Source: an uncultured Pseudomonadota bacterium (GTDB lineage Bacteria > Pseudomonadota > Alphaproteobacteria > Rs-D84). From it: a DNA stretch of 64,000 nucleotides. The notes under the pieces were generated by a model. The model had not been told where the DNA came from. It was given only the letters and a program-made list of their open reading frames with translations, and made no database searches. The position numbers and the translations under genes are program-made. The stretch spans positions 144,642 to 208,641 of the forward strand of contig CACXXP010000001.1 in NCBI GenBank assembly GCA_902771695.1, read 5' to 3'. Shown here one piece after another: positions 1 through 64,000 of this stretch (positions within the stretch are counted from its first letter, which is position 1; each line of letters starts with the position of its first letter).

Positions 1-1769
1 TGGATACGGTAAAAAAAGAAGCCGACGCCGAAGGTATATCTGTCGCCGAACATACGGCGCATATGGTTGTGCACGGCATTTTGCATTTGTTGGGGTATGA
101 TCACATAGAAGATAAAGATGCAGAAAAAATGGAAAACAAAGAAACAAATATCCTAAAAAAATTGGGGTATAAAAATCCATATGCCAATAAAGTTGATGTA
201 TGCATGGGACCGGAATGCTGCCCCGGGGGCAAGACAATTAGATGGGCAAAAAGATTTTTTGGTGGGGCATTTGGGCGGACATTATTATATATAATTTTTG
301 GCGCAATTTGTTCGTTGGGTTTTGCACCGTTTTATATGTGGTGGTGGACAGTTGTTGGAATTTGTGGTGCGTATTTATTAAGTGTGAAATGTTTGCCTGG
401 ACATACATGGCTGGGAAAATTTTTCCGTATATTTCCGTTTGGTGCGGTGTATGCAATTTCTATGTTTTGGTGGGTGTTGCACAGCATTTATGTTGTTCCA
501 GAATTGGCCCAGCAATTTGCGGTTTGGACAATTCCTGGGGTTATTGGTATTGGATTAATTGGCGGTCTAATTTTTGTGTGGCCATTTTTGGCAATTTCTT
601 CTGTACGGGCAAATCCGGCGTGCAGACCGTTTTTATTCGCAACTGTTTGGACTGTTGTTTTATGGTTTCGTGAATGGTTGTTGACAGGTTTCCCATGGAA
701 TCCGATTTCCAATATTGCAATTGAAAATGTATTTGTTGCGAACAGTATGTCACTTTATGGGGCGTTGGGATTGACATTTGTTATAACTGGGTTATGTGCA
801 GCATTTTCTGAAATTCTGAAAAATCGTCGTATTGTGATGAATTGGTTTTCGTTGTTATTGTTTGTTGGTATTGGGGCAATTGGTATAATATGTGGTGTAA
901 GAAATATCAACGCCAGTAATTGTGAAAATGATTTTCCTTTGATTCGTATTGTGCAACCGGGGCAAAGTGCCGCCCAGAAAGCAACACATTCACGAACGGC
1001 GGCAATACAAAATGCTAATTATAATATCGGACTGATGACATATATCGCATCCAGCGAAGGCGAGTATGATTTGGCGGTGTTCCCAGAAACCGCGTATCCG
1101 TTCGTTATGACAAATGGTGACATAATGTCTGTGGCGCGGTTATTGTCAAAACCAATTGTAATGGGAACAAATTATTATAAAGATGGCAATTTATATAATT
1201 CATTGATTGTTGCAGGACCAGATGGCGCGGTTTCTAATGTATACAGCAAATCTCACCTGGTACCATTTGGTGAATACAGACCGTTTGGAAATCTGATTCC
1301 AACGCCGGGACAATTGACACCTGGGGATGGACCTGAAATGATAAATATAAAAATTGCAGGTAAAGATTTTGTCTTTGCACCGGCTGTTTGTTATGAAATT
1401 ATCTTTTCTGATTCTTTGATACCAAACGGCAAAACCCCAGATGCCATTATAAATATAACAAATGATAATTGGTTCGGTAAAACCCCAGGAACGTATCAGC
1501 ATTTAGATATGGTCCGTCGTTATGCCATAGAATCAGGCGTCCCAGTTGTTCGTGCAAATTATTCGGGAATAAGCGCATTTATTGCACCAACCGGTAATAT
1601 CATTTCAGATTTATCGGTTGGAATTTCTGGGTATACAGATGGTTCGGTATGTGGCGCGCATAAAACACTTTATCGTGCATTGGGACGTGACATGTGGATG
1701 ATGATAATATTTATACTGTCATGCCTGTGTACAATTTGGATTTCAGAAGTTTCGCGTAAACGTGATTAG
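1..1769 (+). CDS. lnt: YbeY (rRNA maturation metalloprotein) C-terminal part fused in frame to apolipoprotein N-acyltransferase Lnt; 5' end lies outside the window
   Basis: The frame is open from the window edge. YbeY motif [15 protein letters not shown] is followed without a stop by TM helices with GFPWNP and Lnt triad motifs [25 protein letters not shown], plus NITNDNWFG. Confidence 0.88.
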
Positions 1770-1772
1770 ATT

Positions 1773-1976
1773 TTAATGGTGAAAATATTTCAGAATCCAC
1801 ACGCGAATTGCAGACGATAAATTTACGTTTATTCCGCGTGCGGCGTCTATTTCGCAAATTATTTTCGCAACTGATGTATGACGCATATTTGCAATTTCTT
1901 GCAGTGCAGATATGAATTCGGGCTCAAGCGAAATGCTCGTTTGATGACCTGATAAAGATACGGAAATTTTTTTCAT
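1773..1976 (-). CDS. Ribbon-helix-helix (RHH_4-like) protein
   Basis: KKISVSLSGHQTSISLEPEF...NLSSAIRVWIL matches the alphaproteobacterial RHH_4 pattern. Confidence 0.8.
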   Translation of the reverse strand: MKKISVSLSGHQTSISLEPEFISALQEIANMRHTSVAKIICEIDAARGINVNLSSAIRVWILKYFHH

Positions 1977-1978
1977 AT

Positions 1979-2413
1979 TTATATTTTCCCACCCATTAAA
2001 CAATCCAACATTGCACGGTATGGATCATCATATTTACGCAAAATTCCCAATCGCAGATTATCTAGCATAACGCATGTTCCAAATGAATCAAATGCGAACC
2101 AAAATAAATCATTACGACCAAATATTGTCTTGCCCCGCAGGTGCGAAATATTTGTCAGTTCAGAATTTATTTGAAAAATACTTGGGGTCGGATATTTTGA
2201 TGAACGTGTAAATTCGTTCGGACCAAATATGTATCCTGTTCCCAATTTCATGCCACCATATTTTTGGTACAGATTTATCATATAATTTGGCAACATGGCT
2301 GCGCGTATTTGTTGCAGATTTATATTAGTTAAATTTATTTGGCCAACCGTCGCCGCTGGGGCAAATATGACATTGCGTTCGGACAGTTTAGTTAAAAATT
2401 CTTGTTCGTTCAT
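1979..2413 (-). CDS. Hypothetical protein, SMI1/KNR4 (SUKH)-like
   Basis: 144 aa. LPNYMINLYQKYGG followed by YIFG and IFG...WFAFD resembles the SUKH pattern. Confidence 0.5.
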   Translation of the reverse strand: MNEQEFLTKLSERNVIFAPAATVGQINLTNINLQQIRAAMLPNYMINLYQKYGGMKLGTGYIFGPNEFTRSSKYPTPSIFQINSELTNISHLRGKTIFGRNDLFWFAFDSFGTCVMLDNLRLGILRKYDDPYRAMLDCLMGGKI

Positions 2414-2429
2414 GTTGGTATTCCTTGGG

Positions 2430-2936
2430 TTATGGTTGGCGACGACTTGATGCGATATTTGCTGCCATTTGACTTAATCGGTCGGCAACCCCATTACCAC
2501 CATTTCCTGCAAGTGTAGAATGTATTGGCAAATATATTTTCTTTTCCGGGGCAGGTAACCATACTGTTTCATTTCCGGCCTGTTCAATAATGAATCTGTC
2601 AAGATTTTGTGACAGCGGAAATGTATTGCACATAAACAAATTATCTGTACTTAATTCGCCCCCCCATATCAATGGAATACGAAAACGGATAGATAAATTG
2701 TCTGGTAATTCGCGCCCGGTTAATAAACCCATAAATTCGTCGCGTCCCAGGTTCATCAGCGCAAGTTCTTGAACACAATCAGACAGTGATTTCATAAATG
2801 TATGACACAGTGCCTTGTATTGTTGAAACCAGTCGGCCGAAACGGAAACGGTGTGCGGATGTATCGGAATAACCGGCATATCCGACATTTTCATTTCTTG
2901 AAGACGTTTTTCGGCGGTCGCCTGATTCCATTGCAT
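2430..2936 (-). CDS. Hypothetical protein with degenerate HNH-like motif
   Basis: LPDNLSIRFRIPLIWGGELSTDNLFMC aligns by eye to HNH 'VHH.IPL..GG.N...NL' but has no His. Confidence 0.45.
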   Translation of the reverse strand: MQWNQATAEKRLQEMKMSDMPVIPIHPHTVSVSADWFQQYKALCHTFMKSLSDCVQELALMNLGRDEFMGLLTGRELPDNLSIRFRIPLIWGGELSTDNLFMCNTFPLSQNLDRFIIEQAGNETVWLPAPEKKIYLPIHSTLAGNGGNGVADRLSQMAANIASSRRQP

Positions 2937-3847
2937 TATTCTTTACCTATGTAATTTGCCACGGTACTTACATATGTAGATATAGCATCAAACAATTCTT
3001 TATCAAAATTATCAGGTTTGGTGTTTTTGTTTCCATTCATAAATTGTTTAAATTGTCCAATATCATTAAATGGTGAAATCATTTCGTGGTTTGAACTGGT
3101 GGTTGGTGAAATAATGCAACCACGCAGAGTAATATCATTTGCGCTGTCGCCCAGGGTGTCTTCAAATACGGTGGACAGTGTCTGAAACGCATCTATCATA
3201 TTTTCATAGGAATCATTGGATGTCACAATCCACAATACCTGGTTATATCCCAATGCCACCACAGGATTATTTAATTTACCGATACGTTTGCATGGTTTCA
3301 TTATAAATTCTGCGGATTCAAGTGTTGCTTTTATTTCATTAGCCAATGGATTTTCGCGTGGCCCGGGTGTACTTTGTGTTGGCATATTTACTCGCTGGGT
3401 CGGGGGCGTGAATTGTTGTTGCCGTAGCGATGGCATCGTTTGTGGTCTGGGTTGATGCATCGCACTTGATTGTACCGAAGACGGCGAACGTGGACGCATC
3501 CCGCCACCAACATTTGCGTAATTATTATATGTTTGTGGCGCAGGCGCAGGTTGATCCGGTGCAGACACCGGTGCATTTGCCGATTCGGTTGGCATTGGAA
3601 TTTTACGAAAACGTGGACGTACAATTGTATACAATCCAATCAGTCCAATACATAACGCGATAATCAGTGAAACATAAAATTCTGGTTTAATGTTTGCACG
3701 ATCTGCTTGGAGTCCCGACAGGTATTCCCAATGTGCCGCGGAAAAAATATCAAACCCGTACCGCGTATTCATCCAGAACGTCGTCGCCAACGCAACCGTC
3801 ATTAACCAAAGTAGTCCCAGTAAAAATTTATCAAAATTTCTTTTCAT
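2936..3847 (-). CDS. Hypothetical membrane protein (2 TM helices, Pro/Gln-rich linker, C-terminal globular domain)
   Basis: 303-aa ORF coupled to the next gene, with N-terminal hydrophobic segments. Confidence 0.7.
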   Translation of the reverse strand: MKRNFDKFLLGLLWLMTVALATTFWMNTRYGFDIFSAAHWEYLSGLQADRANIKPEFYVSLIIALCIGLIGLYTIVRPRFRKIPMPTESANAPVSAPDQPAPAPQTYNNYANVGGGMRPRSPSSVQSSAMHQPRPQTMPSLRQQQFTPPTQRVNMPTQSTPGPRENPLANEIKATLESAEFIMKPCKRIGKLNNPVVALGYNQVLWIVTSNDSYENMIDAFQTLSTVFEDTLGDSANDITLRGCIISPTTSSNHEMISPFNDIGQFKQFMNGNKNTKPDNFDKELFDAISTYVSTVANYIGKE

Positions 3848-3890
3848 TTTGCTTAAATTATATCACATTTATGATAAAGTAGAAAGTGTT

Positions 3891-4571
3891 ATGATTAAAA
3901 CAGATGTTCTTTTTGATTCAATAGATGATATTTCTTGTGCATGGGTTCCAAATGGCACAGATGTGCCGGAACTTGCGCGGATATCTGATTTGGTCATCGC
4001 AAAAAACATGCAATATTTGTCTTTGCCGGTTGGGGCGGTTGATACAGTTTGGCCTTGGGTGGAACAAAATTCGGTGAAAATTTTAACCCGTGTGAATTTT
4101 GCAAATGATGCAACAGGTGATGTTGCGATGTCGCAACTTGCCACCAATATAATGGATGCGTTTAGACACGGGGCATCCGGGGTTCAGGTTTTTGTTCATT
4201 ATGATGATATTACGGAATTTGTGGATATGATGTTGCCAATGCGGGATGATTTGTTCTTTGAACGGTATTTGTCGGTGGCAATGAATATCAAAGAAGTTCC
4301 AAACAACAAATGGCCAGAGGTGTTCGCGTTGCTGGATAAAATTCGTCCAAATTCAATTTTAATAATTGCGGATGGCGATTCGTTTAATCCAAAATCAGAT
4401 TTCTTGGGACGGATGTATGCGATGCTGGAACAATGGAATCAGAAATTTGCTTTGCATGTTATATTCGGCAAGAATATGATGCGGGTCAGCCAAACATTGC
4501 GTTTGGTACAAAAAATGCAACCGGGAATTTTGCCTGAATTTCGCGTGTTTATTATTGCAGACCCAGAATAA
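3891..4571 (+). CDS. Hypothetical protein, possible degenerate DeoC/aldolase-like TIM barrel
   Basis: Likely start ATG 3891. VKILTRVNF and AFRHGASGVQVFV resemble DeoC segments. Confidence 0.5.
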   Translation: MIKTDVLFDSIDDISCAWVPNGTDVPELARISDLVIAKNMQYLSLPVGAVDTVWPWVEQNSVKILTRVNFANDATGDVAMSQLATNIMDAFRHGASGVQVFVHYDDITEFVDMMLPMRDDLFFERYLSVAMNIKEVPNNKWPEVFALLDKIRPNSILIIADGDSFNPKSDFLGRMYAMLEQWNQKFALHVIFGKNMMRVSQTLRLVQKMQPGILPEFRVFIIADPE

Positions 4572-5181
4572 TATATTTGGGTTCTGATGTATGGGCCATA
4601 TTTTTTTGCTGGTATCGTGTTTGGATTGTTTCGTGTTGCGAATCGCAGGTTTTAAGATTTGTATTTTTTACTTGGTCTAAAATCCAATCATAATATTCCC
4701 AATGGTCTGTGCCGATAATGATTTTGCCGTTACTAGACAGGTTTTGCCCCAATAAATTCAGAAAATCAGCATTCAACAACCGGCGTTTTTCATGCCGGGC
4801 CTTGGGCCATGGATCAGGGTGCAGTATCCAAATTTGTGAAAAATTAAACCGCGTTTTATCAAACAATAATCTGACATCATCTGGCCAAATTCTTAGTTTT
4901 TTGTATTCTGGTAAAATATTGTCTTGTTCGTCACAAATGGCGGAAAGCAGGGCGGCAACGCCGTTTACAAAAGGTTCGGCACCGATAATAATCTGGTCTG
5001 GAAAATCATGTGCCAATTCACGCATATGTTCACCCGCGCCAAATCCAATTTCTAAAATGTCATTTTTTTCGGTGTATACGGGCGATATTGCCGGCAATAC
5101 TTTTTCAATCAGCCGTTCTTTGCGGGCAGACAATTTTTTGCCATGACGGCGACCAAATGTTCTTATTTCTTGTTTTTCCAT
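4552..5181 (-). CDS. trmB: tRNA (guanine-N7)-methyltransferase
   Basis: RTFGRRHGKKLS, LEIGFGAGEH, GAEPFVNG, HPDPWPKARHEKRRL, GTDH, TRYQQK. Confidence 0.95.
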   Translation of the reverse strand: MEKQEIRTFGRRHGKKLSARKERLIEKVLPAISPVYTEKNDILEIGFGAGEHMRELAHDFPDQIIIGAEPFVNGVAALLSAICDEQDNILPEYKKLRIWPDDVRLLFDKTRFNFSQIWILHPDPWPKARHEKRRLLNADFLNLLGQNLSSNGKIIIGTDHWEYYDWILDQVKNTNLKTCDSQHETIQTRYQQKNMAHTSEPKYIILGLQ

Positions 5182-5226
5182 ATATTTAGTATAAAATGCA
5201 AATATTAAAAACACAAGGATTTGATT

Positions 5227-6801
5227 ATGAGACAAGGTTTATCAGAAGATTTAATTGCACGTGTATTGGGTGCGGCACCGAAATATACTGTCGCAGAATT
5301 AGAAGAGAAATTTCCGCCACGTAATTTACCAGACGGGGCAATGGTGACACGTTTTGCCCCCAGTCCAACTGGATTCATGCATTTGGGTAATTTATACAGT
5401 GGGTTGATTGATTATAAATTGGCACAGCAATCAAATGGTGTTTTTATGTTGCGCATAGAAGATACGGATACCAAACGCGAAATCAAAGAAGCGGTTGGTA
5501 TAGTGATAGATTCTTTGGCAAAGTTTGGTATCACATATAATAACGATGAAACGTACGGACCATATTATCAATCAAAGCGGCGCGATATTTATCATTCTGT
5601 GGCGGCGGAATTGTTGCGTGATGGTCGTGCATATCCATGTTTTTTAACACAAGAAGAAATGGACGAAATTCGTGAGAATCAAAAGGCGGCTGGATTTGCC
5701 ACCGGTATTTATGGCGAATTTGCGCGTGACCGTGATATAAGTGCCGAAGAAATTATAAAACACCTTGATAATGGTGAAATTCCGACGATTCGTTTGTATT
5801 CAACTGGCGACCCAAATAAAAGAATTTTCTTTAAAGACACGGTTCGTGGTTCTATTTCTGTGCCAGAAAATAATGAAGATATTGTTTTGATTAAATCAAC
5901 AGACCGGTTGCCGACATATCATTTCGCACATTTGTGTGATGACCATTTTATGCGTGTGACACATGTTGTTCGTGGTGAAGAATATTTTGGAACGGTTGCA
6001 TTGCATATTCAGATGTTTCGTATGATGGGGTGGCAATTACCAAATTATATTCATACGGCTACTCTTGATAAAATAGATGAAGAAACAGGCAAACAACGCA
6101 AAATGTCCAAGCGCAAAGATCCAGAAAATAATGTCGCATTCTTTATGCAAGAGGGTTGGCCAACCGATGCGTTAATTGAATATTTGGGAAATATTTTGGC
6201 GCCTGGATACGAAGAAGCAAAATTGAAAGGTGCGGTAAAAAATTTCTGGGAATATGAAATGAAGCCCAAAAAAATTCCGATGTCAGGCGGTTTGTTTGAT
6301 ATGAAAAAATTGGAATGGTGGGCACGCGAATATATTGGCGCAATGTCGGTACCTGATTTGGTAAAATCTGTGACCAATTGGGCAAATGAATATGGTGACG
6401 AAAAACAAAAAATGCAGGTTGCAAATATTGATTATTTGACGGCTGTGCTTTCTATTGAACGCGATAATCCAAAACGTATACGTAAAGATTTTATAACTTG
6501 GAAACAGACATTGGAAATAGAAGAATTTTTCTGGGATGAATTGTTTGTTCCAAATGCGGAATATAAATTTAATAAAGATGTTTTAAAGGCATTTTTGGAA
6601 ACATTTGATATCGCTGATGATAAAGATACCTGGTGGAATAAATTGGTCGCGATTGCGTCAAAACTTGGTATCAAAAATGGTGATGTCGCAATGGATTTAC
6701 GTGTCGCATTATCTGGGCGGACAAACACCCCAGACCTGTATTCTATTATGCAGGTAATGGGCAGTGACCGTGTGATTAGAAGGGTGAAAAATGCAATTTA
6801 A
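5227..6801 (+). CDS. gltX: Glutamate--tRNA ligase
   Basis: TRFAPSPTGFMHLGN, LRIEDTD, PTYHFAH, VTHVVRGEE, KMSKR. Confidence 0.95.
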   Translation: MRQGLSEDLIARVLGAAPKYTVAELEEKFPPRNLPDGAMVTRFAPSPTGFMHLGNLYSGLIDYKLAQQSNGVFMLRIEDTDTKREIKEAVGIVIDSLAKFGITYNNDETYGPYYQSKRRDIYHSVAAELLRDGRAYPCFLTQEEMDEIRENQKAAGFATGIYGEFARDRDISAEEIIKHLDNGEIPTIRLYSTGDPNKRIFFKDTVRGSISVPENNEDIVLIKSTDRLPTYHFAHLCDDHFMRVTHVVRGEEYFGTVALHIQMFRMMGWQLPNYIHTATLDKIDEETGKQRKMSKRKDPENNVAFFMQEGWPTDALIEYLGNILAPGYEEAKLKGAVKNFWEYEMKPKKIPMSGGLFDMKKLEWWAREYIGAMSVPDLVKSVTNWANEYGDEKQKMQVANIDYLTAVLSIERDNPKRIRKDFITWKQTLEIEEFFWDELFVPNAEYKFNKDVLKAFLETFDIADDKDTWWNKLVAIASKLGIKNGDVAMDLRVALSGRTNTPDLYSIMQVMGSDRVIRRVKNAI

Positions 6802-7510
6802 ACCAAATTTTGATTTATTGCGTGATTGGGCATCGGCAGAAAAATCTCAAAATTTTGCAAGCAATTCCGCCTATGTCGCAATCTTTCGTAAAGATGATAA
6901 AACATTGGTTTATATGTGTGATAGGCATGGCGAAAATATATCCTTTAATATGGTTGATATGTGTTTCGCCGATGATTTTGGTGTTAAACCTGATGTATTG
7001 TTGACCGAGATAGAAAATACCGGATTTGAACGTAAATTTAATTGGCATGGATATCAAAGTAATACATTGGTCTATGCGGCGGAAATCGCCGCACAGCGAA
7101 ATATTCCGGTTGTGTTTTCTGACCTGTCTGATTCACAATATGTTGATGTCATAAATTGTGGTTTCCCAGATAACAAAATTACAACTATTGATTTAGATCG
7201 GGTGTTGTCCAGTGAACCAAATATGAACGGCAATCTGTCGCAACAAATGTCATCGTATCTTAATGTTATGGGGCGCGATAGATTTATGTTGCAGAATATC
7301 GCAGCGGCATTGAATCGGTATGATACGGTGTTCGCTATATTTGGTGTGGGGCATTATGAAAATCAGCGTCTTGTGTTAGAAGATATGTTGGGTAAACCAG
7401 AATATATAACACGAATAAAAAATATGCGTGGTGATTTTACAAATGTAAAAATAGAACCAATTAAACTGTGTGATTTTGAAGAGGAGGGGGTAAATGACAA
7501 AAACGCGTAA
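6791..7510 (+). CDS. Hypothetical protein, possibly TraB/GumN/TIKI-like
   Basis: C-terminal RDRFMLQNI...VFAIFGVGHY resembles the R..M...G.GH motif of that superfamily. Confidence 0.45.
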   Translation: MQFKPNFDLLRDWASAEKSQNFASNSAYVAIFRKDDKTLVYMCDRHGENISFNMVDMCFADDFGVKPDVLLTEIENTGFERKFNWHGYQSNTLVYAAEIAAQRNIPVVFSDLSDSQYVDVINCGFPDNKITTIDLDRVLSSEPNMNGNLSQQMSSYLNVMGRDRFMLQNIAAALNRYDTVFAIFGVGHYENQRLVLEDMLGKPEYITRIKNMRGDFTNVKIEPIKLCDFEEEGVNDKNA

Positions 7511-8240
7511 ACTAATCAGAACAAGATTAAAGCATGTGCGTCGTGATAAACATGCGTCTGCGTTGTTGCGGGTGTTGCGTGCAACAGGTTTGTTTCGGTG
7601 GGAACGTAAAAATACACATGGTGAAGAAGTATTAAATATTTTGACGCATGGCATAGGTATTGGATTGGCGTTGGCGGGACTTTCGTTATTGGTTGTATTT
7701 GCCGCACTGTATGGAAATGCATGGACGGTTGTGTCTTGTGCAATTTTTGGTGTGACAATGTTTACATTATATTTTGGGTCCACAATGTGTCATGCAACGA
7801 TTGGTAAAAAAAGTGAATGTTTTTTTGAGGTATGGGACAGTGTCGCCATATATGCGTTGATAGCCGGGACATACACGCCTTTTTTATTGGTAAATCTACG
7901 TGGGGCATTGGGGTGGACAGTGTTCGGTATTTTATGGGCAATTGTTATTTGGGGGGCAATTGTCAAAATTCGTAACCCACACCAGCAACCCAAATGGGTC
8001 GTTGCATTGTATTTAATTATGGGGTGGACGCTATTATTTATATTACCGGCAATGATACACCATATTCCGCCACGGGGACTGTGGTTTATTTTGGCGGGTG
8101 GTTTGTCATATACGATTGGGGTTATATTTTACCTGTGGCGGAAATTGAAATTTTCGCACGCGATATGGCATTTGTTCGTTATTGGTGGAACAGTATGTTT
8201 CTTTTTTGCGGTTCTATACGGTGCAATTCTTGATGTTTAG
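7494..8240 (+). CDS. Hemolysin III / PAQR family membrane protein (TrhA/YqfA-like)
   Basis: EEVLNILTHGIG, STMCHA, IYALIAGTYTPF, HAIWHLFV. Confidence 0.92.
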   Translation: MTKTRKLIRTRLKHVRRDKHASALLRVLRATGLFRWERKNTHGEEVLNILTHGIGIGLALAGLSLLVVFAALYGNAWTVVSCAIFGVTMFTLYFGSTMCHATIGKKSECFFEVWDSVAIYALIAGTYTPFLLVNLRGALGWTVFGILWAIVIWGAIVKIRNPHQQPKWVVALYLIMGWTLLFILPAMIHHIPPRGLWFILAGGLSYTIGVIFYLWRKLKFSHAIWHLFVIGGTVCFFFAVLYGAILDV

Positions 8241-8247
8241 CAAACAG

Positions 8248-8276
8248 TTGACATTTGCATTTCATAGTAATATAAT
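8248..8276 (+). promoter_or_regulatory. Perfect sigma70 consensus promoter upstream of the thrS leader
   Basis: TTGACA (8248-8253), 17 nt, TATAAT (8271-8276). Confidence 0.85.
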
Positions 8277-8285
8277 GCATTTGTT

Positions 8286-8348
8286 ATGAAGCATTTTATG
8301 TTTATTTTCACAACTGCTACAACTACAACCCCGTTTGGGGTGCGGTAA
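8286..8348 (+). CDS. Putative thrS leader peptide MKHFMFIFTTATTTTPFGVR
   Basis: 20-codon ORF with 6 Thr codons in 7 positions, between the promoter and thrS, followed by a weak hairpin and T7 run. Confidence 0.75.
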   Translation: MKHFMFIFTTATTTTPFGVR

Positions 8349-8429
8349 TTTCTATTTGCGTTTTTTATGGCGCGTTATATAATCAAACAGTTAAAAAAAA
8401 TTAACACAAAAACACTAGAGGTTTTTATT

Positions 8430-10163
8430 ATGTCTTATCCAATTGAATTGATTCGTCATTCGCTGGCGCATGTGATGGCGGCGGCGGTAAAGAAGTTACA
8501 CCCAGATGTTAAATTTGCGGGTGGTCCGGCAATTGAAAATGGTTTCTATTACGATTTTGATACCGAATATCGTTTTTCCGAAGAAGATTTTGAAAAAATT
8601 GAAAAGGAAATGCGCGATTTAATCAAATCTAATGGTCGTTTTGAACAACGTATTGTTGACCTGGACGAAGCAAAAAAAATCTTTGCCGATCAACCGTATA
8701 AAATGGAATGGTTAAATGAATACGATGCGGCTGGTGAAAAGCTGTCCATTTATACTTTCCGTGACTTTACTGATTTGTGCCGTGGACCGCATGTGGAATC
8801 CAGTAAAGATTTGCCACGTGATGGTTTCAAAATTCGTAATGTTGCCGGTGCGTATTGGAAAGGTGATTCCAAAAATAAAATGTTGCAACGTATTTATGTT
8901 GACGCATTTGAAAGCAAGGAAGCATTAGAAGAATTCTTGAAAATGCAGGAAGAGGCCGCTGCGCGCGATAACCGTAAACTTGGTAAAGATATGGATTTGT
9001 TCCATTTTGAACCTGAATATGCTCCTGGGGCGGTATTTTGGCATGACAAGGGATATCGCATTTATCGTCGCATGATTGATTATTTGCGTATGCGTCAAGA
9101 ACGTGCCGGTTATTTTGAAATATCAACTCCGTCAATTATGGATCGTTGTCTGTGGGAACGCAGTGGGCATTGGGCAAAATATGGTGCACACAATTATTCC
9201 GGAACGACCCAAGATGGCAAGGTGTTTTGTGTAAAGCCGATGTCTTGCCCGGGCGGAATGTTGGTATTTGGTCAAGGTATTAAATCTTATAAAGATTTGC
9301 CGATGTATTTGGCAGAATTTGGTAAGGTTTGCCGTTACGAAGCCGCCGGTGGTTTGTCTGGGTTGATGCGCGTACGTGAATTTACCCAAGACGATGCACA
9401 TATTTTCTGCACCGAAGACCAATTAGAAGATGAAGTGGTCAAGGTTTTGCGTTTCATCAAAGATATATATGCAAAATTCGGTTTTGATAAAATATCTATG
9501 AAATTGGCAACCCGACCATTGTCTGAATTCCGCATTGGTTCTGATGAAGTTTGGGACAAAGCCGAAGGCGCATTAAAACATGCATTGGACGCAAATGGTA
9601 TTGATTATGAAATTGCAGAAAATGATGCGGCGTTTTACGGTCCCAAGATTGATAATTATCTGAAAGATTCTATGGGCCGTGTATGGCAATGCGGTACAGT
9701 TCAATTGGATATGAACCTGCCAGAACGCTTTGATTTATCATATATTGGCGAAGACGGTGAACGGCATCGCCCGATTATGTTGCATCGTGCGTTGCTTGGG
9801 TCAATTGAACGCTTTATGGGTGTGTTGCTGGAATCAACTGGTGGTAATTTGCCATTGTGGTTGTCCCCAGAACCGGTTGTTGTGGTGCCTGTATCTGAAA
9901 AGTATCGCGAATATGCTGAACAGGTTGTTGCGGATCTGCGTAATGTCGGGGTTCATACCCGTGCCGATTTGCGCGATGAAAAGGTTAATTACAAGGTGCG
10001 CGATTTATCGTTGGCTAAAACTCCGATTATTGCGGTCGTCGGTGAAAAAGAATCGGCGGATAAAACGGTTACCTTGCGCAGATTGGGTGTTGAAAAGCAA
10101 GAAGTCGTTGCATTGGATGAATTTGTAAAGCAAATGTCCGATGCAATTAAAATGCCACAATAG
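8430..10163 (+). CDS. thrS: Threonine--tRNA ligase (no N-terminal TGS domain)
   Basis: RHSLAHVMA, DLCRGPH, GAYWKG, VKPMSCPG, GLMRVREFTQDDAHIF, FYGPKID, MLHRA; GAGG RBS before ATG 8430. Confidence 0.97.
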   Translation: MSYPIELIRHSLAHVMAAAVKKLHPDVKFAGGPAIENGFYYDFDTEYRFSEEDFEKIEKEMRDLIKSNGRFEQRIVDLDEAKKIFADQPYKMEWLNEYDAAGEKLSIYTFRDFTDLCRGPHVESSKDLPRDGFKIRNVAGAYWKGDSKNKMLQRIYVDAFESKEALEEFLKMQEEAAARDNRKLGKDMDLFHFEPEYAPGAVFWHDKGYRIYRRMIDYLRMRQERAGYFEISTPSIMDRCLWERSGHWAKYGAHNYSGTTQDGKVFCVKPMSCPGGMLVFGQGIKSYKDLPMYLAEFGKVCRYEAAGGLSGLMRVREFTQDDAHIFCTEDQLEDEVVKVLRFIKDIYAKFGFDKISMKLATRPLSEFRIGSDEVWDKAEGALKHALDANGIDYEIAENDAAFYGPKIDNYLKDSMGRVWQCGTVQLDMNLPERFDLSYIGEDGERHRPIMLHRALLGSIERFMGVLLESTGGNLPLWLSPEPVVVVPVSEKYREYAEQVVADLRNVGVHTRADLRDEKVNYKVRDLSLAKTPIIAVVGEKESADKTVTLRRLGVEKQEVVALDEFVKQMSDAIKMPQ

Positions 10164-10173
10164 TGATAGGTGA

Positions 10174-10197
10174 TGTCCGGCGCAATTGCGCCGGACA
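10174..10197. repeat. Perfect 24-bp palindrome (hairpin) after thrS
   Basis: TGTCCGGCGCAATTGCGCCGGACA. Confidence 0.8.
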
Positions 10198-10217
10198 CAG
10201 AAAAAAAGGAAAGGAAT

Positions 10218-10361
10218 ATGAAAAAAATTCTGGTAATTATTGCGTTGTTGACCCCAGTTGTTTTGGCGGCATGTTCGCGCAGTTGTGAAACAGAACCAAT
10301 TGTTGAAGAAAACCACAAACTTATCGTGCCACCACATTTTGGTGCGCGGCCCGCAAAATAA
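10218..10361 (+). CDS. Small lipoprotein (DUF3035-like)
   Basis: Lipobox LAAC, LIVPP motif, AGGA RBS. Confidence 0.65.
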   Translation: MKKILVIIALLTPVVLAACSRSCETEPIVEENHKLIVPPHFGARPAK

Positions 10362-10421
10362 TTTTTGTGATATCAAATTTTTATGGTATAATATATCTCA
10401 AGTTAGAAGGGAGAAGCCATA

Positions 10422-11249
10422 ATGAAAGAAGACGAAAATTTGGATTTATTGGATCTGGATGATACGGATGCATCAGCCGATGATAATTTACCGGATGCCA
10501 CGCCGTTTGTTTCACCACGCCCGCATCGCCCATGGTTGTTGCTGGGGATTGGTGTTGCGGTCATCGTGTTGGCGGTATTTATTATTATTCGGGTGGTGGG
10601 CAGTAATTCTTCGTCATCCATAGATGTTGATTTGGGTGAACCAATTGTTGTTCAAGAACGTGTTGTTGAACCAGAACCTGTACCGGTTCCTGTTCAGGTC
10701 GCGCCGATGCCGGCACCAACACCAGGAATGATGCCACCAGCACCTGTGCCGGGACAGCCCGCACCTGTGCAGGCGCAACCTGGGACGGTGGGTGCGCCAC
10801 ATCCCGCGCCGACTGTTCAACAGCCCGCACCGGTTCCACAGCAGAATTCTGTACGCGTTGTTCAAGACAGAAAAGATGTGACATTTAATCCAGATCGTGG
10901 AACAACGGCCACACCGAAACCAATTACGGCACCGGCACCCAAGACGGCAAAAACACCGACTAAACCGAAACCGGCACCAAAGCCGGCGGCCCAGAAAGTT
11001 GCAAATGGTGGTTGGTATGTTCAATTTGGTTCGTACAGTACACGTGCCGCGGCCGAAGCGTCTGAAAAGAAAATCCGCAGTGAACATCCAAGTTTGTTCA
11101 GTGGAAAACAATTTGTGATTTTGGCGGCGGTGTTGCCGAATGGACAAACCACATACAGATTGCGTGTCGCGTTCGCAACATCGGGTGATGCAAATGGGTT
11201 CTGCCGTAATGCAAAGTCCGATGGATTGGATTGCTATGTTGCAAAATAA
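10422..11249 (+). CDS. SPOR domain protein (FtsN-like architecture)
   Basis: One TM helix, Pro-rich linker, C-terminal WYVQFGSY...YRLRV...FC...LDCYV. Confidence 0.88.
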   Translation: MKEDENLDLLDLDDTDASADDNLPDATPFVSPRPHRPWLLLGIGVAVIVLAVFIIIRVVGSNSSSSIDVDLGEPIVVQERVVEPEPVPVPVQVAPMPAPTPGMMPPAPVPGQPAPVQAQPGTVGAPHPAPTVQQPAPVPQQNSVRVVQDRKDVTFNPDRGTTATPKPITAPAPKTAKTPTKPKPAPKPAAQKVANGGWYVQFGSYSTRAAAEASEKKIRSEHPSLFSGKQFVILAAVLPNGQTTYRLRVAFATSGDANGFCRNAKSDGLDCYVAK

Positions 11250-11264
11250 AATTAGGAGTTGAAT

Positions 11265-11507
11265 ATGAGACCAGGTTGGCTTGAAATACTTGTTATCGTT
11301 TTGTTGTTCTTGATTTTATTCGGGCACAGCAAGATTCCAAATATGATGAAGAATTTGGCAAATGGTATCACGACCTTTAAGAAAGAAATGAAAAAGGACG
11401 ATGATAAAAAGCCCGCAACAAAGCCGGTGGTAAAAGAATCACCAAAGACCACGCCGAAAAAGCAGGCCAGGGTACGTACCAAAAAGCCAACAAGTAAAAA
11501 GAAATAA
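11265..11507 (+). CDS. tatA: Twin-arginine translocase TatA/E
   Basis: GWLEILVIVLLFLILFGHSKIPNMMKNLANGITTFKKEM. Confidence 0.92.
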   Translation: MRPGWLEILVIVLLFLILFGHSKIPNMMKNLANGITTFKKEMKKDDDKKPATKPVVKESPKTTPKKQARVRTKKPTSKKK

Positions 11508-11538
11508 AAAAACGGGCGACATTGTCGCCTGTTTTTTT
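11507..11538. terminator. Bidirectional intrinsic terminator (tatA/dksA)
   Basis: AAAAAACGGGCGAC-ATT-GTCGCCTGTTTTTTT between convergent genes. Confidence 0.8.
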
Positions 11539-11555
11539 ACGACTAGATTTATATC

Positions 11556-11984
11556 TTATTCACGTTTTTCGTGTTCTTCTTGTTCTTCAATTGTCATTGT
11601 GGCCAATGGACGCGCCAACATGCGTGCCAATCCAATTTCATCGCCAGATATAACACTGTATCCATAAGTGCCATTTTCAATACGATCCAGTGCGCTGTTT
11701 ATTTTAGCCAGCAAATTGTTTGCACGTTCTGCGGTGCGTAATGTCATTGTGTTTTCCTGTTCAGATATGGCGATGTCCAAATCGTCACCTGTGATATTTG
11801 CGTTTGTTTTATTTGCGTTGCTGATATAATTCAAGGCGGACGCATTTTGTTGCAAAATCTCTTCCTTTTGTGATGTCAACAAACGATAAAAATACGCCAA
11901 ATGTTCTGGACACATATATGGTTCCGATTTTTTGGGAACATACTTTGGTGCCAATTCAATGTTCATGTAATTCTTCTTCGCCAT
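11556..11984 (-). CDS. dksA: RNA polymerase-binding protein DksA (finger region has no Cys)
   Basis: Y.P...EPYM, DDLDIA, KINSALDRIENGTYGY...RMLARPLATMTIEEQE. Confidence 0.9.
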   Translation of the reverse strand: MAKKNYMNIELAPKYVPKKSEPYMCPEHLAYFYRLLTSQKEEILQQNASALNYISNANKTNANITGDDLDIAISEQENTMTLRTAERANNLLAKINSALDRIENGTYGYSVISGDEIGLARMLARPLATMTIEEQEEHEKRE

Positions 11985-11985
11985 T

Positions 11986-12306
11986 TTAGGATCCTTTTAA
12001 TTCCATAATCCAATCAGTTAATGTATCTTGGTCCATCAGACCACTGCGGGCTTCTACCAATTCGCCATTTTTAAATGCCAATACGCTTGGGATTCCACGA
12101 ATGCCGAAACGTGCAGGAGTACGATTGTTTGTATCACTGACTTCAAATTTAACAAAATTTACATCACCCATGTCTTCGGACGTCGCCTCAAAAATAGGGC
12201 CGAACATACGACAAGGACCGCACCATGGTGCCCAAAAGTCAACCAGAGTCAATGCGCCACCTATCATTTCGGTGAAGTTTTCATCTGTTGCGTGCTTTAC
12301 CGCCAT
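11986..12306 (-). CDS. trxA: Thioredoxin
   Basis: VDFWAPWCGPCR, FGIRGIP. Confidence 0.93.
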   Translation of the reverse strand: MAVKHATDENFTEMIGGALTLVDFWAPWCGPCRMFGPIFEATSEDMGDVNFVKFEVSDTNNRTPARFGIRGIPSVLAFKNGELVEARSGLMDQDTLTDWIMELKGS

Positions 12307-12380
12307 ATTTTTTCTCCTTTGCTGTTGATATTTCACACAAGTGTATTATAATCTAAACAAAAAGCAAGAGAAAACGTAAA

Positions 12381-13553
12381 ATGAATAAAATCATATACTT
12401 AGATGCAGCGGCCAGTGCATTAAAACCAGATTCTGTTATAAATGCCGAGGCAGATTTTTTGTATAATTCTTATGCAAATTCTGGACGTGGTGTTTGCGCG
12501 CGCGCGACTGCGGTTGATGATATGATTTCGCATGTTCGTGATAAAGTTGCAGAATTTATAAATGCAAAATCAAATCAGATTGTGTTTACATCAGGTGCAA
12601 CAGACGGCCTTAACAGGATTGTAAATATTTTATTATCACAACCATGGTACAGTTCGTCATCTGTTGTTACAGTATCAGATTTGGATCATCATTCGGCCCG
12701 GTTACCATGGGAAGCCGCATTACATAACGGCAAAGTGCATAAAATGTTGCGGTGTGAACTGGATGAAAACATGGATATTAAAATTGACGCGATTCCTAAA
12801 ACAGATTTTTTAATTATAACTGCTATGTCTAATGTATTGGGGCGCGCCCAAGATGTTCAGAAAATAATCGCATCCGCACGTGCAAAAAATCCAGATGTTA
12901 TAACTATTGTTGATGCATCGCAATATGTTGTGCATCATAAAATTGATGTAAAAAAATGGGATTGTGATTTCTTGGTGTTTTCTGGTCATAAAATTGGTTC
13001 GGATACAGGTGTTGGTGTTTTATATATCCGCGATTCAGAAAAATATTTTCCAGATAAATTCGGTGGTGGAATGGTATCATCGGTTGGCAATATAAATATT
13101 GCATCCAAGGCCGAACATGGCGCGTGGATTTACGAAAATGAAAAAGATTCCTGTTGGGTTACAGAATCTGCACCAACCAAGTGGGAGGCCGGAACTTTAC
13201 CGTTGACCCAAATTGTTGGGTTGGGTGTTGCCATAGATGAATTGAATAAAAAGCGGCCTGATTTAGATTTAATAAAATATGCATATGATGAATTGGCAAA
13301 AATGGAAAAAATTAAAGTCATTACATCGCGTGATGCCGCAATATTGACTTTTGTCGTACCAGATATGCATCCATTAGATATTGGTGCATTGATGGGTGCA
13401 AAAAATATTTGTGTGCGTGTTGGAAATATGTGTGCATCATGGATTCATAAATATTTGGGTGTTACCGGGTCTGTGCGTATATCAGTTGGTCCATGGAATA
13501 CAATGGATGAAATAAAACAAACGGTTGATGTAATAAAACAAATTGTGAAATAA
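12381..13553 (+). CDS. sufS: Cysteine desulfurase, SufS-like (class V aminotransferase)
   Basis: IYLDAAAS, FTSGATDG, VDASQ, FSGHK, EAGT, RVGNMCA; sits next to sufT/sufE. Confidence 0.85.
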   Translation: MNKIIYLDAAASALKPDSVINAEADFLYNSYANSGRGVCARATAVDDMISHVRDKVAEFINAKSNQIVFTSGATDGLNRIVNILLSQPWYSSSSVVTVSDLDHHSARLPWEAALHNGKVHKMLRCELDENMDIKIDAIPKTDFLIITAMSNVLGRAQDVQKIIASARAKNPDVITIVDASQYVVHHKIDVKKWDCDFLVFSGHKIGSDTGVGVLYIRDSEKYFPDKFGGGMVSSVGNINIASKAEHGAWIYENEKDSCWVTESAPTKWEAGTLPLTQIVGLGVAIDELNKKRPDLDLIKYAYDELAKMEKIKVITSRDAAILTFVVPDMHPLDIGALMGAKNICVRVGNMCASWIHKYLGVTGSVRISVGPWNTMDEIKQTVDVIKQIVK

Positions 13554-13554
13554 A

Positions 13555-13869
13555 ATGGCATTTACAAAGGACGATATTATAAACGCATTGAAAACCGTAT
13601 ACGATCCGGAAATTCCCGTAAATATTTGGGACATGGGTTTGGTATATACCATAGATATTTCTGAAAAACAGGTGCGATTGGAAATGACTTTTACCAGTCC
13701 GACATGTCCGATGATGGAAGAATTATTGGCCCAGGTCAAAGATGTTGTATCAAAGGTTGTTGCGCCAATTCCAGTAAAGGTTGATTTGGTATGGGACCCA
13801 GCGTGGGATTTATCTCGTATGTCTGATGCGGCAAGAATTGAATTAGATTTAACAAACAGTGGTTGGTAA
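13555..13869 (+). CDS. DUF59/SufT Fe-S cluster assembly factor
   Basis: VYDPEIPVNIWDMGLVY, TFTSPTCP, WDPAW. Confidence 0.92.
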   Translation: MAFTKDDIINALKTVYDPEIPVNIWDMGLVYTIDISEKQVRLEMTFTSPTCPMMEELLAQVKDVVSKVVAPIPVKVDLVWDPAWDLSRMSDAARIELDLTNSGW

Positions 13870-13870
13870 A

Positions 13871-14233
13871 ATGAGCTTTGATGATATAAAAAAATTACTT
13901 GGAATGTTGGATGACCCAGCCATGCGGTTAGAGGCGGTTATGGATTTAGGTAACAATCTGGGGCCGATTCCAACGGATGCCGTATGCAGCGAAATTACGG
14001 GTTGCACATCTTTTGTGCAAATATGTCGCAATGGTAATAAATTTTATGGTTCGGCAGATTCGGCGATTGTTCGTGGAATTGTCGCAATTATTTTATCCAT
14101 GGTTGATGGAAAATCACCTGATGAAATAAGACAAATGAATTTGGGCAAGATGTTCGCAGAATTAAACATAAACATTGGGGCGGCACGATTGAATGGTGTT
14201 GCTTCTATGATTCGGTTTTTACAGAATTTATAA
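13871..14233 (+). CDS. sufE: SufE family sulfur acceptor
   Basis: ITGCTS, ADSAIVRGIV, ARLNG. Confidence 0.88.
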   Translation: MSFDDIKKLLGMLDDPAMRLEAVMDLGNNLGPIPTDAVCSEITGCTSFVQICRNGNKFYGSADSAIVRGIVAIILSMVDGKSPDEIRQMNLGKMFAELNINIGAARLNGVASMIRFLQNL

Positions 14234-14307
14234 TTGGTTGTTTATTTTTTTGTGAAATGTCCAATTTGTGATATAATGCAGGAATAAGATTCTATTCAGG
14301 TGATGAC

Positions 14308-14604
14308 ATGAACGAAGATGCGAAAATGTTTCATATCGGTATTGCAATGTTGGTTGTAATGTTCATTGTGACAATTGCATTACAGGTTTGTTATCGTGTG
14401 CAAAATGATTCACGCCGCAGTATTCACCAAAAAATTATCCAGACCCAGAAAGATTTCGCGGTCGCCCAGGCAAATTTTTCGGCATACGTTCGTCCAGAAA
14501 TATTACGAAATTTGGTATCAAATGTTGTCCCAAAAGCCGAAGTCATAAGTTTTCATAAATCTGTTGAAATTCAAGAATTACCTGATAGGATGGAAAACAG
14601 GTAA
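14308..14604 (+). CDS. Cell division protein FtsL-like
   Basis: TM helix plus coiled coil and AYVRPE motif, directly upstream of ftsI. Confidence 0.65.
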   Translation: MNEDAKMFHIGIAMLVVMFIVTIALQVCYRVQNDSRRSIHQKIIQTQKDFAVAQANFSAYVRPEILRNLVSNVVPKAEVISFHKSVEIQELPDRMENR

Positions 14605-14606
14605 AA

Positions 14607-16232
14607 ATGTTTGAAGTAGGAAAGGATATCTTGAAACACGAATATTCAAGTGGCAACGCCAGTACCAAAATGGGACGGCGCCTGCGTTATGTGCATATGT
14701 TTTTCGTGTTATGTTTCATCGGGTTCGGGGCGCGGACAATTTGGTTCGCCATAGAAGGTACAAATCGTGTGCGGCCGTCTGATAATGGGGCGGCGTGGTT
14801 GGTTAATCGTGCCGATATAGTTGATAGAAACGGTGATATATTGGCAAAAAATGTAATGTCAGGGCATATAACGTTGCGTCCACAACAGGTTAAAAATCGT
14901 GACGAGGTTGCGCAATTAGTTCATGATGTATTGCCATATGAATATTCTGTGTCCGAAGTTTTATCGTTATTAAATTCTTCGCGCCGTTTTATATATCTAA
15001 AAAAATACGCTAATGATGCCCAGCGTGAAAAAATACTTAGTGCGAATGTTCCAGGGCTTGGGGTGGAATCTATCCAAGCGCGCAAATATCCGAAACGCCG
15101 GTTGTTTTCGCATGCGGTTGGTTTTGTCGGTAATGATGGTACGGGTTTAGAGGGCGCCGAACGTATATATGATGAATACCTGCGCGACAGTCGTGAACCG
15201 TTGCAATTATCACTGGATTCCAGAATCCAATCTGTGTTTTATGAACAATTGTCTGCTGCGATGCAGCGGTACCAGGCAAAAAATGCGATGGGTATGTTGA
15301 TGAATTCGCGTACGGGTGAAATGATTGCAATGGTATCGTTACCTGATTTTGATCCAGAAAATGTTAGTTTGGATGCGGTATCAAATCGTTTGTTTAAACC
15401 GATGCGTGCAACATTTGAAATGGGGTCTATTTTCAAGGTGTTTAATACGGCGATGGCAATGGAAAACGGCATACACAAAGAATACTATGTCAAAGAACCA
15501 TTCAAAATTCGTGACAAATTTGGTCGGGTTGCCGCCACAATCAGTGATATCCGCAGTTTCCGCCCACCGCGTCCGCACTTAACCGTAGAGGAAATAATGT
15601 TGCATTCTTGCAATGTTGGCAGTGCGCAAATTGCACTTGATTTACCAGATGGCACACAACAAGAATTTTTCCATCGTGTGCATTTGGATGTACCATTGGA
15701 ATTGGAATTTGGCAAAACTGAAAAACCATTAACGCCACGCAGATGGGGACCCACTGAACGTGCAACAGTTTCTTTTGGACATGGTATATCGGTGACCCCG
15801 ATGCATTTGTTCTTGGCGGTCAATTCAATGACAAATGGTGGAATGTATATTTACCCAACGTTGCAGAAAAAAGCGTTTGGACCATTGCGTGGTGAACGTG
15901 TTTTATCGGATGTTATATCGGCACGTTTGCGTGGAATTATGTATCGTATTGCCGAAGAAACCAGTGCAAAACAGGCACGCATATCGGGAATACAAATTGG
16001 CGGTAAAACCGCAACTGCAGAAAAACGTATAAATGGAAAAGTGGATAAATTCAGAAATCTAACGGCGTTTGTCGGGATATTCCCGGTGTCTGCGCCACAG
16101 TACACCATTATGGTCGTATTGGATGAACCAAAAGGCATTGCCGAAACATACGGATTACGTACGGCGGCATGGAATGCGGTGCCAACTACTGGAAAAATAC
16201 TGGATGGCATCCTGCCATTGCTATTTGAATAA
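14607..16232 (+). CDS. ftsI: Penicillin-binding protein (FtsI/PBP3 family)
   Basis: RADIVDRNG, GLEG, EMGSIFK (SxxK), SCN (SxN), GKTAT. Confidence 0.88.
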   Translation: MFEVGKDILKHEYSSGNASTKMGRRLRYVHMFFVLCFIGFGARTIWFAIEGTNRVRPSDNGAAWLVNRADIVDRNGDILAKNVMSGHITLRPQQVKNRDEVAQLVHDVLPYEYSVSEVLSLLNSSRRFIYLKKYANDAQREKILSANVPGLGVESIQARKYPKRRLFSHAVGFVGNDGTGLEGAERIYDEYLRDSREPLQLSLDSRIQSVFYEQLSAAMQRYQAKNAMGMLMNSRTGEMIAMVSLPDFDPENVSLDAVSNRLFKPMRATFEMGSIFKVFNTAMAMENGIHKEYYVKEPFKIRDKFGRVAATISDIRSFRPPRPHLTVEEIMLHSCNVGSAQIALDLPDGTQQEFFHRVHLDVPLELEFGKTEKPLTPRRWGPTERATVSFGHGISVTPMHLFLAVNSMTNGGMYIYPTLQKKAFGPLRGERVLSDVISARLRGIMYRIAEETSAKQARISGIQIGGKTATAEKRINGKVDKFRNLTAFVGIFPVSAPQYTIMVVLDEPKGIAETYGLRTAAWNAVPTTGKILDGILPLLFE

Positions 16233-16275
16233 ATTTATATTATAATCATCTTGATAATAAAAAAAAGAGTATAGC

Positions 16276-18030
16276 GTGAGAAAGATAGTAGAACGATCCA
16301 TGCTGGGGCATGCGTGGATTGTGGCGGATGGTAACCAAGAGTCATTGGCCACAGAAGATGATTTGGTAAAACGTATTTTAATTGAACGTGGTATGAATCC
16401 CGAAGAAATTCCCGGATTTCTGAATCCATCGGTCAAAGATTGTATGCCGGATCCATTTGTTTTGCGTGATTGTGAAACGGCAGTGCATGTGATTGCAAGT
16501 GCGATTTATTCCAAGAAAAAGATAGCGATATATGGTGACTATGATGTTGACGGAATAACATCTACGGCGATTTGTGTTCGTTATCTACGTATGGTTGGTG
16601 CCGATGTTGTGTGGCATTTGCCAACACGTGAAGGTGAAGGTTATGGATTAAACAAAGAAGCCATAGAAAAATTACACAATGATGGTGTTGAATTACTTAT
16701 AACTGTGGATTGTGGAATCAGCGGTGTAGACGAAGTTGATTTTGCAAAATCATTGGGTATGCAGGTTGTTGTCACCGATCATCATTCGCCTGATACTACA
16801 TTGCCAAATGCAGATGCAATAGTTAATCCAAAGCGCAATGATGATGATTCAGGATTGGATTATTTGGCGGGGGTTGGTGTTGCATTTTTGGTTTTAGTCG
16901 CGTTAAATCGTGAATTGAAAAATTCTGGTCAAGAAGAATTCATCCAAAAAACAAAGTTTATAAATTTATTGAATTTCTTGGATTGCGTTGCATTGGGGAC
17001 AATTTGCGATACGATGGCGCTGATTAAATTAAATCGGGCATTTGTATCAACGGGATTAAAGGTTCTAAATTTGCGTCAAAATCTGGGTCTGCGGACACTG
17101 ATGCATATCGCCCATGTTGATAAAGTAACGGTTTATGCCGCGGGATTTGTGTTGGGACCGCGTCTTAATGCGGCGGGGCGTATAGATTCCGCATCACCGG
17201 CGTTGGATTTATTGTTGACCGACAATCCAATTATCGCACTTGATTTGGCAACGAAACTTGACGAGATGAATCAAGAAAGAATAAATATCCAAAATGCGAT
17301 TATGCTTCAGGCAACTGAATTGGCGGACAAGTGTTGTAAATCTGGTAGGTGCAGTTTGTTTGTGTGCGGAAATAATTGGCATGGCGGTGTGATGGGAATT
17401 ATTGCCGGTCGTTTAAAGGATAAATATAATTTGCCCGCATGTGTTGCAACGCGTGCAGACGATGTCATAAATGGTTCGGGGCGTTCAATTCCTGGTATAA
17501 ATTTAGGTGCAATTATACACGATGCGTTGGCGCGTGGGCTTATTAGTGAAGGTGGTGGTCATGCGGCTGCGGCAGGGTTTTCGTTACCGGTATCCAAAGA
17601 AAACGAATTTTGTGAATTTTTGGAAAAATCTGTCAAAGAACAATTGAATGGCGTGATGCCGGGTGATGACATTATTGTTGATGCTGAAATGGATGCCGCC
17701 GGGGCCACGATGCAATTGGTAAAAAAATTAGAGCAAATGGAACCGTTCGGGCAATCTAATCCGGAACCAGTGTTGGCCTTGCATGGTGCGGTGTTGGATT
17801 ATGCAACATTGATGGGACATACAGGGGCGCATATTCGTGGTTCTTTGCGGACGTCGGCTGGGGGGCGGTTGGATTTTGTCGGGTACAATTTGGTTGGAAC
17901 GGCAATCGGTAATTTTTTACTGGACGATGCCAATATAAATACTAAAATTATGGTGTTAGGGCGCCTTAAGGAAAACAACTATAACGGCCGCAAAAGTGTA
18001 CAATTGACATTGGAAGATATCGCACAATGA
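16276..18030 (+). CDS. recJ: Single-stranded-DNA-specific exonuclease RecJ
   Basis: YGDYDVDG, TVDCG, TDHH, GPRLNAAGR, GGHAAAAG, EPFGQSNPEP. Confidence 0.96.
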   Translation: MRKIVERSMLGHAWIVADGNQESLATEDDLVKRILIERGMNPEEIPGFLNPSVKDCMPDPFVLRDCETAVHVIASAIYSKKKIAIYGDYDVDGITSTAICVRYLRMVGADVVWHLPTREGEGYGLNKEAIEKLHNDGVELLITVDCGISGVDEVDFAKSLGMQVVVTDHHSPDTTLPNADAIVNPKRNDDDSGLDYLAGVGVAFLVLVALNRELKNSGQEEFIQKTKFINLLNFLDCVALGTICDTMALIKLNRAFVSTGLKVLNLRQNLGLRTLMHIAHVDKVTVYAAGFVLGPRLNAAGRIDSASPALDLLLTDNPIIALDLATKLDEMNQERINIQNAIMLQATELADKCCKSGRCSLFVCGNNWHGGVMGIIAGRLKDKYNLPACVATRADDVINGSGRSIPGINLGAIIHDALARGLISEGGGHAAAAGFSLPVSKENEFCEFLEKSVKEQLNGVMPGDDIIVDAEMDAAGATMQLVKKLEQMEPFGQSNPEPVLALHGAVLDYATLMGHTGAHIRGSLRTSAGGRLDFVGYNLVGTAIGNFLLDDANINTKIMVLGRLKENNYNGRKSVQLTLEDIAQ

Positions 18031-18989
18031 TAACACAAAAGCAGATAAAACTTTTTGACGAAAAAATATCAAACGCAAAATCTGTTGTGTTATTTGCGCA
18101 TAAAAATCCAGATGGTGACGCGTTGTGTTCTGTGGCGGCATTGGGGCATTTGATTGAATTAAATTATGGCAAAGAAGTCATATGTATGTATGACGGAAAT
18201 GTTCCAGATAATCTTGATAATATTCCATTGCGTCGTGATATGCATTACTATGCACGTGTGGACGAAAATATTCCTGTGGATGTTGCGATAGTCATGGATT
18301 ATGGAATCAAGCGTAATATTGGTGGCCCCCAAAAGTTTTTAGATAAAGCAAAATTTGTCATAGAAATAGATCACCATATAAATGATGACAAGGTTGGCGA
18401 TTTGTGCGTTGATGATGAAAGTGCCGCGGCCACAGGGGAAATAGTATACGAATTAATGCGTTTATTAAAATGGAAATCAGATTTAATGGTTTTGACGCTT
18501 TTATTGACCGCGATTGTTACAGATACTGGATGTTTCAAATATGTTAAAAATGGACGTGTATTAGAAATTGCTGCGGATTTGGTTGACGGTGGTGTAAATA
18601 TTCAACGCATCATAAATGATTTATCAAATAAACCACGTAAAACGGTTGTCACAGAATCTTTGGTCGCGGGCAGTGCAGAATTCTTTTATGGTAATAAATT
18701 GGCGATAGCAATTATTGATAATAAACAATACAAGAATCTTGATGGACGTGGCGAAACGGTTCTGGGGTTATTGGGGCAGATTCGCGGATTGGATTATATT
18801 GCATTACTGAAAGAACAAAAACCAAATCAAATTGGAATATCGTTGCGTGGCCGGTTCAAGCCAGTGGAACAAATTGCGGTTGAATTTGGTGGGGGTGGAC
18901 ATGAATTTGCCGCGGGCGCGGTTGTGAATGATACATTGGATAATGTAAAGAAACGTTTGTTGGCGTTATTTAAGGAGGTTATAAAATGA
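18027..18989 (+). CDS. DHH/DHHA1 phosphoesterase (NrnA-like oligoribonuclease/pAp phosphatase)
   Basis: HKNPDGDA, IDHH, TDTGCF, SLRG, FGGGGHEFAAG. Confidence 0.9.
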   Translation: MITQKQIKLFDEKISNAKSVVLFAHKNPDGDALCSVAALGHLIELNYGKEVICMYDGNVPDNLDNIPLRRDMHYYARVDENIPVDVAIVMDYGIKRNIGGPQKFLDKAKFVIEIDHHINDDKVGDLCVDDESAAATGEIVYELMRLLKWKSDLMVLTLLLTAIVTDTGCFKYVKNGRVLEIAADLVDGGVNIQRIINDLSNKPRKTVVTESLVAGSAEFFYGNKLAIAIIDNKQYKNLDGRGETVLGLLGQIRGLDYIALLKEQKPNQIGISLRGRFKPVEQIAVEFGGGGHEFAAGAVVNDTLDNVKKRLLALFKEVIK

Positions 18990-19600
18990 AGAGAATATTT
19001 GTTGCTATGATTTGTGTATTTATGGCGTTTGGTGCGTTCGCGGCAACGGATAAAGCGTTGGTTGCAAATGCAGAAAAATATCTGAATTCTATTACAGGTA
19101 TAACAGGTGATTTCGTTCAAACAAATAAGGGTAAAAAGGAAAAAGGAACTTTTTCTATGTTGCGCCCAGGACGCGTTCGTTTGGATTATAAAAACATGCC
19201 GGTGCAACTTATGGCGGACGGTTCGGATTTATATTTTTATGATAAGTCATTGGATCAAATTACAACCGTGCCGTTGACCAGTACGCCTGCGGGGATATTG
19301 GTACGCAAAAAGATAGATTTGCAAAATGCAGATATAAATGTTGTTGATACGGCGGTTGGCAAAACGACGTTTGCATTGAAGATGAACCTGCGTGGTCAAG
19401 AAGGTTTGGGCACCATGGTTATGGTGTTTAATAAAAAACCGGTATCATTAAATGCCTGGACAATCATAGATGCGGTTGGAAATAAAACAGATGTTTCATT
19501 TAGTAATCTAAAAACAAAAACGGATTTTGGTAAAAATTATTTTCAGGTTCAACGTCATAAAACGGTTAATACCAGTGGCGGTGATGATTTCTATGATTAA
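18986..19600 (+). CDS. lolA: Outer membrane lipoprotein carrier LolA family
   Basis: Signal peptide, DFVQ, RPGRVRLDY, ADG, PLTSTP. Confidence 0.85.
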   Translation: MKRIFVAMICVFMAFGAFAATDKALVANAEKYLNSITGITGDFVQTNKGKKEKGTFSMLRPGRVRLDYKNMPVQLMADGSDLYFYDKSLDQITTVPLTSTPAGILVRKKIDLQNADINVVDTAVGKTTFALKMNLRGQEGLGTMVMVFNKKPVSLNAWTIIDAVGNKTDVSFSNLKTKTDFGKNYFQVQRHKTVNTSGGDDFYD

Positions 19601-19602
19601 AA

Positions 19603-19878
19603 ATGTTTGGAATAAGTTGGGCGGAATTTATTGTCATATTATTGGTTGCTGTTCTGGTTATACCGGTGCGGTATTGGCCTGATGTGGCGCGTTGGTTGGC
19701 GCGGGTTGTAAAATTTATACGATCGCTTATTTGGAAAATAACCGATGCATCAGAACAAATCAAAGAACAAATAGATATGGAAAAACCCATAGATGATATA
19801 ATAAATACAACCACCAAAGATGTGCTGGACACAATTTCTGTAAAAAAGCCCGGTAAAAAACGCAAGGATGCAAAATGA
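19603..19878 (+). CDS. tatB: Twin-arginine translocase TatB
   Basis: MFGISWAEFIVILLVAVLVIP; upstream of tatC. Confidence 0.85.
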   Translation: MFGISWAEFIVILLVAVLVIPVRYWPDVARWLARVVKFIRSLIWKITDASEQIKEQIDMEKPIDDIINTTTKDVLDTISVKKPGKKRKDAK

Positions 19879-20588
19879 AAAAAATGACGATGATGCAACA
19901 TTTTGCAGAACTGCGCCGACGTGTTTTATGGACGGTGGGATTCTTTGTTTTGACATTTGGTCTTGGGTGGTTGGTTGCGCCATATATTCAAGAATTTTTA
20001 ACCAGTCCGCTGATTGCGGTGTGGGATGACGCACAAATGCTCTATACAGGGATAACCGATGGGTTGATGATAACGTTGTCATTGGCATTATTGGTTGCAA
20101 TTATGTTAACAATTCCGTTTGCGTTATATCAAACATGGGCGTTTGTTGCCCCTGGGTTACATCAAAATGAAAGACGTTTTGTTTTGCCAATATTTATACT
20201 TTCGCCATTGCTATTCATTACGGGGGCGGCATTTGCTTTTTATGCGTTGTTTCCAACAGTGTTCAGGTTCTTTATGAACTTAAATGAAATGGCACCTGTG
20301 CCGGCAATAATCATGCCGGCGGTTCGTGATTATTTGGGGTTTGCAATCGGTTTGTTAAAAGTATTTGGAATAGCGTTTCAATTGCCGTTGGTAATGGTTC
20401 TATTAAATCGCATTGGGGTGTTGTCGCGCGACAGCGCGGTCAAAATGCGTCGCTATGCCATTGTTATAATTGCTGTTGTTGCGGCAATTTTGACCCCCCC
20501 GGATGTTGTATCCCAGATATTATTGGCATTACCAATGTGGGCGTTATTTGAAATCAGTATTTTATTTATGAAAAAAACAGATGCATAA
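19875..20588 (+). CDS. tatC: Twin-arginine translocase TatC
   Basis: HFAELRRR, WAFVAPGL..NE, FQLP, ILTPPD. Confidence 0.95.
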   Translation: MKKMTMMQHFAELRRRVLWTVGFFVLTFGLGWLVAPYIQEFLTSPLIAVWDDAQMLYTGITDGLMITLSLALLVAIMLTIPFALYQTWAFVAPGLHQNERRFVLPIFILSPLLFITGAAFAFYALFPTVFRFFMNLNEMAPVPAIIMPAVRDYLGFAIGLLKVFGIAFQLPLVMVLLNRIGVLSRDSAVKMRRYAIVIIAVVAAILTPPDVVSQILLALPMWALFEISILFMKKTDA

Positions 20589-20640
20589 CTTTTTGCCCTA
20601 ACATATTTATTTTATGTGTTTTTTATGATATAATTTTTGC

Positions 20641-22278
20641 ATGAGAAAAATTTTCTGGGGAATTTTAGTGGCGGTGTTTTTTGCGGCGTGTGATTTGCAA
20701 CCAAAAATCACATCGTTACCTGATACGGTTGGCGATTTTATTTCGGCACGTTATCCTGCATTGTTGGCGGACCCAAATACAGAATCAGAAATATATAATT
20801 CAGCAGCACGTGACTATGGCGTGTATGCATCGCCTGAATTATACGGGTCAGTAGACATGGGCGATTATGTTAATTATGTTGGGGTTGATGATTATATGTT
20901 GCCGGTGGATGATGATACGGATAATGATGAAAATGAATCTGCAGATGAATCGGGTTCCCAAGATATACAACAAGAAGAGGATGATAGACCGGAAGAAACG
21001 GAAACAGATGCAAATGATGCATCAGAAGAAGTAGAAGAGATTGACGTCATAGATATTCCTGAATACAAAACAGATGAAATAAATGTCCCGGCGCGTGCGG
21101 CAACTGGCACGGTTGTCGTGCGGCGTGGTGATACGTTGTATGCAATTGCACGTGAAAATGGGATGACTTTGGATGAAATTGCGCGTGCGAATAATTTGTC
21201 TGAACCGTACACGATTCGGATAGGGCAGGTTCTAAAAATAAAAACCGAAACACCGATAAAAACAGAGGTCAAGCCAGCCCCCAAGGCAGAAAAAGAAGTT
21301 GCAAAAGGAACCCCAAAGCCAACACCAAAGCCGGTTAAAGAAGTCACCAAGTCTGAACCAAAACCCACAAAAGAAGTCGCAACAAAAAAGACAGAACCCA
21401 AGGTTATAAAGTCAGAACAGCCGGTCAAATCGGAACCCAAGGCCCCAAAAGATATTCGTGTGCCAATCAAAGATATTACGGTTGCGCGTGGTGATACTTT
21501 GTATTCTATTTCGCGTAAATATTCTGTGCCTGTAAATGATTTGGCGGTTATGAACGGATTGTCGGCGCCGTTTTCATTAAGTGTGGGACAAACATTGCAT
21601 GTGCCCGATTTACAGGTGCGCATGGCGGACACGCCCAAGAAACCCACAACCACAACGGTCAAGGTATCGGATAAAAAGGTTGAAACAAAAAAAACAAACA
21701 TAAAAGAACAACCGGTCAAGAAAGCAGATAATAAAGTTGTCAAACAAGAACCGGCGAAAAAAGCAGAGACAAAAAAGGCAGAAAACAAAAAACAAGAGAC
21801 AAAAAAGACGGTTAAAACCGAACCCAAGAAAACAACTGAACCCAAACCCACAACCAAAACGCCGAAAAAAACAGAAGCACCAAAGATAGTGGCACGTTCT
21901 TCGTCAAAGTTTTCGTGGCCGGTGCGTGGCAGTATCTTGTCGCATTATGGGGCAAAAACGGGCGGATTGTACAACGATGGTATAAATATATCCGCGGCGT
22001 TGAATACATCGGTTCTGGCCGCAGAAAATGGTGTTGTCGCGTATGCCGGGAACGAGGTTCGTGGTATGGGTAACCTGGTTATTATTCAACATGCAGATGG
22101 GTGGATGACGGTTTATGCACATATGAATTCTATGACGGTGCGCCGCGGTGCACGTGTGTCGGTTGGTCAAAAAATAGGTACAGTTGGAAAAACGGGCAAG
22201 GTCACAACCCCACAATTACATTTTGAAATTCGTAAGGGTACCAAGGCATACAATCCGGTAAATTATTTAAAAAAGTAA
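20641..22278 (+). CDS. LysM x2 / M23 peptidase lipoprotein (NlpD/DipM-like)
   Basis: Lipobox FAAC, two LysM domains (VRRGDTLY, VARGDTLY), M23 FSWPVRG, YNDGINI, TVYAH, PQLHFEIR. Confidence 0.9.
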   Translation: MRKIFWGILVAVFFAACDLQPKITSLPDTVGDFISARYPALLADPNTESEIYNSAARDYGVYASPELYGSVDMGDYVNYVGVDDYMLPVDDDTDNDENESADESGSQDIQQEEDDRPEETETDANDASEEVEEIDVIDIPEYKTDEINVPARAATGTVVVRRGDTLYAIARENGMTLDEIARANNLSEPYTIRIGQVLKIKTETPIKTEVKPAPKAEKEVAKGTPKPTPKPVKEVTKSEPKPTKEVATKKTEPKVIKSEQPVKSEPKAPKDIRVPIKDITVARGDTLYSISRKYSVPVNDLAVMNGLSAPFSLSVGQTLHVPDLQVRMADTPKKPTTTTVKVSDKKVETKKTNIKEQPVKKADNKVVKQEPAKKAETKKAENKKQETKKTVKTEPKKTTEPKPTTKTPKKTEAPKIVARSSSKFSWPVRGSILSHYGAKTGGLYNDGINISAALNTSVLAAENGVVAYAGNEVRGMGNLVIIQHADGWMTVYAHMNSMTVRRGARVSVGQKIGTVGKTGKVTTPQLHFEIRKGTKAYNPVNYLKK

Positions 22279-22282
22279 AATA

Positions 22283-23233
22283 ATGTTCAAGTATTTGGTT
22301 ATAACATTGGTGTTTTTTGTCACATCTAATGCCATCGCAGAGGATTTATCATTGCAACGGATTCAAGATTTGGTTGATACCAGCAGTGTCGTATGTTCTG
22401 GAATATCTGATGAAATATCGCAGGTTGCAAAAATATCAAAAGTAAATACAGCGGTGACGGCGGTTGGAACGGTTGCCGCGGGTGGTGCATTGGTTGCCGG
22501 AATTAAAAAATCCCAAGAAGAAGAGGAAATAGAGAAATTAGTCAATGAAATCTGCGCAGCTGGGGGATGCACCGCAGACGGAATCAATAAAATGAGCAAT
22601 GAAGTATTTTTGAATAATGTTTTGCAACCAATGGCAAAAATTTCAGAATTGCAACAACGTATACAAAAATCAAAACGTTTGGGTAATTGGCGTACGGGGC
22701 TATTGGGGGGAACAATCGGAACAAATTTGGTGTCGGCCATAATGTCTGGAATGAATTCAAACCAATCTGATTTAATTCAGCATATTTCGGCATGTAATGA
22801 GGTCGTTAATCAAATTAAGGCAGCAAGTGCGCAATTGGTCAATGTAGATGTGAATCCATTGGAGAATGCCAATATTAGAAAGTTAAACAACATAAAAAAT
22901 CATTGTGGAAATATAGATACAGCAAGTGTTGAAAAAATAGAAAAACGTATGAAGGGGGTTATGGGTACCAGTGTCGCAGGTGTGGTTATTGGCACAGTAG
23001 GAACGATAACCAGTGCATCGGCTAATTCAGATAAATACATGGACATAAATAACAAGATGACATTGACGGACGAAGAGCGGAATAAACAGAAAAATCTTAA
23101 CACAACATCAAATGTTATGGCGGGTGCTAATGTTGTGACGGGTGCCGTAGAGACGGGATTAAATGTTTCGCTGATAAACCTAACCAAAAAACTTATATCC
23201 CAGGCACAGTTATGTGAAGAGGTGTTACGATGA
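22283..23233 (+). CDS. Secreted hypothetical protein with Gly/Ala-rich hydrophobic hairpins
   Basis: Signal peptide; alternating charged helices and small-residue hydrophobic segments; spaced Cys. Confidence 0.7.
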   Translation: MFKYLVITLVFFVTSNAIAEDLSLQRIQDLVDTSSVVCSGISDEISQVAKISKVNTAVTAVGTVAAGGALVAGIKKSQEEEEIEKLVNEICAAGGCTADGINKMSNEVFLNNVLQPMAKISELQQRIQKSKRLGNWRTGLLGGTIGTNLVSAIMSGMNSNQSDLIQHISACNEVVNQIKAASAQLVNVDVNPLENANIRKLNNIKNHCGNIDTASVEKIEKRMKGVMGTSVAGVVIGTVGTITSASANSDKYMDINNKMTLTDEERNKQKNLNTTSNVMAGANVVTGAVETGLNVSLINLTKKLISQAQLCEEVLR

Positions 23234-24120
23234 ATACTGTAAAAGTATTTTTATGGTGTCTGTTGCTGTGGCCCATGGTGGTGCATGCAGAATGGATTGG
23301 AACATCAGATAAAAGAAGGTATGTAACCGATGAAGAGAAAATGAAATTTCCATATAACACGGTTGTGCGTTTTGATAATGGCAGCACATCCACAGGTACT
23401 TTTGTTTCCAAAAATTTAATTTTAACATGTCGGCATTGTGTTGATGATTCTGATAGTATAGATTATTATACAACCGATGGAAAAAAACATACAGGTTTTG
23501 TTTTTGGGGTAAGTAAAAATGCGGATTATGCCCTTGTGGCAACGACAGATATTTTTGATGGTGATGTCCCTGGTATGTACGCAAAAACAAGTTATGCAGG
23601 TAGTGTTAAGCGTATAGGTTATGATAATTTGAAAGTATTATCCGATGATGAATTAACGGTGATAAAAAAATCTGTTGCAAATATTCTAGCAAACCCGCGC
23701 GAAAGTGACGCTGGGTTAAGTACCGCTGATAAGGTAATGTCAATGATGATTGATTTGGAAATTGATTTGTTGTTGAATCATAATTGTTCAGATTCAAATA
23801 GTAAGGGATGTGTACATTGTGTTGGTGATAGGCAATGTATATTTTGGGATAATCACAATTTGAAAGTGCAGGATTCCTGTACAATTGTTTCACTTAGTGA
23901 CGGAAAATTGAAAACCACATGTGCTGGAACAAGTGGCGCATCTGGATCTTCGTTATTAAGTAATTCTGATAATAATATTCGAGGAATTCTGGTTTCGGTG
24001 GATCCAAAATTTGAAATTGGTATCAAAACGCAACCAACTTCTTATGCAGTTAAACCTGAAGATTATTATGAATCGGTTAATATAGGAATAGATAAAGTAG
24101 AAAAAATCGTTAATCAATAA
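23230..24120 (+). CDS. Secreted trypsin-like (V8-type) serine protease
   Basis: FPYNTVV, TGTFV, ILTCRHCV (His), DYAL (Asp), GASGS (Ser). Confidence 0.85.
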   Translation: MNTVKVFLWCLLLWPMVVHAEWIGTSDKRRYVTDEEKMKFPYNTVVRFDNGSTSTGTFVSKNLILTCRHCVDDSDSIDYYTTDGKKHTGFVFGVSKNADYALVATTDIFDGDVPGMYAKTSYAGSVKRIGYDNLKVLSDDELTVIKKSVANILANPRESDAGLSTADKVMSMMIDLEIDLLLNHNCSDSNSKGCVHCVGDRQCIFWDNHNLKVQDSCTIVSLSDGKLKTTCAGTSGASGSSLLSNSDNNIRGILVSVDPKFEIGIKTQPTSYAVKPEDYYESVNIGIDKVEKIVNQ

Positions 24121-24124
24121 AACA

Positions 24125-24147
24125 AAAACCGACATAAAGTCGGTTTT
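24125..24147. terminator. Bidirectional terminator between the protease gene and tRNA-Lys
   Basis: AAAACCGAC-ATAAA-GTCGGTTTT. Confidence 0.7.
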
Positions 24148-24153
24148 AATTTT

Positions 24154-24229
24154 TGGTGGGCGCATGGGGACTCGAACCCCAGACCCACTGATTAAGAGTC
24201 AGTTGCTCTACCAACTGAGCTATGCACCC
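24154..24229 (-). tRNA. tRNA-Lys (CTT)
   Basis: Reverse complement GGGTGCATAGCTCAGTTGGTAGAGCAACTGACTCTTAATCAGTGGGTCTGGGGTTCGAGTCCCCATGCGCCCACCA; 76 nt, CCA encoded. Confidence 0.97.
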
Positions 24230-24414
24230 GTGGATCATTTGACCCGCTGATTATATACCTTTTTTTATAAATTGCAAGTTGAAAACGCTGAATGCCGTAT
24301 ATGCCCGCGTTCCCAAGGTATCCATACCTATGCAAAGTTGGTAATTCCCATGATATTATCATTGTGTCCAAGAGTGTATAAAACACCCGGAAAGAAAAAC
24401 AAAAAGGAGAAAAA

Positions 24415-25017
24415 ATGAAAAAAGTCGCAATTCCTGTCTTGGCCGCAATTGTTGCATGCCCAGCCATGGCCGGACAACATCATCAAGAATCTTTTTGGGA
24501 TACGTTGAATCCGTATATGGGTTTGCGTATCGGGGCAGGTTATACAAACCATAATTACAGTTTTAATGGTAAAAAAGAATCTTTGACCGATGAAGAAATG
24601 CATGGTCGTATCGCACTTGGGTTAGCTATGTGGTGCAATAGAGCACGTACCGAAGTTGAATGGTCATTGTTTACAAAAATGAAAGACGATGCAACATTTG
24701 GTGCCGACCGAGTCAAAGTTGATACCAAATTGCAGACATTGTTGATGAATGCCTATATGGATTTGGGCGACTATAAAATGGTACGTCCTTTTGTTGGTAT
24801 GGGTGCTGGTGTCGCATTCACAGATGTTACACGTGATGTTGTTGGCGTAGGATCCAAAAGCCATGATCAAACAGGATTTTCGGCAATGGGAACAATGGGG
24901 GTAACCATAGATTGGAGCATGTTTGCCATTGATATGGCGTTCCGTTATACCTATGCTGATATCAATTCCGGCCTGCATAACTTCGGTGGCGATATTGGTA
25001 TTAGATATATGTTCTAA
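24415..25017 (+). CDS. Outer membrane beta-barrel protein (opacity/porin-like)
   Basis: Signal peptide, RTEVE, LMNAYMD, RPFVGMGAG, C-terminal GIRYMF. Confidence 0.88.
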   Translation: MKKVAIPVLAAIVACPAMAGQHHQESFWDTLNPYMGLRIGAGYTNHNYSFNGKKESLTDEEMHGRIALGLAMWCNRARTEVEWSLFTKMKDDATFGADRVKVDTKLQTLLMNAYMDLGDYKMVRPFVGMGAGVAFTDVTRDVVGVGSKSHDQTGFSAMGTMGVTIDWSMFAIDMAFRYTYADINSGLHNFGGDIGIRYMF

Positions 25018-25038
25018 AATTTTAACATGGTGTTCTGG

Positions 25039-25066
25039 AAAGCCCCGGATTATTGGCGGGGCTTTT
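25039..25066 (+). terminator. Intrinsic terminator
   Basis: AAAGCCCCG...CGGGGCTTTT. Confidence 0.7.
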
Positions 25067-25109
25067 GTATGAATCCCTGTGTAACATAACAAATCTAATG
25101 GAGGTACAA

Positions 25110-25676
25110 ATGACAAAAGCAGTAGAAAAACTTACAAAATGGACAATCGCACTTGGTGCGGTTTTAATGCTGGCCGCTTGTGGTGGGGGATGTGGTGGTG
25201 ACCATCATGATATGCATAAACATCGCGGACATCGTGATATGGCTGAACCCCAGGAAGTCGTCGTATACGAAGCCAGTGAAACAATAGTTGCCGAAGTTCC
25301 AATGGCAAATAAAATGAAGGCGAAAATGTACACCCGCAGCAGCACAGGCGGCACATCAGAAATGGGGTATGTTAAATTTGCACCTGCAAATAATGGTGTA
25401 AATATGATGGTTGATGTTAAAGATTTGCGTGTCGGCAAAGATTACATGGTGAAAATATTCCCATGTGGCAATTGCAATGATTACAGTTGCTGTTCCACCC
25501 AGTGTCTGAATATTAACACGCCGGTATTATCAATTGATGCGCCGGGACGTTTAACCCAGACGTTTTATATCCCCGGTGTCAGTTGTTCTGATTTAGACAA
25601 TGCAAAAATCGTATTTATGCGTGATGGTGGGTACAAAGCCGCATGGGGTAAAATTAAACGGGTTTCACAACAATAA
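25110..25676 (+). CDS. Lipoprotein with His-rich N-terminus and Cu/Zn-SOD-like domain lacking canonical ligands
   Basis: GGAGG RBS, LAAC lipobox, DHHDMHKHRGH, GYVKF...GVNMMVDVKDLRVG...KIFPCGNC, AWGKI. Confidence 0.6.
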   Translation: MTKAVEKLTKWTIALGAVLMLAACGGGCGGDHHDMHKHRGHRDMAEPQEVVVYEASETIVAEVPMANKMKAKMYTRSSTGGTSEMGYVKFAPANNGVNMMVDVKDLRVGKDYMVKIFPCGNCNDYSCCSTQCLNINTPVLSIDAPGRLTQTFYIPGVSCSDLDNAKIVFMRDGGYKAAWGKIKRVSQQ

Positions 25677-25701
25677 AATTGTATAAAATGGCGAATATTT
25701 T

Positions 25702-25727
25702 ACCACCCAAATTTGGGTGGTTTTTTT
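25702..25727 (+). terminator. Intrinsic terminator
   Basis: ACCACCCAAATTTGGGTGGTTTTTTT. Confidence 0.75.
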
Positions 25728-25766
25728 ACTTTAAGAAAGAAATCCTGTATGCTAAACTCATGCATT

Positions 25767-27287
25767 ATGAAACGTGTTGTAATATTTTGTGCATTTTTAT
25801 TTGCATTTTGTTCATTGAATGCATTTGGTGTAGATGGTGCATTATATTATTCTGGAACCGTATCGCCAATTACTTCTGACCAAGTGATAGAAAATGATAT
25901 TCATATAACGGGGAATACGGTATTGGAAAACAATGGTGTGATACTTGGACATATTTATTTTGATGGCCCATTTAACTTAACCATTATAAATCATAATAGT
26001 ATAGAAAGTGTTTTTACTATGTATGACAATGCAACAATTACGCAATTGATATCGTCCACCGCAGATATTAATACAATTGGTAATGCAACAGGATACACTA
26101 TCAATGTGACAAATGCAGATGGGCTGGATATCGCGGATGTACTTGCGATATCTGGTAATGCGTCCGAGATAAATATAGCGAATTCTACGATTTTCATAGA
26201 CGAACCCCATATAAACTTTGATATACCAATACATTTAAATAACAGTGTTTCTTTTGTTGTTGATGGATCTCGTTTGGGCCAAACTTGTGTATTACTTACA
26301 AATATTCAAGGTAATGCATCTGGGACAGAAACAATAAATGTAGATTCAATGTATGCTGCAACATCTGATGTTGTGGATGGTATATTAAAGGTGACATTTG
26401 AACGTCAAACAAATTATTCAATTGTGTTTGGTGGGACATTTGGTGAATATTTGGATTCTTTGCGTGATGCGGATGCCGATGATAGATTCATTAGACATTT
26501 AGACCGGGCAAGAGACAGAAATGAATTGAACAGTATCATTGCGAAATCGGCGCGTGTAAATTCTATTTTATTGACCAAACCATTACGAACGTTTAATGCG
26601 TTAAATGATGTTCGGATATTCAATGATTCTGATATGATGGCGACCATAAAACCATTTTATATTTATTCTGATGAATTCAGTGGTTGGGGCGGATATGTAA
26701 ATATATCTGGCAATGTTTATAATAATGTGTTTGCAAATATTGGAATACATGGTGGCAGGTTAAATTATGATGGTGAATTGGATACATATAATGCAACGCT
26801 ATACGGCGGAAACTTTGATGTGTCGTATACAGATAAAGATTTCTATGTCGGTACATATGGAACGATGACGTATGCAAATTTCAATGATATAAGTGTATTT
26901 AAGGATGATAAAATTGTTGAAAATCCGCATGGATTTGCCGGTCGTTTTGGACTGGATTCGGGAATGATATTCAATATATTTGATGATATAAAATTTGCGC
27001 CTTTCTTGGGTGGCGTTGTGGATTATGCAAGTATATTGGATAACAGTGATTTAGATTTACACTTGCGTTTGGGGGCAGAAACAATGGTGGCCACAATCCA
27101 GGATGGAAATAAATATGGCGTTGGATTGCGTACATATATTCAGACCGATGGCAGTATTTATGCAATGTTAAATTCTAATATGTTATCTATTGCTGATGGT
27201 GTTGGTGGCGGAATAAACCTTGGGGTACTGTACAGCGATTCGGTTATATCATACAAGGTGGCTTTAGATATCAAATTTATATTTTAA
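25767..27287 (+). CDS. Autotransporter-like outer membrane protein
   Basis: Signal peptide, Asn/Ile-rich beta passenger, helical linker, amphipathic C-terminal strands ending in F. Confidence 0.65.
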   Translation: MKRVVIFCAFLFAFCSLNAFGVDGALYYSGTVSPITSDQVIENDIHITGNTVLENNGVILGHIYFDGPFNLTIINHNSIESVFTMYDNATITQLISSTADINTIGNATGYTINVTNADGLDIADVLAISGNASEINIANSTIFIDEPHINFDIPIHLNNSVSFVVDGSRLGQTCVLLTNIQGNASGTETINVDSMYAATSDVVDGILKVTFERQTNYSIVFGGTFGEYLDSLRDADADDRFIRHLDRARDRNELNSIIAKSARVNSILLTKPLRTFNALNDVRIFNDSDMMATIKPFYIYSDEFSGWGGYVNISGNVYNNVFANIGIHGGRLNYDGELDTYNATLYGGNFDVSYTDKDFYVGTYGTMTYANFNDISVFKDDKIVENPHGFAGRFGLDSGMIFNIFDDIKFAPFLGGVVDYASILDNSDLDLHLRLGAETMVATIQDGNKYGVGLRTYIQTDGSIYAMLNSNMLSIADGVGGGINLGVLYSDSVISYKVALDIKFIF

Positions 27288-28591
27288 TCTTTGACAAATT
27301 CACCGCGTAATGATGCGCGATTTGCCGCAGTGATTTTTATGTCTGCCATTATTGCCGGCATATCGTTTTTAGGTTTGGCAACGATGCACTGTTGCATATA
27401 TGGGGTGCGATAGATTAAATGACGGCCTGTTTTATCGGGACCTTCACACAAACATGTTAATGTTTTACCAATACATGTTTCATTAAATTCGCGTTGAATT
27501 TCGTTAAGTTCAGAATCCAATATTGCAAGACGTTCGCGTTTTATGTTTTCAGCAATTTGATTTGGCATCAGTGCCGCCGCTGTATGTGGTCGCGGGGAAT
27601 ATTTGAAAGAATAAGAATTTATATATTTTACGCGACGGGCAATATCCATCGTTTGCGCAAAATCGTCATCTGTTTCACCAGGAAAACCAACGATGAAATC
27701 ACTGGATATTTGGATGTCTGGACGTGCCGCACGCAATTTTTCTATGATTTCAAGATATGAATCCAAACTGTATGGGCGGTTCATACGTTTTAATACGTCG
27801 GGCGATCCACTTTGGATGGGCATGTTCAGAAATGGCAATAATTTTGGTTCGTCCCGGAACATTTCTATCAGGTCATCTGTCATTTCTGTTGGATAACTGG
27901 AAGTAAAGCGTATACGGCGTATTTCTGGGATTTTTGCGGTTGCCCGAATTAAATCAGATAAACGGAAAATCTTGCCATTTGCATCAGTATATTTATATCC
28001 GTTTACATTTTGCCCAAGGAAACAAATTTCTACGGCGCCGGTTTCGGCCGCATGCATTGTATCACGCATGACATCATCATACGATCGTGAAAGTTCTGGA
28101 CCGCGTGTATACGGTACAATGCAATATGTACAGCAATGGTTGCATCCTTCTTGAATTGGAATATATGACACGGTTGGTGCATGTTCCAATTGTGGCATTT
28201 CATCAAATTTTTCAAGCCCAGTTAAATCAATATTTAACAGTTTGCTGTCCGGGTCTTGCAAAATTTGCGGCAAACGATGATAACTTTGTGGACCCAATAC
28301 AAAGTTCAAATCCGGCATTCTGCGAAATGCGTTACGACCGACTTCGCGGGCGACACAACCAACAATACCGAATATGGCATCTTGTTTTTTTATGTCACGT
28401 ATACGTCCAAGTTCTGAAAATACTTTATTGGTTGCTTTTTCCCGAACAGAACACGTGTTTAATATTATTATGTCCGCATCTGCAACATTTTTGGTTGCAA
28501 CCATGCCCTGTGCATTCAACATAGCGGCAATGCGCCAGCTGTCGTATACATTCATTTGGCAACCAAAAGTTTTAATAAAGTATTTTTTCAT
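27284..28591 (-). CDS. miaB: tRNA methylthiotransferase MiaB
   Basis: TFGCQMNVYDS, NTCSVRE, QEGCNHCCTYCIVPYTRG, GQNVN, SDFIVGFPGET, YSPRP. Confidence 0.96.
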   Translation of the reverse strand: MKKYFIKTFGCQMNVYDSWRIAAMLNAQGMVATKNVADADIIILNTCSVREKATNKVFSELGRIRDIKKQDAIFGIVGCVAREVGRNAFRRMPDLNFVLGPQSYHRLPQILQDPDSKLLNIDLTGLEKFDEMPQLEHAPTVSYIPIQEGCNHCCTYCIVPYTRGPELSRSYDDVMRDTMHAAETGAVEICFLGQNVNGYKYTDANGKIFRLSDLIRATAKIPEIRRIRFTSSYPTEMTDDLIEMFRDEPKLLPFLNMPIQSGSPDVLKRMNRPYSLDSYLEIIEKLRAARPDIQISSDFIVGFPGETDDDFAQTMDIARRVKYINSYSFKYSPRPHTAAALMPNQIAENIKRERLAILDSELNEIQREFNETCIGKTLTCLCEGPDKTGRHLIYRTPYMQQCIVAKPKNDMPAIMADIKITAANRASLRGEFVKD

Positions 28592-28770
28592 TTATCTGCG
28601 TTTCCCATAAGTTTTTCTTTGGTTCCTTGCCTGGGCTGAATGGATTTCGCCGATGACCTTGGTTGGGGCGTCATCTGATGGTGCAATCTATAAGTTGGTC
28701 CCAAAATTATGTCGTAAATAATTTCTATTCTTTGTGGGGTATCATCCATTTTTACATCCTTTATTTGCAT
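28588..28770 (-). CDS. Small hypothetical protein
   Basis: 60-aa ORF overlapping both neighbours in the gatB-miaB run. Confidence 0.45.
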   Translation of the reverse strand: MQIKDVKMDDTPQRIEIIYDIILGPTYRLHHQMTPQPRSSAKSIQPRQGTKEKLMGNADK

Positions 28771-29126
28771 GTTGTTCTGTTGAAAAATCTTTGCGAATAA
28801 GCCATTTTAGCACAATTATATTTTCCAAAAACATTGTTGTGTGTGAAAGTTTTTTCCTGTTTCTTCTTTTTCGCCTTGGGTTTTGAAATCACTATATCTG
28901 GCAATATGTCAGATATATGTTCCAAACGTCTAAAAATATATTCCTTTTGTTCTATTTCTTTGCGTAATGTTTCTTCTGGTTTTGGGGCGTCACTGGGCAT
29001 CACAACAATTGTTGCGCGTTTTATATCATCAGTTACCACGATGCCACGCATGTACATCAGTAATGCGAGTTTTTCACGCATTTTCTGGTCGGCATCTGGT
29101 GATATAAATGCAAGAATTTCAGGCAT
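28761..29126 (-). CDS. Hypothetical protein
   Basis: 121-aa ORF immediately downstream of gatB. Confidence 0.6.
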   Translation of the reverse strand: MPEILAFISPDADQKMREKLALLMYMRGIVVTDDIKRATIVVMPSDAPKPEETLRKEIEQKEYIFRRLEHISDILPDIVISKPKAKKKKQEKTFTHNNVFGKYNCAKMAYSQRFFNRTTCK

Positions 29127-29129
29127 ACA

Positions 29130-30650
29130 TTATCCTAATTTTTTCTTTAAGATTTCATTTACAACACCCGGATTGGCTTTACCCCCAGATGCCTTCATAA
29201 CATTACCCACAAAGAATCCAAGTAATCCGACCTTGCCAGATTTATATTGTTCAACCTGGGATGGATTGTTCGCGATAACTTCGTCAATTATTTTTTCAAT
29301 TGCACCGGTATCGGTGATTTGTTTCATGCCGAATTTGTCGGCGATTGCGCGTGGTGTGCCGGTTTCGCCATCCAGCATTTTGATAAAGATATCTTTGGCC
29401 TGTTTCCCGTTGATTTCAGATGCGGATACCATATCAACCAATTCAGCCAAATCGGTCGGTGTGATAATACGCATGCCATCAACGACACCAGATTTTTCGT
29501 TTGTAATATCGTAATTTTCCGGATGTGCAAACAGTTCAGAAATCATCCAGTTTGCAATTCCTTTGGCACGTTCGGTTTTGTCACCAACCGCCAAATCAAA
29601 CCAGTGTGATATATCAACTGTTTCGGTTAAACGTGCGGCATCGTATTCAGACAGACCAAATTTTTCAATATAACGTGCACGTGTTGCGGTTGGTAATTCC
29701 GGCATGGTTTTGCGTATACGTTCAATTTGTTCATCTGTGATAATCAACGGCAATAAATCTGGATCCGGGAAATAGCGATAATCCAAAGCGTCTTCTTTAC
29801 TGCGCATTACCGAAGATGTTCCGTCATCTTGGTGATACCGCAAAGTATCTTGGGAAACAGTTCCGCCATTTTCATATATTTCAATTTGTCGGCGTGCTTC
29901 GTTTTCAATGTGATTTTTTATAAATTTGAAAGAAATCATGTTTTTTGTTTCGGTGCGCGTTCTGAATGTTTTTTCACCAACTGGACGAACCGAAACATTT
30001 ACGTCTGCACGCATGGAACCTTCTTCCATGTTTGCCTTGGATACGCCAAGTGCGCGGGCAATTTCACGAATTTGGCGCAGATATCTTTCTGCTTCGTCTG
30101 GGCTTGTTATATATGAATTATTTTCTGGATTTTTAATATCTAATGCTGTCACGATTTCAAGCAACATAACACCAGACCGATTCAAGTCCACGAAAGATTT
30201 TGTTGGGTGCATATCGTGTTTGTTTTTCGCGGCGTCTTGTTCCAAATGTGCGCGTTCAATCAGAATTTTTTTCGGATTTCCATCGTCATCCATAATTTCA
30301 ATCCAACCATGATTCACCACGGCTGGTTCACTGGTGGCCTGGGTAATCTGATAACCTTGGGGCAGGTCAGGGTAAAAGTATTGTTTACGGGCAAAACGGC
30401 TTTTGTGTGCGATTTCTGCGTTTATGGCCAGACCGAATTTAATTGCCTGGTCAACACAATATTCATTAAGAACTGGTAACATGCCCGGCATAGCCGCATC
30501 AACAAACGATACCTGGGTATTTGGGGTGACCGTCGGATTATAGTCCGCGGATGCGCCACTAAAAATCTTGCTTTTAGACAGGACTTCTATATGTGTTTCC
30601 AAACCAACTACGACTTCCCAATCTCCTGTTTTGCCTTTTATTGTAAACAT
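29130..30650 (-). CDS. gatB: Asp/Glu-tRNA amidotransferase subunit B
   Basis: VVGLETH, RKQYFYPDLP, HLEQDA, VDLNRSG, MRSKEDALDYRYFPDPDL. Confidence 0.97.
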   Translation of the reverse strand: MFTIKGKTGDWEVVVGLETHIEVLSKSKIFSGASADYNPTVTPNTQVSFVDAAMPGMLPVLNEYCVDQAIKFGLAINAEIAHKSRFARKQYFYPDLPQGYQITQATSEPAVVNHGWIEIMDDDGNPKKILIERAHLEQDAAKNKHDMHPTKSFVDLNRSGVMLLEIVTALDIKNPENNSYITSPDEAERYLRQIREIARALGVSKANMEEGSMRADVNVSVRPVGEKTFRTRTETKNMISFKFIKNHIENEARRQIEIYENGGTVSQDTLRYHQDDGTSSVMRSKEDALDYRYFPDPDLLPLIITDEQIERIRKTMPELPTATRARYIEKFGLSEYDAARLTETVDISHWFDLAVGDKTERAKGIANWMISELFAHPENYDITNEKSGVVDGMRIITPTDLAELVDMVSASEINGKQAKDIFIKMLDGETGTPRAIADKFGMKQITDTGAIEKIIDEVIANNPSQVEQYKSGKVGLLGFFVGNVMKASGGKANPGVVNEILKKKLG

Positions 30651-30704
30651 TTTTCTTTTTCCTTGCTTTTTTGTTTTTTGTACTTTATTATACCTCTCAC
30701 GGAT

Positions 30705-30780
30705 GGCCAGATAGCTCAGTTGGTAGAGCAAGGGACTGAAAATCCCTGTGTCAGTGGTTCGATTCCACTTCTGGCCACCA
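30705..30780 (+). tRNA. tRNA-Phe (GAA)
   Basis: GGCCAGATAGCTCAGTTGGTAGAGCAAGGGACTGAAAATCCCTGTGTCAGTGGTTCGATTCCACTTCTGGCCACCA. Confidence 0.97.
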
Positions 30781-30784
30781 TTTT

Positions 30785-32251
30785 TTATTTCCCCATAATC
30801 TTTGTCGGTCGATTATCTATGCCTGCAAATTGTTCAATATGTTTGGCCAATTGCAATACACGCACATCATCAAACATCTTGCCAACAACCTGCATTCCCA
30901 ATGGCAAATTATTTGATGCCATGCCACATGGGACGCTTACCGCCGGCACGCCCGCCAGGTTCATTGCCACTGTGAACAAATCCAAAGCGTAATATTCCAA
31001 TGGTGTCATATCTGAATCCAAAGGCATCGCTGTTCCTGCACCAGCCGGACACACAATCAAATCACATTGTTCAAATGCGCAATTGAACGCGTCCGCAATT
31101 AGACGGCGAACACGTGCAGCCTGCATGAAATATACTTCGTATGATTCAGATGACAACACCGCCGTACCGATAATCATACGACGTTTGACTTCGTCACCGA
31201 AACCAGCGGCACGGGTCTTTTTGAATGTGTCATAAATATCGTTGCCCTCTACCCGCAGGCCGTAACGCACGCCATCATATCGTGCCAGGTTTGATGACGC
31301 TTCGGCTGGGGCGATTATATAATACGCCGCCAATGCATCCAAAATGTTTGGAATAGAAACCTCAACAATTTCTGCCCCGGCGGATTTCAAATCTGCCACG
31401 CGTTTTGTGAACAGGTTCTTCATATCATCAGAAATTTTTACATCATTAAATTCTTTGATAATCCCAACGCGCAATTTTTTACCATCACCCAAAACAGGTT
31501 GCAATGGTGTACCCAGGTTTAATTTAACATCGCTACTCGTTGAATCTTTTGGATCGTGTCCCGCCATCGCCGCCAGCAATAATGCGACATCGTCAACAGT
31601 ACGCGCAATTGGTCCCGGTGTATCCAGTGATGATGCAAACGCAACGCATCCCCAACGTGAACACAGACCATATGTTGGTTTCATGCCAACCAGTCCGGTA
31701 ATAGAGCAGGGGAAACGTATAGACCCACCTGTGTCGGTTCCAGTTGCACCCATCGCCATCCCGGATGCGACGGCGGATGTTGAACCACCAGATGAACCAC
31801 CGGCGGTAAGGTGTTTTTCCATTTGCCATGGATTTACCGGCGCACCAAAATATGATGTCTTGGAAAATGTTCCCATTGCGAATTCATCCAGGTTTGATTT
31901 CCCAAGTAACACTGTCCCGGCATCAATGAATTTCTGTGATACCGTTGATTCATATTCTGGAATAAAGTTTTCTAACATGTGCGATGCCGCGGTTGTGCGA
32001 ATGCCCCGGGTCGCGAATAAATCTTTCATCGCGATTGGAATACCGTCCAACGGCGACGCGGTACCATTTTTAATACGTTCGTCCGCGGCGACGGCATCCG
32101 CCATTGCGCGTTCGGCCGTAACCGTGATATACGCGTTTAATTCTGGATTGTATTTTTCAATGCGTTCCAGATGCGCACGCGTCAGTTCTGTCGCACTGAT
32201 TTCACGACTGTTTAATTTCTTTAATGCGTCGGTAATTGTTAAATCTATCAT
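30785..32251 (-). CDS. gatA: Asp/Glu-tRNA amidotransferase subunit A
   Basis: GKSNLDEFAMG, GGSSGGS, GTDTGGSIR, SSNLARYDGVRYG, GFGDEVKRR. Confidence 0.97.
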   Translation of the reverse strand: MIDLTITDALKKLNSREISATELTRAHLERIEKYNPELNAYITVTAERAMADAVAADERIKNGTASPLDGIPIAMKDLFATRGIRTTAASHMLENFIPEYESTVSQKFIDAGTVLLGKSNLDEFAMGTFSKTSYFGAPVNPWQMEKHLTAGGSSGGSTSAVASGMAMGATGTDTGGSIRFPCSITGLVGMKPTYGLCSRWGCVAFASSLDTPGPIARTVDDVALLLAAMAGHDPKDSTSSDVKLNLGTPLQPVLGDGKKLRVGIIKEFNDVKISDDMKNLFTKRVADLKSAGAEIVEVSIPNILDALAAYYIIAPAEASSNLARYDGVRYGLRVEGNDIYDTFKKTRAAGFGDEVKRRMIIGTAVLSSESYEVYFMQAARVRRLIADAFNCAFEQCDLIVCPAGAGTAMPLDSDMTPLEYYALDLFTVAMNLAGVPAVSVPCGMASNNLPLGMQVVGKMFDDVRVLQLAKHIEQFAGIDNRPTKIMGK

Positions 32252-32883
32252 TTCGATTTCTCTATGTTTAATGTTGTCTTATGAAATTTTTTCAGAAAGT
32301 TTTTGCATTGTTGTAATTTTCTGCATGCGCGCGGACTATATTTTGGGTCTGCATACCTTGATAAATCTTCAATCTTTTCGATCACAGAATCTGCCAGTTT
32401 TTTATTCATTAATGTTACATGATATTTTTTGTGTAATCCTTGGGCCAAATGTGAATCGTCCAACATAGCAATTATTTCTTCGCCATTATCACCATATCGT
32501 GTAAGTGCGATTCTTGCATTGCCCGGGTGTAATATTTTTCCACGGCGTGCAATGTGCATTATAATTAAAAACTGTGCCGCCCATTTCGCCTTTTGGGTGT
32601 CTTGTTCGTTGTGATATCTGTTATACAGTTCACGAGAATCGTCGTAAAAAAACTTTTCGTTTTCGGTCAACAATTGCGGGATAAAAACATCATGTTCATC
32701 GTCTGGTTCATATGCCTTTGCCAATGCATCTTCATAGCAAAGACCATACATTTCACCAAGTTGAGCCAATTGAGTGAAATAATCACCAAAAAATGGATTC
32801 TTTGATTTATATGCATCAAGTTTTTGTTGTCGTAATTTTTTCATTTTTTTTAATAACCCCGTTGGATGTATGTTGTTAGACAT
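32248..32883 (-). CDS. Hypothetical protein
   Basis: 211-aa ORF whose stop overlaps the gatA start. Confidence 0.65.
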   Translation of the reverse strand: MSNNIHPTGLLKKMKKLRQQKLDAYKSKNPFFGDYFTQLAQLGEMYGLCYEDALAKAYEPDDEHDVFIPQLLTENEKFFYDDSRELYNRYHNEQDTQKAKWAAQFLIIMHIARRGKILHPGNARIALTRYGDNGEEIIAMLDDSHLAQGLHKKYHVTLMNKKLADSVIEKIEDLSRYADPKYSPRACRKLQQCKNFLKKFHKTTLNIEKSK

Positions 32884-33149
32884 TTATTTTGTATGACGTT
32901 ATATAGTAATGTACCACGCCCAACATATACCCTGGGCAATACGTTTACAGATTTACCAATGTTATACGAAAACTTTCTCTTGTACGTGGCGATGACACCG
33001 ACATTTTTATTTGGGCTTTTATCGGTATGATAAATTTCCAATTGGTATGTCGCATCTTCGGCCGCGCAAAGATTCAACCCTCGATCCAGTGGATCAATAG
33101 ATACCTGTTCTGTAATTACATGAATGTTGTTTTGCTTTTTTTTTGCCAT
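32850..33149 (-). CDS. Hypothetical protein
   Basis: 99-aa ORF starting 3 nt after the gatC stop. Confidence 0.55.
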   Translation of the reverse strand: MAKKKQNNIHVITEQVSIDPLDRGLNLCAAEDATYQLEIYHTDKSPNKNVGVIATYKRKFSYNIGKSVNVLPRVYVGRGTLLYNVIQNKCLTTYIQRGY

Positions 33150-33152
33150 TGT

Positions 33153-33449
33153 TTAATCCCCGTCCATAACTTTTGGAACCGCGAAGTATCCACGTGACAC
33201 GCCCGCCTTGTCGGGAGCATTTGCCAAAATTGCATCACGAATACCGCCGTCGGTGACAACATCTGCACGCAGTGGCAAACTGTGCAATGCCGGGTTTAAC
33301 ATTGGTTCAACCCCAGTTGTGTCAATTTTTTGCAATTTATCCAACCATTCGATTACAGAATCTATGTTCATCTGTTCCAATTTTTCGTCGGGGATTTCAA
33401 TGTGAATTAAATCTGCAAATTTGTGTAATTGTTGCTTGCTAAATGCCAT
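33153..33449 (-). CDS. gatC: Asp/Glu-tRNA amidotransferase subunit C
   Basis: LQKIDTTGVEPM, LRADVVTDG, ILANAP, YFAVPKV. Confidence 0.93.
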   Translation of the reverse strand: MAFSKQQLHKFADLIHIEIPDEKLEQMNIDSVIEWLDKLQKIDTTGVEPMLNPALHSLPLRADVVTDGGIRDAILANAPDKAGVSRGYFAVPKVMDGD

Positions 33450-33486
33450 TTCTAATCCTATTATTTTGTGCAGAGGTGATTATACA

Positions 33487-33930
33487 ATGATTTTAGGCAA
33501 TTTCAAGGTTTTTAACACACCTGGTCGTATGTTGGGATTAGATTGGGGAATGCGGCGTACGGGTGTTGCCGTATCAGACGAAACACGCGGGTTCGTGTTT
33601 GCGCGCACGCCGATTGTGTCAAAAAAACAAGATGAATTGGTGGCCGACGTATTGAATATTGTAAATGCCGAAAAAATTGTTGGAATTGTTATTGGATTGC
33701 CACTGCGGATGGATGGAACGGAATCTGAAACGACGGTTATGGTTCGCACATTTGCCGAAAAATTATCGGGTCGGACCGATGTGCCGATAATGTTCATTGA
33801 TGAAACTTTATCATCCGCCACCGCCCAGGAACAGATGGGGCGTGTTCGCGTTGGTGATATCAAGGAAAAATTAGATTCCAACGCCGCCCGCGTAATACTT
33901 GAAAACGCGATTGCTATGATGAAACGGTGA
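33487..33930 (+). CDS. ruvX: YqgF/RuvX pre-16S rRNA nuclease
   Basis: LGLDWGMRRTGVAVSD, VIGLPLRMDG, IDETLSS, LDSNAA..ILE. Confidence 0.92.
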   Translation: MILGNFKVFNTPGRMLGLDWGMRRTGVAVSDETRGFVFARTPIVSKKQDELVADVLNIVNAEKIVGIVIGLPLRMDGTESETTVMVRTFAEKLSGRTDVPIMFIDETLSSATAQEQMGRVRVGDIKEKLDSNAARVILENAIAMMKR

Positions 33931-33931
33931 T

Positions 33932-34951
33932 TTAATCTTCGTTTTTATCTGGAATTTTGCCATCGGCCGATAACAGTATCGCAATCCAACGGGTTGAATC
34001 AAATTGTGCCGTGATGATAAATGTGGCGACCAGCAGGGGAACACTGAAAAACATCCCGGCAACACCCCATATCAATCCCCAGAATACCAGGTTTATTAAA
34101 ATTGCAAGTGTTGAAAGGTTTAATGTTTTTCCCGTCAGTTTCGGTTCAATAATATTTCCGAATACAATTTGCAGACCAATCAGACCCAATGCCAACAACA
34201 CAATTTCATTTAATGTTGCACCTGATATCGCCGCAAACAATATCGGCATCGCACATCCCAATATTGCACCGATTGTTGGAATATAACTTAAAATAAATAT
34301 TGCAAATGCCCATATTCCCGCAAATTCCAAATCCAAGATATACATCCATGCAAATGATATCAGACCGGTAATCCCGGAAATCAGGGTTTTCATAAACAGA
34401 TATTTTTTCATGTTTTCGTCAATACTGTGAATGATATATCGCGCTTTTTTGCCTTGGCCACGGTTTGGAAATAACACCGCAAATTTTCTGTGAAATGTAC
34501 TCTGTTCAATAAACATGAATAACATGTATACAAGAACCATTCCCATAGATGTTGCCAAACGTGCCACCGATGTACCGATGCTGGATGCGATGGATGTTAT
34601 ACTGGGGATTGCGATGGCGGTTACATCCAAACCAAATGTATTTGATATATAATTCCACAGGGAATTAAGACCGGCCTGGATATCGGGCATGACGGCCAAC
34701 AGTTCTGAAAACATTGGGCGAACACGTGTCGCAAATAAATATATTAATCCGATGAATGTTCCAAAGGCCAATATGTTTGATATGACCTTGAACAACAATT
34801 GGTGTTTATCAGTTGGAAACAATTTACGATAATATGTTGCGGTCGCATTTATCAAATACCAAAAAAATGTCGCAACCAACAGAGGAATAAAAATAGAACT
34901 GCCCAGCCAAAGTATGAAAATTGCCCCGGCAAACAAAAGAACACCGTTCAT
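33932..34951 (-). CDS. AI-2E family transporter
   Basis: Multi-TM; YIPTIG, GNIIEPKLTG, FWGLIWGVAGMFFSVP. Confidence 0.9.
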   Translation of the reverse strand: MNGVLLFAGAIFILWLGSSIFIPLLVATFFWYLINATATYYRKLFPTDKHQLLFKVISNILAFGTFIGLIYLFATRVRPMFSELLAVMPDIQAGLNSLWNYISNTFGLDVTAIAIPSITSIASSIGTSVARLATSMGMVLVYMLFMFIEQSTFHRKFAVLFPNRGQGKKARYIIHSIDENMKKYLFMKTLISGITGLISFAWMYILDLEFAGIWAFAIFILSYIPTIGAILGCAMPILFAAISGATLNEIVLLALGLIGLQIVFGNIIEPKLTGKTLNLSTLAILINLVFWGLIWGVAGMFFSVPLLVATFIITAQFDSTRWIAILLSADGKIPDKNED

Positions 34952-34987
34952 TTATACCACCTTTCCTTTTTACATATTATATATGTA

Positions 34988-35668
34988 CTATTCTATCATA
35001 ACTTTGCCATTTGACAAAGTGGTTATATGCGATGGCGCAACCGCAGATGTGAAATCTGGTTGATGACTGATAAATAGAAATGTCGTATCGCGCATGGAAT
35101 GCATTACATCTGCAATCTGGGCACGAACCGTTGCATCTGCCCCGGAATCAGGTTCATCCAATATGGCCAGTTTTGGTTTAGTCATTAATAATCGCAACAA
35201 CATTAAACGTTTCCTTTCACCACCAGAAAAACCAACGTTTACGCACCTGTTTAACCATTCGCGTGGAATATTTAATTGTTCACGTGCAACCTCCAGCATT
35301 TCCAGAAATTCGCCCATGGGTAAATCTGTGCCGTCTGTGAAATGACGATGTGCGGCAAGTGAATGTTTCAGAAAACTAATAATCGTTAATCCCGGAATTT
35401 CAGGCACATTTTGTGCACCCAAAAATATGCCCAACAGCGAACGTGTCGTTGCATTTTCATTTGTAATATCATGACTATCAAAAATTATTTGGCCGGAATT
35501 TATTGTATATTCTGGATTGCCGGCAATCGCCCCAACTAATGTGGATTTTCCTGATCCGTTGTGTCCAGCTAGCAAATGGCGCGCACCAGATTCAACGGTT
35601 AAGTTTATATCATTTAATAATTTCTTGTCGCCAAATGATACATTCAGATTTTTTATCTCTAAAATCAT
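34988..35668 (-). CDS. sufC: Fe-S cluster assembly ATPase SufC
   Basis: GHNGSGKST, EIPG, VNVGFSGGERKR, LDEPDSG. Confidence 0.9.
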   Translation of the reverse strand: MILEIKNLNVSFGDKKLLNDINLTVESGARHLLAGHNGSGKSTLVGAIAGNPEYTINSGQIIFDSHDITNENATTRSLLGIFLGAQNVPEIPGLTIISFLKHSLAAHRHFTDGTDLPMGEFLEMLEVAREQLNIPREWLNRCVNVGFSGGERKRLMLLRLLMTKPKLAILDEPDSGADATVRAQIADVMHSMRDTTFLFISHQPDFTSAVAPSHITTLSNGKVMIE

Positions 35669-37008
35669 TTTTTACCCCCATCGGTTGCAAGTGCCATTTG
35701 TATAAGTTGTTTTGATTCAACCAAAAATTCCATTGGTAATCGTGATAATATCGGTGTTGCCATTGAACCAATAATCAGTGCCGTTGCCGTATCTGTGTCA
35801 ATTCCCGCCATATTTAAATATAAAATTTGTGTTGCATCTATGGCACCGGTTTTGGCCTCGTGTGTTTGGATATTATCAGTGTTTTCATATTTAATGTCTG
35901 GCAGGGCATTTGTTATTGCATTGTCCCCGATAATTCGTGTGTCACATTTTGATGCGTTTTTGCCACCGGTTCCCATGAATTGAACCAAACTGCGAAATGT
36001 TTGACGCGACCAATCCAGTGCGACGCCGTACGATACAATATTGGATGTCGTATTGTTGCCAATGTGCAACATTTTTGTCCCGGTGTCCGCTTGTTGTCCA
36101 CGGCGTGTGATGGACAGCGAATAAAAATCACTGGCTGAACCATCGCCGTACAATATTGTTGATGGATATTTCCAGGTCATTGCAGAACCAACCTCAAATT
36201 GTGTCCAATCCAGCCGCGCATTTGCATAACATTTACCACGTTTTGTCACAAAATTCAGAATACCGCTGTGGTTATATTCGCCGGGATGCGCATCGCCCGG
36301 ATGCCAATTTTGCACGGTTGCGTATTTAACATGGGCGTTTGCGTTCACAATAATTTCAACAACACCGCTGTGTAATTGGTGATTGGGACGGCGGGGGGCA
36401 CTGCACCCCTCCATATAACTAAGTTTGGCACCAGTATCCGCAATAATCAGTGTGCGTTCAAATTGACCAATTTTTGCTGTTTCTATCCTGAAATAACTGG
36501 CCAAATCAATCGGGCATTCGGTGTTTGGTGGAATATATACAAATGTGCCATCGGAAAATACGGCCGAATTTAATGCTGCAAAGAAATTGTCGGTTGGTGG
36601 AACGACACTGCCCAGATATTTTTTGACCAGGTCAGGATATTGTTTAACGGCGGCGGAAAAAGGTAAAAATATAATACCGCGCGCCGCCAATTCCGCCGTA
36701 TAGGACGTGTGCACAGATTCACTGTCAATAACAGTGTCAGTTGCCATGCCAAGCAATGCACGTTGTTCACCTTCGGGTAACCCCATTTTTTCATAAGTTT
36801 CTTTCAAATCGTCATTATTTACCGGTGTCGGTGTGTTGTAATAATTTAATGACGAATAATCTATGGGGGCGTAATCTATTTCGCCCCAATGTGGTTCTGT
36901 CATTTTTTGCCATGCGCGTAATGCCGCAATACGCCAATCGGTTAACCATTCTGGTTCGTCACGTCGCACGGATATTTCACGAACAAGATTTTCGGTTGGC
37001 CCCGTCAT
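35665..37008 (-). CDS. sufB: Fe-S cluster assembly protein SufB
   Basis: NFFAALNSAVFSDGTF, GQFERTLI, YMEGCSAP, TWKYPS, QQADTGTKM, LPMEF. Confidence 0.94.
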   Translation of the reverse strand: MTGPTENLVREISVRRDEPEWLTDWRIAALRAWQKMTEPHWGEIDYAPIDYSSLNYYNTPTPVNNDDLKETYEKMGLPEGEQRALLGMATDTVIDSESVHTSYTAELAARGIIFLPFSAAVKQYPDLVKKYLGSVVPPTDNFFAALNSAVFSDGTFVYIPPNTECPIDLASYFRIETAKIGQFERTLIIADTGAKLSYMEGCSAPRRPNHQLHSGVVEIIVNANAHVKYATVQNWHPGDAHPGEYNHSGILNFVTKRGKCYANARLDWTQFEVGSAMTWKYPSTILYGDGSASDFYSLSITRRGQQADTGTKMLHIGNNTTSNIVSYGVALDWSRQTFRSLVQFMGTGGKNASKCDTRIIGDNAITNALPDIKYENTDNIQTHEAKTGAIDATQILYLNMAGIDTDTATALIIGSMATPILSRLPMEFLVESKQLIQMALATDGGKK

Positions 37009-37559
37009 TTATCACCTTCATCGGCGGTCGTTGCCAATTGGTATGCCTGGGTAAAGAAAGTTAACGACTGACCCAACAGGCCGTTTATAAATGTTGTTGT
37101 TAAAATGCCGTCTGGTTCGGTCGCATTAAGGTGATTTAATAAATTTTCGGCCCGGTTCATATAGTTTGATACATTGCGCTTTACCCCGGCATCCAATTTT
37201 ATTGCCCGACGCAACTGTTCCATAACAAATGGGTTTTTCGCATATTCGTCCAACAGCCCCCCCAATGTCCGCCATAACGGATGTTCAGATGTGTTCCGGG
37301 GCATAATGTCCAAAGCCGCAAGAATTGGAATCAGATTTTGCAATAAATCTTGGTATATCATTTCGGCATGTTCTGCGACGGCATTTGTTGCAGATTTGCT
37401 TTTCAGTATACTCTGTATTTTCATGATAAGGTTATATTGGTACGAAATATTTTTGTCCATAACCTTGATTTGTTTGTACATTAAAATACCAACCGACATC
37501 GTTACAATTACAAAAACAATCAATATCCCAAGTAAAATCAGTAAAAAAGTATCAGACAT
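37005..37559 (-). CDS. Hypothetical membrane-anchored helical protein
   Basis: N-terminal TM helix; AAGGA RBS; overlaps the sufB start. Confidence 0.65.
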   Translation of the reverse strand: MSDTFLLILLGILIVFVIVTMSVGILMYKQIKVMDKNISYQYNLIMKIQSILKSKSATNAVAEHAEMIYQDLLQNLIPILAALDIMPRNTSEHPLWRTLGGLLDEYAKNPFVMEQLRRAIKLDAGVKRNVSNYMNRAENLLNHLNATEPDGILTTTFINGLLGQSLTFFTQAYQLATTADEGDK

Positions 37560-37667
37560 TTTGTGTTTTCCTTTTGTTATTCGGTTAAAGTATAACATAC
37601 TTTTTCCGATTCGTTTCATAAAGTTGAAATAATTTATAAAAACAATTGCAAAATGCATTTTTAGGTC

Positions 37668-37696
37668 TTGCACAGATTCGGTCAAATTGTTATAAT
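37668..37696 (+). promoter_or_regulatory. sigma70-like promoter for the TcpQ-like/secretin pair
   Basis: TTGCAC, 17 nt, TATAAT. Confidence 0.65.
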
Positions 37697-37737
37697 AACC
37701 AATAGTAAGTGAAGAAAATATCAGGAAAGGAAGAACA

Positions 37738-38871
37738 ATGTTTCGCAAGATTTTAATTGCTGCAATGCTTGCAACTGCCGCTGGGTACTGCTTTGCGGCA
37801 CCGTTGCCCCAGGTTGTTACATCAGAAGTTTTTTATGACGAAGATGTGGACGAAGATGAAAATACTTTCGTTGAAGAAACGCAAAATAATTATCAACGGG
37901 ATTATTATCAGGAACCTGTTCAACAAGTTCAGCAAGTTCAGCAGGTTCAACAAGTGCAATATGTACAACCGGCACCGGTTGAAGTCCCAGCGTGGCCGTT
38001 GGCCGGGTCTGACGCAGACGTTACGGTGTCTTGTGAACAGGGTGTTTGTTCTAACAAGGCCAATGATAACATTAAAATCGTTTCCAAAATAGGTTCTGAT
38101 TTGGTTGTGGAAAATAATTTCAACCTTGGGGCGCGTGATGGGTCCGGGTGGTCTGGTGGTGCAAACATGTTGCATGGAAACCAGGTTCCAATGGGGTTTG
38201 ATTACAGTTGTGAACGCGGTGCCGAAATGCCATTGTTGCAACGTGAGGTTATGGAAGATGATGGTGGCGCGGTTTTGGCGGTTTCTCGTACGGGCAGTGG
38301 CGCATGCGCAAAGTATGCAGATGGATATGATGCGTATTTGGCACGTTCTGGATTGACCGAAAGAACTGTGAATGGCGATATGGTGACCGCAGCCGGTGTT
38401 ATAAGTGTTGATAAAAATGGCGTGGTCAGTATCAAAAGTCAAGATGCCCAAGATACTTTGTTGGTGTCCAACACGATAACTGTTCCGGGACGTTCTTCGC
38501 GGGGTGGCTATGGTCAATCACTGATTGCTAATGGTGATGCGACGTTGGTTGCGGGTGAAACAGAAATATCTGTGGATTTATCCGCAGATGCAGAACCGGC
38601 AAATACAATCCAAGACCAAGTTCGTTCTTGGGTGGTCGCCAGTGGTCAGACGTTGCGCCAGGTTTTACAGTCATGGTGTGACAAAGAAGGTTGGGATTTG
38701 GTTTGGGCAACATCACGTGAATACCCAATTCAAGCCAGTGCTGTATTCAAAGGACGCTTTGTTGATGTGGCGTCGGCGGTTGTACGTAATTTTGGGCGTG
38801 CTATCCCGGTTCCATATGCCAAATTCTACAAGGGCAATCGTGTTTTGGTGGTATCTACGACCGAAGAATAG
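37738..38871 (+). CDS. Secreted protein with C-terminal TcpQ-like (type IVb pilus) domain
   Basis: W...SGQTLRQVLQSW...GWDLVW...YPIQASAVFKGRF...FYKGNRVLVV. Confidence 0.8.
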   Translation: MFRKILIAAMLATAAGYCFAAPLPQVVTSEVFYDEDVDEDENTFVEETQNNYQRDYYQEPVQQVQQVQQVQQVQYVQPAPVEVPAWPLAGSDADVTVSCEQGVCSNKANDNIKIVSKIGSDLVVENNFNLGARDGSGWSGGANMLHGNQVPMGFDYSCERGAEMPLLQREVMEDDGGAVLAVSRTGSGACAKYADGYDAYLARSGLTERTVNGDMVTAAGVISVDKNGVVSIKSQDAQDTLLVSNTITVPGRSSRGGYGQSLIANGDATLVAGETEISVDLSADAEPANTIQDQVRSWVVASGQTLRQVLQSWCDKEGWDLVWATSREYPIQASAVFKGRFVDVASAVVRNFGRAIPVPYAKFYKGNRVLVVSTTEE

Positions 38872-38897
38872 TTAGATAGATAGTAGGAGAAAAATAT

Positions 38898-40523
38898 ATG
38901 ACAAAATATATCAAGATTTTCGCCGCCGTTGTTTCTGTCGCAATCCTTGGGGGGTGTGCGCATCATGAATCGGCCAAGGTTTCGGCATCTGTGGACCAGG
39001 ACTTTGTCAATGTTTATGATGCATTTGAAATGGCCAAGACACCACGCGCCAAGGTCACCAGCAGTGATACCGTATCTATGTCCGAAGGGGTATGGTTGGG
39101 CGATAAATCTATGTTGGTTGAACATAAAAATGATTTGCCATCACAATACGAAACAGATGCAGGTGTGACCATTTTATTAAATGAACCGGTAACATTGCAG
39201 GTTTTGGCAAATGATATAAATTCTATCACACATATACCTATTAAAATAGACAGCCAAGTCGCATCTGAAAAATTGAAAAAGACGATGAATGTTGCGTATA
39301 CCGGAAAATTGTCGGGTTTGCTGTCCCAGGTTGCAACAGATTTGGATTTGCTGTGGTATTATGATAAAACATCAATTGTCTTCTATGAAACGGAAACCAG
39401 GACATTTACGCTGTATGCGTTGGGAACGGATGTTTCGTATCAATCATCGGTCCAAACAGATGATGGTAACCAGGTTTTCCTTGAATCTACATTGAAAGAA
39501 TGGGACGAGGTTGAAAGCACAATAACATCTATTATTGGCAAGGCCGAAAATGCGAACTTTACTGTATCACGCAGTTTGGGAACGATAACTGTGACCGCGC
39601 CACCATCGGTGTTGTCGCGTGTTGGTGATTATATTGCACGTCAAAATAAACGTTTGTCGCAATTGGTCACAATTGACGTCAAAGTGTTACAGGTATCAAT
39701 TTCAAACGATTCGGCATTTGGGCTGAATCTGGCGGCGGCAATTAACTCTGCATCTGGGTTAAATATTGTTGCAAATCCGAAAAATAATTTGGCCACGACC
39801 GAAGCCAGTTCTATGAACATCGCGGTTTTGTCCAACAGTGTTTCGTCACTGACGGGTATGACGCATATGGAAAATGGCGCAAGTGTTGCCGGTGCATATA
39901 CCCAAGACCAGATAAACAATGGGGCTTTGTCTGGTGTCGCAGGCAGCACGGCGTTGATAGAGGCATTGGCAAAGCAGGGTAAAGTATCGTTGGTTACCAA
40001 TGTGGGTGTGACGACACGTAATAATCGTGTTGCCCCTGTTAACAACACCAAGAGTACCGGATACATCAAACGTTTTGAATCACGTAACTTTACGACGGTT
40101 GAATCCAGTACCGTTGACCAGGATAATTTGGAAACAGGATTTTCAATGCAGTTGTTACCGAATATTTTGGAAAATGGCAAGATTTTGTTGCTGTTCAGAA
40201 TGTCTGTTCGTGAATTGTTAAAGATGGCCACCCAAACAATCGGTGAAGTCACATTGCAGTTGCCAGAAGTTGAAGAACGTAGTTTCATGCAAGAAGTAAT
40301 TATGGAATCTGGACAAATGTTGGTGGTATCAGGGTTTGAAAAACAAACCAACAATGACACACGTTATGGGTTGGGTGATCCGGACTTTATGTTGCTGTCT
40401 GGTTCACGTGAAACCGCGTCGCAACGTGATGTGTTGGTTGTTATATTGACACCACAAGTTTTGGTCAGCCCAATGGATGCAGAACGCAGTATCCAGCAAC
40501 ATTGGGGGGCACCGTTAAATTAA
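38898..40523 (+). CDS. Lipoprotein secretin, PilN/BfpB/TcpC-like (type IVb pilus)
   Basis: LGGC lipobox, N-domain with GTITVTAPPSVL, VTIDVKVLQV, ALAKQGKVS, ETGFSMQLLP, SGQMLVVSGFE, VVILTP. Confidence 0.88.
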   Translation: MTKYIKIFAAVVSVAILGGCAHHESAKVSASVDQDFVNVYDAFEMAKTPRAKVTSSDTVSMSEGVWLGDKSMLVEHKNDLPSQYETDAGVTILLNEPVTLQVLANDINSITHIPIKIDSQVASEKLKKTMNVAYTGKLSGLLSQVATDLDLLWYYDKTSIVFYETETRTFTLYALGTDVSYQSSVQTDDGNQVFLESTLKEWDEVESTITSIIGKAENANFTVSRSLGTITVTAPPSVLSRVGDYIARQNKRLSQLVTIDVKVLQVSISNDSAFGLNLAAAINSASGLNIVANPKNNLATTEASSMNIAVLSNSVSSLTGMTHMENGASVAGAYTQDQINNGALSGVAGSTALIEALAKQGKVSLVTNVGVTTRNNRVAPVNNTKSTGYIKRFESRNFTTVESSTVDQDNLETGFSMQLLPNILENGKILLLFRMSVRELLKMATQTIGEVTLQLPEVEERSFMQEVIMESGQMLVVSGFEKQTNNDTRYGLGDPDFMLLSGSRETASQRDVLVVILTPQVLVSPMDAERSIQQHWGAPLN

Positions 40524-40529
40524 AATAAG

Positions 40530-40557
40530 AAAAAAGGCCACAGGTGTGGCCTTTTTT
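40530..40557 (+). terminator. Intrinsic terminator after secretin
   Basis: AAAAAAGGCCAC-AGGT-GTGGCCTTTTTT. Confidence 0.8.
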
Positions 40558-40581
40558 GTTGCCAAAGTTTTCAATTAAAAG

Positions 40582-40806
40582 GTGATTTACATGCCGGAAA
40601 TCGGAAGTGTTTACAGACATTATAAAAACCATCAATGTTATCAAGTAATTGCCATAGGTAAAAATTCAGAAACTTTGGAAGACATGGTGGTTTACAAGGC
40701 ACTATATGAATCGGATGAATTTCCATATGGCCAAGTATGGTGCAGGCCATTAAAAATGTGGCAAGAAAATGTTAATGGAAAACCCAGATTTGAGAAGGTT
40801 GAATAA
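40582..40806 (+). CDS. DUF1653 family protein
   Basis: YRHYK..YQVIAI..NSETLEDMVVYKALY..WCRP..RF. Confidence 0.9.
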   Translation: MIYMPEIGSVYRHYKNHQCYQVIAIGKNSETLEDMVVYKALYESDEFPYGQVWCRPLKMWQENVNGKPRFEKVE

Positions 40807-40829
40807 TTTGCCCCAAGGGTATATTTAAT

Positions 40830-41207
40830 GTGGCTTGGAAAAATTATCTGTGCTATGTTATATGTATACCAAGGAGAAGTTTCGTGCAAGTAAAGATAGA
40901 TATGCCAGATCCAGATGCGCTAAATAATGGAATGAATAAAGATCTTGAAAAAGGCGTTTTTCAAGCGTTTGTAGATTTGATAAAAATGGATGATAAAATT
41001 ATTTGGGATCCGGTCGGGGCATTTTTCTGTTTGTCTGGTGGATATCGTATTCAACGTAATGGTATGGATGCGGGTGTGTATGATATTTATGACCAAAAAT
41101 TCTTTTTAACAAATGAACATATAAATAAATTATTTGCGATTGCCGAAAGGCGAAAGGCGAATCGCTCTCGCGGTTTTTTAGGGCTTTTCGTTAAATATGG
41201 TAAATAA
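40830..41207 (+). CDS. Hypothetical protein
   Basis: 125-aa ORF; start codon uncertain. Confidence 0.5.
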   Translation: MAWKNYLCYVICIPRRSFVQVKIDMPDPDALNNGMNKDLEKGVFQAFVDLIKMDDKIIWDPVGAFFCLSGGYRIQRNGMDAGVYDIYDQKFFLTNEHINKLFAIAERRKANRSRGFLGLFVKYGK

Positions 41208-41233
41208 TATCTTTATTTTTTAATACAACAAAA

Positions 41234-41255
41234 GGCGTGCATAAAAATGCACGCC
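41234..41255. terminator. Hairpin between the convergent ORF and rpsT
   Basis: GGCGTGCAT-AAAA-ATGCACGCC. Confidence 0.7.
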
Positions 41256-41273
41256 AAATTTTTTATTGCTAAA

Positions 41274-41534
41274 TTACGCCAATTTTGCCGCGGCCTTGGT
41301 CAAACGAGAAACTTTGCGAGATGCACGTTTTTTTGGCATAACTTTGCCTGCGGCCTTCATCATTTTGCTTTCAGCAGAACGAACGGCCTTTACTGCGGCT
41401 TCTTTATCGCCAGATGCGATTGCCTTGACGGCTTTTTTGTTTTCTGTTTTTATGGCACTGCGACGTGCGGTATTAACCGCGTTCTTTTTTGCAGTTACCA
41501 AAATTCTTTTCTTTGATGATTTGTGGTTTGCCAC
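41274..41534 (-). CDS. rpsT: 30S ribosomal protein S20
   Basis: MANHKSSKKRI...N..RRSAIKT..K...ASRKVSRL. Confidence 0.96.
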   Translation of the reverse strand: MANHKSSKKRILVTAKKNAVNTARRSAIKTENKKAVKAIASGDKEAAVKAVRSAESKMMKAAGKVMPKKRASRKVSRLTKAAAKLA

Positions 41535-41608
41535 TTTATTTTCCTTTTATTTGTTTAAGTTTTTTGTTATTGTATAGAAAACAAACACAAAATCAAGGAA
41601 AAAGAACA

Positions 41609-42196
41609 ATGTTGTATGTATTTGGTTTAATTATTGCTTATTTATTGGGCAGTATCCCTTTTGGTGTGTTAATGACACGTTGGTTTGGTCGTGGTGATTT
41701 GCGTAAGGTCGGCAGTGGTAACATTGGTGCCGCAAACGCGATGCGGGCGGGCGGATTGCGCGTAGCCGGGTTGGTTTGGATTGCAGATATGGTTAAATCT
41801 ATCGCCGCTGTTTTAATTGGTATGGCAATGGGTGGTGATGTGTTGGCGGCGTGGTGCGGTTTTGCATCGGTATTGGGGCATTGTTTCCCGATATGGCTGG
41901 GGTTTCGCGGGGGCAAGGGTGTTTCATGTTTGTTTGGTATATTATTGGCCATTAATCCATTATTATTTATTATATGTGGTATTGTTTGGTTGGTGGTCGC
42001 GTTTTCGTTTGGATATTCGTCACTTGCAGGATTGACAGTGTTTTTTGTTGCATCGGTGCTGGGGTTCGCGATTGGTGGCGGAATTGGTTTGGCAATACTG
42101 GCCAGTTGTTTGCTTTGTCTTGTTCGTCATATGGAAAATATAGGGCGATTGATTGGTGGAACCGAATCAAAACTTGTATGGAAATGGAAAAAATAA
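41609..42196 (+). CDS. plsY: Glycerol-3-phosphate acyltransferase PlsY
   Basis: YLLGSIPFG, GSGNIGA.N, GHCFPIWLGFRGGKGV, RHMENIGRL..GTE. Confidence 0.95.
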   Translation: MLYVFGLIIAYLLGSIPFGVLMTRWFGRGDLRKVGSGNIGAANAMRAGGLRVAGLVWIADMVKSIAAVLIGMAMGGDVLAAWCGFASVLGHCFPIWLGFRGGKGVSCLFGILLAINPLLFIICGIVWLVVAFSFGYSSLAGLTVFFVASVLGFAIGGGIGLAILASCLLCLVRHMENIGRLIGGTESKLVWKWKK

Positions 42197-42262
42197 TATA
42201 TAAATTTTTCCCTTTCGGCTTTATTTTAGGTCTTTTTTGTGGTATAATATACACGATGTAAC

Positions 42263-43135
42263 ATGAGGGAGATTTTTATGATTAAACATCTTTTTGTCGC
42301 GTTTTTCGCTGTTTTGCCTATGGTTGCGGGGGCTGCAACGGGGCGTGATCCACGTATCGCTGCGTTGGGTATGGCCAACAGTAATAAGTTTGCGCCCGCC
42401 CAGGATAGGTCGGCCGGTATTATGTCAAAGAATCAATTGACAACGCCGGATGTATCTATCAGCACAAGCACTGATCGTTCACCAAGTATCAAAGATGATG
42501 GTTTCGTTCCTCCGATGCCGACGGCAGAAAATAAAAAAGATAATCGTGATGCAGAACGTGCAGCATGCATTAATAACAATGTTGGCGTTGGAAATACATT
42601 TGTTTGGGCGTCACGTTACAGCAACAGCGGCAGTTATGCCACAATGCAAGAAGATACAGAAAATCCGGAAAACAATGTATGTTTTGTAAAGGTTGACATT
42701 AAAACGACGGATTCTCGTATAGATGTTTCTGATATGAGAAGTCGTTATTTCCAATGGGGTGAAACAATTGAATGTGGTTCATGGCTTAGTGAAGATGTGT
42801 TAAAACAACGCATTTTGGACGCCAAAAAGAAAGGACGTACATTGGCAACAGTCGGCGGTGCCGTTGGTGGTGCCGCGGTCGGTGTTGGGGCAATGGAATT
42901 GTTCGGAAACAAACTTATTGGTGGCAAGGTAGAAGGCCAAAAGAACAAAAATTTGTCTGAAACAGAATTGTTGCGTTCACAGTTGTTGGTTATGAAAAAG
43001 AACGGCGATTCACGTTTCAATTCCTTTATGACGGAATTAAAGAATCTGAAAAACGAATGCGATAAAATACGTAAGGCCGGTCAAACAGCAGAAGAATGCG
43101 ACAGATTTGACTATGATGTGTTGTTAAGTTTGTAA
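42263..43135 (+). CDS. Secreted hypothetical protein with glycine zipper
   Basis: Signal peptide; VGGAVGGAAVGVGA; several Cys. Confidence 0.7.
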   Translation: MREIFMIKHLFVAFFAVLPMVAGAATGRDPRIAALGMANSNKFAPAQDRSAGIMSKNQLTTPDVSISTSTDRSPSIKDDGFVPPMPTAENKKDNRDAERAACINNNVGVGNTFVWASRYSNSGSYATMQEDTENPENNVCFVKVDIKTTDSRIDVSDMRSRYFQWGETIECGSWLSEDVLKQRILDAKKKGRTLATVGGAVGGAAVGVGAMELFGNKLIGGKVEGQKNKNLSETELLRSQLLVMKKNGDSRFNSFMTELKNLKNECDKIRKAGQTAEECDRFDYDVLLSL

Positions 43136-43164
43136 TCGTTATCGCAAAATATGTACTGATTAGA

Positions 43165-43189
43165 GAAAACGCCCGGATGGGCGTTTTTC
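43165..43189 (+). terminator. Intrinsic terminator
   Basis: GAAAACGCCC-GGAT-GGGCGTTTTTC. Confidence 0.75.
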
Positions 43190-43227
43190 CTTGCTAATGC
43201 TTTTAATATAATAATATAGTAAACAGT

Positions 43228-44244
43228 ATGAAAGATTTGTTTGAACATTTGCTGATATTACGTTCACCAAAAATTGGACCGGTGGCGTATAATAATTTAT
43301 TGCAGAAATTTGATGGAAATGTACATGCGGTATTGGATGCGCTGGGGCCTGATGATAAATTGCGTGATGCGGTAATGCGTGAAATGGATGCGGCGGCAAA
43401 ATTAAATATACATTTTATTAGTGATGATGATCCCCAGTATCCAAACAGTTTGCGTGAAATAAAAAATCATCCACCAATTATAACCGCACGTGGAAATATA
43501 GAAACATTGAAATGCGAATCGGTTGCAATTGTTGGCACGCGTCATGCAACCGCCACAGGAATGGAATTTGTGGCCAATATCGCCAAAGAATTTGCGGCAC
43601 GCAAAATTGCGGTTGTATCTGGAATGGCAATCGGTACAGATTATGCGGCGCATATTGGTGCGTTGCGTGCAGACGGAAACAGCAATACAATTGCGGTGTT
43701 GGCGGGCGGTGTTGATTATATATGGCCAACTGAAAACGAATCATTATATTATGATATATTGGAACGTGGTGTTGTGGTCAGTGATATGCCGGTTGGCTTT
43801 GTGCCCAAGGGAACAAATTTTGTACAACGTAATCGTATTATCGCCGGAATAGGTGAAAAATTAGTATTGTCCGAAGCAGATGCAAATTCAGGCAGTATGA
43901 AAACGGCCGGTTTTGCGATGGAATATGGACGGCAAATATATGCAATTCCGTCGCATCCTGCGGATTCACGCGCGTTTGGCCCTAATTCACTGATTCGGTC
44001 TGGGGCGGCAATTTTGTGTCAAGGTCCCCAGGACTTCTTTGATGATGACAAAATCGGCGCCACGGGGGTAAAAAAATCAGAATCTGAAAATTCTATTTTG
44101 GACATGATAGGAACAGTTCCATTATCAGAATCTGTATTGGCAGATGTTGTCGGAAAAAATATTGCGGAAATTAAACGCGAATTAGTTGTGTTAGAATTGC
44201 AGGGTTTAATCAGAAAATGTGATTCTGGATATGTCCGTGCATAA
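43228..44244 (+). CDS. dprA: DNA-processing protein DprA
   Basis: YPNSLREI..PP, VAIVGTR, VSGMAIGTD..AH, F.QRNRIIAG, EA..NSGS. Confidence 0.94.
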   Translation: MKDLFEHLLILRSPKIGPVAYNNLLQKFDGNVHAVLDALGPDDKLRDAVMREMDAAAKLNIHFISDDDPQYPNSLREIKNHPPIITARGNIETLKCESVAIVGTRHATATGMEFVANIAKEFAARKIAVVSGMAIGTDYAAHIGALRADGNSNTIAVLAGGVDYIWPTENESLYYDILERGVVVSDMPVGFVPKGTNFVQRNRIIAGIGEKLVLSEADANSGSMKTAGFAMEYGRQIYAIPSHPADSRAFGPNSLIRSGAAILCQGPQDFFDDDKIGATGVKKSESENSILDMIGTVPLSESVLADVVGKNIAEIKRELVVLELQGLIRKCDSGYVRA

Positions 44245-44580
44245 TTGAAAGTGTGTATATACAGTGTATATACATATGGCGGAAAACAGGGAAAAATCCG
44301 AATCGGCGTCAAAAAATAAATTTGAAAAAAATCATTAACATTTTGTTGCAAATGAAAATCAATTTTATAAATTGTTTTTCGTAATCAGATAGGTTTCAAG
44401 GTTCTGATTGGAAGGAAAGGTACTTTACAAAATAACAAGAGAGTTGAGAGTAGGGAACATAAAAGAATACTAAATCTTATGAGAATATTGGTTCGGTATG
44501 ATTTGGTATTTTTATGCAGGTGGCTTTTGCACACTTGCACCGGCAGGAAACTCTTTTGAAACCAAGGAAGGGGAAACGGC

Positions 44581-45861
44581 ATGCAGGCGACATTGATGAC
44601 AAAGCAGGTTATATCGGCGGACGCAATTAAAAACGAATTGTCCACCAGAATAGATACGGCCGGTTTTTCTGCTTGGATTTCGCCACTTGCGTTTGATGTT
44701 TCAGATAATTGTTTAATAATAAGTGCCCCAAATCAATTTACCGCCGATTTTGTTAACGCGACATATTCAGGTGTTTTGAACGATGTTGCAAGTAAATATG
44801 GTATGAATGTATGTGTACGTGTTGCATCAACAACGACTGTTATTCGCAAGACCGCAAATGATAACAATGCACAAACATATTCTGCGCCGGTTGCCGATTC
44901 CAAAGGAACCGGCGGTTTTGATTCTTTTATTGCATCCGAAGAAAATGCATTTGTATTATCGGCATGTAAAAAGATGGCGGCGGGAACTGCAAAATTTTCA
45001 CCGTTGTTTATTTATGGTCCGGCGGGTTGTGGCAAAACGATGTTGTTGAATTGTATAAACAATTCGTATGATGGTCGTGTTGTTATGATGTCTGGGGCGC
45101 AATTTGTTGCAGAATTTGCCCGTGCATTGCATGATAAAACAATATTTGCGTTCAAAGATTATTGCCGTAATTGTGATACATTTATCATGGACGATGTTCA
45201 GGTTTTGGCAGGCAAACGTGCGACATGTGATGAATTTGTTCAGTTGGTTATAGATTTGCGTGACGCAGGTAAAAATATTGTGTTGTCTGCAAGTGCGGCA
45301 CCAAGTAATTTATCTGGGTTTGATCACAGATTGCAATCATTATTGGCATCGGGATTGGTGGTTGATATCGTGGCCCCATCGCGTGCGGTTCGTCGTGCGT
45401 TGTTTGTGACGGCCGGTGTCAGTCAAAAAATCGCTGATTCGATTGCAGGGCGCGTTAGTTCTGATGGTCATGTGATATCTGGTATTGTGAATAAAATTCA
45501 TGCATACAGCGAATTGATGGGTGATACCATCACAGAAACCGTTGTTGAAAAATTATTGGCCGATACATTAAAGAAATCAAAATCACCGGCTGTGATGGTT
45601 CGTTCTATGTGTGAAAAATTGGGCGTTTCATATGATGCGGTTTGCGGAAATGGTCGTGCGCGTTCATTGGTTTTGGCACGTCAAATGATGATGGTTGTAT
45701 TAAAGAATGTGACGGATATGTCTTTGTGTGAAATTGGTTCATATGTTGGTGGTCGTGATCATGCAACAGTTATGTACGGCATAGACCGTATTGAAAAATT
45801 GCAAGAAACTGATTTGGTTATGTCTGCACAAATTGCTCAATTGATAGAGGAATATAAATAA
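44581..45861 (+). CDS. dnaA: Chromosomal replication initiator DnaA (divergent)
   Basis: FSAWISPL, APNQF, FDSFI...N, PLFIYGPAGCGKT, DDVQ, ARQMMM, IG..GGRDHATVMY. Confidence 0.9.
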   Translation: MQATLMTKQVISADAIKNELSTRIDTAGFSAWISPLAFDVSDNCLIISAPNQFTADFVNATYSGVLNDVASKYGMNVCVRVASTTTVIRKTANDNNAQTYSAPVADSKGTGGFDSFIASEENAFVLSACKKMAAGTAKFSPLFIYGPAGCGKTMLLNCINNSYDGRVVMMSGAQFVAEFARALHDKTIFAFKDYCRNCDTFIMDDVQVLAGKRATCDEFVQLVIDLRDAGKNIVLSASAAPSNLSGFDHRLQSLLASGLVVDIVAPSRAVRRALFVTAGVSQKIADSIAGRVSSDGHVISGIVNKIHAYSELMGDTITETVVEKLLADTLKKSKSPAVMVRSMCEKLGVSYDAVCGNGRARSLVLARQMMMVVLKNVTDMSLCEIGSYVGGRDHATVMYGIDRIEKLQETDLVMSAQIAQLIEEYK

Positions 45862-45886
45862 TTCATAAAAAATCCTGAAATAAATA

Positions 45887-46312
45887 TCAGGATTGTTTTT
45901 CTTTTTGATTGGCGGCCCTGCCGATAAGTTCTTTTCTTGCATCTACAATTTTCTGAACATCTGGTAAAATATCGGGATTAAATTTACCCCAATTACGAGT
46001 ATGTAAATCAACATCATTTGTTGGATAGAGTGTCATAATTCGTTTACCATTGTTATCCATGTATTCAATAATGGTGCGTGCATCTGGATCATCAAGAATT
46101 TTAGATAAATCTGGGAATTGTTTAACCATTTTGCGCGCAAAACGTTCAGAAAACAGAATCGGCATTTCCCCTTCTTCCAACTTAAATGTGGCACCGTTTT
46201 TTGTTTCAATTGGCAATAGAACTTTGCCGTCTATCAGGCAATCAAAAGGTCTGTTTGGCACTTCGTTCATATTAATAACATAAACATTTTTAAACGATGC
46301 AAATTCTGTCAT
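45887..46312 (-). CDS. Hypothetical protein
   Basis: 141 aa with GGAGG RBS. Confidence 0.7.
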   Translation of the reverse strand: MTEFASFKNVYVINMNEVPNRPFDCLIDGKVLLPIETKNGATFKLEEGEMPILFSERFARKMVKQFPDLSKILDDPDARTIIEYMDNNGKRIMTLYPTNDVDLHTRNWGKFNPDILPDVQKIVDARKELIGRAANQKEKQS

Positions 46313-46377
46313 TTCATACCTCCGTTTTGGTCACAAACGGAAGGTATATTAAATCAAATATCATAAATGTCAACAGA

Positions 46378-48357
46378 TTATACGAATAAATCTTTTACAA
46401 ATTGGGCGTGTTCCGTGATAAAGCGGAAACGAAATTCTGGTTTTTTGCCCATCAGCTCAGATACAATTGTGCGTGTCTTTTCAGTATCTTCGGCACCTTC
46501 GTCGGTACGCGGCGGCAAATCAACACGTATTAAACGGCGGGTTTTGGGTGACATTGTCGTTTCTTTTAATTGGTTAGGCATCATTTCCCCAAGCCCTTTG
46601 AATCGTGATATTTCAACCTTTTTATTCTTGTATTTACCATTTGTTAATGATTCTAATTCTTCGTCACTGTCTACGTACATCGATTCGGTACCATAGGTCA
46701 ATTTATACAGCGGTGGACACGACAGGTACAAATGCCCCCCATAAATCAATTGAGGCATAAATTGATAGAAAAAAGCCATCAATAATGATGCAATATGGCT
46801 GCCATCAACATCGGCATCGGTCATGATGATAATTTTTTCATAACGTAATTTTGCATCGTCCCAATCTTTTGCAGTTCCGGCCCCGATAATATCGATCAAA
46901 TCATTTAATTCACGATTGTTGCCGAATCGTTCATCTGAATTTGACACGACATTTAACACCTTGCCACGCAAAGGCATGATTGCCTGGGTTGCACGGTCGC
47001 GTGCTTGTTTCGCGGTTCCGCCCGCAGATTCTCCTTCTACAATAAATAATTCTGTTCCGGCAACCCCATGTTTGGAACAATCAGCCAATTTTGCAGGCAT
47101 GCGGATGCGTTTTGTTGGGGTTTTACGTGCGACCTCTTTAACCTGTTTCACGCGAATACGAGCATTAGCCAGGTTGATTATAAATTCCAACAATGCGTTC
47201 GCGGTTTTCGGGTCAGATGCCAAGAACATTTCCCACGGGTCACGCAAAGCATTTTCTGTGTATTTTGCAATTTCTGGATTGGATAACTTTTCCTTTGTTT
47301 GCCCCAAAAATTGCGGGGTTTTATAGAACACAGACACAATTGCCGCAACGGAATCAAACACATCTTCGCCGATGATATTTGCGGCCGCCTTGTTATTTAC
47401 CTTTTCGCCATACGCCTTAATCCCACGGGTAATTGCCGATTTAAATCCGGTTTCATGTGTGCCACCATCAATGGTTGCGATGGTATTGCAATAAGAAGCA
47501 AAGAATCCATCATCTGATGCCGCACCATTTTCGTCAGTTAAAAATGTTAATGCCCATTCTGCACGACCGCTGTCATCTGGGAAATCAACCGCCCCAGAAA
47601 ATATGCGTGGCAATATGCGCGGTTTGTCTTTTGTTTTTTCTTCCAAGAAATCCGCGACACCATTCGGATAGTAGAATGTTGTATCGGTTGGTATTTCCAT
47701 GTCCGCGGTCAGTAATTCAGGTGCACAGTGCCAATCTATTTTTACACCGCGTGACAAAAACGCCTTGGCACGTGCCATACGATAAATTTTTATCGGTTTA
47801 AATACCGCAGATGCGCCAAATATTTCATCGTCCAATGTAAATCGTATAGATGTTCCATGTGATTTGGACGGGTTGCCACGGGTCATTTTTGACGTTGGCT
47901 TGCCCCGCGAAAATGTTTGGTGCCATTCGTATCCATCGCGGGCAATGGTTACATCCATACTGGACGACAGGGCATTAACAACCGCACTGCCCACCCCATG
48001 CAGACCGCCACTGGTTTTGTAAACGTTATTATTAAATTTTCCCCCTGAATGCAGAGTGGTTAAAATAACCTCTAATGCGGATTTTCCGGGGTACTTTGGA
48101 TGTTCATCAATCGGGATACCGCGACCATCATCGGTAATTTCAATTGTTTTTGAATCTATTAGGCGAACAGTGATTTTCTTGGCAAAACCGGCAACCGCTT
48201 CGTCAATGGAATTATCCATAATTTCCACCGGCAAATGGTGCCACGCCTTTTCATCGGTACCACCAATATACATACCTGGGCGCAGACGAACCGGTTCCAG
48301 CCCTTCTAGTACCTGGATATCAGATGCATCATAAGAATGTTTGTTTTGTTCTGCCAT
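46378..48357 (-). CDS. parE: DNA topoisomerase IV subunit B
   Basis: LEGLEPVRLRPGMYIGGTD, DNSIDEAVAGFA, SGGLHGVG, AKQARDR, DADVDGSHIASLL, RFKGLGEM. Confidence 0.92.
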   Translation of the reverse strand: MAEQNKHSYDASDIQVLEGLEPVRLRPGMYIGGTDEKAWHHLPVEIMDNSIDEAVAGFAKKITVRLIDSKTIEITDDGRGIPIDEHPKYPGKSALEVILTTLHSGGKFNNNVYKTSGGLHGVGSAVVNALSSSMDVTIARDGYEWHQTFSRGKPTSKMTRGNPSKSHGTSIRFTLDDEIFGASAVFKPIKIYRMARAKAFLSRGVKIDWHCAPELLTADMEIPTDTTFYYPNGVADFLEEKTKDKPRILPRIFSGAVDFPDDSGRAEWALTFLTDENGAASDDGFFASYCNTIATIDGGTHETGFKSAITRGIKAYGEKVNNKAAANIIGEDVFDSVAAIVSVFYKTPQFLGQTKEKLSNPEIAKYTENALRDPWEMFLASDPKTANALLEFIINLANARIRVKQVKEVARKTPTKRIRMPAKLADCSKHGVAGTELFIVEGESAGGTAKQARDRATQAIMPLRGKVLNVVSNSDERFGNNRELNDLIDIIGAGTAKDWDDAKLRYEKIIIMTDADVDGSHIASLLMAFFYQFMPQLIYGGHLYLSCPPLYKLTYGTESMYVDSDEELESLTNGKYKNKKVEISRFKGLGEMMPNQLKETTMSPKTRRLIRVDLPPRTDEGAEDTEKTRTIVSELMGKKPEFRFRFITEHAQFVKDLFV

Positions 48358-48502
48358 AACAAGATATTATTAGAACATTATTTCATTTTGTGCAAGCCCA
48401 AACATACAGTTTCAAGGAAAAATAATAAGTGTTGGGTGGACTTGATTTTCTTGAAATTGTGATTATATATTATGGCAGTAAGATGCTAAGGGAACCATTG
48501 AC

Positions 48503-49630
48503 ATGAATAAAAATCCTTATGAAGTACTTGGGGTTGCGCGTGATGCGTCTGATACAGATATTAAAAAGGCATATCATAAATTAGTTATGCAATATCATCC
48601 GGATAAAAACCCGGGGGACAAGGCCGCCGAAGAAAAATTCAAGGAAGTAAACAACGCATTTGATATATTAAAAGACCCACAAAAACGTGCGGCGTATGAC
48701 CGATATGGTGATGCGGCGTTCGCAGGTGGAAATGGTGCATCGGCGGGTATGGGGGGAAATCCGTTTGGAAATGGTGCATTCCATTTTGATATGGGTGGTG
48801 GCGCCGGAATGGAAGATATTCTGCGCGAAGCCATGCGTGGATTTGGTTTTGGTGGGTTTGATGGTGGCGGCGCGCGTGGCGCAAATGCGCAACAGCGCGG
48901 ACGCGATTTGTTGGATGAAGTAGTCATAAGTTTGCGTGACGCATATTTTGGTAAAACACATACAGTTAAATTTTCCAGCAATGTAAAATGCGACAAGTGT
49001 AATGGGTATGGCACAGCGGATGGCAAGCCCGCACCGACCTGTGCACGTTGTCATGGGACGGGTTATGTAAATGTTCAGCGTGGATTTTTTGCAATGCAGA
49101 CACCATGTCCGGAATGTAATGGGCTGGGGCACAAGATAGATAAAAAATGCTCTGATTGCGATGGCAGCGGTGTTATACATAAAAACAGAACCATAGATGT
49201 AAAAATTCCGGCGGGAATTGAAGATGGTGCGCGCCTTCGTCTTGGGGGACAAGGCGAGGCGGGTGTAAATGGTGGGCCGGCGGGTGATTTTTATCTGGAT
49301 GTGCGTGTAAAGCCCGATGATAAATTTGAACGCGATGGTGCAAACCTTATTATGCATGTTGATTTGCCGTTTACCACACTTGCATTGGGTGGCGAGATAG
49401 AGATAGAAACAATTGACGATAAAAAATTGTCGGTCAAGGTGCCAGTGGGAACCCAGGTTGGTGAAAAACTGCGCGTGCGTGGTCATGGTATGCCAACAGG
49501 GCGCGGGGCATCGTTTGGTGACTTGTATATAGATATTGGAATTACAATACCGACAAAACTTACCGAAAAACAGAAAAAGATACTTAGTGAGTTTGCAGAA
49601 ACCAAAAGTGCCAAAAAAGGTTGGTTTTAG
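48503..49630 (+). CDS. dnaJ: Chaperone DnaJ
   Basis: HPD J-domain, G/F region, four CxxCxGxG repeats. Confidence 0.96.
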
Positions 49631-49644
49631 AAAAACGTATGTAT

Positions 49645-49678
49645 AAAAAAGCCCGACTAAAAATGTCGGGCTTTTTTT
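49645..49678. terminator. Bidirectional terminator (dnaJ/pgsA)
   Basis: AAAAAAGCCCGAC...GTCGGGCTTTTTTT. Confidence 0.8.
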
Positions 49679-49692
49679 GATTCATGTTTGAT

Positions 49693-50286
49693 TTATTTTT
49701 TTATCGCCTTGGCAAAATCTGCTGTATATTGCACCGCAGACCATATACCAGATGCCAATGCAAACCACAACGCAAATATTCCAATATTTGGTAATGCATA
49801 AATTGTATAAATCAGGGCTTTACCACTGGATGCGTCGTTAACAGATGCACCAATTGCAAACAGACACAAGAAAGCCAGTATTGCAATCATTTGCATCGCG
49901 GCCTTGATTTTTCCTGGGGAAAAACGTGATGTCGGATGTTTCGCAGATATTTTTTGGGTGCCCATAAATTCGCGCAGACCGCTGACGTATAATTCACGAC
50001 CAACCATCAAGATAATCGGAATCACAATAAACCACACCGGCATCATAATGCACAATAATATAAAAGAATTTACAACCAAAAATTTATCCGCAATGCTGTC
50101 CAATACAATGCCTGTTTTGGTGCATACATTGTATTTGCGTGCCAGATATCCATCAAAAAAATCACTTAACGCGGCCAGTAAGAATAGAATTACGGTTGTT
50201 TTATACATGCCACTCATCAATGTTCCAATGAGGGCGAATGCCGCAAAAATGCGGAATGATGACAAAAAGTTTACAAAAAATTTCAT
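49693..50286 (-). CDS. pgsA: CDP-alcohol phosphatidyltransferase (PgsA)
   Basis: SDFFDGYLAR...G..LDSIADK, RELYVSGLRE; downstream of uvrC. Confidence 0.9.
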   Translation of the reverse strand: MKFFVNFLSSFRIFAAFALIGTLMSGMYKTTVILFLLAALSDFFDGYLARKYNVCTKTGIVLDSIADKFLVVNSFILLCIMMPVWFIVIPIILMVGRELYVSGLREFMGTQKISAKHPTSRFSPGKIKAAMQMIAILAFLCLFAIGASVNDASSGKALIYTIYALPNIGIFALWFALASGIWSAVQYTADFAKAIKK

Positions 50287-50331
50287 AGATATTCTCCTTT
50301 ATTTATTATATGTGGTAATTATAGCACAATA

Positions 50332-51756
50332 CTAATGAAAATGGTTATATATTTTTTCGGCGGCTGATTTGCCCAGGCCTGGAACGCATCGCAATGCAGT
50401 AATGTCTGCATCCATAATTGCCCGTACGGATCCAAAATGATTTAATAACATTTTTTTTCGTGTTGGTCCGATTCCTTCTATTTCATCCAAACAAGAACCG
50501 GTCATGGATTTTGCACGTGTTGTGCGGTGGTATGTAATTACAAAACGGTGTGCTTCGTCGCGGACATGCCGCAACAATAAAAACAGTTTGGAATCTTTGG
50601 GCATGGTTCTGTATTCAGAACCATCGGGCATAATAAAATGTTCGTCACCATTACGGACTTCACCCTTGGTGACGCCAATAACGGCAATGTTTGGCGCGGT
50701 TTCGTGTGCGATATTCCATTGGGCGCGTCCGCCATCAACAATTATTAAATCAAGTTCGGGACTGTTTTCAATTGCACGTGAAACAAATTCTTGCATCATT
50801 GCAATATCATTTCCGGCACGCGCGCGGTCACGTAATTTGAAATGACGATAACCACTTTTTATAAAACCATCGTGGCCAAATGTTATCATCGCACCAACAG
50901 GGTTCGTTCCAAATAAATGTGAATTATCAAAAACGCCGGCATAAGTTATTTTTTTACCTATCCATGTTTCCATTTCTTTGACAGTTTTATTCCAATTTGT
51001 ATTGTCATAAGATTTTTCTGTATACGGCGTATTTTGCCGTATACCACGGACGGATGTTTTTGTTAACGCGGTAATTTTGTCACGAATTATTCCGGCGTTT
51101 TCATAATCCATATTGTCTGATAATTTTTTCATTTGTGCGGATAATTCTGTGACAATAGGTTCACTGTCACCAGTTAAAATCCGCCGTGCAAGTTTTACAT
51201 TATCATTATAGTCAGAAACTGGCATACAGCATGGTGCCGAACAGCGCCCAATTTGATACAATAAACATGGACGTGTACGGTTACGCATAAATGTATCATT
51301 GCATGTTCGCAAACGACATACTTTCTGAATCATTTTTATTGTTTCGTTTAATGCCTGGACTGACGGATATGGACCGTATACATCACGACGTTGTGATATC
51401 TTGCCACGAAATTTTAGTAACCGCGGAAATTTATGATTTGTTAACGCCAACATCGGATACATTTTTCCATCGGTCAGCATAATGTTATATTTGGGCTTTT
51501 CTGATTTAATCAGTTTTTCTTCCAATATCAAGGCATCTGATTCAGTAGGTGTGATTTCCCATTCAACCCGTGTGACCAAAGATCGCATGACCTGCTTATG
51601 TAATTCCAATTTGGATATATCAATATATTGTCCCAACCGGTTGGCAAGATTTTTTGCCTTGCCCACGTATAACAGGTTGCCGTATGCATCATACATACGA
51701 TATACCCCAGGGGAATTTGGAGCATTAACAATTAAATCGCGGAATTGAATATTCAT
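50332..51756 (-). CDS. uvrC: Excinuclease ABC subunit C (short form)
   Basis: PGVYRM, LYVGKAKNL, KPKYNI, RPCLLYQIGRCSAPC, FDNSH, VDGG, VRDEAHRF, HhH. Confidence 0.93.
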   Translation of the reverse strand: MNIQFRDLIVNAPNSPGVYRMYDAYGNLLYVGKAKNLANRLGQYIDISKLELHKQVMRSLVTRVEWEITPTESDALILEEKLIKSEKPKYNIMLTDGKMYPMLALTNHKFPRLLKFRGKISQRRDVYGPYPSVQALNETIKMIQKVCRLRTCNDTFMRNRTRPCLLYQIGRCSAPCCMPVSDYNDNVKLARRILTGDSEPIVTELSAQMKKLSDNMDYENAGIIRDKITALTKTSVRGIRQNTPYTEKSYDNTNWNKTVKEMETWIGKKITYAGVFDNSHLFGTNPVGAMITFGHDGFIKSGYRHFKLRDRARAGNDIAMMQEFVSRAIENSPELDLIIVDGGRAQWNIAHETAPNIAVIGVTKGEVRNGDEHFIMPDGSEYRTMPKDSKLFLLLRHVRDEAHRFVITYHRTTRAKSMTGSCLDEIEGIGPTRKKMLLNHFGSVRAIMDADITALRCVPGLGKSAAEKIYNHFH

Positions 51757-51806
51757 ACCTTTTATGATAGAATAAAAGTGTAAAAATAGCAAATAAAGGA
51801 ATAAAC

Positions 51807-52271
51807 ATGAAAAACGAATCAGGACGTTCAATGATAGAAATGCTTGGGGTGCTTGCTATTATGGGGGTGTTGACCGTGGGCGCAATTGGCATGATTTCAA
51901 CCGCTATGCGGACCCAAAAACGCAATACTGTGAACGAAGAAGTATTGCAAATTGTGACCGGTGTACGCCAGTTATTGGGTGAATATGACGATTTTTCCAA
52001 TATAAATAATTCAACTATATTTGGGGCAATTGGCATGTCATCCAAGAACCCGTATGGTGGTACATATGAGTTGTCGGTTGACCCATCTAATTCACGTCAA
52101 TTTATTATTTCTATTACTGGGTTGTCCGAAACAGATTGTGAATATTTCGGTACAAAAGCGTGGGCCGATTCGGTTGGTTATATAAATTCTGACGGTAAAC
52201 AAAGTGGCGCAACCAGTTCGTGCAATTTGGGTAACGGCAGAAATATTGTGAAAATAACATACGGCGAATAA
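51807..52271 (+). CDS. Type IV pilin-like protein (PilS-like)
   Basis: Class III signal MKNESG|RSMIEMLGVLAI (E5), hydrophobic helix, KNPYGG, GLSETDC...C. Confidence 0.8.
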   Translation: MKNESGRSMIEMLGVLAIMGVLTVGAIGMISTAMRTQKRNTVNEEVLQIVTGVRQLLGEYDDFSNINNSTIFGAIGMSSKNPYGGTYELSVDPSNSRQFIISITGLSETDCEYFGTKAWADSVGYINSDGKQSGATSSCNLGNGRNIVKITYGE

Positions 52272-52274
52272 TAG

Positions 52275-53240
52275 ATGGCTGATTCCATAATCGTTTCGCC
52301 GGTTGAAGACGGAACCCGTTTGTTGCGCTGGTTTTTGCGTCACTTTCCATCTATGCCCCAGCGTGAATTTTACCGGCTGTGCCGTGGTGGGCAAATACGT
52401 GTAAATTCTGCTCGGTGCAAGGGAATGGAAATTTTACGCGAAGGTGATGCTGTTCGTATTCCACCAACAATTGGTGGATATTTAATTGCACCCAAAAAAG
52501 ATGAATCTGGGGAAAAATTCTCTTTATCAGATTTGGAAAAATTACGTAAAACTATCGTTCACAGTGATGATGATATTGTGGTGTTTAATAAACCTGCGGG
52601 TCTTGCCGTCCAGGGCGGAACAGGTATTCGTAAATCTGTGGATAAAATGGCGGCGGCATTATTTCCATACGCAAAAATATCATTGGTTCATCGGCTGGAT
52701 ATGGAAACCAGTGGTTTATTGGTCGTTGCAAAAAATCAACATGCAGCCCAGGTTTTATCGCGTGCATTTCAGAATAAGACCGCACACAAGGAATATTTGG
52801 CGTTATTAAATGGTGATATTGCACAAACGCATGGGATTATAGACAATTATTTGTTAAAGGGTCGGGTGTTTGATACCCCAGAACGCGAAAATGGAACAGG
52901 GGCACGTCCATATCATGCAGTGACCGAATATCGTGTGTTGGCGCGCGCATCGGGGATGCTGACGTGGATTTTATTTATGCCGCAAACAGGCCGGACACAC
53001 CAATTACGATTGCACAGCGCGTTAACTTTGGGGGCACCAATTGTTGGTGATAATTTATACGGTCGGAATAAAAAAATTGGCCCAGGATTAGAATCTGTGT
53101 TGGCAACAAATAATTTGTTTTTGTTTGCATACAAGATTACAATCCAACATCCAACCAGTGGTAAAATGATAACTTTCCGGGCGCCTGTGCCAGATTTTAT
53201 GAAACCGGTAATGAATTTATTAGAGTTGCAGTTACCATAA
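52275..53240 (+). CDS. RluA family pseudouridine synthase (RluC-like)
   Basis: S4-like N-terminus, NKPAGLAVQGG, VHRLDMETSG, TGRTHQLR, PIVGD. Confidence 0.93.
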   Translation: MADSIIVSPVEDGTRLLRWFLRHFPSMPQREFYRLCRGGQIRVNSARCKGMEILREGDAVRIPPTIGGYLIAPKKDESGEKFSLSDLEKLRKTIVHSDDDIVVFNKPAGLAVQGGTGIRKSVDKMAAALFPYAKISLVHRLDMETSGLLVVAKNQHAAQVLSRAFQNKTAHKEYLALLNGDIAQTHGIIDNYLLKGRVFDTPERENGTGARPYHAVTEYRVLARASGMLTWILFMPQTGRTHQLRLHSALTLGAPIVGDNLYGRNKKIGPGLESVLATNNLFLFAYKITIQHPTSGKMITFRAPVPDFMKPVMNLLELQLP

Positions 53241-53252
53241 AGCGGGGCCGAT

Positions 53253-55385
53253 ATGAAACATATGACACGAAAGAAAAAATTTTTTGTTATTGCACGTGCA
53301 GTGTTTTTATTTTTTGCGGTGTCGGTTGTCGCAATTGTTGTGGCGTTGTCAAAAATAGATATAAACAGTTTGCGTGGAAATATTTTGGATGTGTTGCGTA
53401 ATTCCACAGGTTTGCCGGTTGAAATTTCGGGTGATGTTTCGTGGAAATTATCTTTGCGTCCACGTGTGACGATTCACCAAATTACTGTGCCTAATTACGA
53501 AGGCGCAAAACATAAAAATATGTTTGAGGCAGATACCGTAGAGGTTCGTCTAGATTTAATATCGTTGTTCAGAAATCGCCCAACAATTCAACATGTTCGT
53601 GTGCGGAATGCAAAAGTGTTTTGGGATGAAAAATCAAGTGCCAAATATAATGCTGCAAATACAGAAAAGAAAGAGGCAGTAGAAAATGAAAAACAGCCCG
53701 ATACAGCAGAAATCACTGTACAGACAGAATCAGAAAAGCCAGAATATCCATTTGAAGATCCAGGTCTTGGTGGTATAGATATTGTTGATTTAGTGTTGAA
53801 CCTAGATGGTGAAAATTATTCTTTTTCGCGTATAAATATTCATGCAAGTTCGTTGCGTAAAAATCGTGAATATCGTGGTTGGGTAAAATTGAAATCAAAT
53901 GTTATTCCGTTCATAGTTTCTTTTGATAAATATAATGAGGAACGCAAAGTTTATCCGGTAAAATTTGCGTTTTCATCAGATGGGGATGCGTTGGTGGCAA
54001 ATGTCGCACTAGAAGGAACCAGTAAAATACCAATTGATTTCATTATCAAGGGTGATATTCCAGATGTGCAACCTTTTGGAGAACTGTTAAATATTGAAAT
54101 ACCAAAAATGCCAGAGATGAAGGTTAACATATCTGGCGGGTTGGGGCACAATAAATTGACATTGCATAAATCTTCGGTGGCTGTGCGTGGCAGTGATATA
54201 AACTTTTCTGGGGCCATAGATTGGTCCAAGAAAAAGTTAGATATCGTTGCAAATTTAAGTTCCAAGAAAATAAATTTAATAGAATTGTTCCCAGAAATAT
54301 ACGGTGGAACAAATAATACCAGCAAGCACAAACCAAATGTATTCAAAGATATGCCGTTGTTTGGTACATATTTGTACGATAAAAATATTGCGTTAAATGT
54401 TGATATCGGAAAATTGATTGTTTATCGCAATTTGTCGTTGGATAAATTAAAGGTTAATGCACGTGTACGTGGCGGAAAACTGCGTATAGACAGTAAAGTT
54501 GTTTTCGCATCTGGGGATATAACCGCCGCAATAGATGGTGACATTGAATCAAATGGGCGTATGAATTTAGAAATGGGGGGAATCGGGCGCGGCATGGTGA
54601 TTGGAACATTGCTGGAACAAATAAATACAAATGACTTTATATCAGAATTGCCGGTTGATTTTGAATTATACGTGCAGGCGTCAGGTTCCAATATGTCCGA
54701 AGTTATGCGGACAATAAACGGTCCGGTTCGTGTGTATTCTACATCGGGCGGATATGCACATTCTGATTTGGTTGCGTATATGTATGGCACGGATTTTTTA
54801 ACCAGTTTGCAACAGAGCATTCACGATATGTTCAGTTCCAAGAAAAAATATGACCAAATGAAGATACAATGTATGGCGACAAATCTAAAATTGCGTGATG
54901 GTTTGATTGAAACACAAAATGGCGTTGCGATTGAAACAAATGCAATAGATGTGATGTTGAATGGCAGTTTGGATTTGGGACATGAAAAAATGAATATGTC
55001 TTTGACGACAATACCGGTGCGCGGGTTGAAATTATCTATTACTGGGAATGTTGTAAACACAATTGCAATAAGTGGTAATTTGGCGGAACCTGATATTAAA
55101 ATCAGTGGCGCGGCCGTTGCCGGCAAGGCATTGTCGGCCACAGGTTTGGGATTATTACTTGCGCCGTTCACGGGTGGTCTGGGATTGGTTGCCGGGGCGG
55201 GCGTTGGATTATTGGCGGGTGATTTATTGGAAAACTGGTTGGCGGATGATCATCCGTGTAAAACAGCATTGAAAAAGGGTGCACCATCACACAAGGGCGA
55301 CCCTGAATGGTTTGATATTCCTGCTTTGGATTTGGCAAATGGGGTTATAAACCCCGGTTCCACGGCCGAATCTAATAAAAAATAA
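53253..55385 (+). CDS. AsmA family protein
   Basis: N-terminal TM anchor, long beta-rich body, C-terminal ISGNLAEP plus Gly-rich hydrophobic tail. Confidence 0.8.
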   Translation: MKHMTRKKKFFVIARAVFLFFAVSVVAIVVALSKIDINSLRGNILDVLRNSTGLPVEISGDVSWKLSLRPRVTIHQITVPNYEGAKHKNMFEADTVEVRLDLISLFRNRPTIQHVRVRNAKVFWDEKSSAKYNAANTEKKEAVENEKQPDTAEITVQTESEKPEYPFEDPGLGGIDIVDLVLNLDGENYSFSRINIHASSLRKNREYRGWVKLKSNVIPFIVSFDKYNEERKVYPVKFAFSSDGDALVANVALEGTSKIPIDFIIKGDIPDVQPFGELLNIEIPKMPEMKVNISGGLGHNKLTLHKSSVAVRGSDINFSGAIDWSKKKLDIVANLSSKKINLIELFPEIYGGTNNTSKHKPNVFKDMPLFGTYLYDKNIALNVDIGKLIVYRNLSLDKLKVNARVRGGKLRIDSKVVFASGDITAAIDGDIESNGRMNLEMGGIGRGMVIGTLLEQINTNDFISELPVDFELYVQASGSNMSEVMRTINGPVRVYSTSGGYAHSDLVAYMYGTDFLTSLQQSIHDMFSSKKKYDQMKIQCMATNLKLRDGLIETQNGVAIETNAIDVMLNGSLDLGHEKMNMSLTTIPVRGLKLSITGNVVNTIAISGNLAEPDIKISGAAVAGKALSATGLGLLLAPFTGGLGLVAGAGVGLLAGDLLENWLADDHPCKTALKKGAPSHKGDPEWFDIPALDLANGVINPGSTAESNKK

Positions 55386-55477
55386 AATCTATTCTTTTGC
55401 TCTTGCACCGAATCGGCATTTTTTGGTAAAATTACAGCCGAGAATGTAGGAACGGTATTAATAAACAGGAGCATAAA

Positions 55478-56596
55478 ATGGAATTTTCTGTATTTCGTCA
55501 GGTTTTAATCCGGGCGCTTGGGCATATGCAGTCGATTGTGGAAAAGCGCGCAACATTGCCGATTTTGATGAATGTAAAATTGGATGTGTCGGATGATTTG
55601 GTTTTGTCTGCAACAAATGTGGATTTGGAATTGGTTGAACATGTTGCGGCCGATGTCACATTGGGTGGCAAGATAACTGTTCCAGTTCAAATGTTATATG
55701 ATATTGTTCGTAAATTGCCGGATGATGCCGAAATTTCGTTTAAACAATCCGGCGATTCTTTGGTGGTATCCAGCAGCCGTGCGGTATTCCATTTACCAAC
55801 ATTGCCAGCGGAAAATTTTCCGGCCATGGCGGGCAGCAATCTGACCACTAAATTCCAAATGACAACTGGGGATTTGGCACACTTGATTAACCAGACCAAG
55901 TTCGCGATTCCAACAGACGATGTTCGTTATCATTTGGGTGGAATTTATTTCCATATATCAAATGATGATGGTTCTAATAAATTGACGGCGGTTGCCACTG
56001 ATGCACAACGTATGGCGTTGTGTGCAATGGATGCGCCGGTGGGATCGGCGGAAATGCCGTCTGTGATTTTGCCACGCCGTGTGATTGGTGAATTGTCAAA
56101 GTTGTTGGAAGATGCGACCGTTGATGATGTAAACATTGAATTGTCTGATACCAAGGCGCGTTTCACGATTGGTGCGGCAATGTTGACCAGCAAATTGGTT
56201 GATGCACAATATCCAAATTATCGTGTTGTTATTCCAAAGGGTAATGACAAGATTGCAATTATGGACAGAAAACAATTTTTAAGTGCGGTTGATTTGGTTT
56301 CTGTTGCCAGTATAGATAAGACAAAATCTGTTCAATTGACATTTTCAATGAACAAATTGGTCGTTAATGCATCAAGTCCAGATGCCGGAACCGCGACCCA
56401 GGAATTAGATATTGAATATAATGGTGATGCATCATTCAGTGTCACATTTAATGTGAAGTTCTTGATGGATGTTGCCGGCCAAGTAGAAGGTGAAAAATTC
56501 CAAATGGAAATGCAAGATCCACTTTCGCCGACAATTATTAAATCTACAAACAAGGATACCGATGCATTGTTCATTTTGATGCCAATGCGTATGTAG
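55478..56596 (+). CDS. dnaN: DNA polymerase III beta clamp
   Basis: TLPILMNV, ATNVDL, VATDAQR, YPNYRVVIP, LMPMR. Confidence 0.96.
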   Translation: MEFSVFRQVLIRALGHMQSIVEKRATLPILMNVKLDVSDDLVLSATNVDLELVEHVAADVTLGGKITVPVQMLYDIVRKLPDDAEISFKQSGDSLVVSSSRAVFHLPTLPAENFPAMAGSNLTTKFQMTTGDLAHLINQTKFAIPTDDVRYHLGGIYFHISNDDGSNKLTAVATDAQRMALCAMDAPVGSAEMPSVILPRRVIGELSKLLEDATVDDVNIELSDTKARFTIGAAMLTSKLVDAQYPNYRVVIPKGNDKIAIMDRKQFLSAVDLVSVASIDKTKSVQLTFSMNKLVVNASSPDAGTATQELDIEYNGDASFSVTFNVKFLMDVAGQVEGEKFQMEMQDPLSPTIIKSTNKDTDALFILMPMRM

Positions 56597-56613
56597 TTGT
56601 TAATGGTTAATGA

Positions 56614-56641
56614 AAAAACGGTCGCAATTGCGACCGTTTTT
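56614..56641. terminator. Perfect palindromic bidirectional terminator
   Basis: AAAAACGGTCGCAATTGCGACCGTTTTT. Confidence 0.82.
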
Positions 56642-56658
56642 AATTTCTTTTTTTGTAA

Positions 56659-57897
56659 CTATGGGCAAACATCCAATTGATCCAAAACGTTTCGAACGTC
56701 ATTATTTATTGAAACGGTTATTTGACGTTGCAGACCATCCGTATATGTCCATAAAAATTGTGATGCCGCAAATTCAGGTGATGCGTTCCATGCATCTACA
56801 AATGGCGCCAACATTGCACGGAACCATTCGCGACCGCGACACAGGCATCCGTTACGAACGTCCGCAATTACCGATGCAGTTGCGGTTTCAGGATATTGCG
56901 CATCTATTTCGTCATCGGTGGTCATCAAACAGCGACCGCCAATATTATAGAAATTCGCATCGTCTGACATAAATTTATATACCAATCCATCAGACGCCCC
57001 CGCACGACGCAGTGAATAAATCATACCTTCGGTACAGCACGCACGTGCGGAATTCATCAACATTTTATAGCGTTCAACCAATGGTGCCGCCGTGGCCGAA
57101 TTCGCATCTATATTTCCTGTGCATCCGATTTCTGATACAAAATCGGACATCTTGTCATCACGGATTTTCGGACTGCGTGGTGAAACGGTTTCACGAATAA
57201 TTGGTTTGCGACGCCATATGTTGCATTCTGTTTCTGTTTCAAATGGACATCCATCGGCCGACCCAAATGCAACCTGGATTGGAACGGTCATATCTTGGGC
57301 AGTGTATGCCGCATTGCACGGTTTTTCATCACCATCATTCCACAAATCATCAGATGGACGACCCGGCGTCAATAATTCTTCAATTCTTGCGCGTGTTGCA
57401 CTGACATCGTTCATAGTATCGTTGTACATTTCAACCAATTCCGTATCGTTGGAATTACGCAGATACAATTCTGGCAGTGGTTGCAACATCCAATCACGAA
57501 AATCCTTCTTTTTATAGTTTGATATTGAATCGTCCCAGATTGGAACGCCATCTTTCCAACTGACCGTTTTGGGTGAAAGATTTTGGTGATATTCACCACT
57601 GGTCCCGTCCCACAGTGGTGGACGGTTGTCAATCGGTGCAGATTTGATAGACAGCAATTTCATATTCCGCATTGGGGTTAGTTTAGAATTTGATGTCGTG
57701 ACAACTTCTGATTCAATTTCTTGAACATCGGTTTCTTCTTCAACATCGCAATCTTCACAATGCATGGAAACGCCCTCAAAAATATAGGCCTTGCGTGGCG
57801 TACTGTCACATCCTTCGCCGGTGCAATCAGATGCAAATGCACCCATGATTCCGCACATGCACAACATGGATGATAAAAATAAAATCTTGGTCTTCAT
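56659..57897 (-). CDS. Secreted Cys-rich hypothetical protein
   Basis: Signal peptide ending AFA; many Cys (GCPF..EC, RACC, GCLC, C-terminal CP). Confidence 0.7.
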   Translation of the reverse strand: MKTKILFLSSMLCMCGIMGAFASDCTGEGCDSTPRKAYIFEGVSMHCEDCDVEEETDVQEIESEVVTTSNSKLTPMRNMKLLSIKSAPIDNRPPLWDGTSGEYHQNLSPKTVSWKDGVPIWDDSISNYKKKDFRDWMLQPLPELYLRNSNDTELVEMYNDTMNDVSATRARIEELLTPGRPSDDLWNDGDEKPCNAAYTAQDMTVPIQVAFGSADGCPFETETECNIWRRKPIIRETVSPRSPKIRDDKMSDFVSEIGCTGNIDANSATAAPLVERYKMLMNSARACCTEGMIYSLRRAGASDGLVYKFMSDDANFYNIGGRCLMTTDDEIDAQYPETATASVIADVRNGCLCRGREWFRAMLAPFVDAWNASPEFAASQFLWTYTDGLQRQITVSINNDVRNVLDQLDVCP

Positions 57898-58035
57898 AAT
57901 ATAGAATATTATCATAAAATGAGCATATTTAAAACATAAATTTATCTTTATATTAACATTTTTATGAATTTTATTTGCATTTTGCCACAGATTTTTATAC
58001 CCTTGGCGTGTTAGAAACAATCAAAAGGATAAAAA

Positions 58036-58605
58036 ATGGCATCAGTTACAGCAAATGATATGCGTGTCGGTTGGGTTATTTCCCACAATGGTCGTCGTTA
58101 CACCGTCACATCTATTACCAAAGTAAAACCAGGCAAAGGCGGTGCATTTGTTCAGGCCGATTTGCGCGATATTGATTCTGGTAACAAAGGTGGCGATCGT
58201 TGGCGTGCCGAAGATAAAGTTGAAAAGTTGATGGTTGAAGATGTGGAATGTCAATATTTGTATTCTGATGGTACAGATGCGTACTTTATGAACCTTAATG
58301 ATTACGAACAATTTACAATGCCATTGGATTCTTTGGGCGAACAGGTTAAATTCTTGGCCCCAGAAATGAATGTGCGTACCAACTATGTTGAAGGTCAACC
58401 AGTTTCAGTTACTTTGCCAAAAACAGTTATTGCAACAATCGTGGAAACAGAACCGGCATTAAAGGGTCAAACCGCAACAGGCAGTGGCGGTAAGCCGGCT
58501 ATTTTGGATAATGGTGTTCGTGTCCAGGTTCCTGTGTTCATTGAACAAGGTGAAAAAATTGTTGTTAACACTGAAACATTGGAATACGTTGAACGTGCCA
58601 AATAA
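58036..58605 (+). CDS. efp: Elongation factor P
   Basis: VKPGKGGAFVQ, YLYSDG, TEPALKGQTA, KPA.L.NG..VQVP.FI. Confidence 0.97.
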   Translation: MASVTANDMRVGWVISHNGRRYTVTSITKVKPGKGGAFVQADLRDIDSGNKGGDRWRAEDKVEKLMVEDVECQYLYSDGTDAYFMNLNDYEQFTMPLDSLGEQVKFLAPEMNVRTNYVEGQPVSVTLPKTVIATIVETEPALKGQTATGSGGKPAILDNGVRVQVPVFIEQGEKIVVNTETLEYVERAK

Positions 58606-58649
58606 ATCATAATAACTATTTGGTGATGTTTGGTGTTAGTGGTTAGTAT

Positions 58650-58677
58650 AAAAAACGGTGCAAACGCACCGTTTTTT
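58650..58677. terminator. Bidirectional terminator (efp/fba)
   Basis: AAAAAACGGTGC-AAAC-GCACCGTTTTTT. Confidence 0.82.
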
Positions 58678-59620
58678 AATTTCTGTTTGCAGAATTCATT
58701 ATATTTGTAATTTCGTCCATTGTGTTTTCGTATACCGCATGCATTGCGGGCCCAAGGTATTCACGTGGGTTAAAATTGTCGGGGGCATGCGAAAAACTTT
58801 GGCGTATGGCCGCGGTAAATGCAAGACGTGAATCACTGTCCACATTTATTTTGCATATGTTGGTCGTGGCCGCGCGTTGTAATTGTTGAACCGGAATGCC
58901 CAGCGCGTTTTTTATATTGCCACCATTTTCATTTATTGTTCGGACCAGGTGTGATGGAATAGATGAAGCGCCATGTAATACGAGTGGAAAGTTCGGCAAT
59001 AATTCCATAATTTTTTCCAATATGTCAAAGCGCAGTTCCTGGGTCGGTGATTTCATTTTATATGCACCGTGGCTTGTGCCAATGGCGACCGCCAATGAAT
59101 CAACGCCTGTTTTTGATACAAAATCGTAAACATCTGCCGGATTGGTGTACATTTCGGTATCAGACGTAGTGTTTTCGTCTTCGTGACCACGCAGAACGCC
59201 AAGTTCGGCCTCGGTTGATACCCCATACATGTGTGCGTATTCAGCAACGCGGGCGGAAAGCGCAACATTTTCATCAAATGTCTTGGTGCTTGCATCTATC
59301 ATGACACTGGAAAAGCCCAAATCTATGGCGTGGACGCATGAATCAAACGAATGGCCATGATCCAAATGCAGTGCAATATTTTCATCTGGGGTAATATGTA
59401 CGGCATCAATAATCGCCATCAACATATCATCGCCCATATATTTTAATGCGGATTCAGATACGGCAAGAATAACAGGGCTGTGGCTTTGACGGGCGGCACC
59501 CAGAATTGCGGCAAAAGATTCCATATTGTAAAAATTAAATGCCCCAATTGCGTAACGGCGGACCAATGCGTCATCAAACATCGCCCCTGTGTTAACCAGG
59601 CCATATTTTTCATATTTCAT
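58676..59620 (-). CDS. fba: Class II fructose-bisphosphate aldolase
   Basis: AIGAFN, LHLDHG, SSVMIDAS, EAELG, AIGTSHGAYK, VLHGAS, KINVDSD. Confidence 0.94.
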   Translation of the reverse strand: MKYEKYGLVNTGAMFDDALVRRYAIGAFNFYNMESFAAILGAARQSHSPVILAVSESALKYMGDDMLMAIIDAVHITPDENIALHLDHGHSFDSCVHAIDLGFSSVMIDASTKTFDENVALSARVAEYAHMYGVSTEAELGVLRGHEDENTTSDTEMYTNPADVYDFVSKTGVDSLAVAIGTSHGAYKMKSPTQELRFDILEKIMELLPNFPLVLHGASSIPSHLVRTINENGGNIKNALGIPVQQLQRAATTNICKINVDSDSRLAFTAAIRQSFSHAPDNFNPREYLGPAMHAVYENTMDEITNIMNSANRN

Positions 59621-59798
59621 GAAAGATTCTCTCTCTTGTCTACTTTGGACATTATTATAACACATTTTATTATAATTCTGTATGATTTTATCCCGGTCAA
59701 AAAAATACATAAAATAGTTGACAGGACAAATATTTGTGCAAAAATATACATGAACGAATCGGGGGTCCGGTTAGAGATAATATAAAAAGGAAAATATA

Positions 59799-60176
59799 AT
59801 GAAAAAAATTTTGGCTTTTGTTTTTGCGGTTGTGGCATTGGCTGCGTGTTCTGGGTATGACTATTACAAGGGTGATGTCCGTTACAGACAGAAAGGTAAA
59901 GATTGTGTATATTATATTGAAGAATATGCACGTAATTATTCCGAAGAAATTCGTGGTATAGATGGCGACAATCGCATTGTTTACAAAAACACACGTTGTT
60001 CAGATTTGTTTGCACGTGACAATGGTGGTCGTATAGAACGTAATGATCGCAAGGTCTTGGTTCCAGCAATCACAGAAGAACCTGTTGTTTCTTCTTGCGC
60101 GAAATATTCATCCAGTTGCAGCAACGTTGAAATGGTTCCGGTGACACGTCGTTTCTATACAATTTCTGGCAAATAA
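59799..60176 (+). CDS. Hypothetical lipoprotein
   Basis: LAAC lipobox; AAGGA RBS. Confidence 0.75.
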   Translation: MKKILAFVFAVVALAACSGYDYYKGDVRYRQKGKDCVYYIEEYARNYSEEIRGIDGDNRIVYKNTRCSDLFARDNGGRIERNDRKVLVPAITEEPVVSSCAKYSSSCSNVEMVPVTRRFYTISGK

Positions 60177-60196
60177 TATTCAGTTATTGTGATAAA

Positions 60197-60224
60197 GCAC
60201 CGCTGGGTTCCCCGGCGGTGTTTT
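60197..60224 (+). terminator. Intrinsic terminator
   Basis: GCACCGCTGGG-TTC-CCCGGCGGTGTTTT. Confidence 0.75.
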
Positions 60225-60283
60225 ATTTTATTTGAAACAACACCAAAATTGTGATAAAATTAAACGGAAAAAGGAGAAATGAT

Positions 60284-60643
60284 ATGAAAAAGATTTCACA
60301 ATATTTAATGACTGCGATGGTCACGGTTACGATTTTTGCACAAAACGCTTTCGCGGCCAAGGGCGGCGATACCGGTGTATGTGCGTTAATAAGTCAACTT
60401 TCGCCAGTTATTAAAACATTACGTACGTTGGCGTTCTTGGGTGCCGCGTTTATCCTTATGGATTGGGCGTGGGGCTATATCAAGGCCGGTGACGTTAAAA
60501 AGGACGATTTGAAAGACAAGGGTATCGCATTGTTTGTTGGATTCTTTTTATTGTTCGGTGTCGGTATCGTGTTGTCGTTTGTGGCATCGACCGGTGGGCA
60601 AGAATACCTTGGGTGTGTCAAGAGTGCGTTTGCCGTTAAATAA
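60284..60643 (+). CDS. TrbC/VirB2-like pilin-type small membrane protein
   Basis: Signal peptide ending AFA, amphipathic helix, two hydrophobic helices separated by a charged loop. Confidence 0.55.
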   Translation: MKKISQYLMTAMVTVTIFAQNAFAAKGGDTGVCALISQLSPVIKTLRTLAFLGAAFILMDWAWGYIKAGDVKKDDLKDKGIALFVGFFLLFGVGIVLSFVASTGGQEYLGCVKSAFAVK

Positions 60644-60668
60644 TAGGTTATATATGTGACAATAAAAT

Positions 60669-60691
60669 CAAGGTACCGTTTTGGTACCTTG
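60669..60691. terminator. Hairpin between convergent genes
   Basis: CAAGGTACC-GTTTT-GGTACCTTG. Confidence 0.7.
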
Positions 60692-60695
60692 TATT

Positions 60696-61583
60696 TTAAT
60701 GTGCGAAACCGTATTTCTTGGCAAAGTCAATTTCACGTTTATTGCGTTCTTGGATAACTTTTTTAACTGGGGTTTTGGTAAAATTGTGCACTGGATCACT
60801 ATCGCGGGGGCCACTAAAATTTTTGCGTGCCGCGGCGGTATTTAATGTTACAATTCTTTTTAATGTGCCGTATCTTTGGTCGGATGAATCAAAATTTTCT
60901 ACGATTTTTCGTAACAAACACCCATATGCATACAGCAAATAACAGTTCATATAGTCGGCCAATGGGGTTTTTGGTGGAATCTCGTATTTGCCCCGTATTT
61001 CGTATGTTGATATTCCATCGTAAAGAATATCGTTTATTTCACGATGCAAACCGGAATAACGGTCCCCGCATTCATGTGGGGACGTGATGTTGGAATTAAA
61101 TCGTCTAAGGATTCCACCCAGGAACCCTTCGTACTTCGCAACATTTGCACGCCATTGGATTCGTGCGGTTTCGTCTGATGTTTGTTTTATGGTATTAAAT
61201 GATTCGTGTGGATTTATAAAATATTCCTGTTGAAATATTGTGTATGCATTAAAATATTTCATTAACGCCCAACCCATATATTGGGATATTTCGATATTGT
61301 CTTCTTCGTTGCGTATGATTGGCAAGTTGTTCGCGACAATCTGGTCCAATTTTTCTGGTTTACGTGAATATATCTGCTTTGGGGTACTGGTCCGTAAGAT
61401 TTGTTCAAATTTATCCTGGGATTTATAAACTTTTGTAGATATTTCTTTATAATTTACGGTTGATAAAACGCCATCAAGATACCAAATTTCAGAAATCGGT
61501 GTTGTGAATAATTCGTATTCATATATTGCATTGTAAGAGGCATTTAATTTTTCGAATATTTGTTTCAGATTTAATCTGGCCAT
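60696..61583 (-). CDS. Divergent DinD-like protein
   Basis: EISQYMGWAL, QQEYF, RIQWRANV..YE..LGG, LYDG.ST.EIR.KY.IP..TPLADYM and P....TPVKKV follow the DinD motif order, by eye. Confidence 0.55.
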   Translation of the reverse strand: MARLNLKQIFEKLNASYNAIYEYELFTTPISEIWYLDGVLSTVNYKEISTKVYKSQDKFEQILRTSTPKQIYSRKPEKLDQIVANNLPIIRNEEDNIEISQYMGWALMKYFNAYTIFQQEYFINPHESFNTIKQTSDETARIQWRANVAKYEGFLGGILRRFNSNITSPHECGDRYSGLHREINDILYDGISTYEIRGKYEIPPKTPLADYMNCYLLYAYGCLLRKIVENFDSSDQRYGTLKRIVTLNTAAARKNFSGPRDSDPVHNFTKTPVKKVIQERNKREIDFAKKYGFAH

Positions 61584-61604
61584 TTTTGCCTCTATTGTTA
61601 TTTC

Positions 61605-61835
61605 TTATTGATTGGTGCCTTCGTCGTTATGTGCAATTGAAAACAAAACAGATGATATCAGTGATTGGTATGGAACATGCTGGGTTGCCGCCAATTCTTT
61701 TAATCGGTCCAGCACTGGTCGTGGGATACGCATATTTATAACGGCGTCCGATTTATTAAATGCACGATAAGCCGCGTAATCTCGCAACAGGGATTCAATA
61801 TTCATCATGAAAAGTTGTTGCATAACGTTTGGCAT
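61605..61835 (-). CDS. CopG/BrnA-like ribbon-helix-helix DNA-binding protein
   Basis: K...INMRIPRPVLDRLKELAATQHVPYQSLISSVL; AGGA RBS. Confidence 0.75.
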   Translation of the reverse strand: MPNVMQQLFMMNIESLLRDYAAYRAFNKSDAVINMRIPRPVLDRLKELAATQHVPYQSLISSVLFSIAHNDEGTNQ

Positions 61836-61842
61836 TTTTTGT

Positions 61843-61970
61843 TCCTATACATTACTCTATACAACCGTCTTTACGAGGTACTATACCATTGTATTTACAT
61901 TTGTCAATACAAATGTCTAGACGCCTGTATTTACTATGGTATTTACGATTGTATTGCTGGTTGTATGGTA
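61843..61970. repeat. 12-bp-periodic array of GT-N4-AC boxes (candidate operator array)
   Basis: AC recurs exactly every 12 nt nine times (61849 to 61945); GT recurs in register at 61867 and 61891-61963. Confidence 0.8.
61880..61907 (-). promoter_or_regulatory. Promoter of the RHH/DinD-like pair, embedded in the repeat array
   Basis: Minus strand TTGACA (61907-61902), 16 nt, TATAGT (61885-61880) with extended -10 TGG. Confidence 0.6.
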
Positions 61971-62044
61971 TATTTTGGTTGGCCTTTTTATTGATTTGGA
62001 AATAAAAAATTGCGTTTTATTTTTAATAGTTTTTTTATCTGGGC

Positions 62045-62073
62045 TTGCACTTTTATAACCGATAATATAGAAT
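62045..62073 (+). promoter_or_regulatory. sigma70-like promoter of tolB
   Basis: TTGCAC, 17 nt, TAGAAT. Confidence 0.6.
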
Positions 62074-62109
62074 GCAAATCGTATAAGATAACTAAGGAAA
62101 GGAATTCTT

Positions 62110-63432
62110 ATGTTTAAACGAATATTAGTATTGGCATTTATGGCCGTTGGTTTGTTTACATTAAATGCACGTGCAGAATTAAAGGTTGATATTATTGCCG
62201 GCACGACCGATCCGATTTCGGTCGCCGTTCAAAAGATAGAAGTTGCGTCTGGGGCATCGACATCGGATGCGGCAACTATTCGCACGGTGGTCGAAGAAAA
62301 TCTGAAACGGACGGGCTTGTTTCATATTGTAAATCATAATGCCTTTCCAGAATATGTGAAATTGGACGAGATGCCGGACTTTAAATTGTGGACCGCCGTT
62401 AAAACCCAAGTTTTGGTTCAGGGTAAATTAACCAAAAAGGCGGATAGTAAATATCAATTAGATTTCTTTGTTTGGGATATTCCGGGTAAAGAACAGATAG
62501 AGGCCCAAAGTTTAGAGGCGTCAAAAAAATCTGTGCGTCGTTTGGGACATATTATGTCGGATGCCATTTACGAACGTTTAACGGGAGAGATCGGATATTT
62601 TGATACCCAAATTGTATTCATTGCTGAAACAGGTCCGGTTGATAAACGTGTTAAACGTATGGCGATTATGGACCAAGATGGTCATGGTTTGCGTTATTTG
62701 TCGGATGCCAAGACGTTTGTTATGTCGCCACATTTTTCGCCAAATATGCAATCTATTGTGTTCTTGTCATATTATAATGATGATCCGATGGTTTGGGTTC
62801 TGAATTTGGATACGGGTGAACAACGCAGATTGGGACAATTTGGGGGTATGAATTTTGCACCGCGTTTTTCGCCAGATGGAAATCGGGTCGCATTATCTTT
62901 GGTTAAAAACGGTATAACACATATATATGAATATAATATTGAAACAAATGCGTTCCGGCAATTGACGACGGGTGATTCTATTAACACCAGCCCATCTTAT
63001 TCGCCCGATGGCCGTAAAATAGCGTTTAATTCTGACCGCAGTGGCAGCCAGCAGATTCATATTTTGGACCTTGATACCGGAAAAATAAACCGTATCACAT
63101 ACGGGGCAGGGCGTTATGCCACACCGGCATGGTCGCCAGATGGACAATTTATTGCGTTTACCAAAATGGCGGATGATACGTTTTACGTTGGTATAATGAG
63201 TCCCGAAGGTAAAAATGAAAAGATTCTTGCCGGTGGGTGGTTTATGGAGGCACCGTCTTGGGCGCCTGGGTCACGTCGTTTGGTATATTATGAAACAGAA
63301 CGCGCGAGTGATGATATTGAACGCATGAGTCATATTCGCAGCGTGGATATAACCGGACAAAACTTGTACGATATTGAATTGCCAGACAACGTAAATGGTG
63401 TTGAACCAACATGGTCGCCAAGGTTGCCGTAA
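62110..63432 (+). CDS. tolB: Tol-Pal system beta-propeller protein TolB
   Basis: H..SDAIYERLTGE.GYFDTQIVF, IMDQDG, PD40 repeats (PRFSPDG, PSYSPDG, PAWSPDG), PTWSP. Confidence 0.95.
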   Translation: MFKRILVLAFMAVGLFTLNARAELKVDIIAGTTDPISVAVQKIEVASGASTSDAATIRTVVEENLKRTGLFHIVNHNAFPEYVKLDEMPDFKLWTAVKTQVLVQGKLTKKADSKYQLDFFVWDIPGKEQIEAQSLEASKKSVRRLGHIMSDAIYERLTGEIGYFDTQIVFIAETGPVDKRVKRMAIMDQDGHGLRYLSDAKTFVMSPHFSPNMQSIVFLSYYNDDPMVWVLNLDTGEQRRLGQFGGMNFAPRFSPDGNRVALSLVKNGITHIYEYNIETNAFRQLTTGDSINTSPSYSPDGRKIAFNSDRSGSQQIHILDLDTGKINRITYGAGRYATPAWSPDGQFIAFTKMADDTFYVGIMSPEGKNEKILAGGWFMEAPSWAPGSRRLVYYETERASDDIERMSHIRSVDITGQNLYDIELPDNVNGVEPTWSPRLP

Positions 63433-63848
63433 TGAAAAATCTGTGTGTTGGATTTGGTGCTTTATTTTGGGTGTCTTGTGCGGTGGCGGTGCCGGCGCGC
63501 GTTGGGCATATTATTGATGGTGATACTTTTTCAGGCATTGTTAGATTGGACGATGATGTAGAAGTTTCTGTGCGCGTTCGTTTGCGTAATGTTGATACCC
63601 CAGAAATAAATGGCGATTGCGAATACGAACGTACACGTGCGGTTCAGGCCCGTAATCGTTTGGGCGAAATGATACCTGTCGGTACCACCGTTGAATTAAC
63701 CAATATCAAAGATGATAAATACCTTGGGCGTATAGATGCCAATGTATTGGATGAACGTGGTCGTGATGTTGGAAATCGTCTGGTCCAAGAAGGTTTTGGA
63801 CGAAAATATAATGGTGGCCGTCGTGACAAATGGTGCAATATAAAATAA
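63432..63848 (+). CDS. Thermonuclease (SNase) family protein
   Basis: IIDGDT, VRLRNVDTPE, DKYLGRIDA, LVQEGFGR; N-terminal signal. Confidence 0.9.
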   Translation: MKNLCVGFGALFWVSCAVAVPARVGHIIDGDTFSGIVRLDDDVEVSVRVRLRNVDTPEINGDCEYERTRAVQARNRLGEMIPVGTTVELTNIKDDKYLGRIDANVLDERGRDVGNRLVQEGFGRKYNGGRRDKWCNIK

Positions 63849-63851
63849 ATA

Positions 63852-64000
63852 CTATGCGCTGTGGCGATTTATCGCCTCACGAATTTCTTCCAGTGACGAT
63901 GTTGATGCAATAACAGGTTCAAAATGCATTGTGGCAACACCGCTGCGCATGCGGCCGTGCTTTGGCCAATAAAGCCCTGTATCAGTGCCAACTGGTATAA
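63852..64000 (-). CDS. C-terminus of probable lysophospholipid acyltransferase (PlsC-like); partial
   Basis: Minus-strand frame reads IPVGTDTGLYWPKHGRMRSGVATMHFEPVI...stop. Confidence 0.6.
   Translation of the reverse strand, partial: IPVGTDTGLYWPKHGRMRSGVATMHFEPVIASTSSLEEIREAINRHSA

Follow-up and report, generated by a model that had tools for sequence, protein, structure and literature searches.

How is the threonyl-tRNA synthetase gene thrS controlled in a bacterium that reportedly makes no amino acids, and what is the role of the short, Thr-rich open reading frame (ORF) that precedes it? The DNA analysed here, a stretch of 64,000 nucleotides called the window below, belongs to a ~1 Mb genome of Candidatus Enterousia, a gut lineage with small genomes in the alphaproteobacterial order Rs-D84. 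PMC12306168 reports amino-acid biosynthesis pathways as absent from this lineage, and synthetase genes would therefore be natural targets of amino-acid sensing. The assembly contains a single thrS, whose product (TIGR00418, E 5e-201) lacks the N-terminal TGS domain, a Pfam search giving only tRNA_SAD, tRNA-synt_2b and HGTP_anticodon. An in-frame ATG at 8367, taken from the ORF list, was rejected as its start, the start conserved among relatives being ATG 8430 with AGAGG upstream. Our reading, to which we assign a probability of roughly 50% as a whole, is that the region between the first promoter and this start codon is a compact cis-acting sensor of charged tRNA-Thr, in which a stalled ribosome would mask a hairpin and a second promoter would supply a basal level of thrS mRNA. 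The features on which this reading draws are listed in the table.

Table. Features of the thrS leader region (positions in the window)
Feature	Position	Strand	Description
Promoter P1	8248-8276	+	TTGACA 8248-8253, 17-nt spacer, TATAAT 8271-8276
Leader ORF	8286-8348	+	20 codons, MKHFMFIFTTATTTTPFGVR; ATG start, stop TAA; predicted 5' UTR 0-3 nt
Putative sensor codons Thr9, Thr10, (Ala11), Thr12-Thr15	8310-8330	+	ACA ACT GCT ACA ACT ACA ACC
Hairpin A	8313-8346	+	upper stem ACCCC/GGGGT 8328-8341, loop GTTT; lower stem 8313-8317 with 8342-8346
U-rich tract	8347-8357	+	AATTTCTATTT; directly 3' of hairpin A; candidate termination or pause site
Candidate promoter P2	8356-8383	+	TTGCGT 8356-8361, 16-nt spacer, TATAAT 8378-8383
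Hairpin B	8358-8373	+	GCGTT-TTTTAT-GGCGC; within P2 spacer
Shine-Dalgarno sequence of thrS	8417-8421	+	AGAGG; AAGG-type motif kept 6-9 nt 5' of ATG in relatives
thrS	8430-10163	+	577 aa; TIGR00418

A preliminary description of this DNA had pointed to a perfect TTGACA-17-TATAAT promoter followed by a nearly leaderless ORF upstream of thrS, and a hairpin ACCCC-GTTT-GGGGT at the end of that ORF, and all three were recovered. P1 is the sole 12/12 promoter match within 7400-10600, a range in which the total of promoter-like sites does not exceed that of shuffled sequences (10 vs 9.0 +/- 2.7), and its -35 TTGA and -10 A/T positions are invariant or nearly so in an alignment of 50 relatives (A1). The ORF starts with ATG, encodes 20 amino acids and has thrS on its 3' side. 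It begins 9 nt past the -10 hexamer and is not preceded by a Shine-Dalgarno sequence; across 51 leaders the gap from -10 to ATG is 5-10 nt with a mode of 7, which leaves no room for one. Judged from this distance, translation would start leaderless.

The length of the leader ORF varies from 16 to 26 codons among the 51 relatives (mode 18), and its N-terminal residues and flanks have diverged, with a mean column identity of 50% in alignment A1. In all 51 distinct Enterousia leaders, the 3' end is made up of 4-8 Thr codons followed by Pro-x-Gly and the stop codon; the window's leader has six Thr among its 20 codons. Counted backwards from the Pro, codons -1 to -6 specify Thr in 51, 51, 48, 42, 40 and 40 of the 51 leaders, so the best-kept Thr codons are those nearest hairpin A, and leaders with only two or three Thr (L027, L190 and L191) retain exactly the hairpin-adjacent ones. 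The third letters vary among ACA, ACT, ACG and ACC; conservation is thus at the level of the codon, with synonymous changes. The distance from ATG to hairpin is also tightly held, at 39 or 42 nt in 43 of 54 leaders. The U-rich Phe codons that precede the Thr run are only suggestive of a pause cue for RNA polymerase.

Hairpin A lies inside this ORF. Its 5' arm consists of the final two or three Thr codons, and in the computed fold the lower stem extends it so that the 3' arm reaches into the stop codon. CCCC and GGGG are invariant in 53/53 aligned sequences with variable loops, which makes covariation uninformative on these four GC pairs, and the mean energy is -10.2 kcal/mol (54 sequences). 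The stop codon falls within the 3' arm or 1-3 nt past it in Enterousia and within the loop in L027, L028, L190 and L191. In these four leaders the GGGG arm is retained even with the ORF ending in the loop, which argues that hairpin A is selected as RNA. In the tract that follows, TAATTTCTATTTG is nearly invariant among relatives; the U residues are interrupted and partly overlap the -35 region of P2. Hairpin A with its U-rich tail satisfies a simple terminator rule in 31/51 relatives, the other 20 and 3/3 outgroup leaders failing it, and in the window it fails the terminator scan. It is the only terminator-like element of the leader.

Hairpin B (mean -5.8 kcal/mol, z about -2) is supported by compensatory changes, 4/4 of its pairs being altered on both sides among relatives; cells with changes on both sides numbered 23, compared with 8.9 +/- 2.4 in shuffles, and 0/500 shuffles reached as high a value. 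As a single sequence, the leader in full (8283-8440) has a folding energy no better than that of its shuffles (z -0.26), and the case therefore rests on conservation rather than on folding energy. On the + strand no T-box or other Rfam leader, RF00506 included, was matched at E up to 10; the sole Rfam leader match was Phe_leader on the opposite strand, with 20.9 bits vs a gathering score of 55.

The preliminary description had assembled these elements into a classical thrL-type attenuator, in which the hairpin at 8328-8341 would be accompanied by a terminator made of a weak stem at 8341-8360 and a run of seven T. The letters needed for it are present in the window, and folding with hairpin A's 5' arm masked tends to place the G-run in G-U pairs with the U-tract. 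Nevertheless, the weak G-U-rich stem, TGCGGTAAT-TTCT-ATTTGCG, is absent from the minimum-energy and centroid folds and from the terminator scan, and GCGG, which forms its 5' half, does not occur in most relatives. The supposed T7 tail is six T at 8361-8366, forming the variable loop of hairpin B. RNAalifold gives two independent hairpins only, with no antiterminator or mutually exclusive structures, and a switch of three segments involving both hairpins found no support, since masking the 5' arm of hairpin A leaves B in place (4.84 vs 4.04 pairs). The proposed anatomy thus fails in that thrL-type alternative hairpins are absent, the terminator stem is unconserved and a candidate second promoter precedes thrS, and we regard a classical attenuator of this design as scarcely credible.

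That second promoter, P2, is expected to start transcripts near 8390. Its TTG and -10 A/T positions are invariant and its spacing is constant at 16-17 nt (alignments A1 and A2), and in L030 and L189, relatives without the leader, this position likewise has a promoter together with an A-rich UTR. P2 does not appear in the list of the promoter scan because its -35 matches at just 3/6 positions. RNA libraries, examined as assembled contigs, gave one contig with a 3' limit at 8351 and a second that covers 8312-8478 with a junction exactly at 8286, both to be taken as weak hints. X2 has no cover over 8352-8424, and X1 and X6 have none before 8520, holes that carry no conclusion.

The module, about 110 nt long, has the order strong promoter, apparently leaderless Thr ORF, CCCC-N4-GGGG hairpin, U-rich tract and P2. 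We compared 23 usable loci of the same genus (L001 included) and 31 Enterousia-like loci, leaving 51 distinct ones after three duplicates were dropped. ORF and hairpin occur in all 23 and all 31, and the module is complete in 51/51 distinct Enterousia upstream regions, counts that overstate independent support because these relatives are kin. The motif ACNACCCC-N3-5-GGGG is present in 106/107 sampled genomes of the genus, and the module occurs in 7/15 other Rs-D84 genomes examined, from three other families (G028, G030, G032, G033, G034, G036 and G037). Alignment of the upstream regions upheld the Thr run of the preliminary description in relatives within and outside Enterousia and revealed covariation in hairpin B; the weak terminator stem was not conserved. 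At 48 more distant loci (L064-L112), no Thr-run ORF with a hairpin was found within 260 nt before the start; TxTxT matches in L084 and L100 lie in other contexts. ThrS at these distant loci carries an N-terminal extension of 67-81 aa, taken to be the TGS domain. A tie of the leader to TGS-less ThrS was rejected, since G033 and G036 combine the leader with a TGS-containing ThrS and G026 and G031 lack both. The covariance model R1 was too specific to be used for an order-wide survey, as at E 0.01 it missed L028, L190, L191, L196 and L197.

Could the ORF be an independent small-protein or small-RNA gene that merely adjoins thrS? In favour of this are its own strong promoter, the hydrophobic N-terminus with many Phe residues and the terminator-like end, behind which another promoter lies. 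Against this, conservation of the peptide is limited to the codon run and to the residues whose letters make up the hairpin, the module keeps its place beside thrS although the upstream neighbours differ among relatives, and R1 found no further copy in the host genome (next-best match E 0.27). Moreover, in the leaders of hisS, serS, ileS and tyrS the run is made of His, Ser, Ile and Tyr codons instead, and a separate gene can hardly be the explanation.

Such cognate-codon leaders precede hisS (His, 24/28), ileS (Ile, 28/29), tyrS (Tyr, 4/4) and serS (Ser, 12/30), which with thrS makes five synthetase genes that follow the rule. In relatives, the serS leaders have the same hairpin as the thrS module, with its closing A-U pair switched to U-A in, for example, L214, L216 and L217; serS of the host genome directly follows its upstream gene and has no leader. 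In the hisS leaders, the His codons lie within the 5' arm and loop of the hairpin. The ileS and tyrS leaders, read by eye, have ordinary antiterminator/terminator pairs, in which termination would be promoted by a ribosome positioned on the stop codon, giving negative feedback. The survey of leaders in the host annotated 125 of the 132 genes with >=300 aa and >=90 nt upstream; the other seven are thrS, five genes of great length and one truncated by the end of its contig. On contig C21, a Ser-run ORF that resembled a serS leader was rejected because the 390-aa gene behind it is dusB. A 322-aa gene behind a Phe-run ORF on contig C5 is not established as pheS because it had no NCBIfam match at E 1e-70. 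A trpS leader candidate with one Trp codon in a hairpin was also rejected, as three full-length relatives have no such ORF; the trpS type of the host occurs in only 5/31 genomes, host included.

Since cognate leaders precede hisS, ileS, tyrS and serS, the thrS leader is very probably a sensor of charged tRNA, and we are fairly confident that it is a cognate-codon regulatory leader. Of the attenuation originally proposed for thrS, the sensing of charged tRNA-Thr by a leader peptide is favoured by the conserved Thr run and by the cognate leaders elsewhere, and its anatomy was wrong.

How might such a leader act with one hairpin? In the mechanism that we tentatively favour, P1 RNA would start at or within 3 nt of the AUG, and 70S ribosomes would translate the ORF of 18-20 codons without a ribosome-binding site. 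The sensor would be the last 4-7 sense codons, all Thr, that precede Pro-x-Gly-x-stop. When tRNA-Thr is poorly charged, a ribosome would stall on these codons and cover the 5' arm of hairpin A, and with the hairpin blocked, P1 transcripts would continue across P2 into thrS and add to the basal level from P2. With no ribosome on the leader, hairpin A would form and P1 transcripts would stop or pause at about 8350-8358. Ribosome masking of hairpin A with this negative-feedback sign fits the conservation of the hairpin-adjacent Thr codons and the placement of the hisS codons. Several observations run counter to it. Because the stem contains the stop codon, hairpin A would be melted by an unstalled ribosome too, and termination at ample Thr-tRNA would need RNA polymerase usually to outrun the first ribosome. 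P2 could account for all thrS transcription. The tightly held distance from ATG to hairpin is not predicted by simple masking, and it is predicted by a kinetic race.

In such a race, of the pyrBI type and opposite in sign, a ribosome trailing RNA polymerase closely would suppress the embedded terminator; slow decoding of Thr would make it lag, hairpin A would form and P1 transcripts would end, so that low Thr-tRNA would reduce P1-driven thrS expression. Besides the near-constant spacing, the apparently leaderless start and an ORF that spans the entire hairpin with its stop codon in the stem suit this model. Furthermore, some 13-15 nt separate the first Thr codon from the stem in leaders with six Thr, by inferred geometry roughly a ribosome's reach, so that the Thr run would be decoded during transcription of the 3' arm and the U-tract. 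It would, however, place a synthetase under positive feedback, which would be unstable. That five synthetase genes obey the cognate-codon rule points to feedback tied to each enzyme's own product, and in the same genus the ileS and tyrS leaders are built to give negative feedback. In addition, the stem-adjacent Thr codons of leaders with two or three Thr and the in-stem codons of hisS cannot cause a lag without masking. Taken together, we consider the race rather unlikely.

Negative feedback would also result, with no need for polymerase-ribosome timing, if hairpin A were not a terminator and control were post-transcriptional or factor-dependent: a ribosome stalled close to the 5' end would shield P1-thrS RNA from RNase J or E, which act in a 5'-end-dependent way, or hide an entry site for Rho or an RNase, and a quickly vacated leader would leave the RNA exposed. 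The host genome has genes for Rho, RNase E/G and an RNase J-family enzyme, the runs of Thr and Ser codons contain much C and little G, and the AAUUU that separates the two hairpins is similar to the AU-rich, single-stranded sites preferred by RNase E. This would leave the invariant hairpin A and the constant spacing without a role. Rho would find few pyrimidine-C pairs in ACN repeats, downstream of the leader the sequence is rich in A and not in C, and nothing in the data specifically indicates Rho or RNases, which makes this route unlikely.

We also considered translational attenuation of the erm or mycobacterial polycysteine type, in which the Thr tract or a hairpin arm would pair with the ribosome-binding site of thrS until stalling frees it. 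An apparently leaderless short ORF with a cognate tract recalls the design described in bioRxiv 10.1101/834739, and inspection by eye shows that, in L010 and a few other relatives, ACAACC is complementary to a GGUUGU close to the Shine-Dalgarno sequence. The unpaired probability of Shine-Dalgarno and AUG is nonetheless the same with or without a masked leader (0.47 vs 0.48, mean of 43 sequences), RNAalifold found no conserved long-range pairing, and P2 transcripts would lack the leader altogether; translational attenuation is thus very unlikely.

The textbook control of synthetase genes comprises a few systems only, namely T-boxes, thrS autorepression and pheST attenuation. The thrS leader would be a compact variant of leader-peptide attenuation, and an uncultured gut lineage with a reduced genome appears to regulate at least five synthetase genes through cognate-codon leaders, three of which have a minimal, apparently leaderless single-hairpin design whose logic could not be deduced from the classical model. 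It is possible, and we suggest it with reserve, that Rs-D84 has a distinct antiterminator-less attenuator cassette, re-used with Thr, Ser and His codons: a leaderless ORF of ~18 codons whose cognate-codon run doubles as the 5' arm of a small terminator, the whole standing in tandem ahead of the gene's own promoter. With the classical Ile and Tyr leaders, it would form a ribosome-read synthetase regulon, the main amino-acid sensor of organisms making no amino acids. The module could inform how tight a ribosome-polymerase coupling attenuation requires, and show whether a terminator within the sensor ORF can yield negative feedback. For annotators, it offers a rule for short unannotated ORFs preceding synthetase genes in such genomes.

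Leader-peptide attenuation of thrS itself was not found in the literature searched. Among known attenuators, thrL shares the run of Thr codons in a leader peptide and uses alternative hairpins. It controls biosynthesis genes, which the host lineage reportedly lacks (PMC12306168), and the thrS leader does not match its family, RF00506. For synthetase genes, the E. coli pheM-pheST attenuator is joined by leader-peptide attenuators predicted for Streptomyces trpS2 and leuS (PMC1262725) and for hisS paralogs in bacilli (PMC2965389). All have a short cognate-rich ORF upstream of the synthetase gene with the ribosome as charged-tRNA sensor, as the thrS leader would, and are described as classical, with antiterminator and terminator. 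The thrS leader differs from them in its one in-ORF hairpin, its lack of an antiterminator, its apparently leaderless start and the candidate second promoter after the leader. The known leaders, pheM among them, have a normal ribosome-binding site. In E. coli pyrBI and pyrE, the leader ORF runs through the terminator hairpin, where the ribosome physically blocks termination, and UTP is sensed via polymerase pausing, tight coupling leading to read-through. The thrS leader ORF likewise extends through hairpin A, whereas the variable would be the decoding of cognate codons on the hairpin's 5' arm. Mycobacterial leaderless polycysteine ORFs, which according to bioRxiv 10.1101/834739 are amino-acid-responsive attenuators at several loci of a ribosome-controlled regulon, resemble the thrS leader, with its apparently leaderless start, as short ORFs with a tract of one codon type, and their tract pairs with a downstream Shine-Dalgarno sequence to give translational control. 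No such pairing is predicted at the thrS leader, and the targets here are synthetase genes. Finally, the 5' region of thrS also mediates control in the E. coli operator, through ThrRS autorepression, and in Firmicute T-boxes. In contrast to both, the thrS leader of Enterousia has no stem-loop resembling an anticodon arm, and its conserved feature is a run of codons to be translated.

The gene downstream of the leader is certainly thrS (TIGR00418, E 5e-201). It occupies 8430-10163, has no second copy in the assembly (0.97 Mb in 23 contigs), and encodes a product without the N-terminal TGS domain. The closest named records, assembled from animal guts, are genomes of Candidatus Enterousia and of 'uncultured Alphaproteobacteria'. 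Enterousia (order Rs-D84) has been described in a 2025 paper as having genomes of ~1 Mb or less without amino-acid, nucleotide and lipid pathways (PMC12306168). ThrS has no TGS domain in Enterousia and some further Rs-D84 genera; in others of the order, and in Alphaproteobacteria farther away, it is extended N-terminally by at least 67 aa. The distribution of the leader does not follow this division strictly. The genome carries tRNA-Thr genes with anticodons GGT, TGT and CGT. In addition, this 1-Mb genome contains, outside the window, a gene for a VirB4-family type IV secretion ATPase (G000:C1:19336-21756).

The preliminary description had placed a promoter, a Thr-codon leader ORF and an attenuator upstream of thrS, and the observation is borne out in its main parts, namely promoter, ORF, hairpin and thrS (see table). 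Within 3.2 kb, P1 alone matches the promoter consensus at 12 of 12 positions, although the same scan found promoter-like sites overall to be no commoner than in shuffles. The second stem that had been claimed (TGCGGTAAT/ATTTGCG with a T-run) appeared in no fold and was absent from the terminator scan, and the supposed T7 after it is a run of six T within hairpin B. The folding energy of the whole leader was no better than that of shuffled sequence (z -0.26), and Rfam gave no match on the leader strand. Taken by itself, the window sequence would make a weak case.

Features of the thrS leader and of leaders or candidates at other synthetase genes. Plain positions refer to the window; L numbers are individual upstream loci, and G000:C numbers are contigs of the window's own genome.
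Feature	Position	Strand	Description
P1	8248-8253 and 8271-8276	+	TTGACA, 17-nt spacer, TATAAT; sequence reading of 7900-8700
Leader ORF	8286-8348	+	20 codons, MKHFMFIFTTATTTTPFGVR; ATG 9 nt past -10 hexamer
Palindrome (hairpin A)	8328-8341	+	ACCCC-GTTT-GGGGT; spans codons Thr15-Val19
Leader stop codon	8346-8348	+	TAA
U-rich stretch	8347-8357	+	
P2 (candidate)	8356-8361 and 8378-8383	+	TTG, (T)ATAAT
Hairpin B	8358-8373	+	small GC hairpin; loop is six-T run
Second TATAAT (P2 -10)	8378-8383	+	A-rich stretch 3' of it
AGAGG	8417-8421	+	precedes thrS start at 8430
hisS leader	L155 about 2880-2950 (G000:C15)	-	leaderless-looking ORF MITDWNIFYVVHHAHAGVCF
ileS leader	L229 about 1405-1500 (G000:C13:5458-5553)		MKTKEIIIIR
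tyrS leader	L185 about 1320-1480 (G000:C11)		ends GFYYAY-stop; 12-bp antiterminator, 8-bp terminator with U7
serS cassettes	L214, L216, L217, L219-L223, L226, L206, L207, L211		
lysS (class I) upstream	G000:C9, about 19254-19400	-	short ORF MRQNGKKSLS, two Lys codons
trpS candidate	L259, G000:C10, about 20600-20730		ORF ..APFYGRWRR

It is the comparison with relatives that, at the level of sequence, decides the case for a leader. The module of P1, ORF and hairpin was found in 23/23 usable loci of the genus (24 genomes including the window's own, with L006 cut by a contig end) and in 31/31 loci of a second, Enterousia-like sample, from which L063 had been dropped since its match began at residue 121. 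Removal of three identical sequences left 51 distinct leaders, whose alignment has a mean column identity of just 50%. Little or no variation is seen in both P1 hexamers, the start codon ATG, the run of Thr codons, ACAACCCC...GGGGT, TAATTTCTATTTG and, further 3', TTG-16/17-(T)ATAAT. The ORF has 16-26 codons (mode 18), and the -10 hexamer ends only 5-10 nt (mode 7) before the ATG; thus, the RNA would be leaderless or nearly so. The claimed Thr run holds up across these leaders, with Thr at the six codons before Pro in 51, 51, 48, 42, 40 and 40 of the 51. Considering that ACA, ACT, ACG and ACC interchange and that the N-terminal residues are loosely hydrophobic at most, selection acts on codon identity rather than on a peptide or a fixed string.

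Outside the genus, the module was present in seven of the 15 Rs-D84 genomes judged (G028, G030, G032, G033, G034, G036 and G037) and absent from eight (G025, G026, G027, G031, G035, G038, G039 and G040); G029, in which thrS begins at a contig end, was left out of the count. In the outgroup leaders L027, L028, L190 and L191, the ORF ends within the loop (..ACC CCN TAA GGGG) and the GGGG arm is nevertheless retained; hairpin A is thus selected as RNA. The motif ACNACCCC-N3-5-GGGG occurs in 106/107 sampled genomes of the genus, and in other families in 3/4 (f2), 4/19 (f3), 0/1 (f4), 2/2 (f5) and 3/3 (f6), the positions of these matches being unvetted and several of those in f3 looking like chance. 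No such ORF was seen at 48 more distant ThrS loci, Pelagibacter included.

The downstream TTG-(T)ATAAT element, P2, resembles a real sigma-70 promoter: in the alignments of relatives its TTG and the A and T positions of (T)ATAAT are invariant and the spacing is constant at 16-17 nt. A promoter followed by an A-rich 5' UTR is found at the corresponding place in two relatives without the leader (L030 and L189), and a conserved (TG-N-)TATAAT likewise lies 3' of cassettes at hisS and serS. Thus, the module of P1, ORF and hairpin looks like an addition placed ahead of a thrS promoter of the ordinary kind.

RNAalifold predicted two independent hairpins in the transcribed part. Hairpin A has, in most species, the form UACA-(A)-CCCC/GGGG-UGUA, with eight pairs, one bulge and about -11 kcal/mol; two letters of the stop codon, U and A, are part of its stem, and AUUUCUAUUU follows immediately. 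Its four GC pairs give no covariation signal because they never vary, and the pairs that flank them persist in 39-49 of 52-53 sequences. In an alignment fitted to the structure, and so in its favour, hairpin B covaries: all four pairs change on both sides, the structure outscores all slid versions, and the double-change cells number 23 vs 8.9 +/- 2.4 in shuffles (0/500 as high). By a simple rule (at least five pairs, then at least five T in 8), hairpin A is terminator-like in 31/51 Enterousia leaders; the window's own copy and 3/3 outgroup leaders tested failed the rule. An antiterminator was looked for and none was found. When the 5' arm of A was masked, hairpin B remained largely intact (4.84 vs 4.04 pairs) and accessibility of the thrS ribosome-binding site was unchanged (0.47 vs 0.48).

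Seven RNA libraries contain at least a quarter of the sampled words of the stretch, and only their assembled contigs were used. One contig, X2, covers 8197-8351, ending 3 nt past the leader stop codon. Another, X3 (depth 2.4), joins the reverse complement of 8312-8478 to 8286-8335, thereby spanning the leader and the thrS start, with its junction exactly at the leader ATG (8286); this fold-back could have arisen as an artefact of cDNA synthesis at the 5' end of an RNA. As single low-depth contigs, the two are no proof, but they would fit an RNA that begins at 8286, together with a 3' end within the U-tract and a measure of read-through.

The thrS leader is one of a set of predicted cognate leaders 5' of Rs-D84 synthetase genes, which emerged when synthetase upstream DNA was read after a survey of 132 genes (125 annotated) of at least 300 aa with at least 90 nt upstream. 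At hisS, an upstream ORF with HH or HxH occurs in 24/28 relatives; the copy in the window's own genome ends ..HHAxxG..stop, its His codons fall in the 5' arm and loop of the hairpin ACGCCC-AUGC-GGGCGU, and behind the hairpin come a U-rich stretch and a TGATATAAT promoter that is conserved. At serS, 12/30 loci of the genus have a cassette of Ser-run-Pro-x-Gly-x-stop with a CCCC-N4-GGGG hairpin as at thrS; the window's own genome, counted in the denominator, has no such leader, and its serS follows the upstream gene directly. The ileS leader, M-x3-4-IIII-K/R-stop with an antiterminator and a U-tract terminator behind it, occurs in 28/29 relatives (the 29th begins with GTG), in some of them directly 3' of a tRNA gene; in the window's own genome the antiterminator is CUGCGC/GCGCAG and the terminator GGGCGCA-GA-UGCGCCC with U6. 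The tyrS type of this genome was found at E 1e-60 in only 4/31 genomes of the genus, the window's own counted, and all four have the leader, with compensatory changes in antiterminator and terminator in the three relatives. In our reading, ileS and tyrS follow the classical scheme, in which a ribosome that has reached the stop codon would sit on the antiterminator 5' arm, so that ample aminoacyl-tRNA would lead to termination. Upstream of lysS, a possible antiterminator precedes a strong terminator with U8. A trpS candidate, whose 7-bp hairpin has a single Trp codon in its 3' arm and ends in CGGUAAUUUUUAU, a tail resembling that behind the thrS hairpin, was rejected as not conserved, being missing in the three full-length relatives with this trpS type. 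Separately, the region upstream of metG (G000:C1, about 3700-3900) has a promoter-like site, then a tRNA gene, then a terminator-like hairpin just 5' of the metG start. The cognate-codon rule at five genes is what speaks most strongly for sensing of charged tRNA by these ORFs. Together with the conserved Thr codons, it supports in principle the sensing idea of the preliminary description, the anatomy of which fails with the absent second stem.

The thrS, hisS and serS leaders have a single hairpin, inside the ORF. We favour a scheme in which a stalled ribosome would mask this hairpin, so that on starvation transcription from P1 would read through into thrS, because conservation is highest at the Thr codons adjoining the stem, because exactly these codons are retained by leaders poor in Thr, and because negative feedback makes physiological sense. 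However, two observations do not fit masking easily. Since the stop codon lies in the stem, an unstalled ribosome would have to melt the hairpin too, and the ATG-to-hairpin distance is 39 or 42 nt in 43/54 leaders, as if timing relative to polymerase mattered. Both would suit a pyrBI-like race, of opposite sign to masking, which therefore remains a serious rival. Factor-dependent schemes are another, with Rho, RNase E/G and an RNase J-family enzyme all encoded.

Among synthetase genes, pheST is an established case of leader-peptide attenuation. The same kind of control has been predicted for trpS2 and leuS in Streptomyces (PMC1262725) and for hisS paralogs in bacilli (PMC2965389), and leaderless short ORFs with codon tracts are described as translational attenuators in mycobacteria (bioRxiv 10.1101/834739). 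A full-text literature search found no Thr-codon leader described 5' of thrS, although the survey of proteobacterial attenuators by Vitreschak et al. 2004, cited in PMC1262725, might mention one. Set beside these systems, the thrS leader is very probably a compact regulator, a new form of a known type.

Follow-up and report, generated by a model that had tools for sequence, protein, structure and literature searches.

What reads a run of eleven short boxes, set 12 nt apart over the promoter of one small gene? The question arises from a 64,000-nt stretch of DNA (hereafter the window, meaning that whole stretch), in which a gene on the minus strand (61605-61835) encodes a 76-aa protein with an N-terminal helix and a ribbon-helix-helix (RHH) domain of the CopG_antitoxin/BrnA type, the box binder that we propose here. 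The closest named relative of the locus is a Candidatus Enterousia MAG; PMC12306168 describes this genus as a gut-dwelling one, found in animals, with genomes of ~1 Mb and a place in the alphaproteobacterial order Rs-D84, which is uncultured.

Layout of the array and the promoter beneath it

The array occupies 61843-61974 upstream of the RHH gene (minus strand) and comprises 11 units of 12 nt, each an 8-nt GT-N4-AC box plus a 4-nt spacer, as seen in the sequence and by autocorrelation. The boxes start at 61843, 61855, 61867, 61879, 61891, 61903, 61915, 61927, 61939, 61951 and 61963; from 61843 to 61903 they read TCCTATAC, CTCTATAC, GTCTTTAC, TACTATAC, GTATTTAC and GTCAATAC, and from 61915 to 61963 GTCTAGAC, GTATTTAC, GTATTTAC, GTATTGCT and GTATGGTA, with spacers that vary in sequence. 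The centre can be read directly as an inverted repeat, ACATTTGT-CAAT-ACAAATGT (61897-61916), in which the -35 box is framed by A/T spacers complementary to each other and by the inner half of the box on either side; the flanking A..T spacers are kept across loci, and we propose this repeat as the site of nucleation. Away from this centre the boxes decay, the two leftmost lacking GT and the two rightmost lacking AC. An initial annotation of this DNA had described about 11 boxes in strict 12-nt phase, a central inverted repeat over the -35 and a symmetric outward decay, and all three descriptions proved accurate, including the starts and sequences of the boxes.

To quantify the periodicity, we used 1000 dinucleotide-preserving shuffles as the null. 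The autocorrelation of 61843-61974 at lag 12 is 0.583 versus 0.286 in the shuffles (z=7.2), none of the 1000 shuffles matched the observed value at any lag between 1 and 40, lag 12 included, and lags 24 and 36 each gave z>5. The wider segment 61836-62040, where the initial annotation had anticipated the same period, gave z=5.8 at lag 12 against shuffles. Tandem Repeats Finder called only the best-kept 2.4 units (61927-61955), showing that the array is degenerate. Pooling 319 units yields G T A W W K A C as the consensus of the box and A-A-Y-Y as that of the spacer after it. The profile has a palindromy of 0.88 about the box centre and a lower one, 0.72, about the spacer centre, as would suit a dimer with two-fold symmetry.

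Within the 969-kb genome the array stands alone, as a scan for further arrays confirmed: runs of three GT-N4-AC boxes at 12-nt spacing gave 3 overlapping matches, all in the array, versus 0.0 in shuffled sequence, and no other run of at least three boxes at 12 nt was found. Two-box pairs occurred 13 times genome-wide (4 within the array) versus 10.6 in shuffles, which is the chance level, and no multi-box site turned up in this genome beyond the array and a site near dnaA described below. A sliding lag-12 scan of the genome returned four periodic regions, the array among them. The other three stretches with a 12-nt period (C1:139341-139495, C5:68023-68155 and C8:20749-20931) are all purine-rich and of GAA type, and are probably acidic coding repeats.

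The array lies over the promoter and the ribosome-binding site (RBS) of the RHH gene, as the initial annotation had also stated. A scan of the minus strand with the sigma-70 consensus returned a single promoter, TTGACA-N16-TGnTATAGT, which matches 11 of 12 positions and carries a TG extension. Its -35 hexamer TTGACA (61902-61907, minus strand) sits in the central box 61903-61910, which reads GTATTGAC on the minus strand, and its extended -10 element, TG-n-TATAGT (61880-61888, minus strand), places the TATAGT hexamer (61885-61880) within box 61879-61886. Transcription is predicted to start near 61873. The last box before the gene (61843-61850), which reads GTATAGGA on the minus strand and has the locus consensus GTATAGGAG, carries the RBS AGGA (61843-61846) 10 nt ahead of the ATG. 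Read along the gene, five boxes lie 5' of the -35, one with the -35, one in the promoter spacer and one with the -10, and the remaining three fall in a predicted 5'UTR of ~38 nt, the final one holding the RBS. Four RNA-labelled runs, as low-depth contigs in which DNA carry-over is possible, cover parts of the RHH gene and of the 295-aa gene downstream of it as well as part of the array. Two RNA-run records match only the conserved core 61880-61914 and then diverge, and these probably derive from relatives.

Conservation of the phased array across the family

We stacked the 29 loci of the genus that have enough upstream sequence, ungapped and anchored on the -35 box. At all 11 positions (-60 to +60), the GT columns (phase 0-1) and the AC columns (phase 6-7) reach 1-2 bits, the spacer columns 0.2-1 bit, and the intergenic DNA past -72 0.0-0.9 bit. 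From these alignments, the difference between the phased columns and the remaining spacer region is hard to explain without selection on the phase. The central box 61903-61910 is invariant in 29/29 loci and TATAGT is invariant across the stack; part of the conservation at the -35, -10 and RBS boxes will be due to promoter and RBS function alone. The decay of the distal boxes is polar in these 29 loci as well, upstream boxes keeping AC (GCCnnCAC) and downstream boxes keeping GT (GTATTGnn), and the half retained in each distal box is the half toward the centre.

The initial annotation had pointed to homologues of the RHH gene as the place to look for the same array, and a phased array is indeed present upstream of RHH in 64 of 72 distinct loci. 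In these 64 regions the lag-12 autocorrelation is at least 0.45, against a maximum of 0.42 in 223 control segments, and at least 12 half-sites fall in one phase in 62 of the 72 regions, against a maximum of 10 in the controls, the compared loci being kin, so that such counts overstate their independence. Judged by these alignments, the phase appears to be under selection throughout the family, and changes in array length are quantised in units of ~12 nt: the array of locus L019 is shorter by exactly one unit, and the distances from the -35 box to the ATG fall into classes of ~64, 76, 89 and 97-101 nt, with 43/65 loci congruent to 4 mod 12.

Some genera carry other forms. In g4 and g13, the near-perfect palindromes GTATAGAC, GTATATAC and GTATTGAC occur in blocks of 2+2 or 2+3 with the 12 nt kept, and in g5 there are three or four such boxes. 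In g14, no GT-N4-AC boxes were found within 420 nt 5' of the RHH gene and none 5' of dnaA; there the RHH gene sits behind another gene, and the beta-strand of its product is unchanged. One g14 locus (L066) has a different inverted repeat, on GAGAATAAGAGAAT, ~130 nt 5' of the RHH gene and between it and a tRNA gene.

The RHH protein and the genes around it

The RHH protein matches PF12441 over residues 25-64 (E 5.4e-8, 33.9 bits versus a cut-off of 28), and the precomputed Pfam assignment of the listed RHH relatives is PF12441 in 120/120. Against the NCBIfam BrnA model NF047399 it scores 21.2 bits, below the cut-off of 60, and the BrnT toxin domain (PF04365) has no match in this 93% complete genome. 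An AF2 model of the monomer (pLDDT 67) has helices at residues 4-26, 39-52 and 56-70 and an extended segment at 27-38 without an assigned strand, which is what a monomer should show. A profile of the RHH family found nothing below E 0.03 in the PDB; a weak alignment with Arc (E 0.68) sets Asn34 and Arg36 opposite the base-contacting residues of Arc.

Public records name the relatives of this protein 'CopG family antitoxin', 'BrnA antitoxin family protein' or hypothetical, and its distribution tells against such labels. A profile search found the gene as a single copy in 100 of 101 family genomes and in 18/18 genera, the sole miss being a genome that is 54% complete. A second sample had it in 121/121 family genomes and, in the other five families of the order, in 1/29, where the match is partial. 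Identity to the window RHH is 67-88% in 31 relatives, with no variation among the 32 sequences in the first 30 residues or in the strand segment VINMRI. A tblastn search with the RHH protein gave no match in plasmid and phage collections. On this comparative evidence the RHH gene is a single-copy core gene of the family, conserved family-wide as a core regulator would be, and the picture is unfit for an antitoxin. The core status, the lack of plasmid or phage matches and the lack of BrnT together imply that it is not a mobile antitoxin; the initial annotation had seen here a candidate for an undescribed system, and a toxin-antitoxin-like or mobile one was not sustained. In the literature on Enterousia, 12-bp-repeat RHH proteins, BrnA promoters and DinD/Bro-N/RHH combinations, supplements and subscription journals being outside the scope of the search, the array, the protein and the site near dnaA are all without a description.

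Downstream of the RHH gene, and probably in the same operon, lies an accessory gene of 295 aa (60696-61583, minus strand). The gap between the two is 21 nt and includes a separate RBS, and no terminator-like site was found between them. Pfam, NCBIfam and PHROGs gave no match for its product, NF008573 and Bro-N giving none at E<=1, and PADLOC gave a weak match to the candidate PDC-S13 (2.3e-5). A structural model (pLDDT 89, pTM 0.86) had no usable match in a PDB fold search (best E 0.33). A profile of 36 partner homologues reaches 715 cluster representatives at E<=0.001. We scanned ten of the more distant matches: six score on NF008573, five of them with 261-357 bits (cut-off 242), one further protein matches NF008573 weakly (E 9e-7), and five of the ten carry Bro-N, the profile E values for these NF008573/Bro-N proteins being ~1e-14 to 1e-16 over nearly the full length. 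The label 'DinD-like' that the initial annotation had given this gene therefore holds by remote homology only.

In all 30 loci retrieved with the partner protein, the RHH gene lies directly upstream of the partner gene, and the two differ greatly in rate. The 295-aa protein has 18-24% identity to its counterparts at 29 divergent loci of the genus (L004-L032) and 45-78% to a few close homologues; over the same loci the RHH protein keeps 67-88%, so the DinD-like gene evolves much faster. Of the 58 genomes of the genus, 39 have it and 19 do not, and one genome (G067) has only a 58-residue C-terminal remnant directly behind the RHH gene. In other genera a DinD-like gene adjoins the RHH gene in g9 only, and the genes downstream of RHH are otherwise unrelated ones that differ between genera. 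The array is kept in genomes without the DinD-like gene (L034, L035, L054 and L056), more weakly in L038 (lag-12 0.41). Since the array persists without it, the array is not there on account of the DinD-like gene, which, from these comparisons, is best described as a fast-evolving accessory passenger of the RHH promoter.

On the other side of the array, tolB (62110-63432) is divergent from the RHH gene. A putative tolB promoter, TTGCAC-N17-TAGAAT (62047-62075, plus strand), was read by eye in a block conserved in L001 and L002. The initial annotation had considered that the array may also affect this promoter; its putative -35 starts 77 bp past the last array box, and the divergent neighbor of the RHH locus changes by genus, so we did not retain the suggestion. 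Just after tolB and overlapping its end is a gene for a secreted staphylococcal-nuclease-like protein (63411-63848, plus strand); a similar protein is encoded by the gene downstream of RHH in one g6 locus (L068). Beyond the DinD-like gene, a 130-aa membrane protein (60251-60643, plus strand) has a weak TrbC/VirB2-pilin match (E 0.0066, below cut-off) and occurs at the same position in L001 and L002, beside a small lipoprotein (59799-60176).

A candidate operator, competing readings and known systems

We favor, with moderate confidence, the reading that RHH dimers coat the array cooperatively and that it is the operator through which the adjacent RHH gene represses itself. A symmetric dimer would read each palindromic GT-N4-AC box through its beta-ribbon, with the invariant Asn34 and Arg36 placed where the DNA would be faced. 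Binding would nucleate on the invariant central box GTATTGAC, which holds the -35 and has complementary A/T spacers on either side, and would spread cooperatively both ways over ever weaker boxes, through five boxes upstream and, downstream, through the spacer box, the -10 box and the three boxes of the 5'UTR. The resulting coat of ~132 bp would exclude RNA polymerase, giving steep negative autoregulation of RHH, and the DinD-like gene would be co-repressed in the genomes that carry it. The initial annotation had judged the site far longer than usual antitoxin operators and had suggested a cooperative RHH coat, and this still seems the most economical reading of the sequence.

The invariance of the strand VINMRI alongside the invariant core box counts for RHH as the binder, and each box would take one dimer. 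Against the operator reading, the RHH protein of g14 has the same beta-strand without boxes, implying that the protein can exist without the array. A unit of 12 bp would put neighboring dimers ~50 degrees off helical phase, so that the coat would have to spiral round the DNA or underwind it, and we know of no citable solved RHH complex with 12-bp spacing. The stoichiometry may also be different, with one dimer per 6-bp half-site as in RelB. If the mechanism is right, the graded decay of the boxes from the centre outward would offer a clean natural model for nucleation and spreading by a small repressor. The RHH gene itself is kept across a family whose genomes are 0.5-1.1 Mb and retain few regulators.

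A core gene that solely represses itself makes little sense, and the operator reading is therefore probably incomplete. The genome-wide box scan also turned up a second site, GTATATAC-N3-GTATATAC (44255-44273, not assigned to a strand), with two perfect boxes at 11-nt spacing between dprA (43228-44244) and dnaA (44581-45861); 11 nt separate it from the stop codon of dprA and 308 nt from the start of dnaA. A pair of boxes at exactly 11 nt, a few bases after the dprA stop, occurs in 28 of 30 dnaA loci of the family, where the boxes are GTATATAC, GTCTATAC, GTCAATAC or GTATAGAC; for the other two loci, less than 120 nt of upstream sequence was examined. A further 20 dnaA loci have the pair in 8 (g2, g6, g7, g8, g9 and g16), and one g10 locus has it at 13-nt spacing. 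The genera in which the pair was seen (g1, 2, 3, 6, 7, 8, 9, 10, 11, 16 and 17) are those with long arrays; 0/11 loci of g4, g5, g13 and g14 have it, and so do 0/5 sister-family genomes, which lack RHH. By chance, such a pair would be expected 0.0026 times per 830 nt. Directly 3' of the pair there is always a conserved element of ~50 nt that contains GAATC and TTGTCA. In the window this element (44274-44330) is non-coding and strongly conserved across genera, reads GCGCAGAAA..GGCAAAAAAACGAATCGTTGTCAAAAAATAAATG in most relatives and includes a GANTC-type site, GAATC. The dprA-dnaA spacer had no Rfam match and no convincing promoter. The distance between dnaA and the RHH gene is 17-22 kb in every genome compared, both being on the same contig.

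The conserved pair of the same boxes in array-bearing genera is a hint that RHH may have a small regulon reaching into the control of replication, and the two boxes upstream of dnaA are probably occupied by the same RHH protein too. One tentative reading, which we consider rather unlikely, would make the 11-box array both an autoregulatory operator and a high-capacity sink, with free RHH acting on the dprA-dnaA pair and so coupling the RHH level to dnaA expression. It would extend the operator explanation and not replace it. The recurrence of the pair in the dnaA loci far above chance speaks for such a reservoir, as does the core-gene status, which calls for a role beyond self-repression; the spacing of the pair (11 nt and not 12), its tie to the dprA end and the conserved 50-nt element rather than to a recognisable dnaA promoter, and a genome without other multi-box sites speak against it. 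A link to the dnaA site, if real, would be a first view of replication-control wiring in the uncultured order Rs-D84. A bolder form of the same idea, to which we give a smaller chance, is that a domesticated BrnA-type antitoxin has become a family-specific core regulator, with the 132-bp filament as operator and reservoir and free RHH acting at the dnaA leader. If true, this would be a lineage-specific circuit controlling replication initiation in gut alphaproteobacteria with reduced genomes.

We think it improbable that the boxes are read by another conserved factor for which the RHH gene is merely one target. The tie between RHH and the boxes is an inference, g14 keeps RHH without boxes and there is a second box site elsewhere in the genome, all of which such a factor would accommodate; yet the boxes and RHH are limited to the same family, self-regulation is the rule for RHH proteins, and a palindromic 8-bp box suits an RHH dimer.

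It is very improbable that the array is centromere-like or organises the chromosome, or that it serves to load the DinD-like partner; a centromere-like or loading role had been raised by the initial annotation. RHH centromeres such as parH/OF typically have 10-20 short repeats lying over a promoter (PMC3130281), and the proximity to dnaA in every genome would suit a chromosomal role. There is no adjacent or linked NTPase gene of the ParA/ParM/TubZ type, the neighbors being tolB, the DinD-like gene, a small membrane protein and a lipoprotein; the genes downstream vary by genus, and the genome's own ParB is on another contig (C13). A loading platform is hard to square with a partner that is missing from 19/58 genomes of the genus and from the RHH locus of most other genera when the array stays.

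We set aside a translated 4-amino-acid repeat, which the initial annotation had named as what would explain the period away, and replication-origin iterons: frames are open in the 29 loci more often than the ~1.4 expected from shuffles (25 loci for sense frame 2, and 17 and 19 for two antisense frames) because the boxes contain no stop codons, the entropy of the columns has structure modulo 12 but is level modulo 3 (0.64/0.73/0.67), stops break the antisense frames in 10-12/29 loci, and the open sense frame is distinct from that of RHH, with the promoter midway along it; as for an origin, dnaA is 17 kb away, but between ~10 kb and 215 kb the cumulative GC skew on C1 climbs steadily, passing both dnaA (189 kb) and the array (206 kb) without a turn.

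Returning to the operator reading, we did not find an operator with a period of 12 bp and a length of 11 units described for any RHH protein. Tandem short sub-sites coated by a small dimeric protein, often over its own promoter, are familiar from Omega of pSM19035 (7-bp heptads), MetJ (8-bp metboxes), ParR/parC of R1 (11-bp iterons) and tubC of pBtoxis. The last, the only 12-bp case known to us, has its 12-bp repeats bound by a winged-helix protein that works with the TubZ GTPase. To our knowledge, none of the binders of these four systems is a chromosomal core regulator. By sequence, the best family for the window RHH is BrnA/CopG_antitoxin (PF12441, NF047399), and BrnA has the same layout of an N-terminal helix and a C-terminal RHH domain. 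The window RHH differs in falling below the NF047399 cut-off, in a genome without BrnT and in being a single-copy core gene, whereas BrnA belongs to a patchy mobile pair. The likeness to DinD (NF008573) concerns the downstream gene, in that the profile of the partner family reaches DinD/Bro-N proteins and the 295-aa gene of the window sits behind the RHH promoter, presumably in place of a LexA box.

Cooperative RHH operators with several boxes over the protein's own promoter are an established kind, and two of them resemble the array. The relO operator of RelB is built of hexads, [A/T]TGT[A/C]A, whose orientation flips at each 6-bp step to give abutting 12-bp palindromic units (PMC2812701). 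The TGT/ACA core is common to both, and the window array can be parsed alike, as TTGTAT, TGACAA, ATGTAA and ATACAA in succession. Both overlap their own promoter, and relO is bound cooperatively; relO has two 12-bp units (four hexads) and the window array eleven, and RelB has an N-terminal RHH domain and needs RelE as co-repressor (PMC2812701), whereas the window protein has a C-terminal RHH domain and no toxin was found for it.

The other is ParG of plasmid TP228. Its OF operator has eight boxes, each bound by one dimer, cooperatively and over its own promoter (PMC3130281). ParG and the window protein are both RHH proteins with an N-terminal extension and a long array of short degenerate boxes, and the ParG arrays (8 boxes in OF and 12 in parH) have regular 4-bp spacers and lie over and upstream of the protein's own promoter (PMC3130281), as the window array does with its 4-nt spacers. 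The boxes themselves differ, ParG using ACTC tetramers with an 8-bp period and AT-rich spacers and the window array 8-bp palindromes with a 12-bp period; and ParG acts on a plasmid replicon and requires the ParF ATPase (PMC3130281), whereas the window RHH is a chromosomal core gene with no NTPase beside it.
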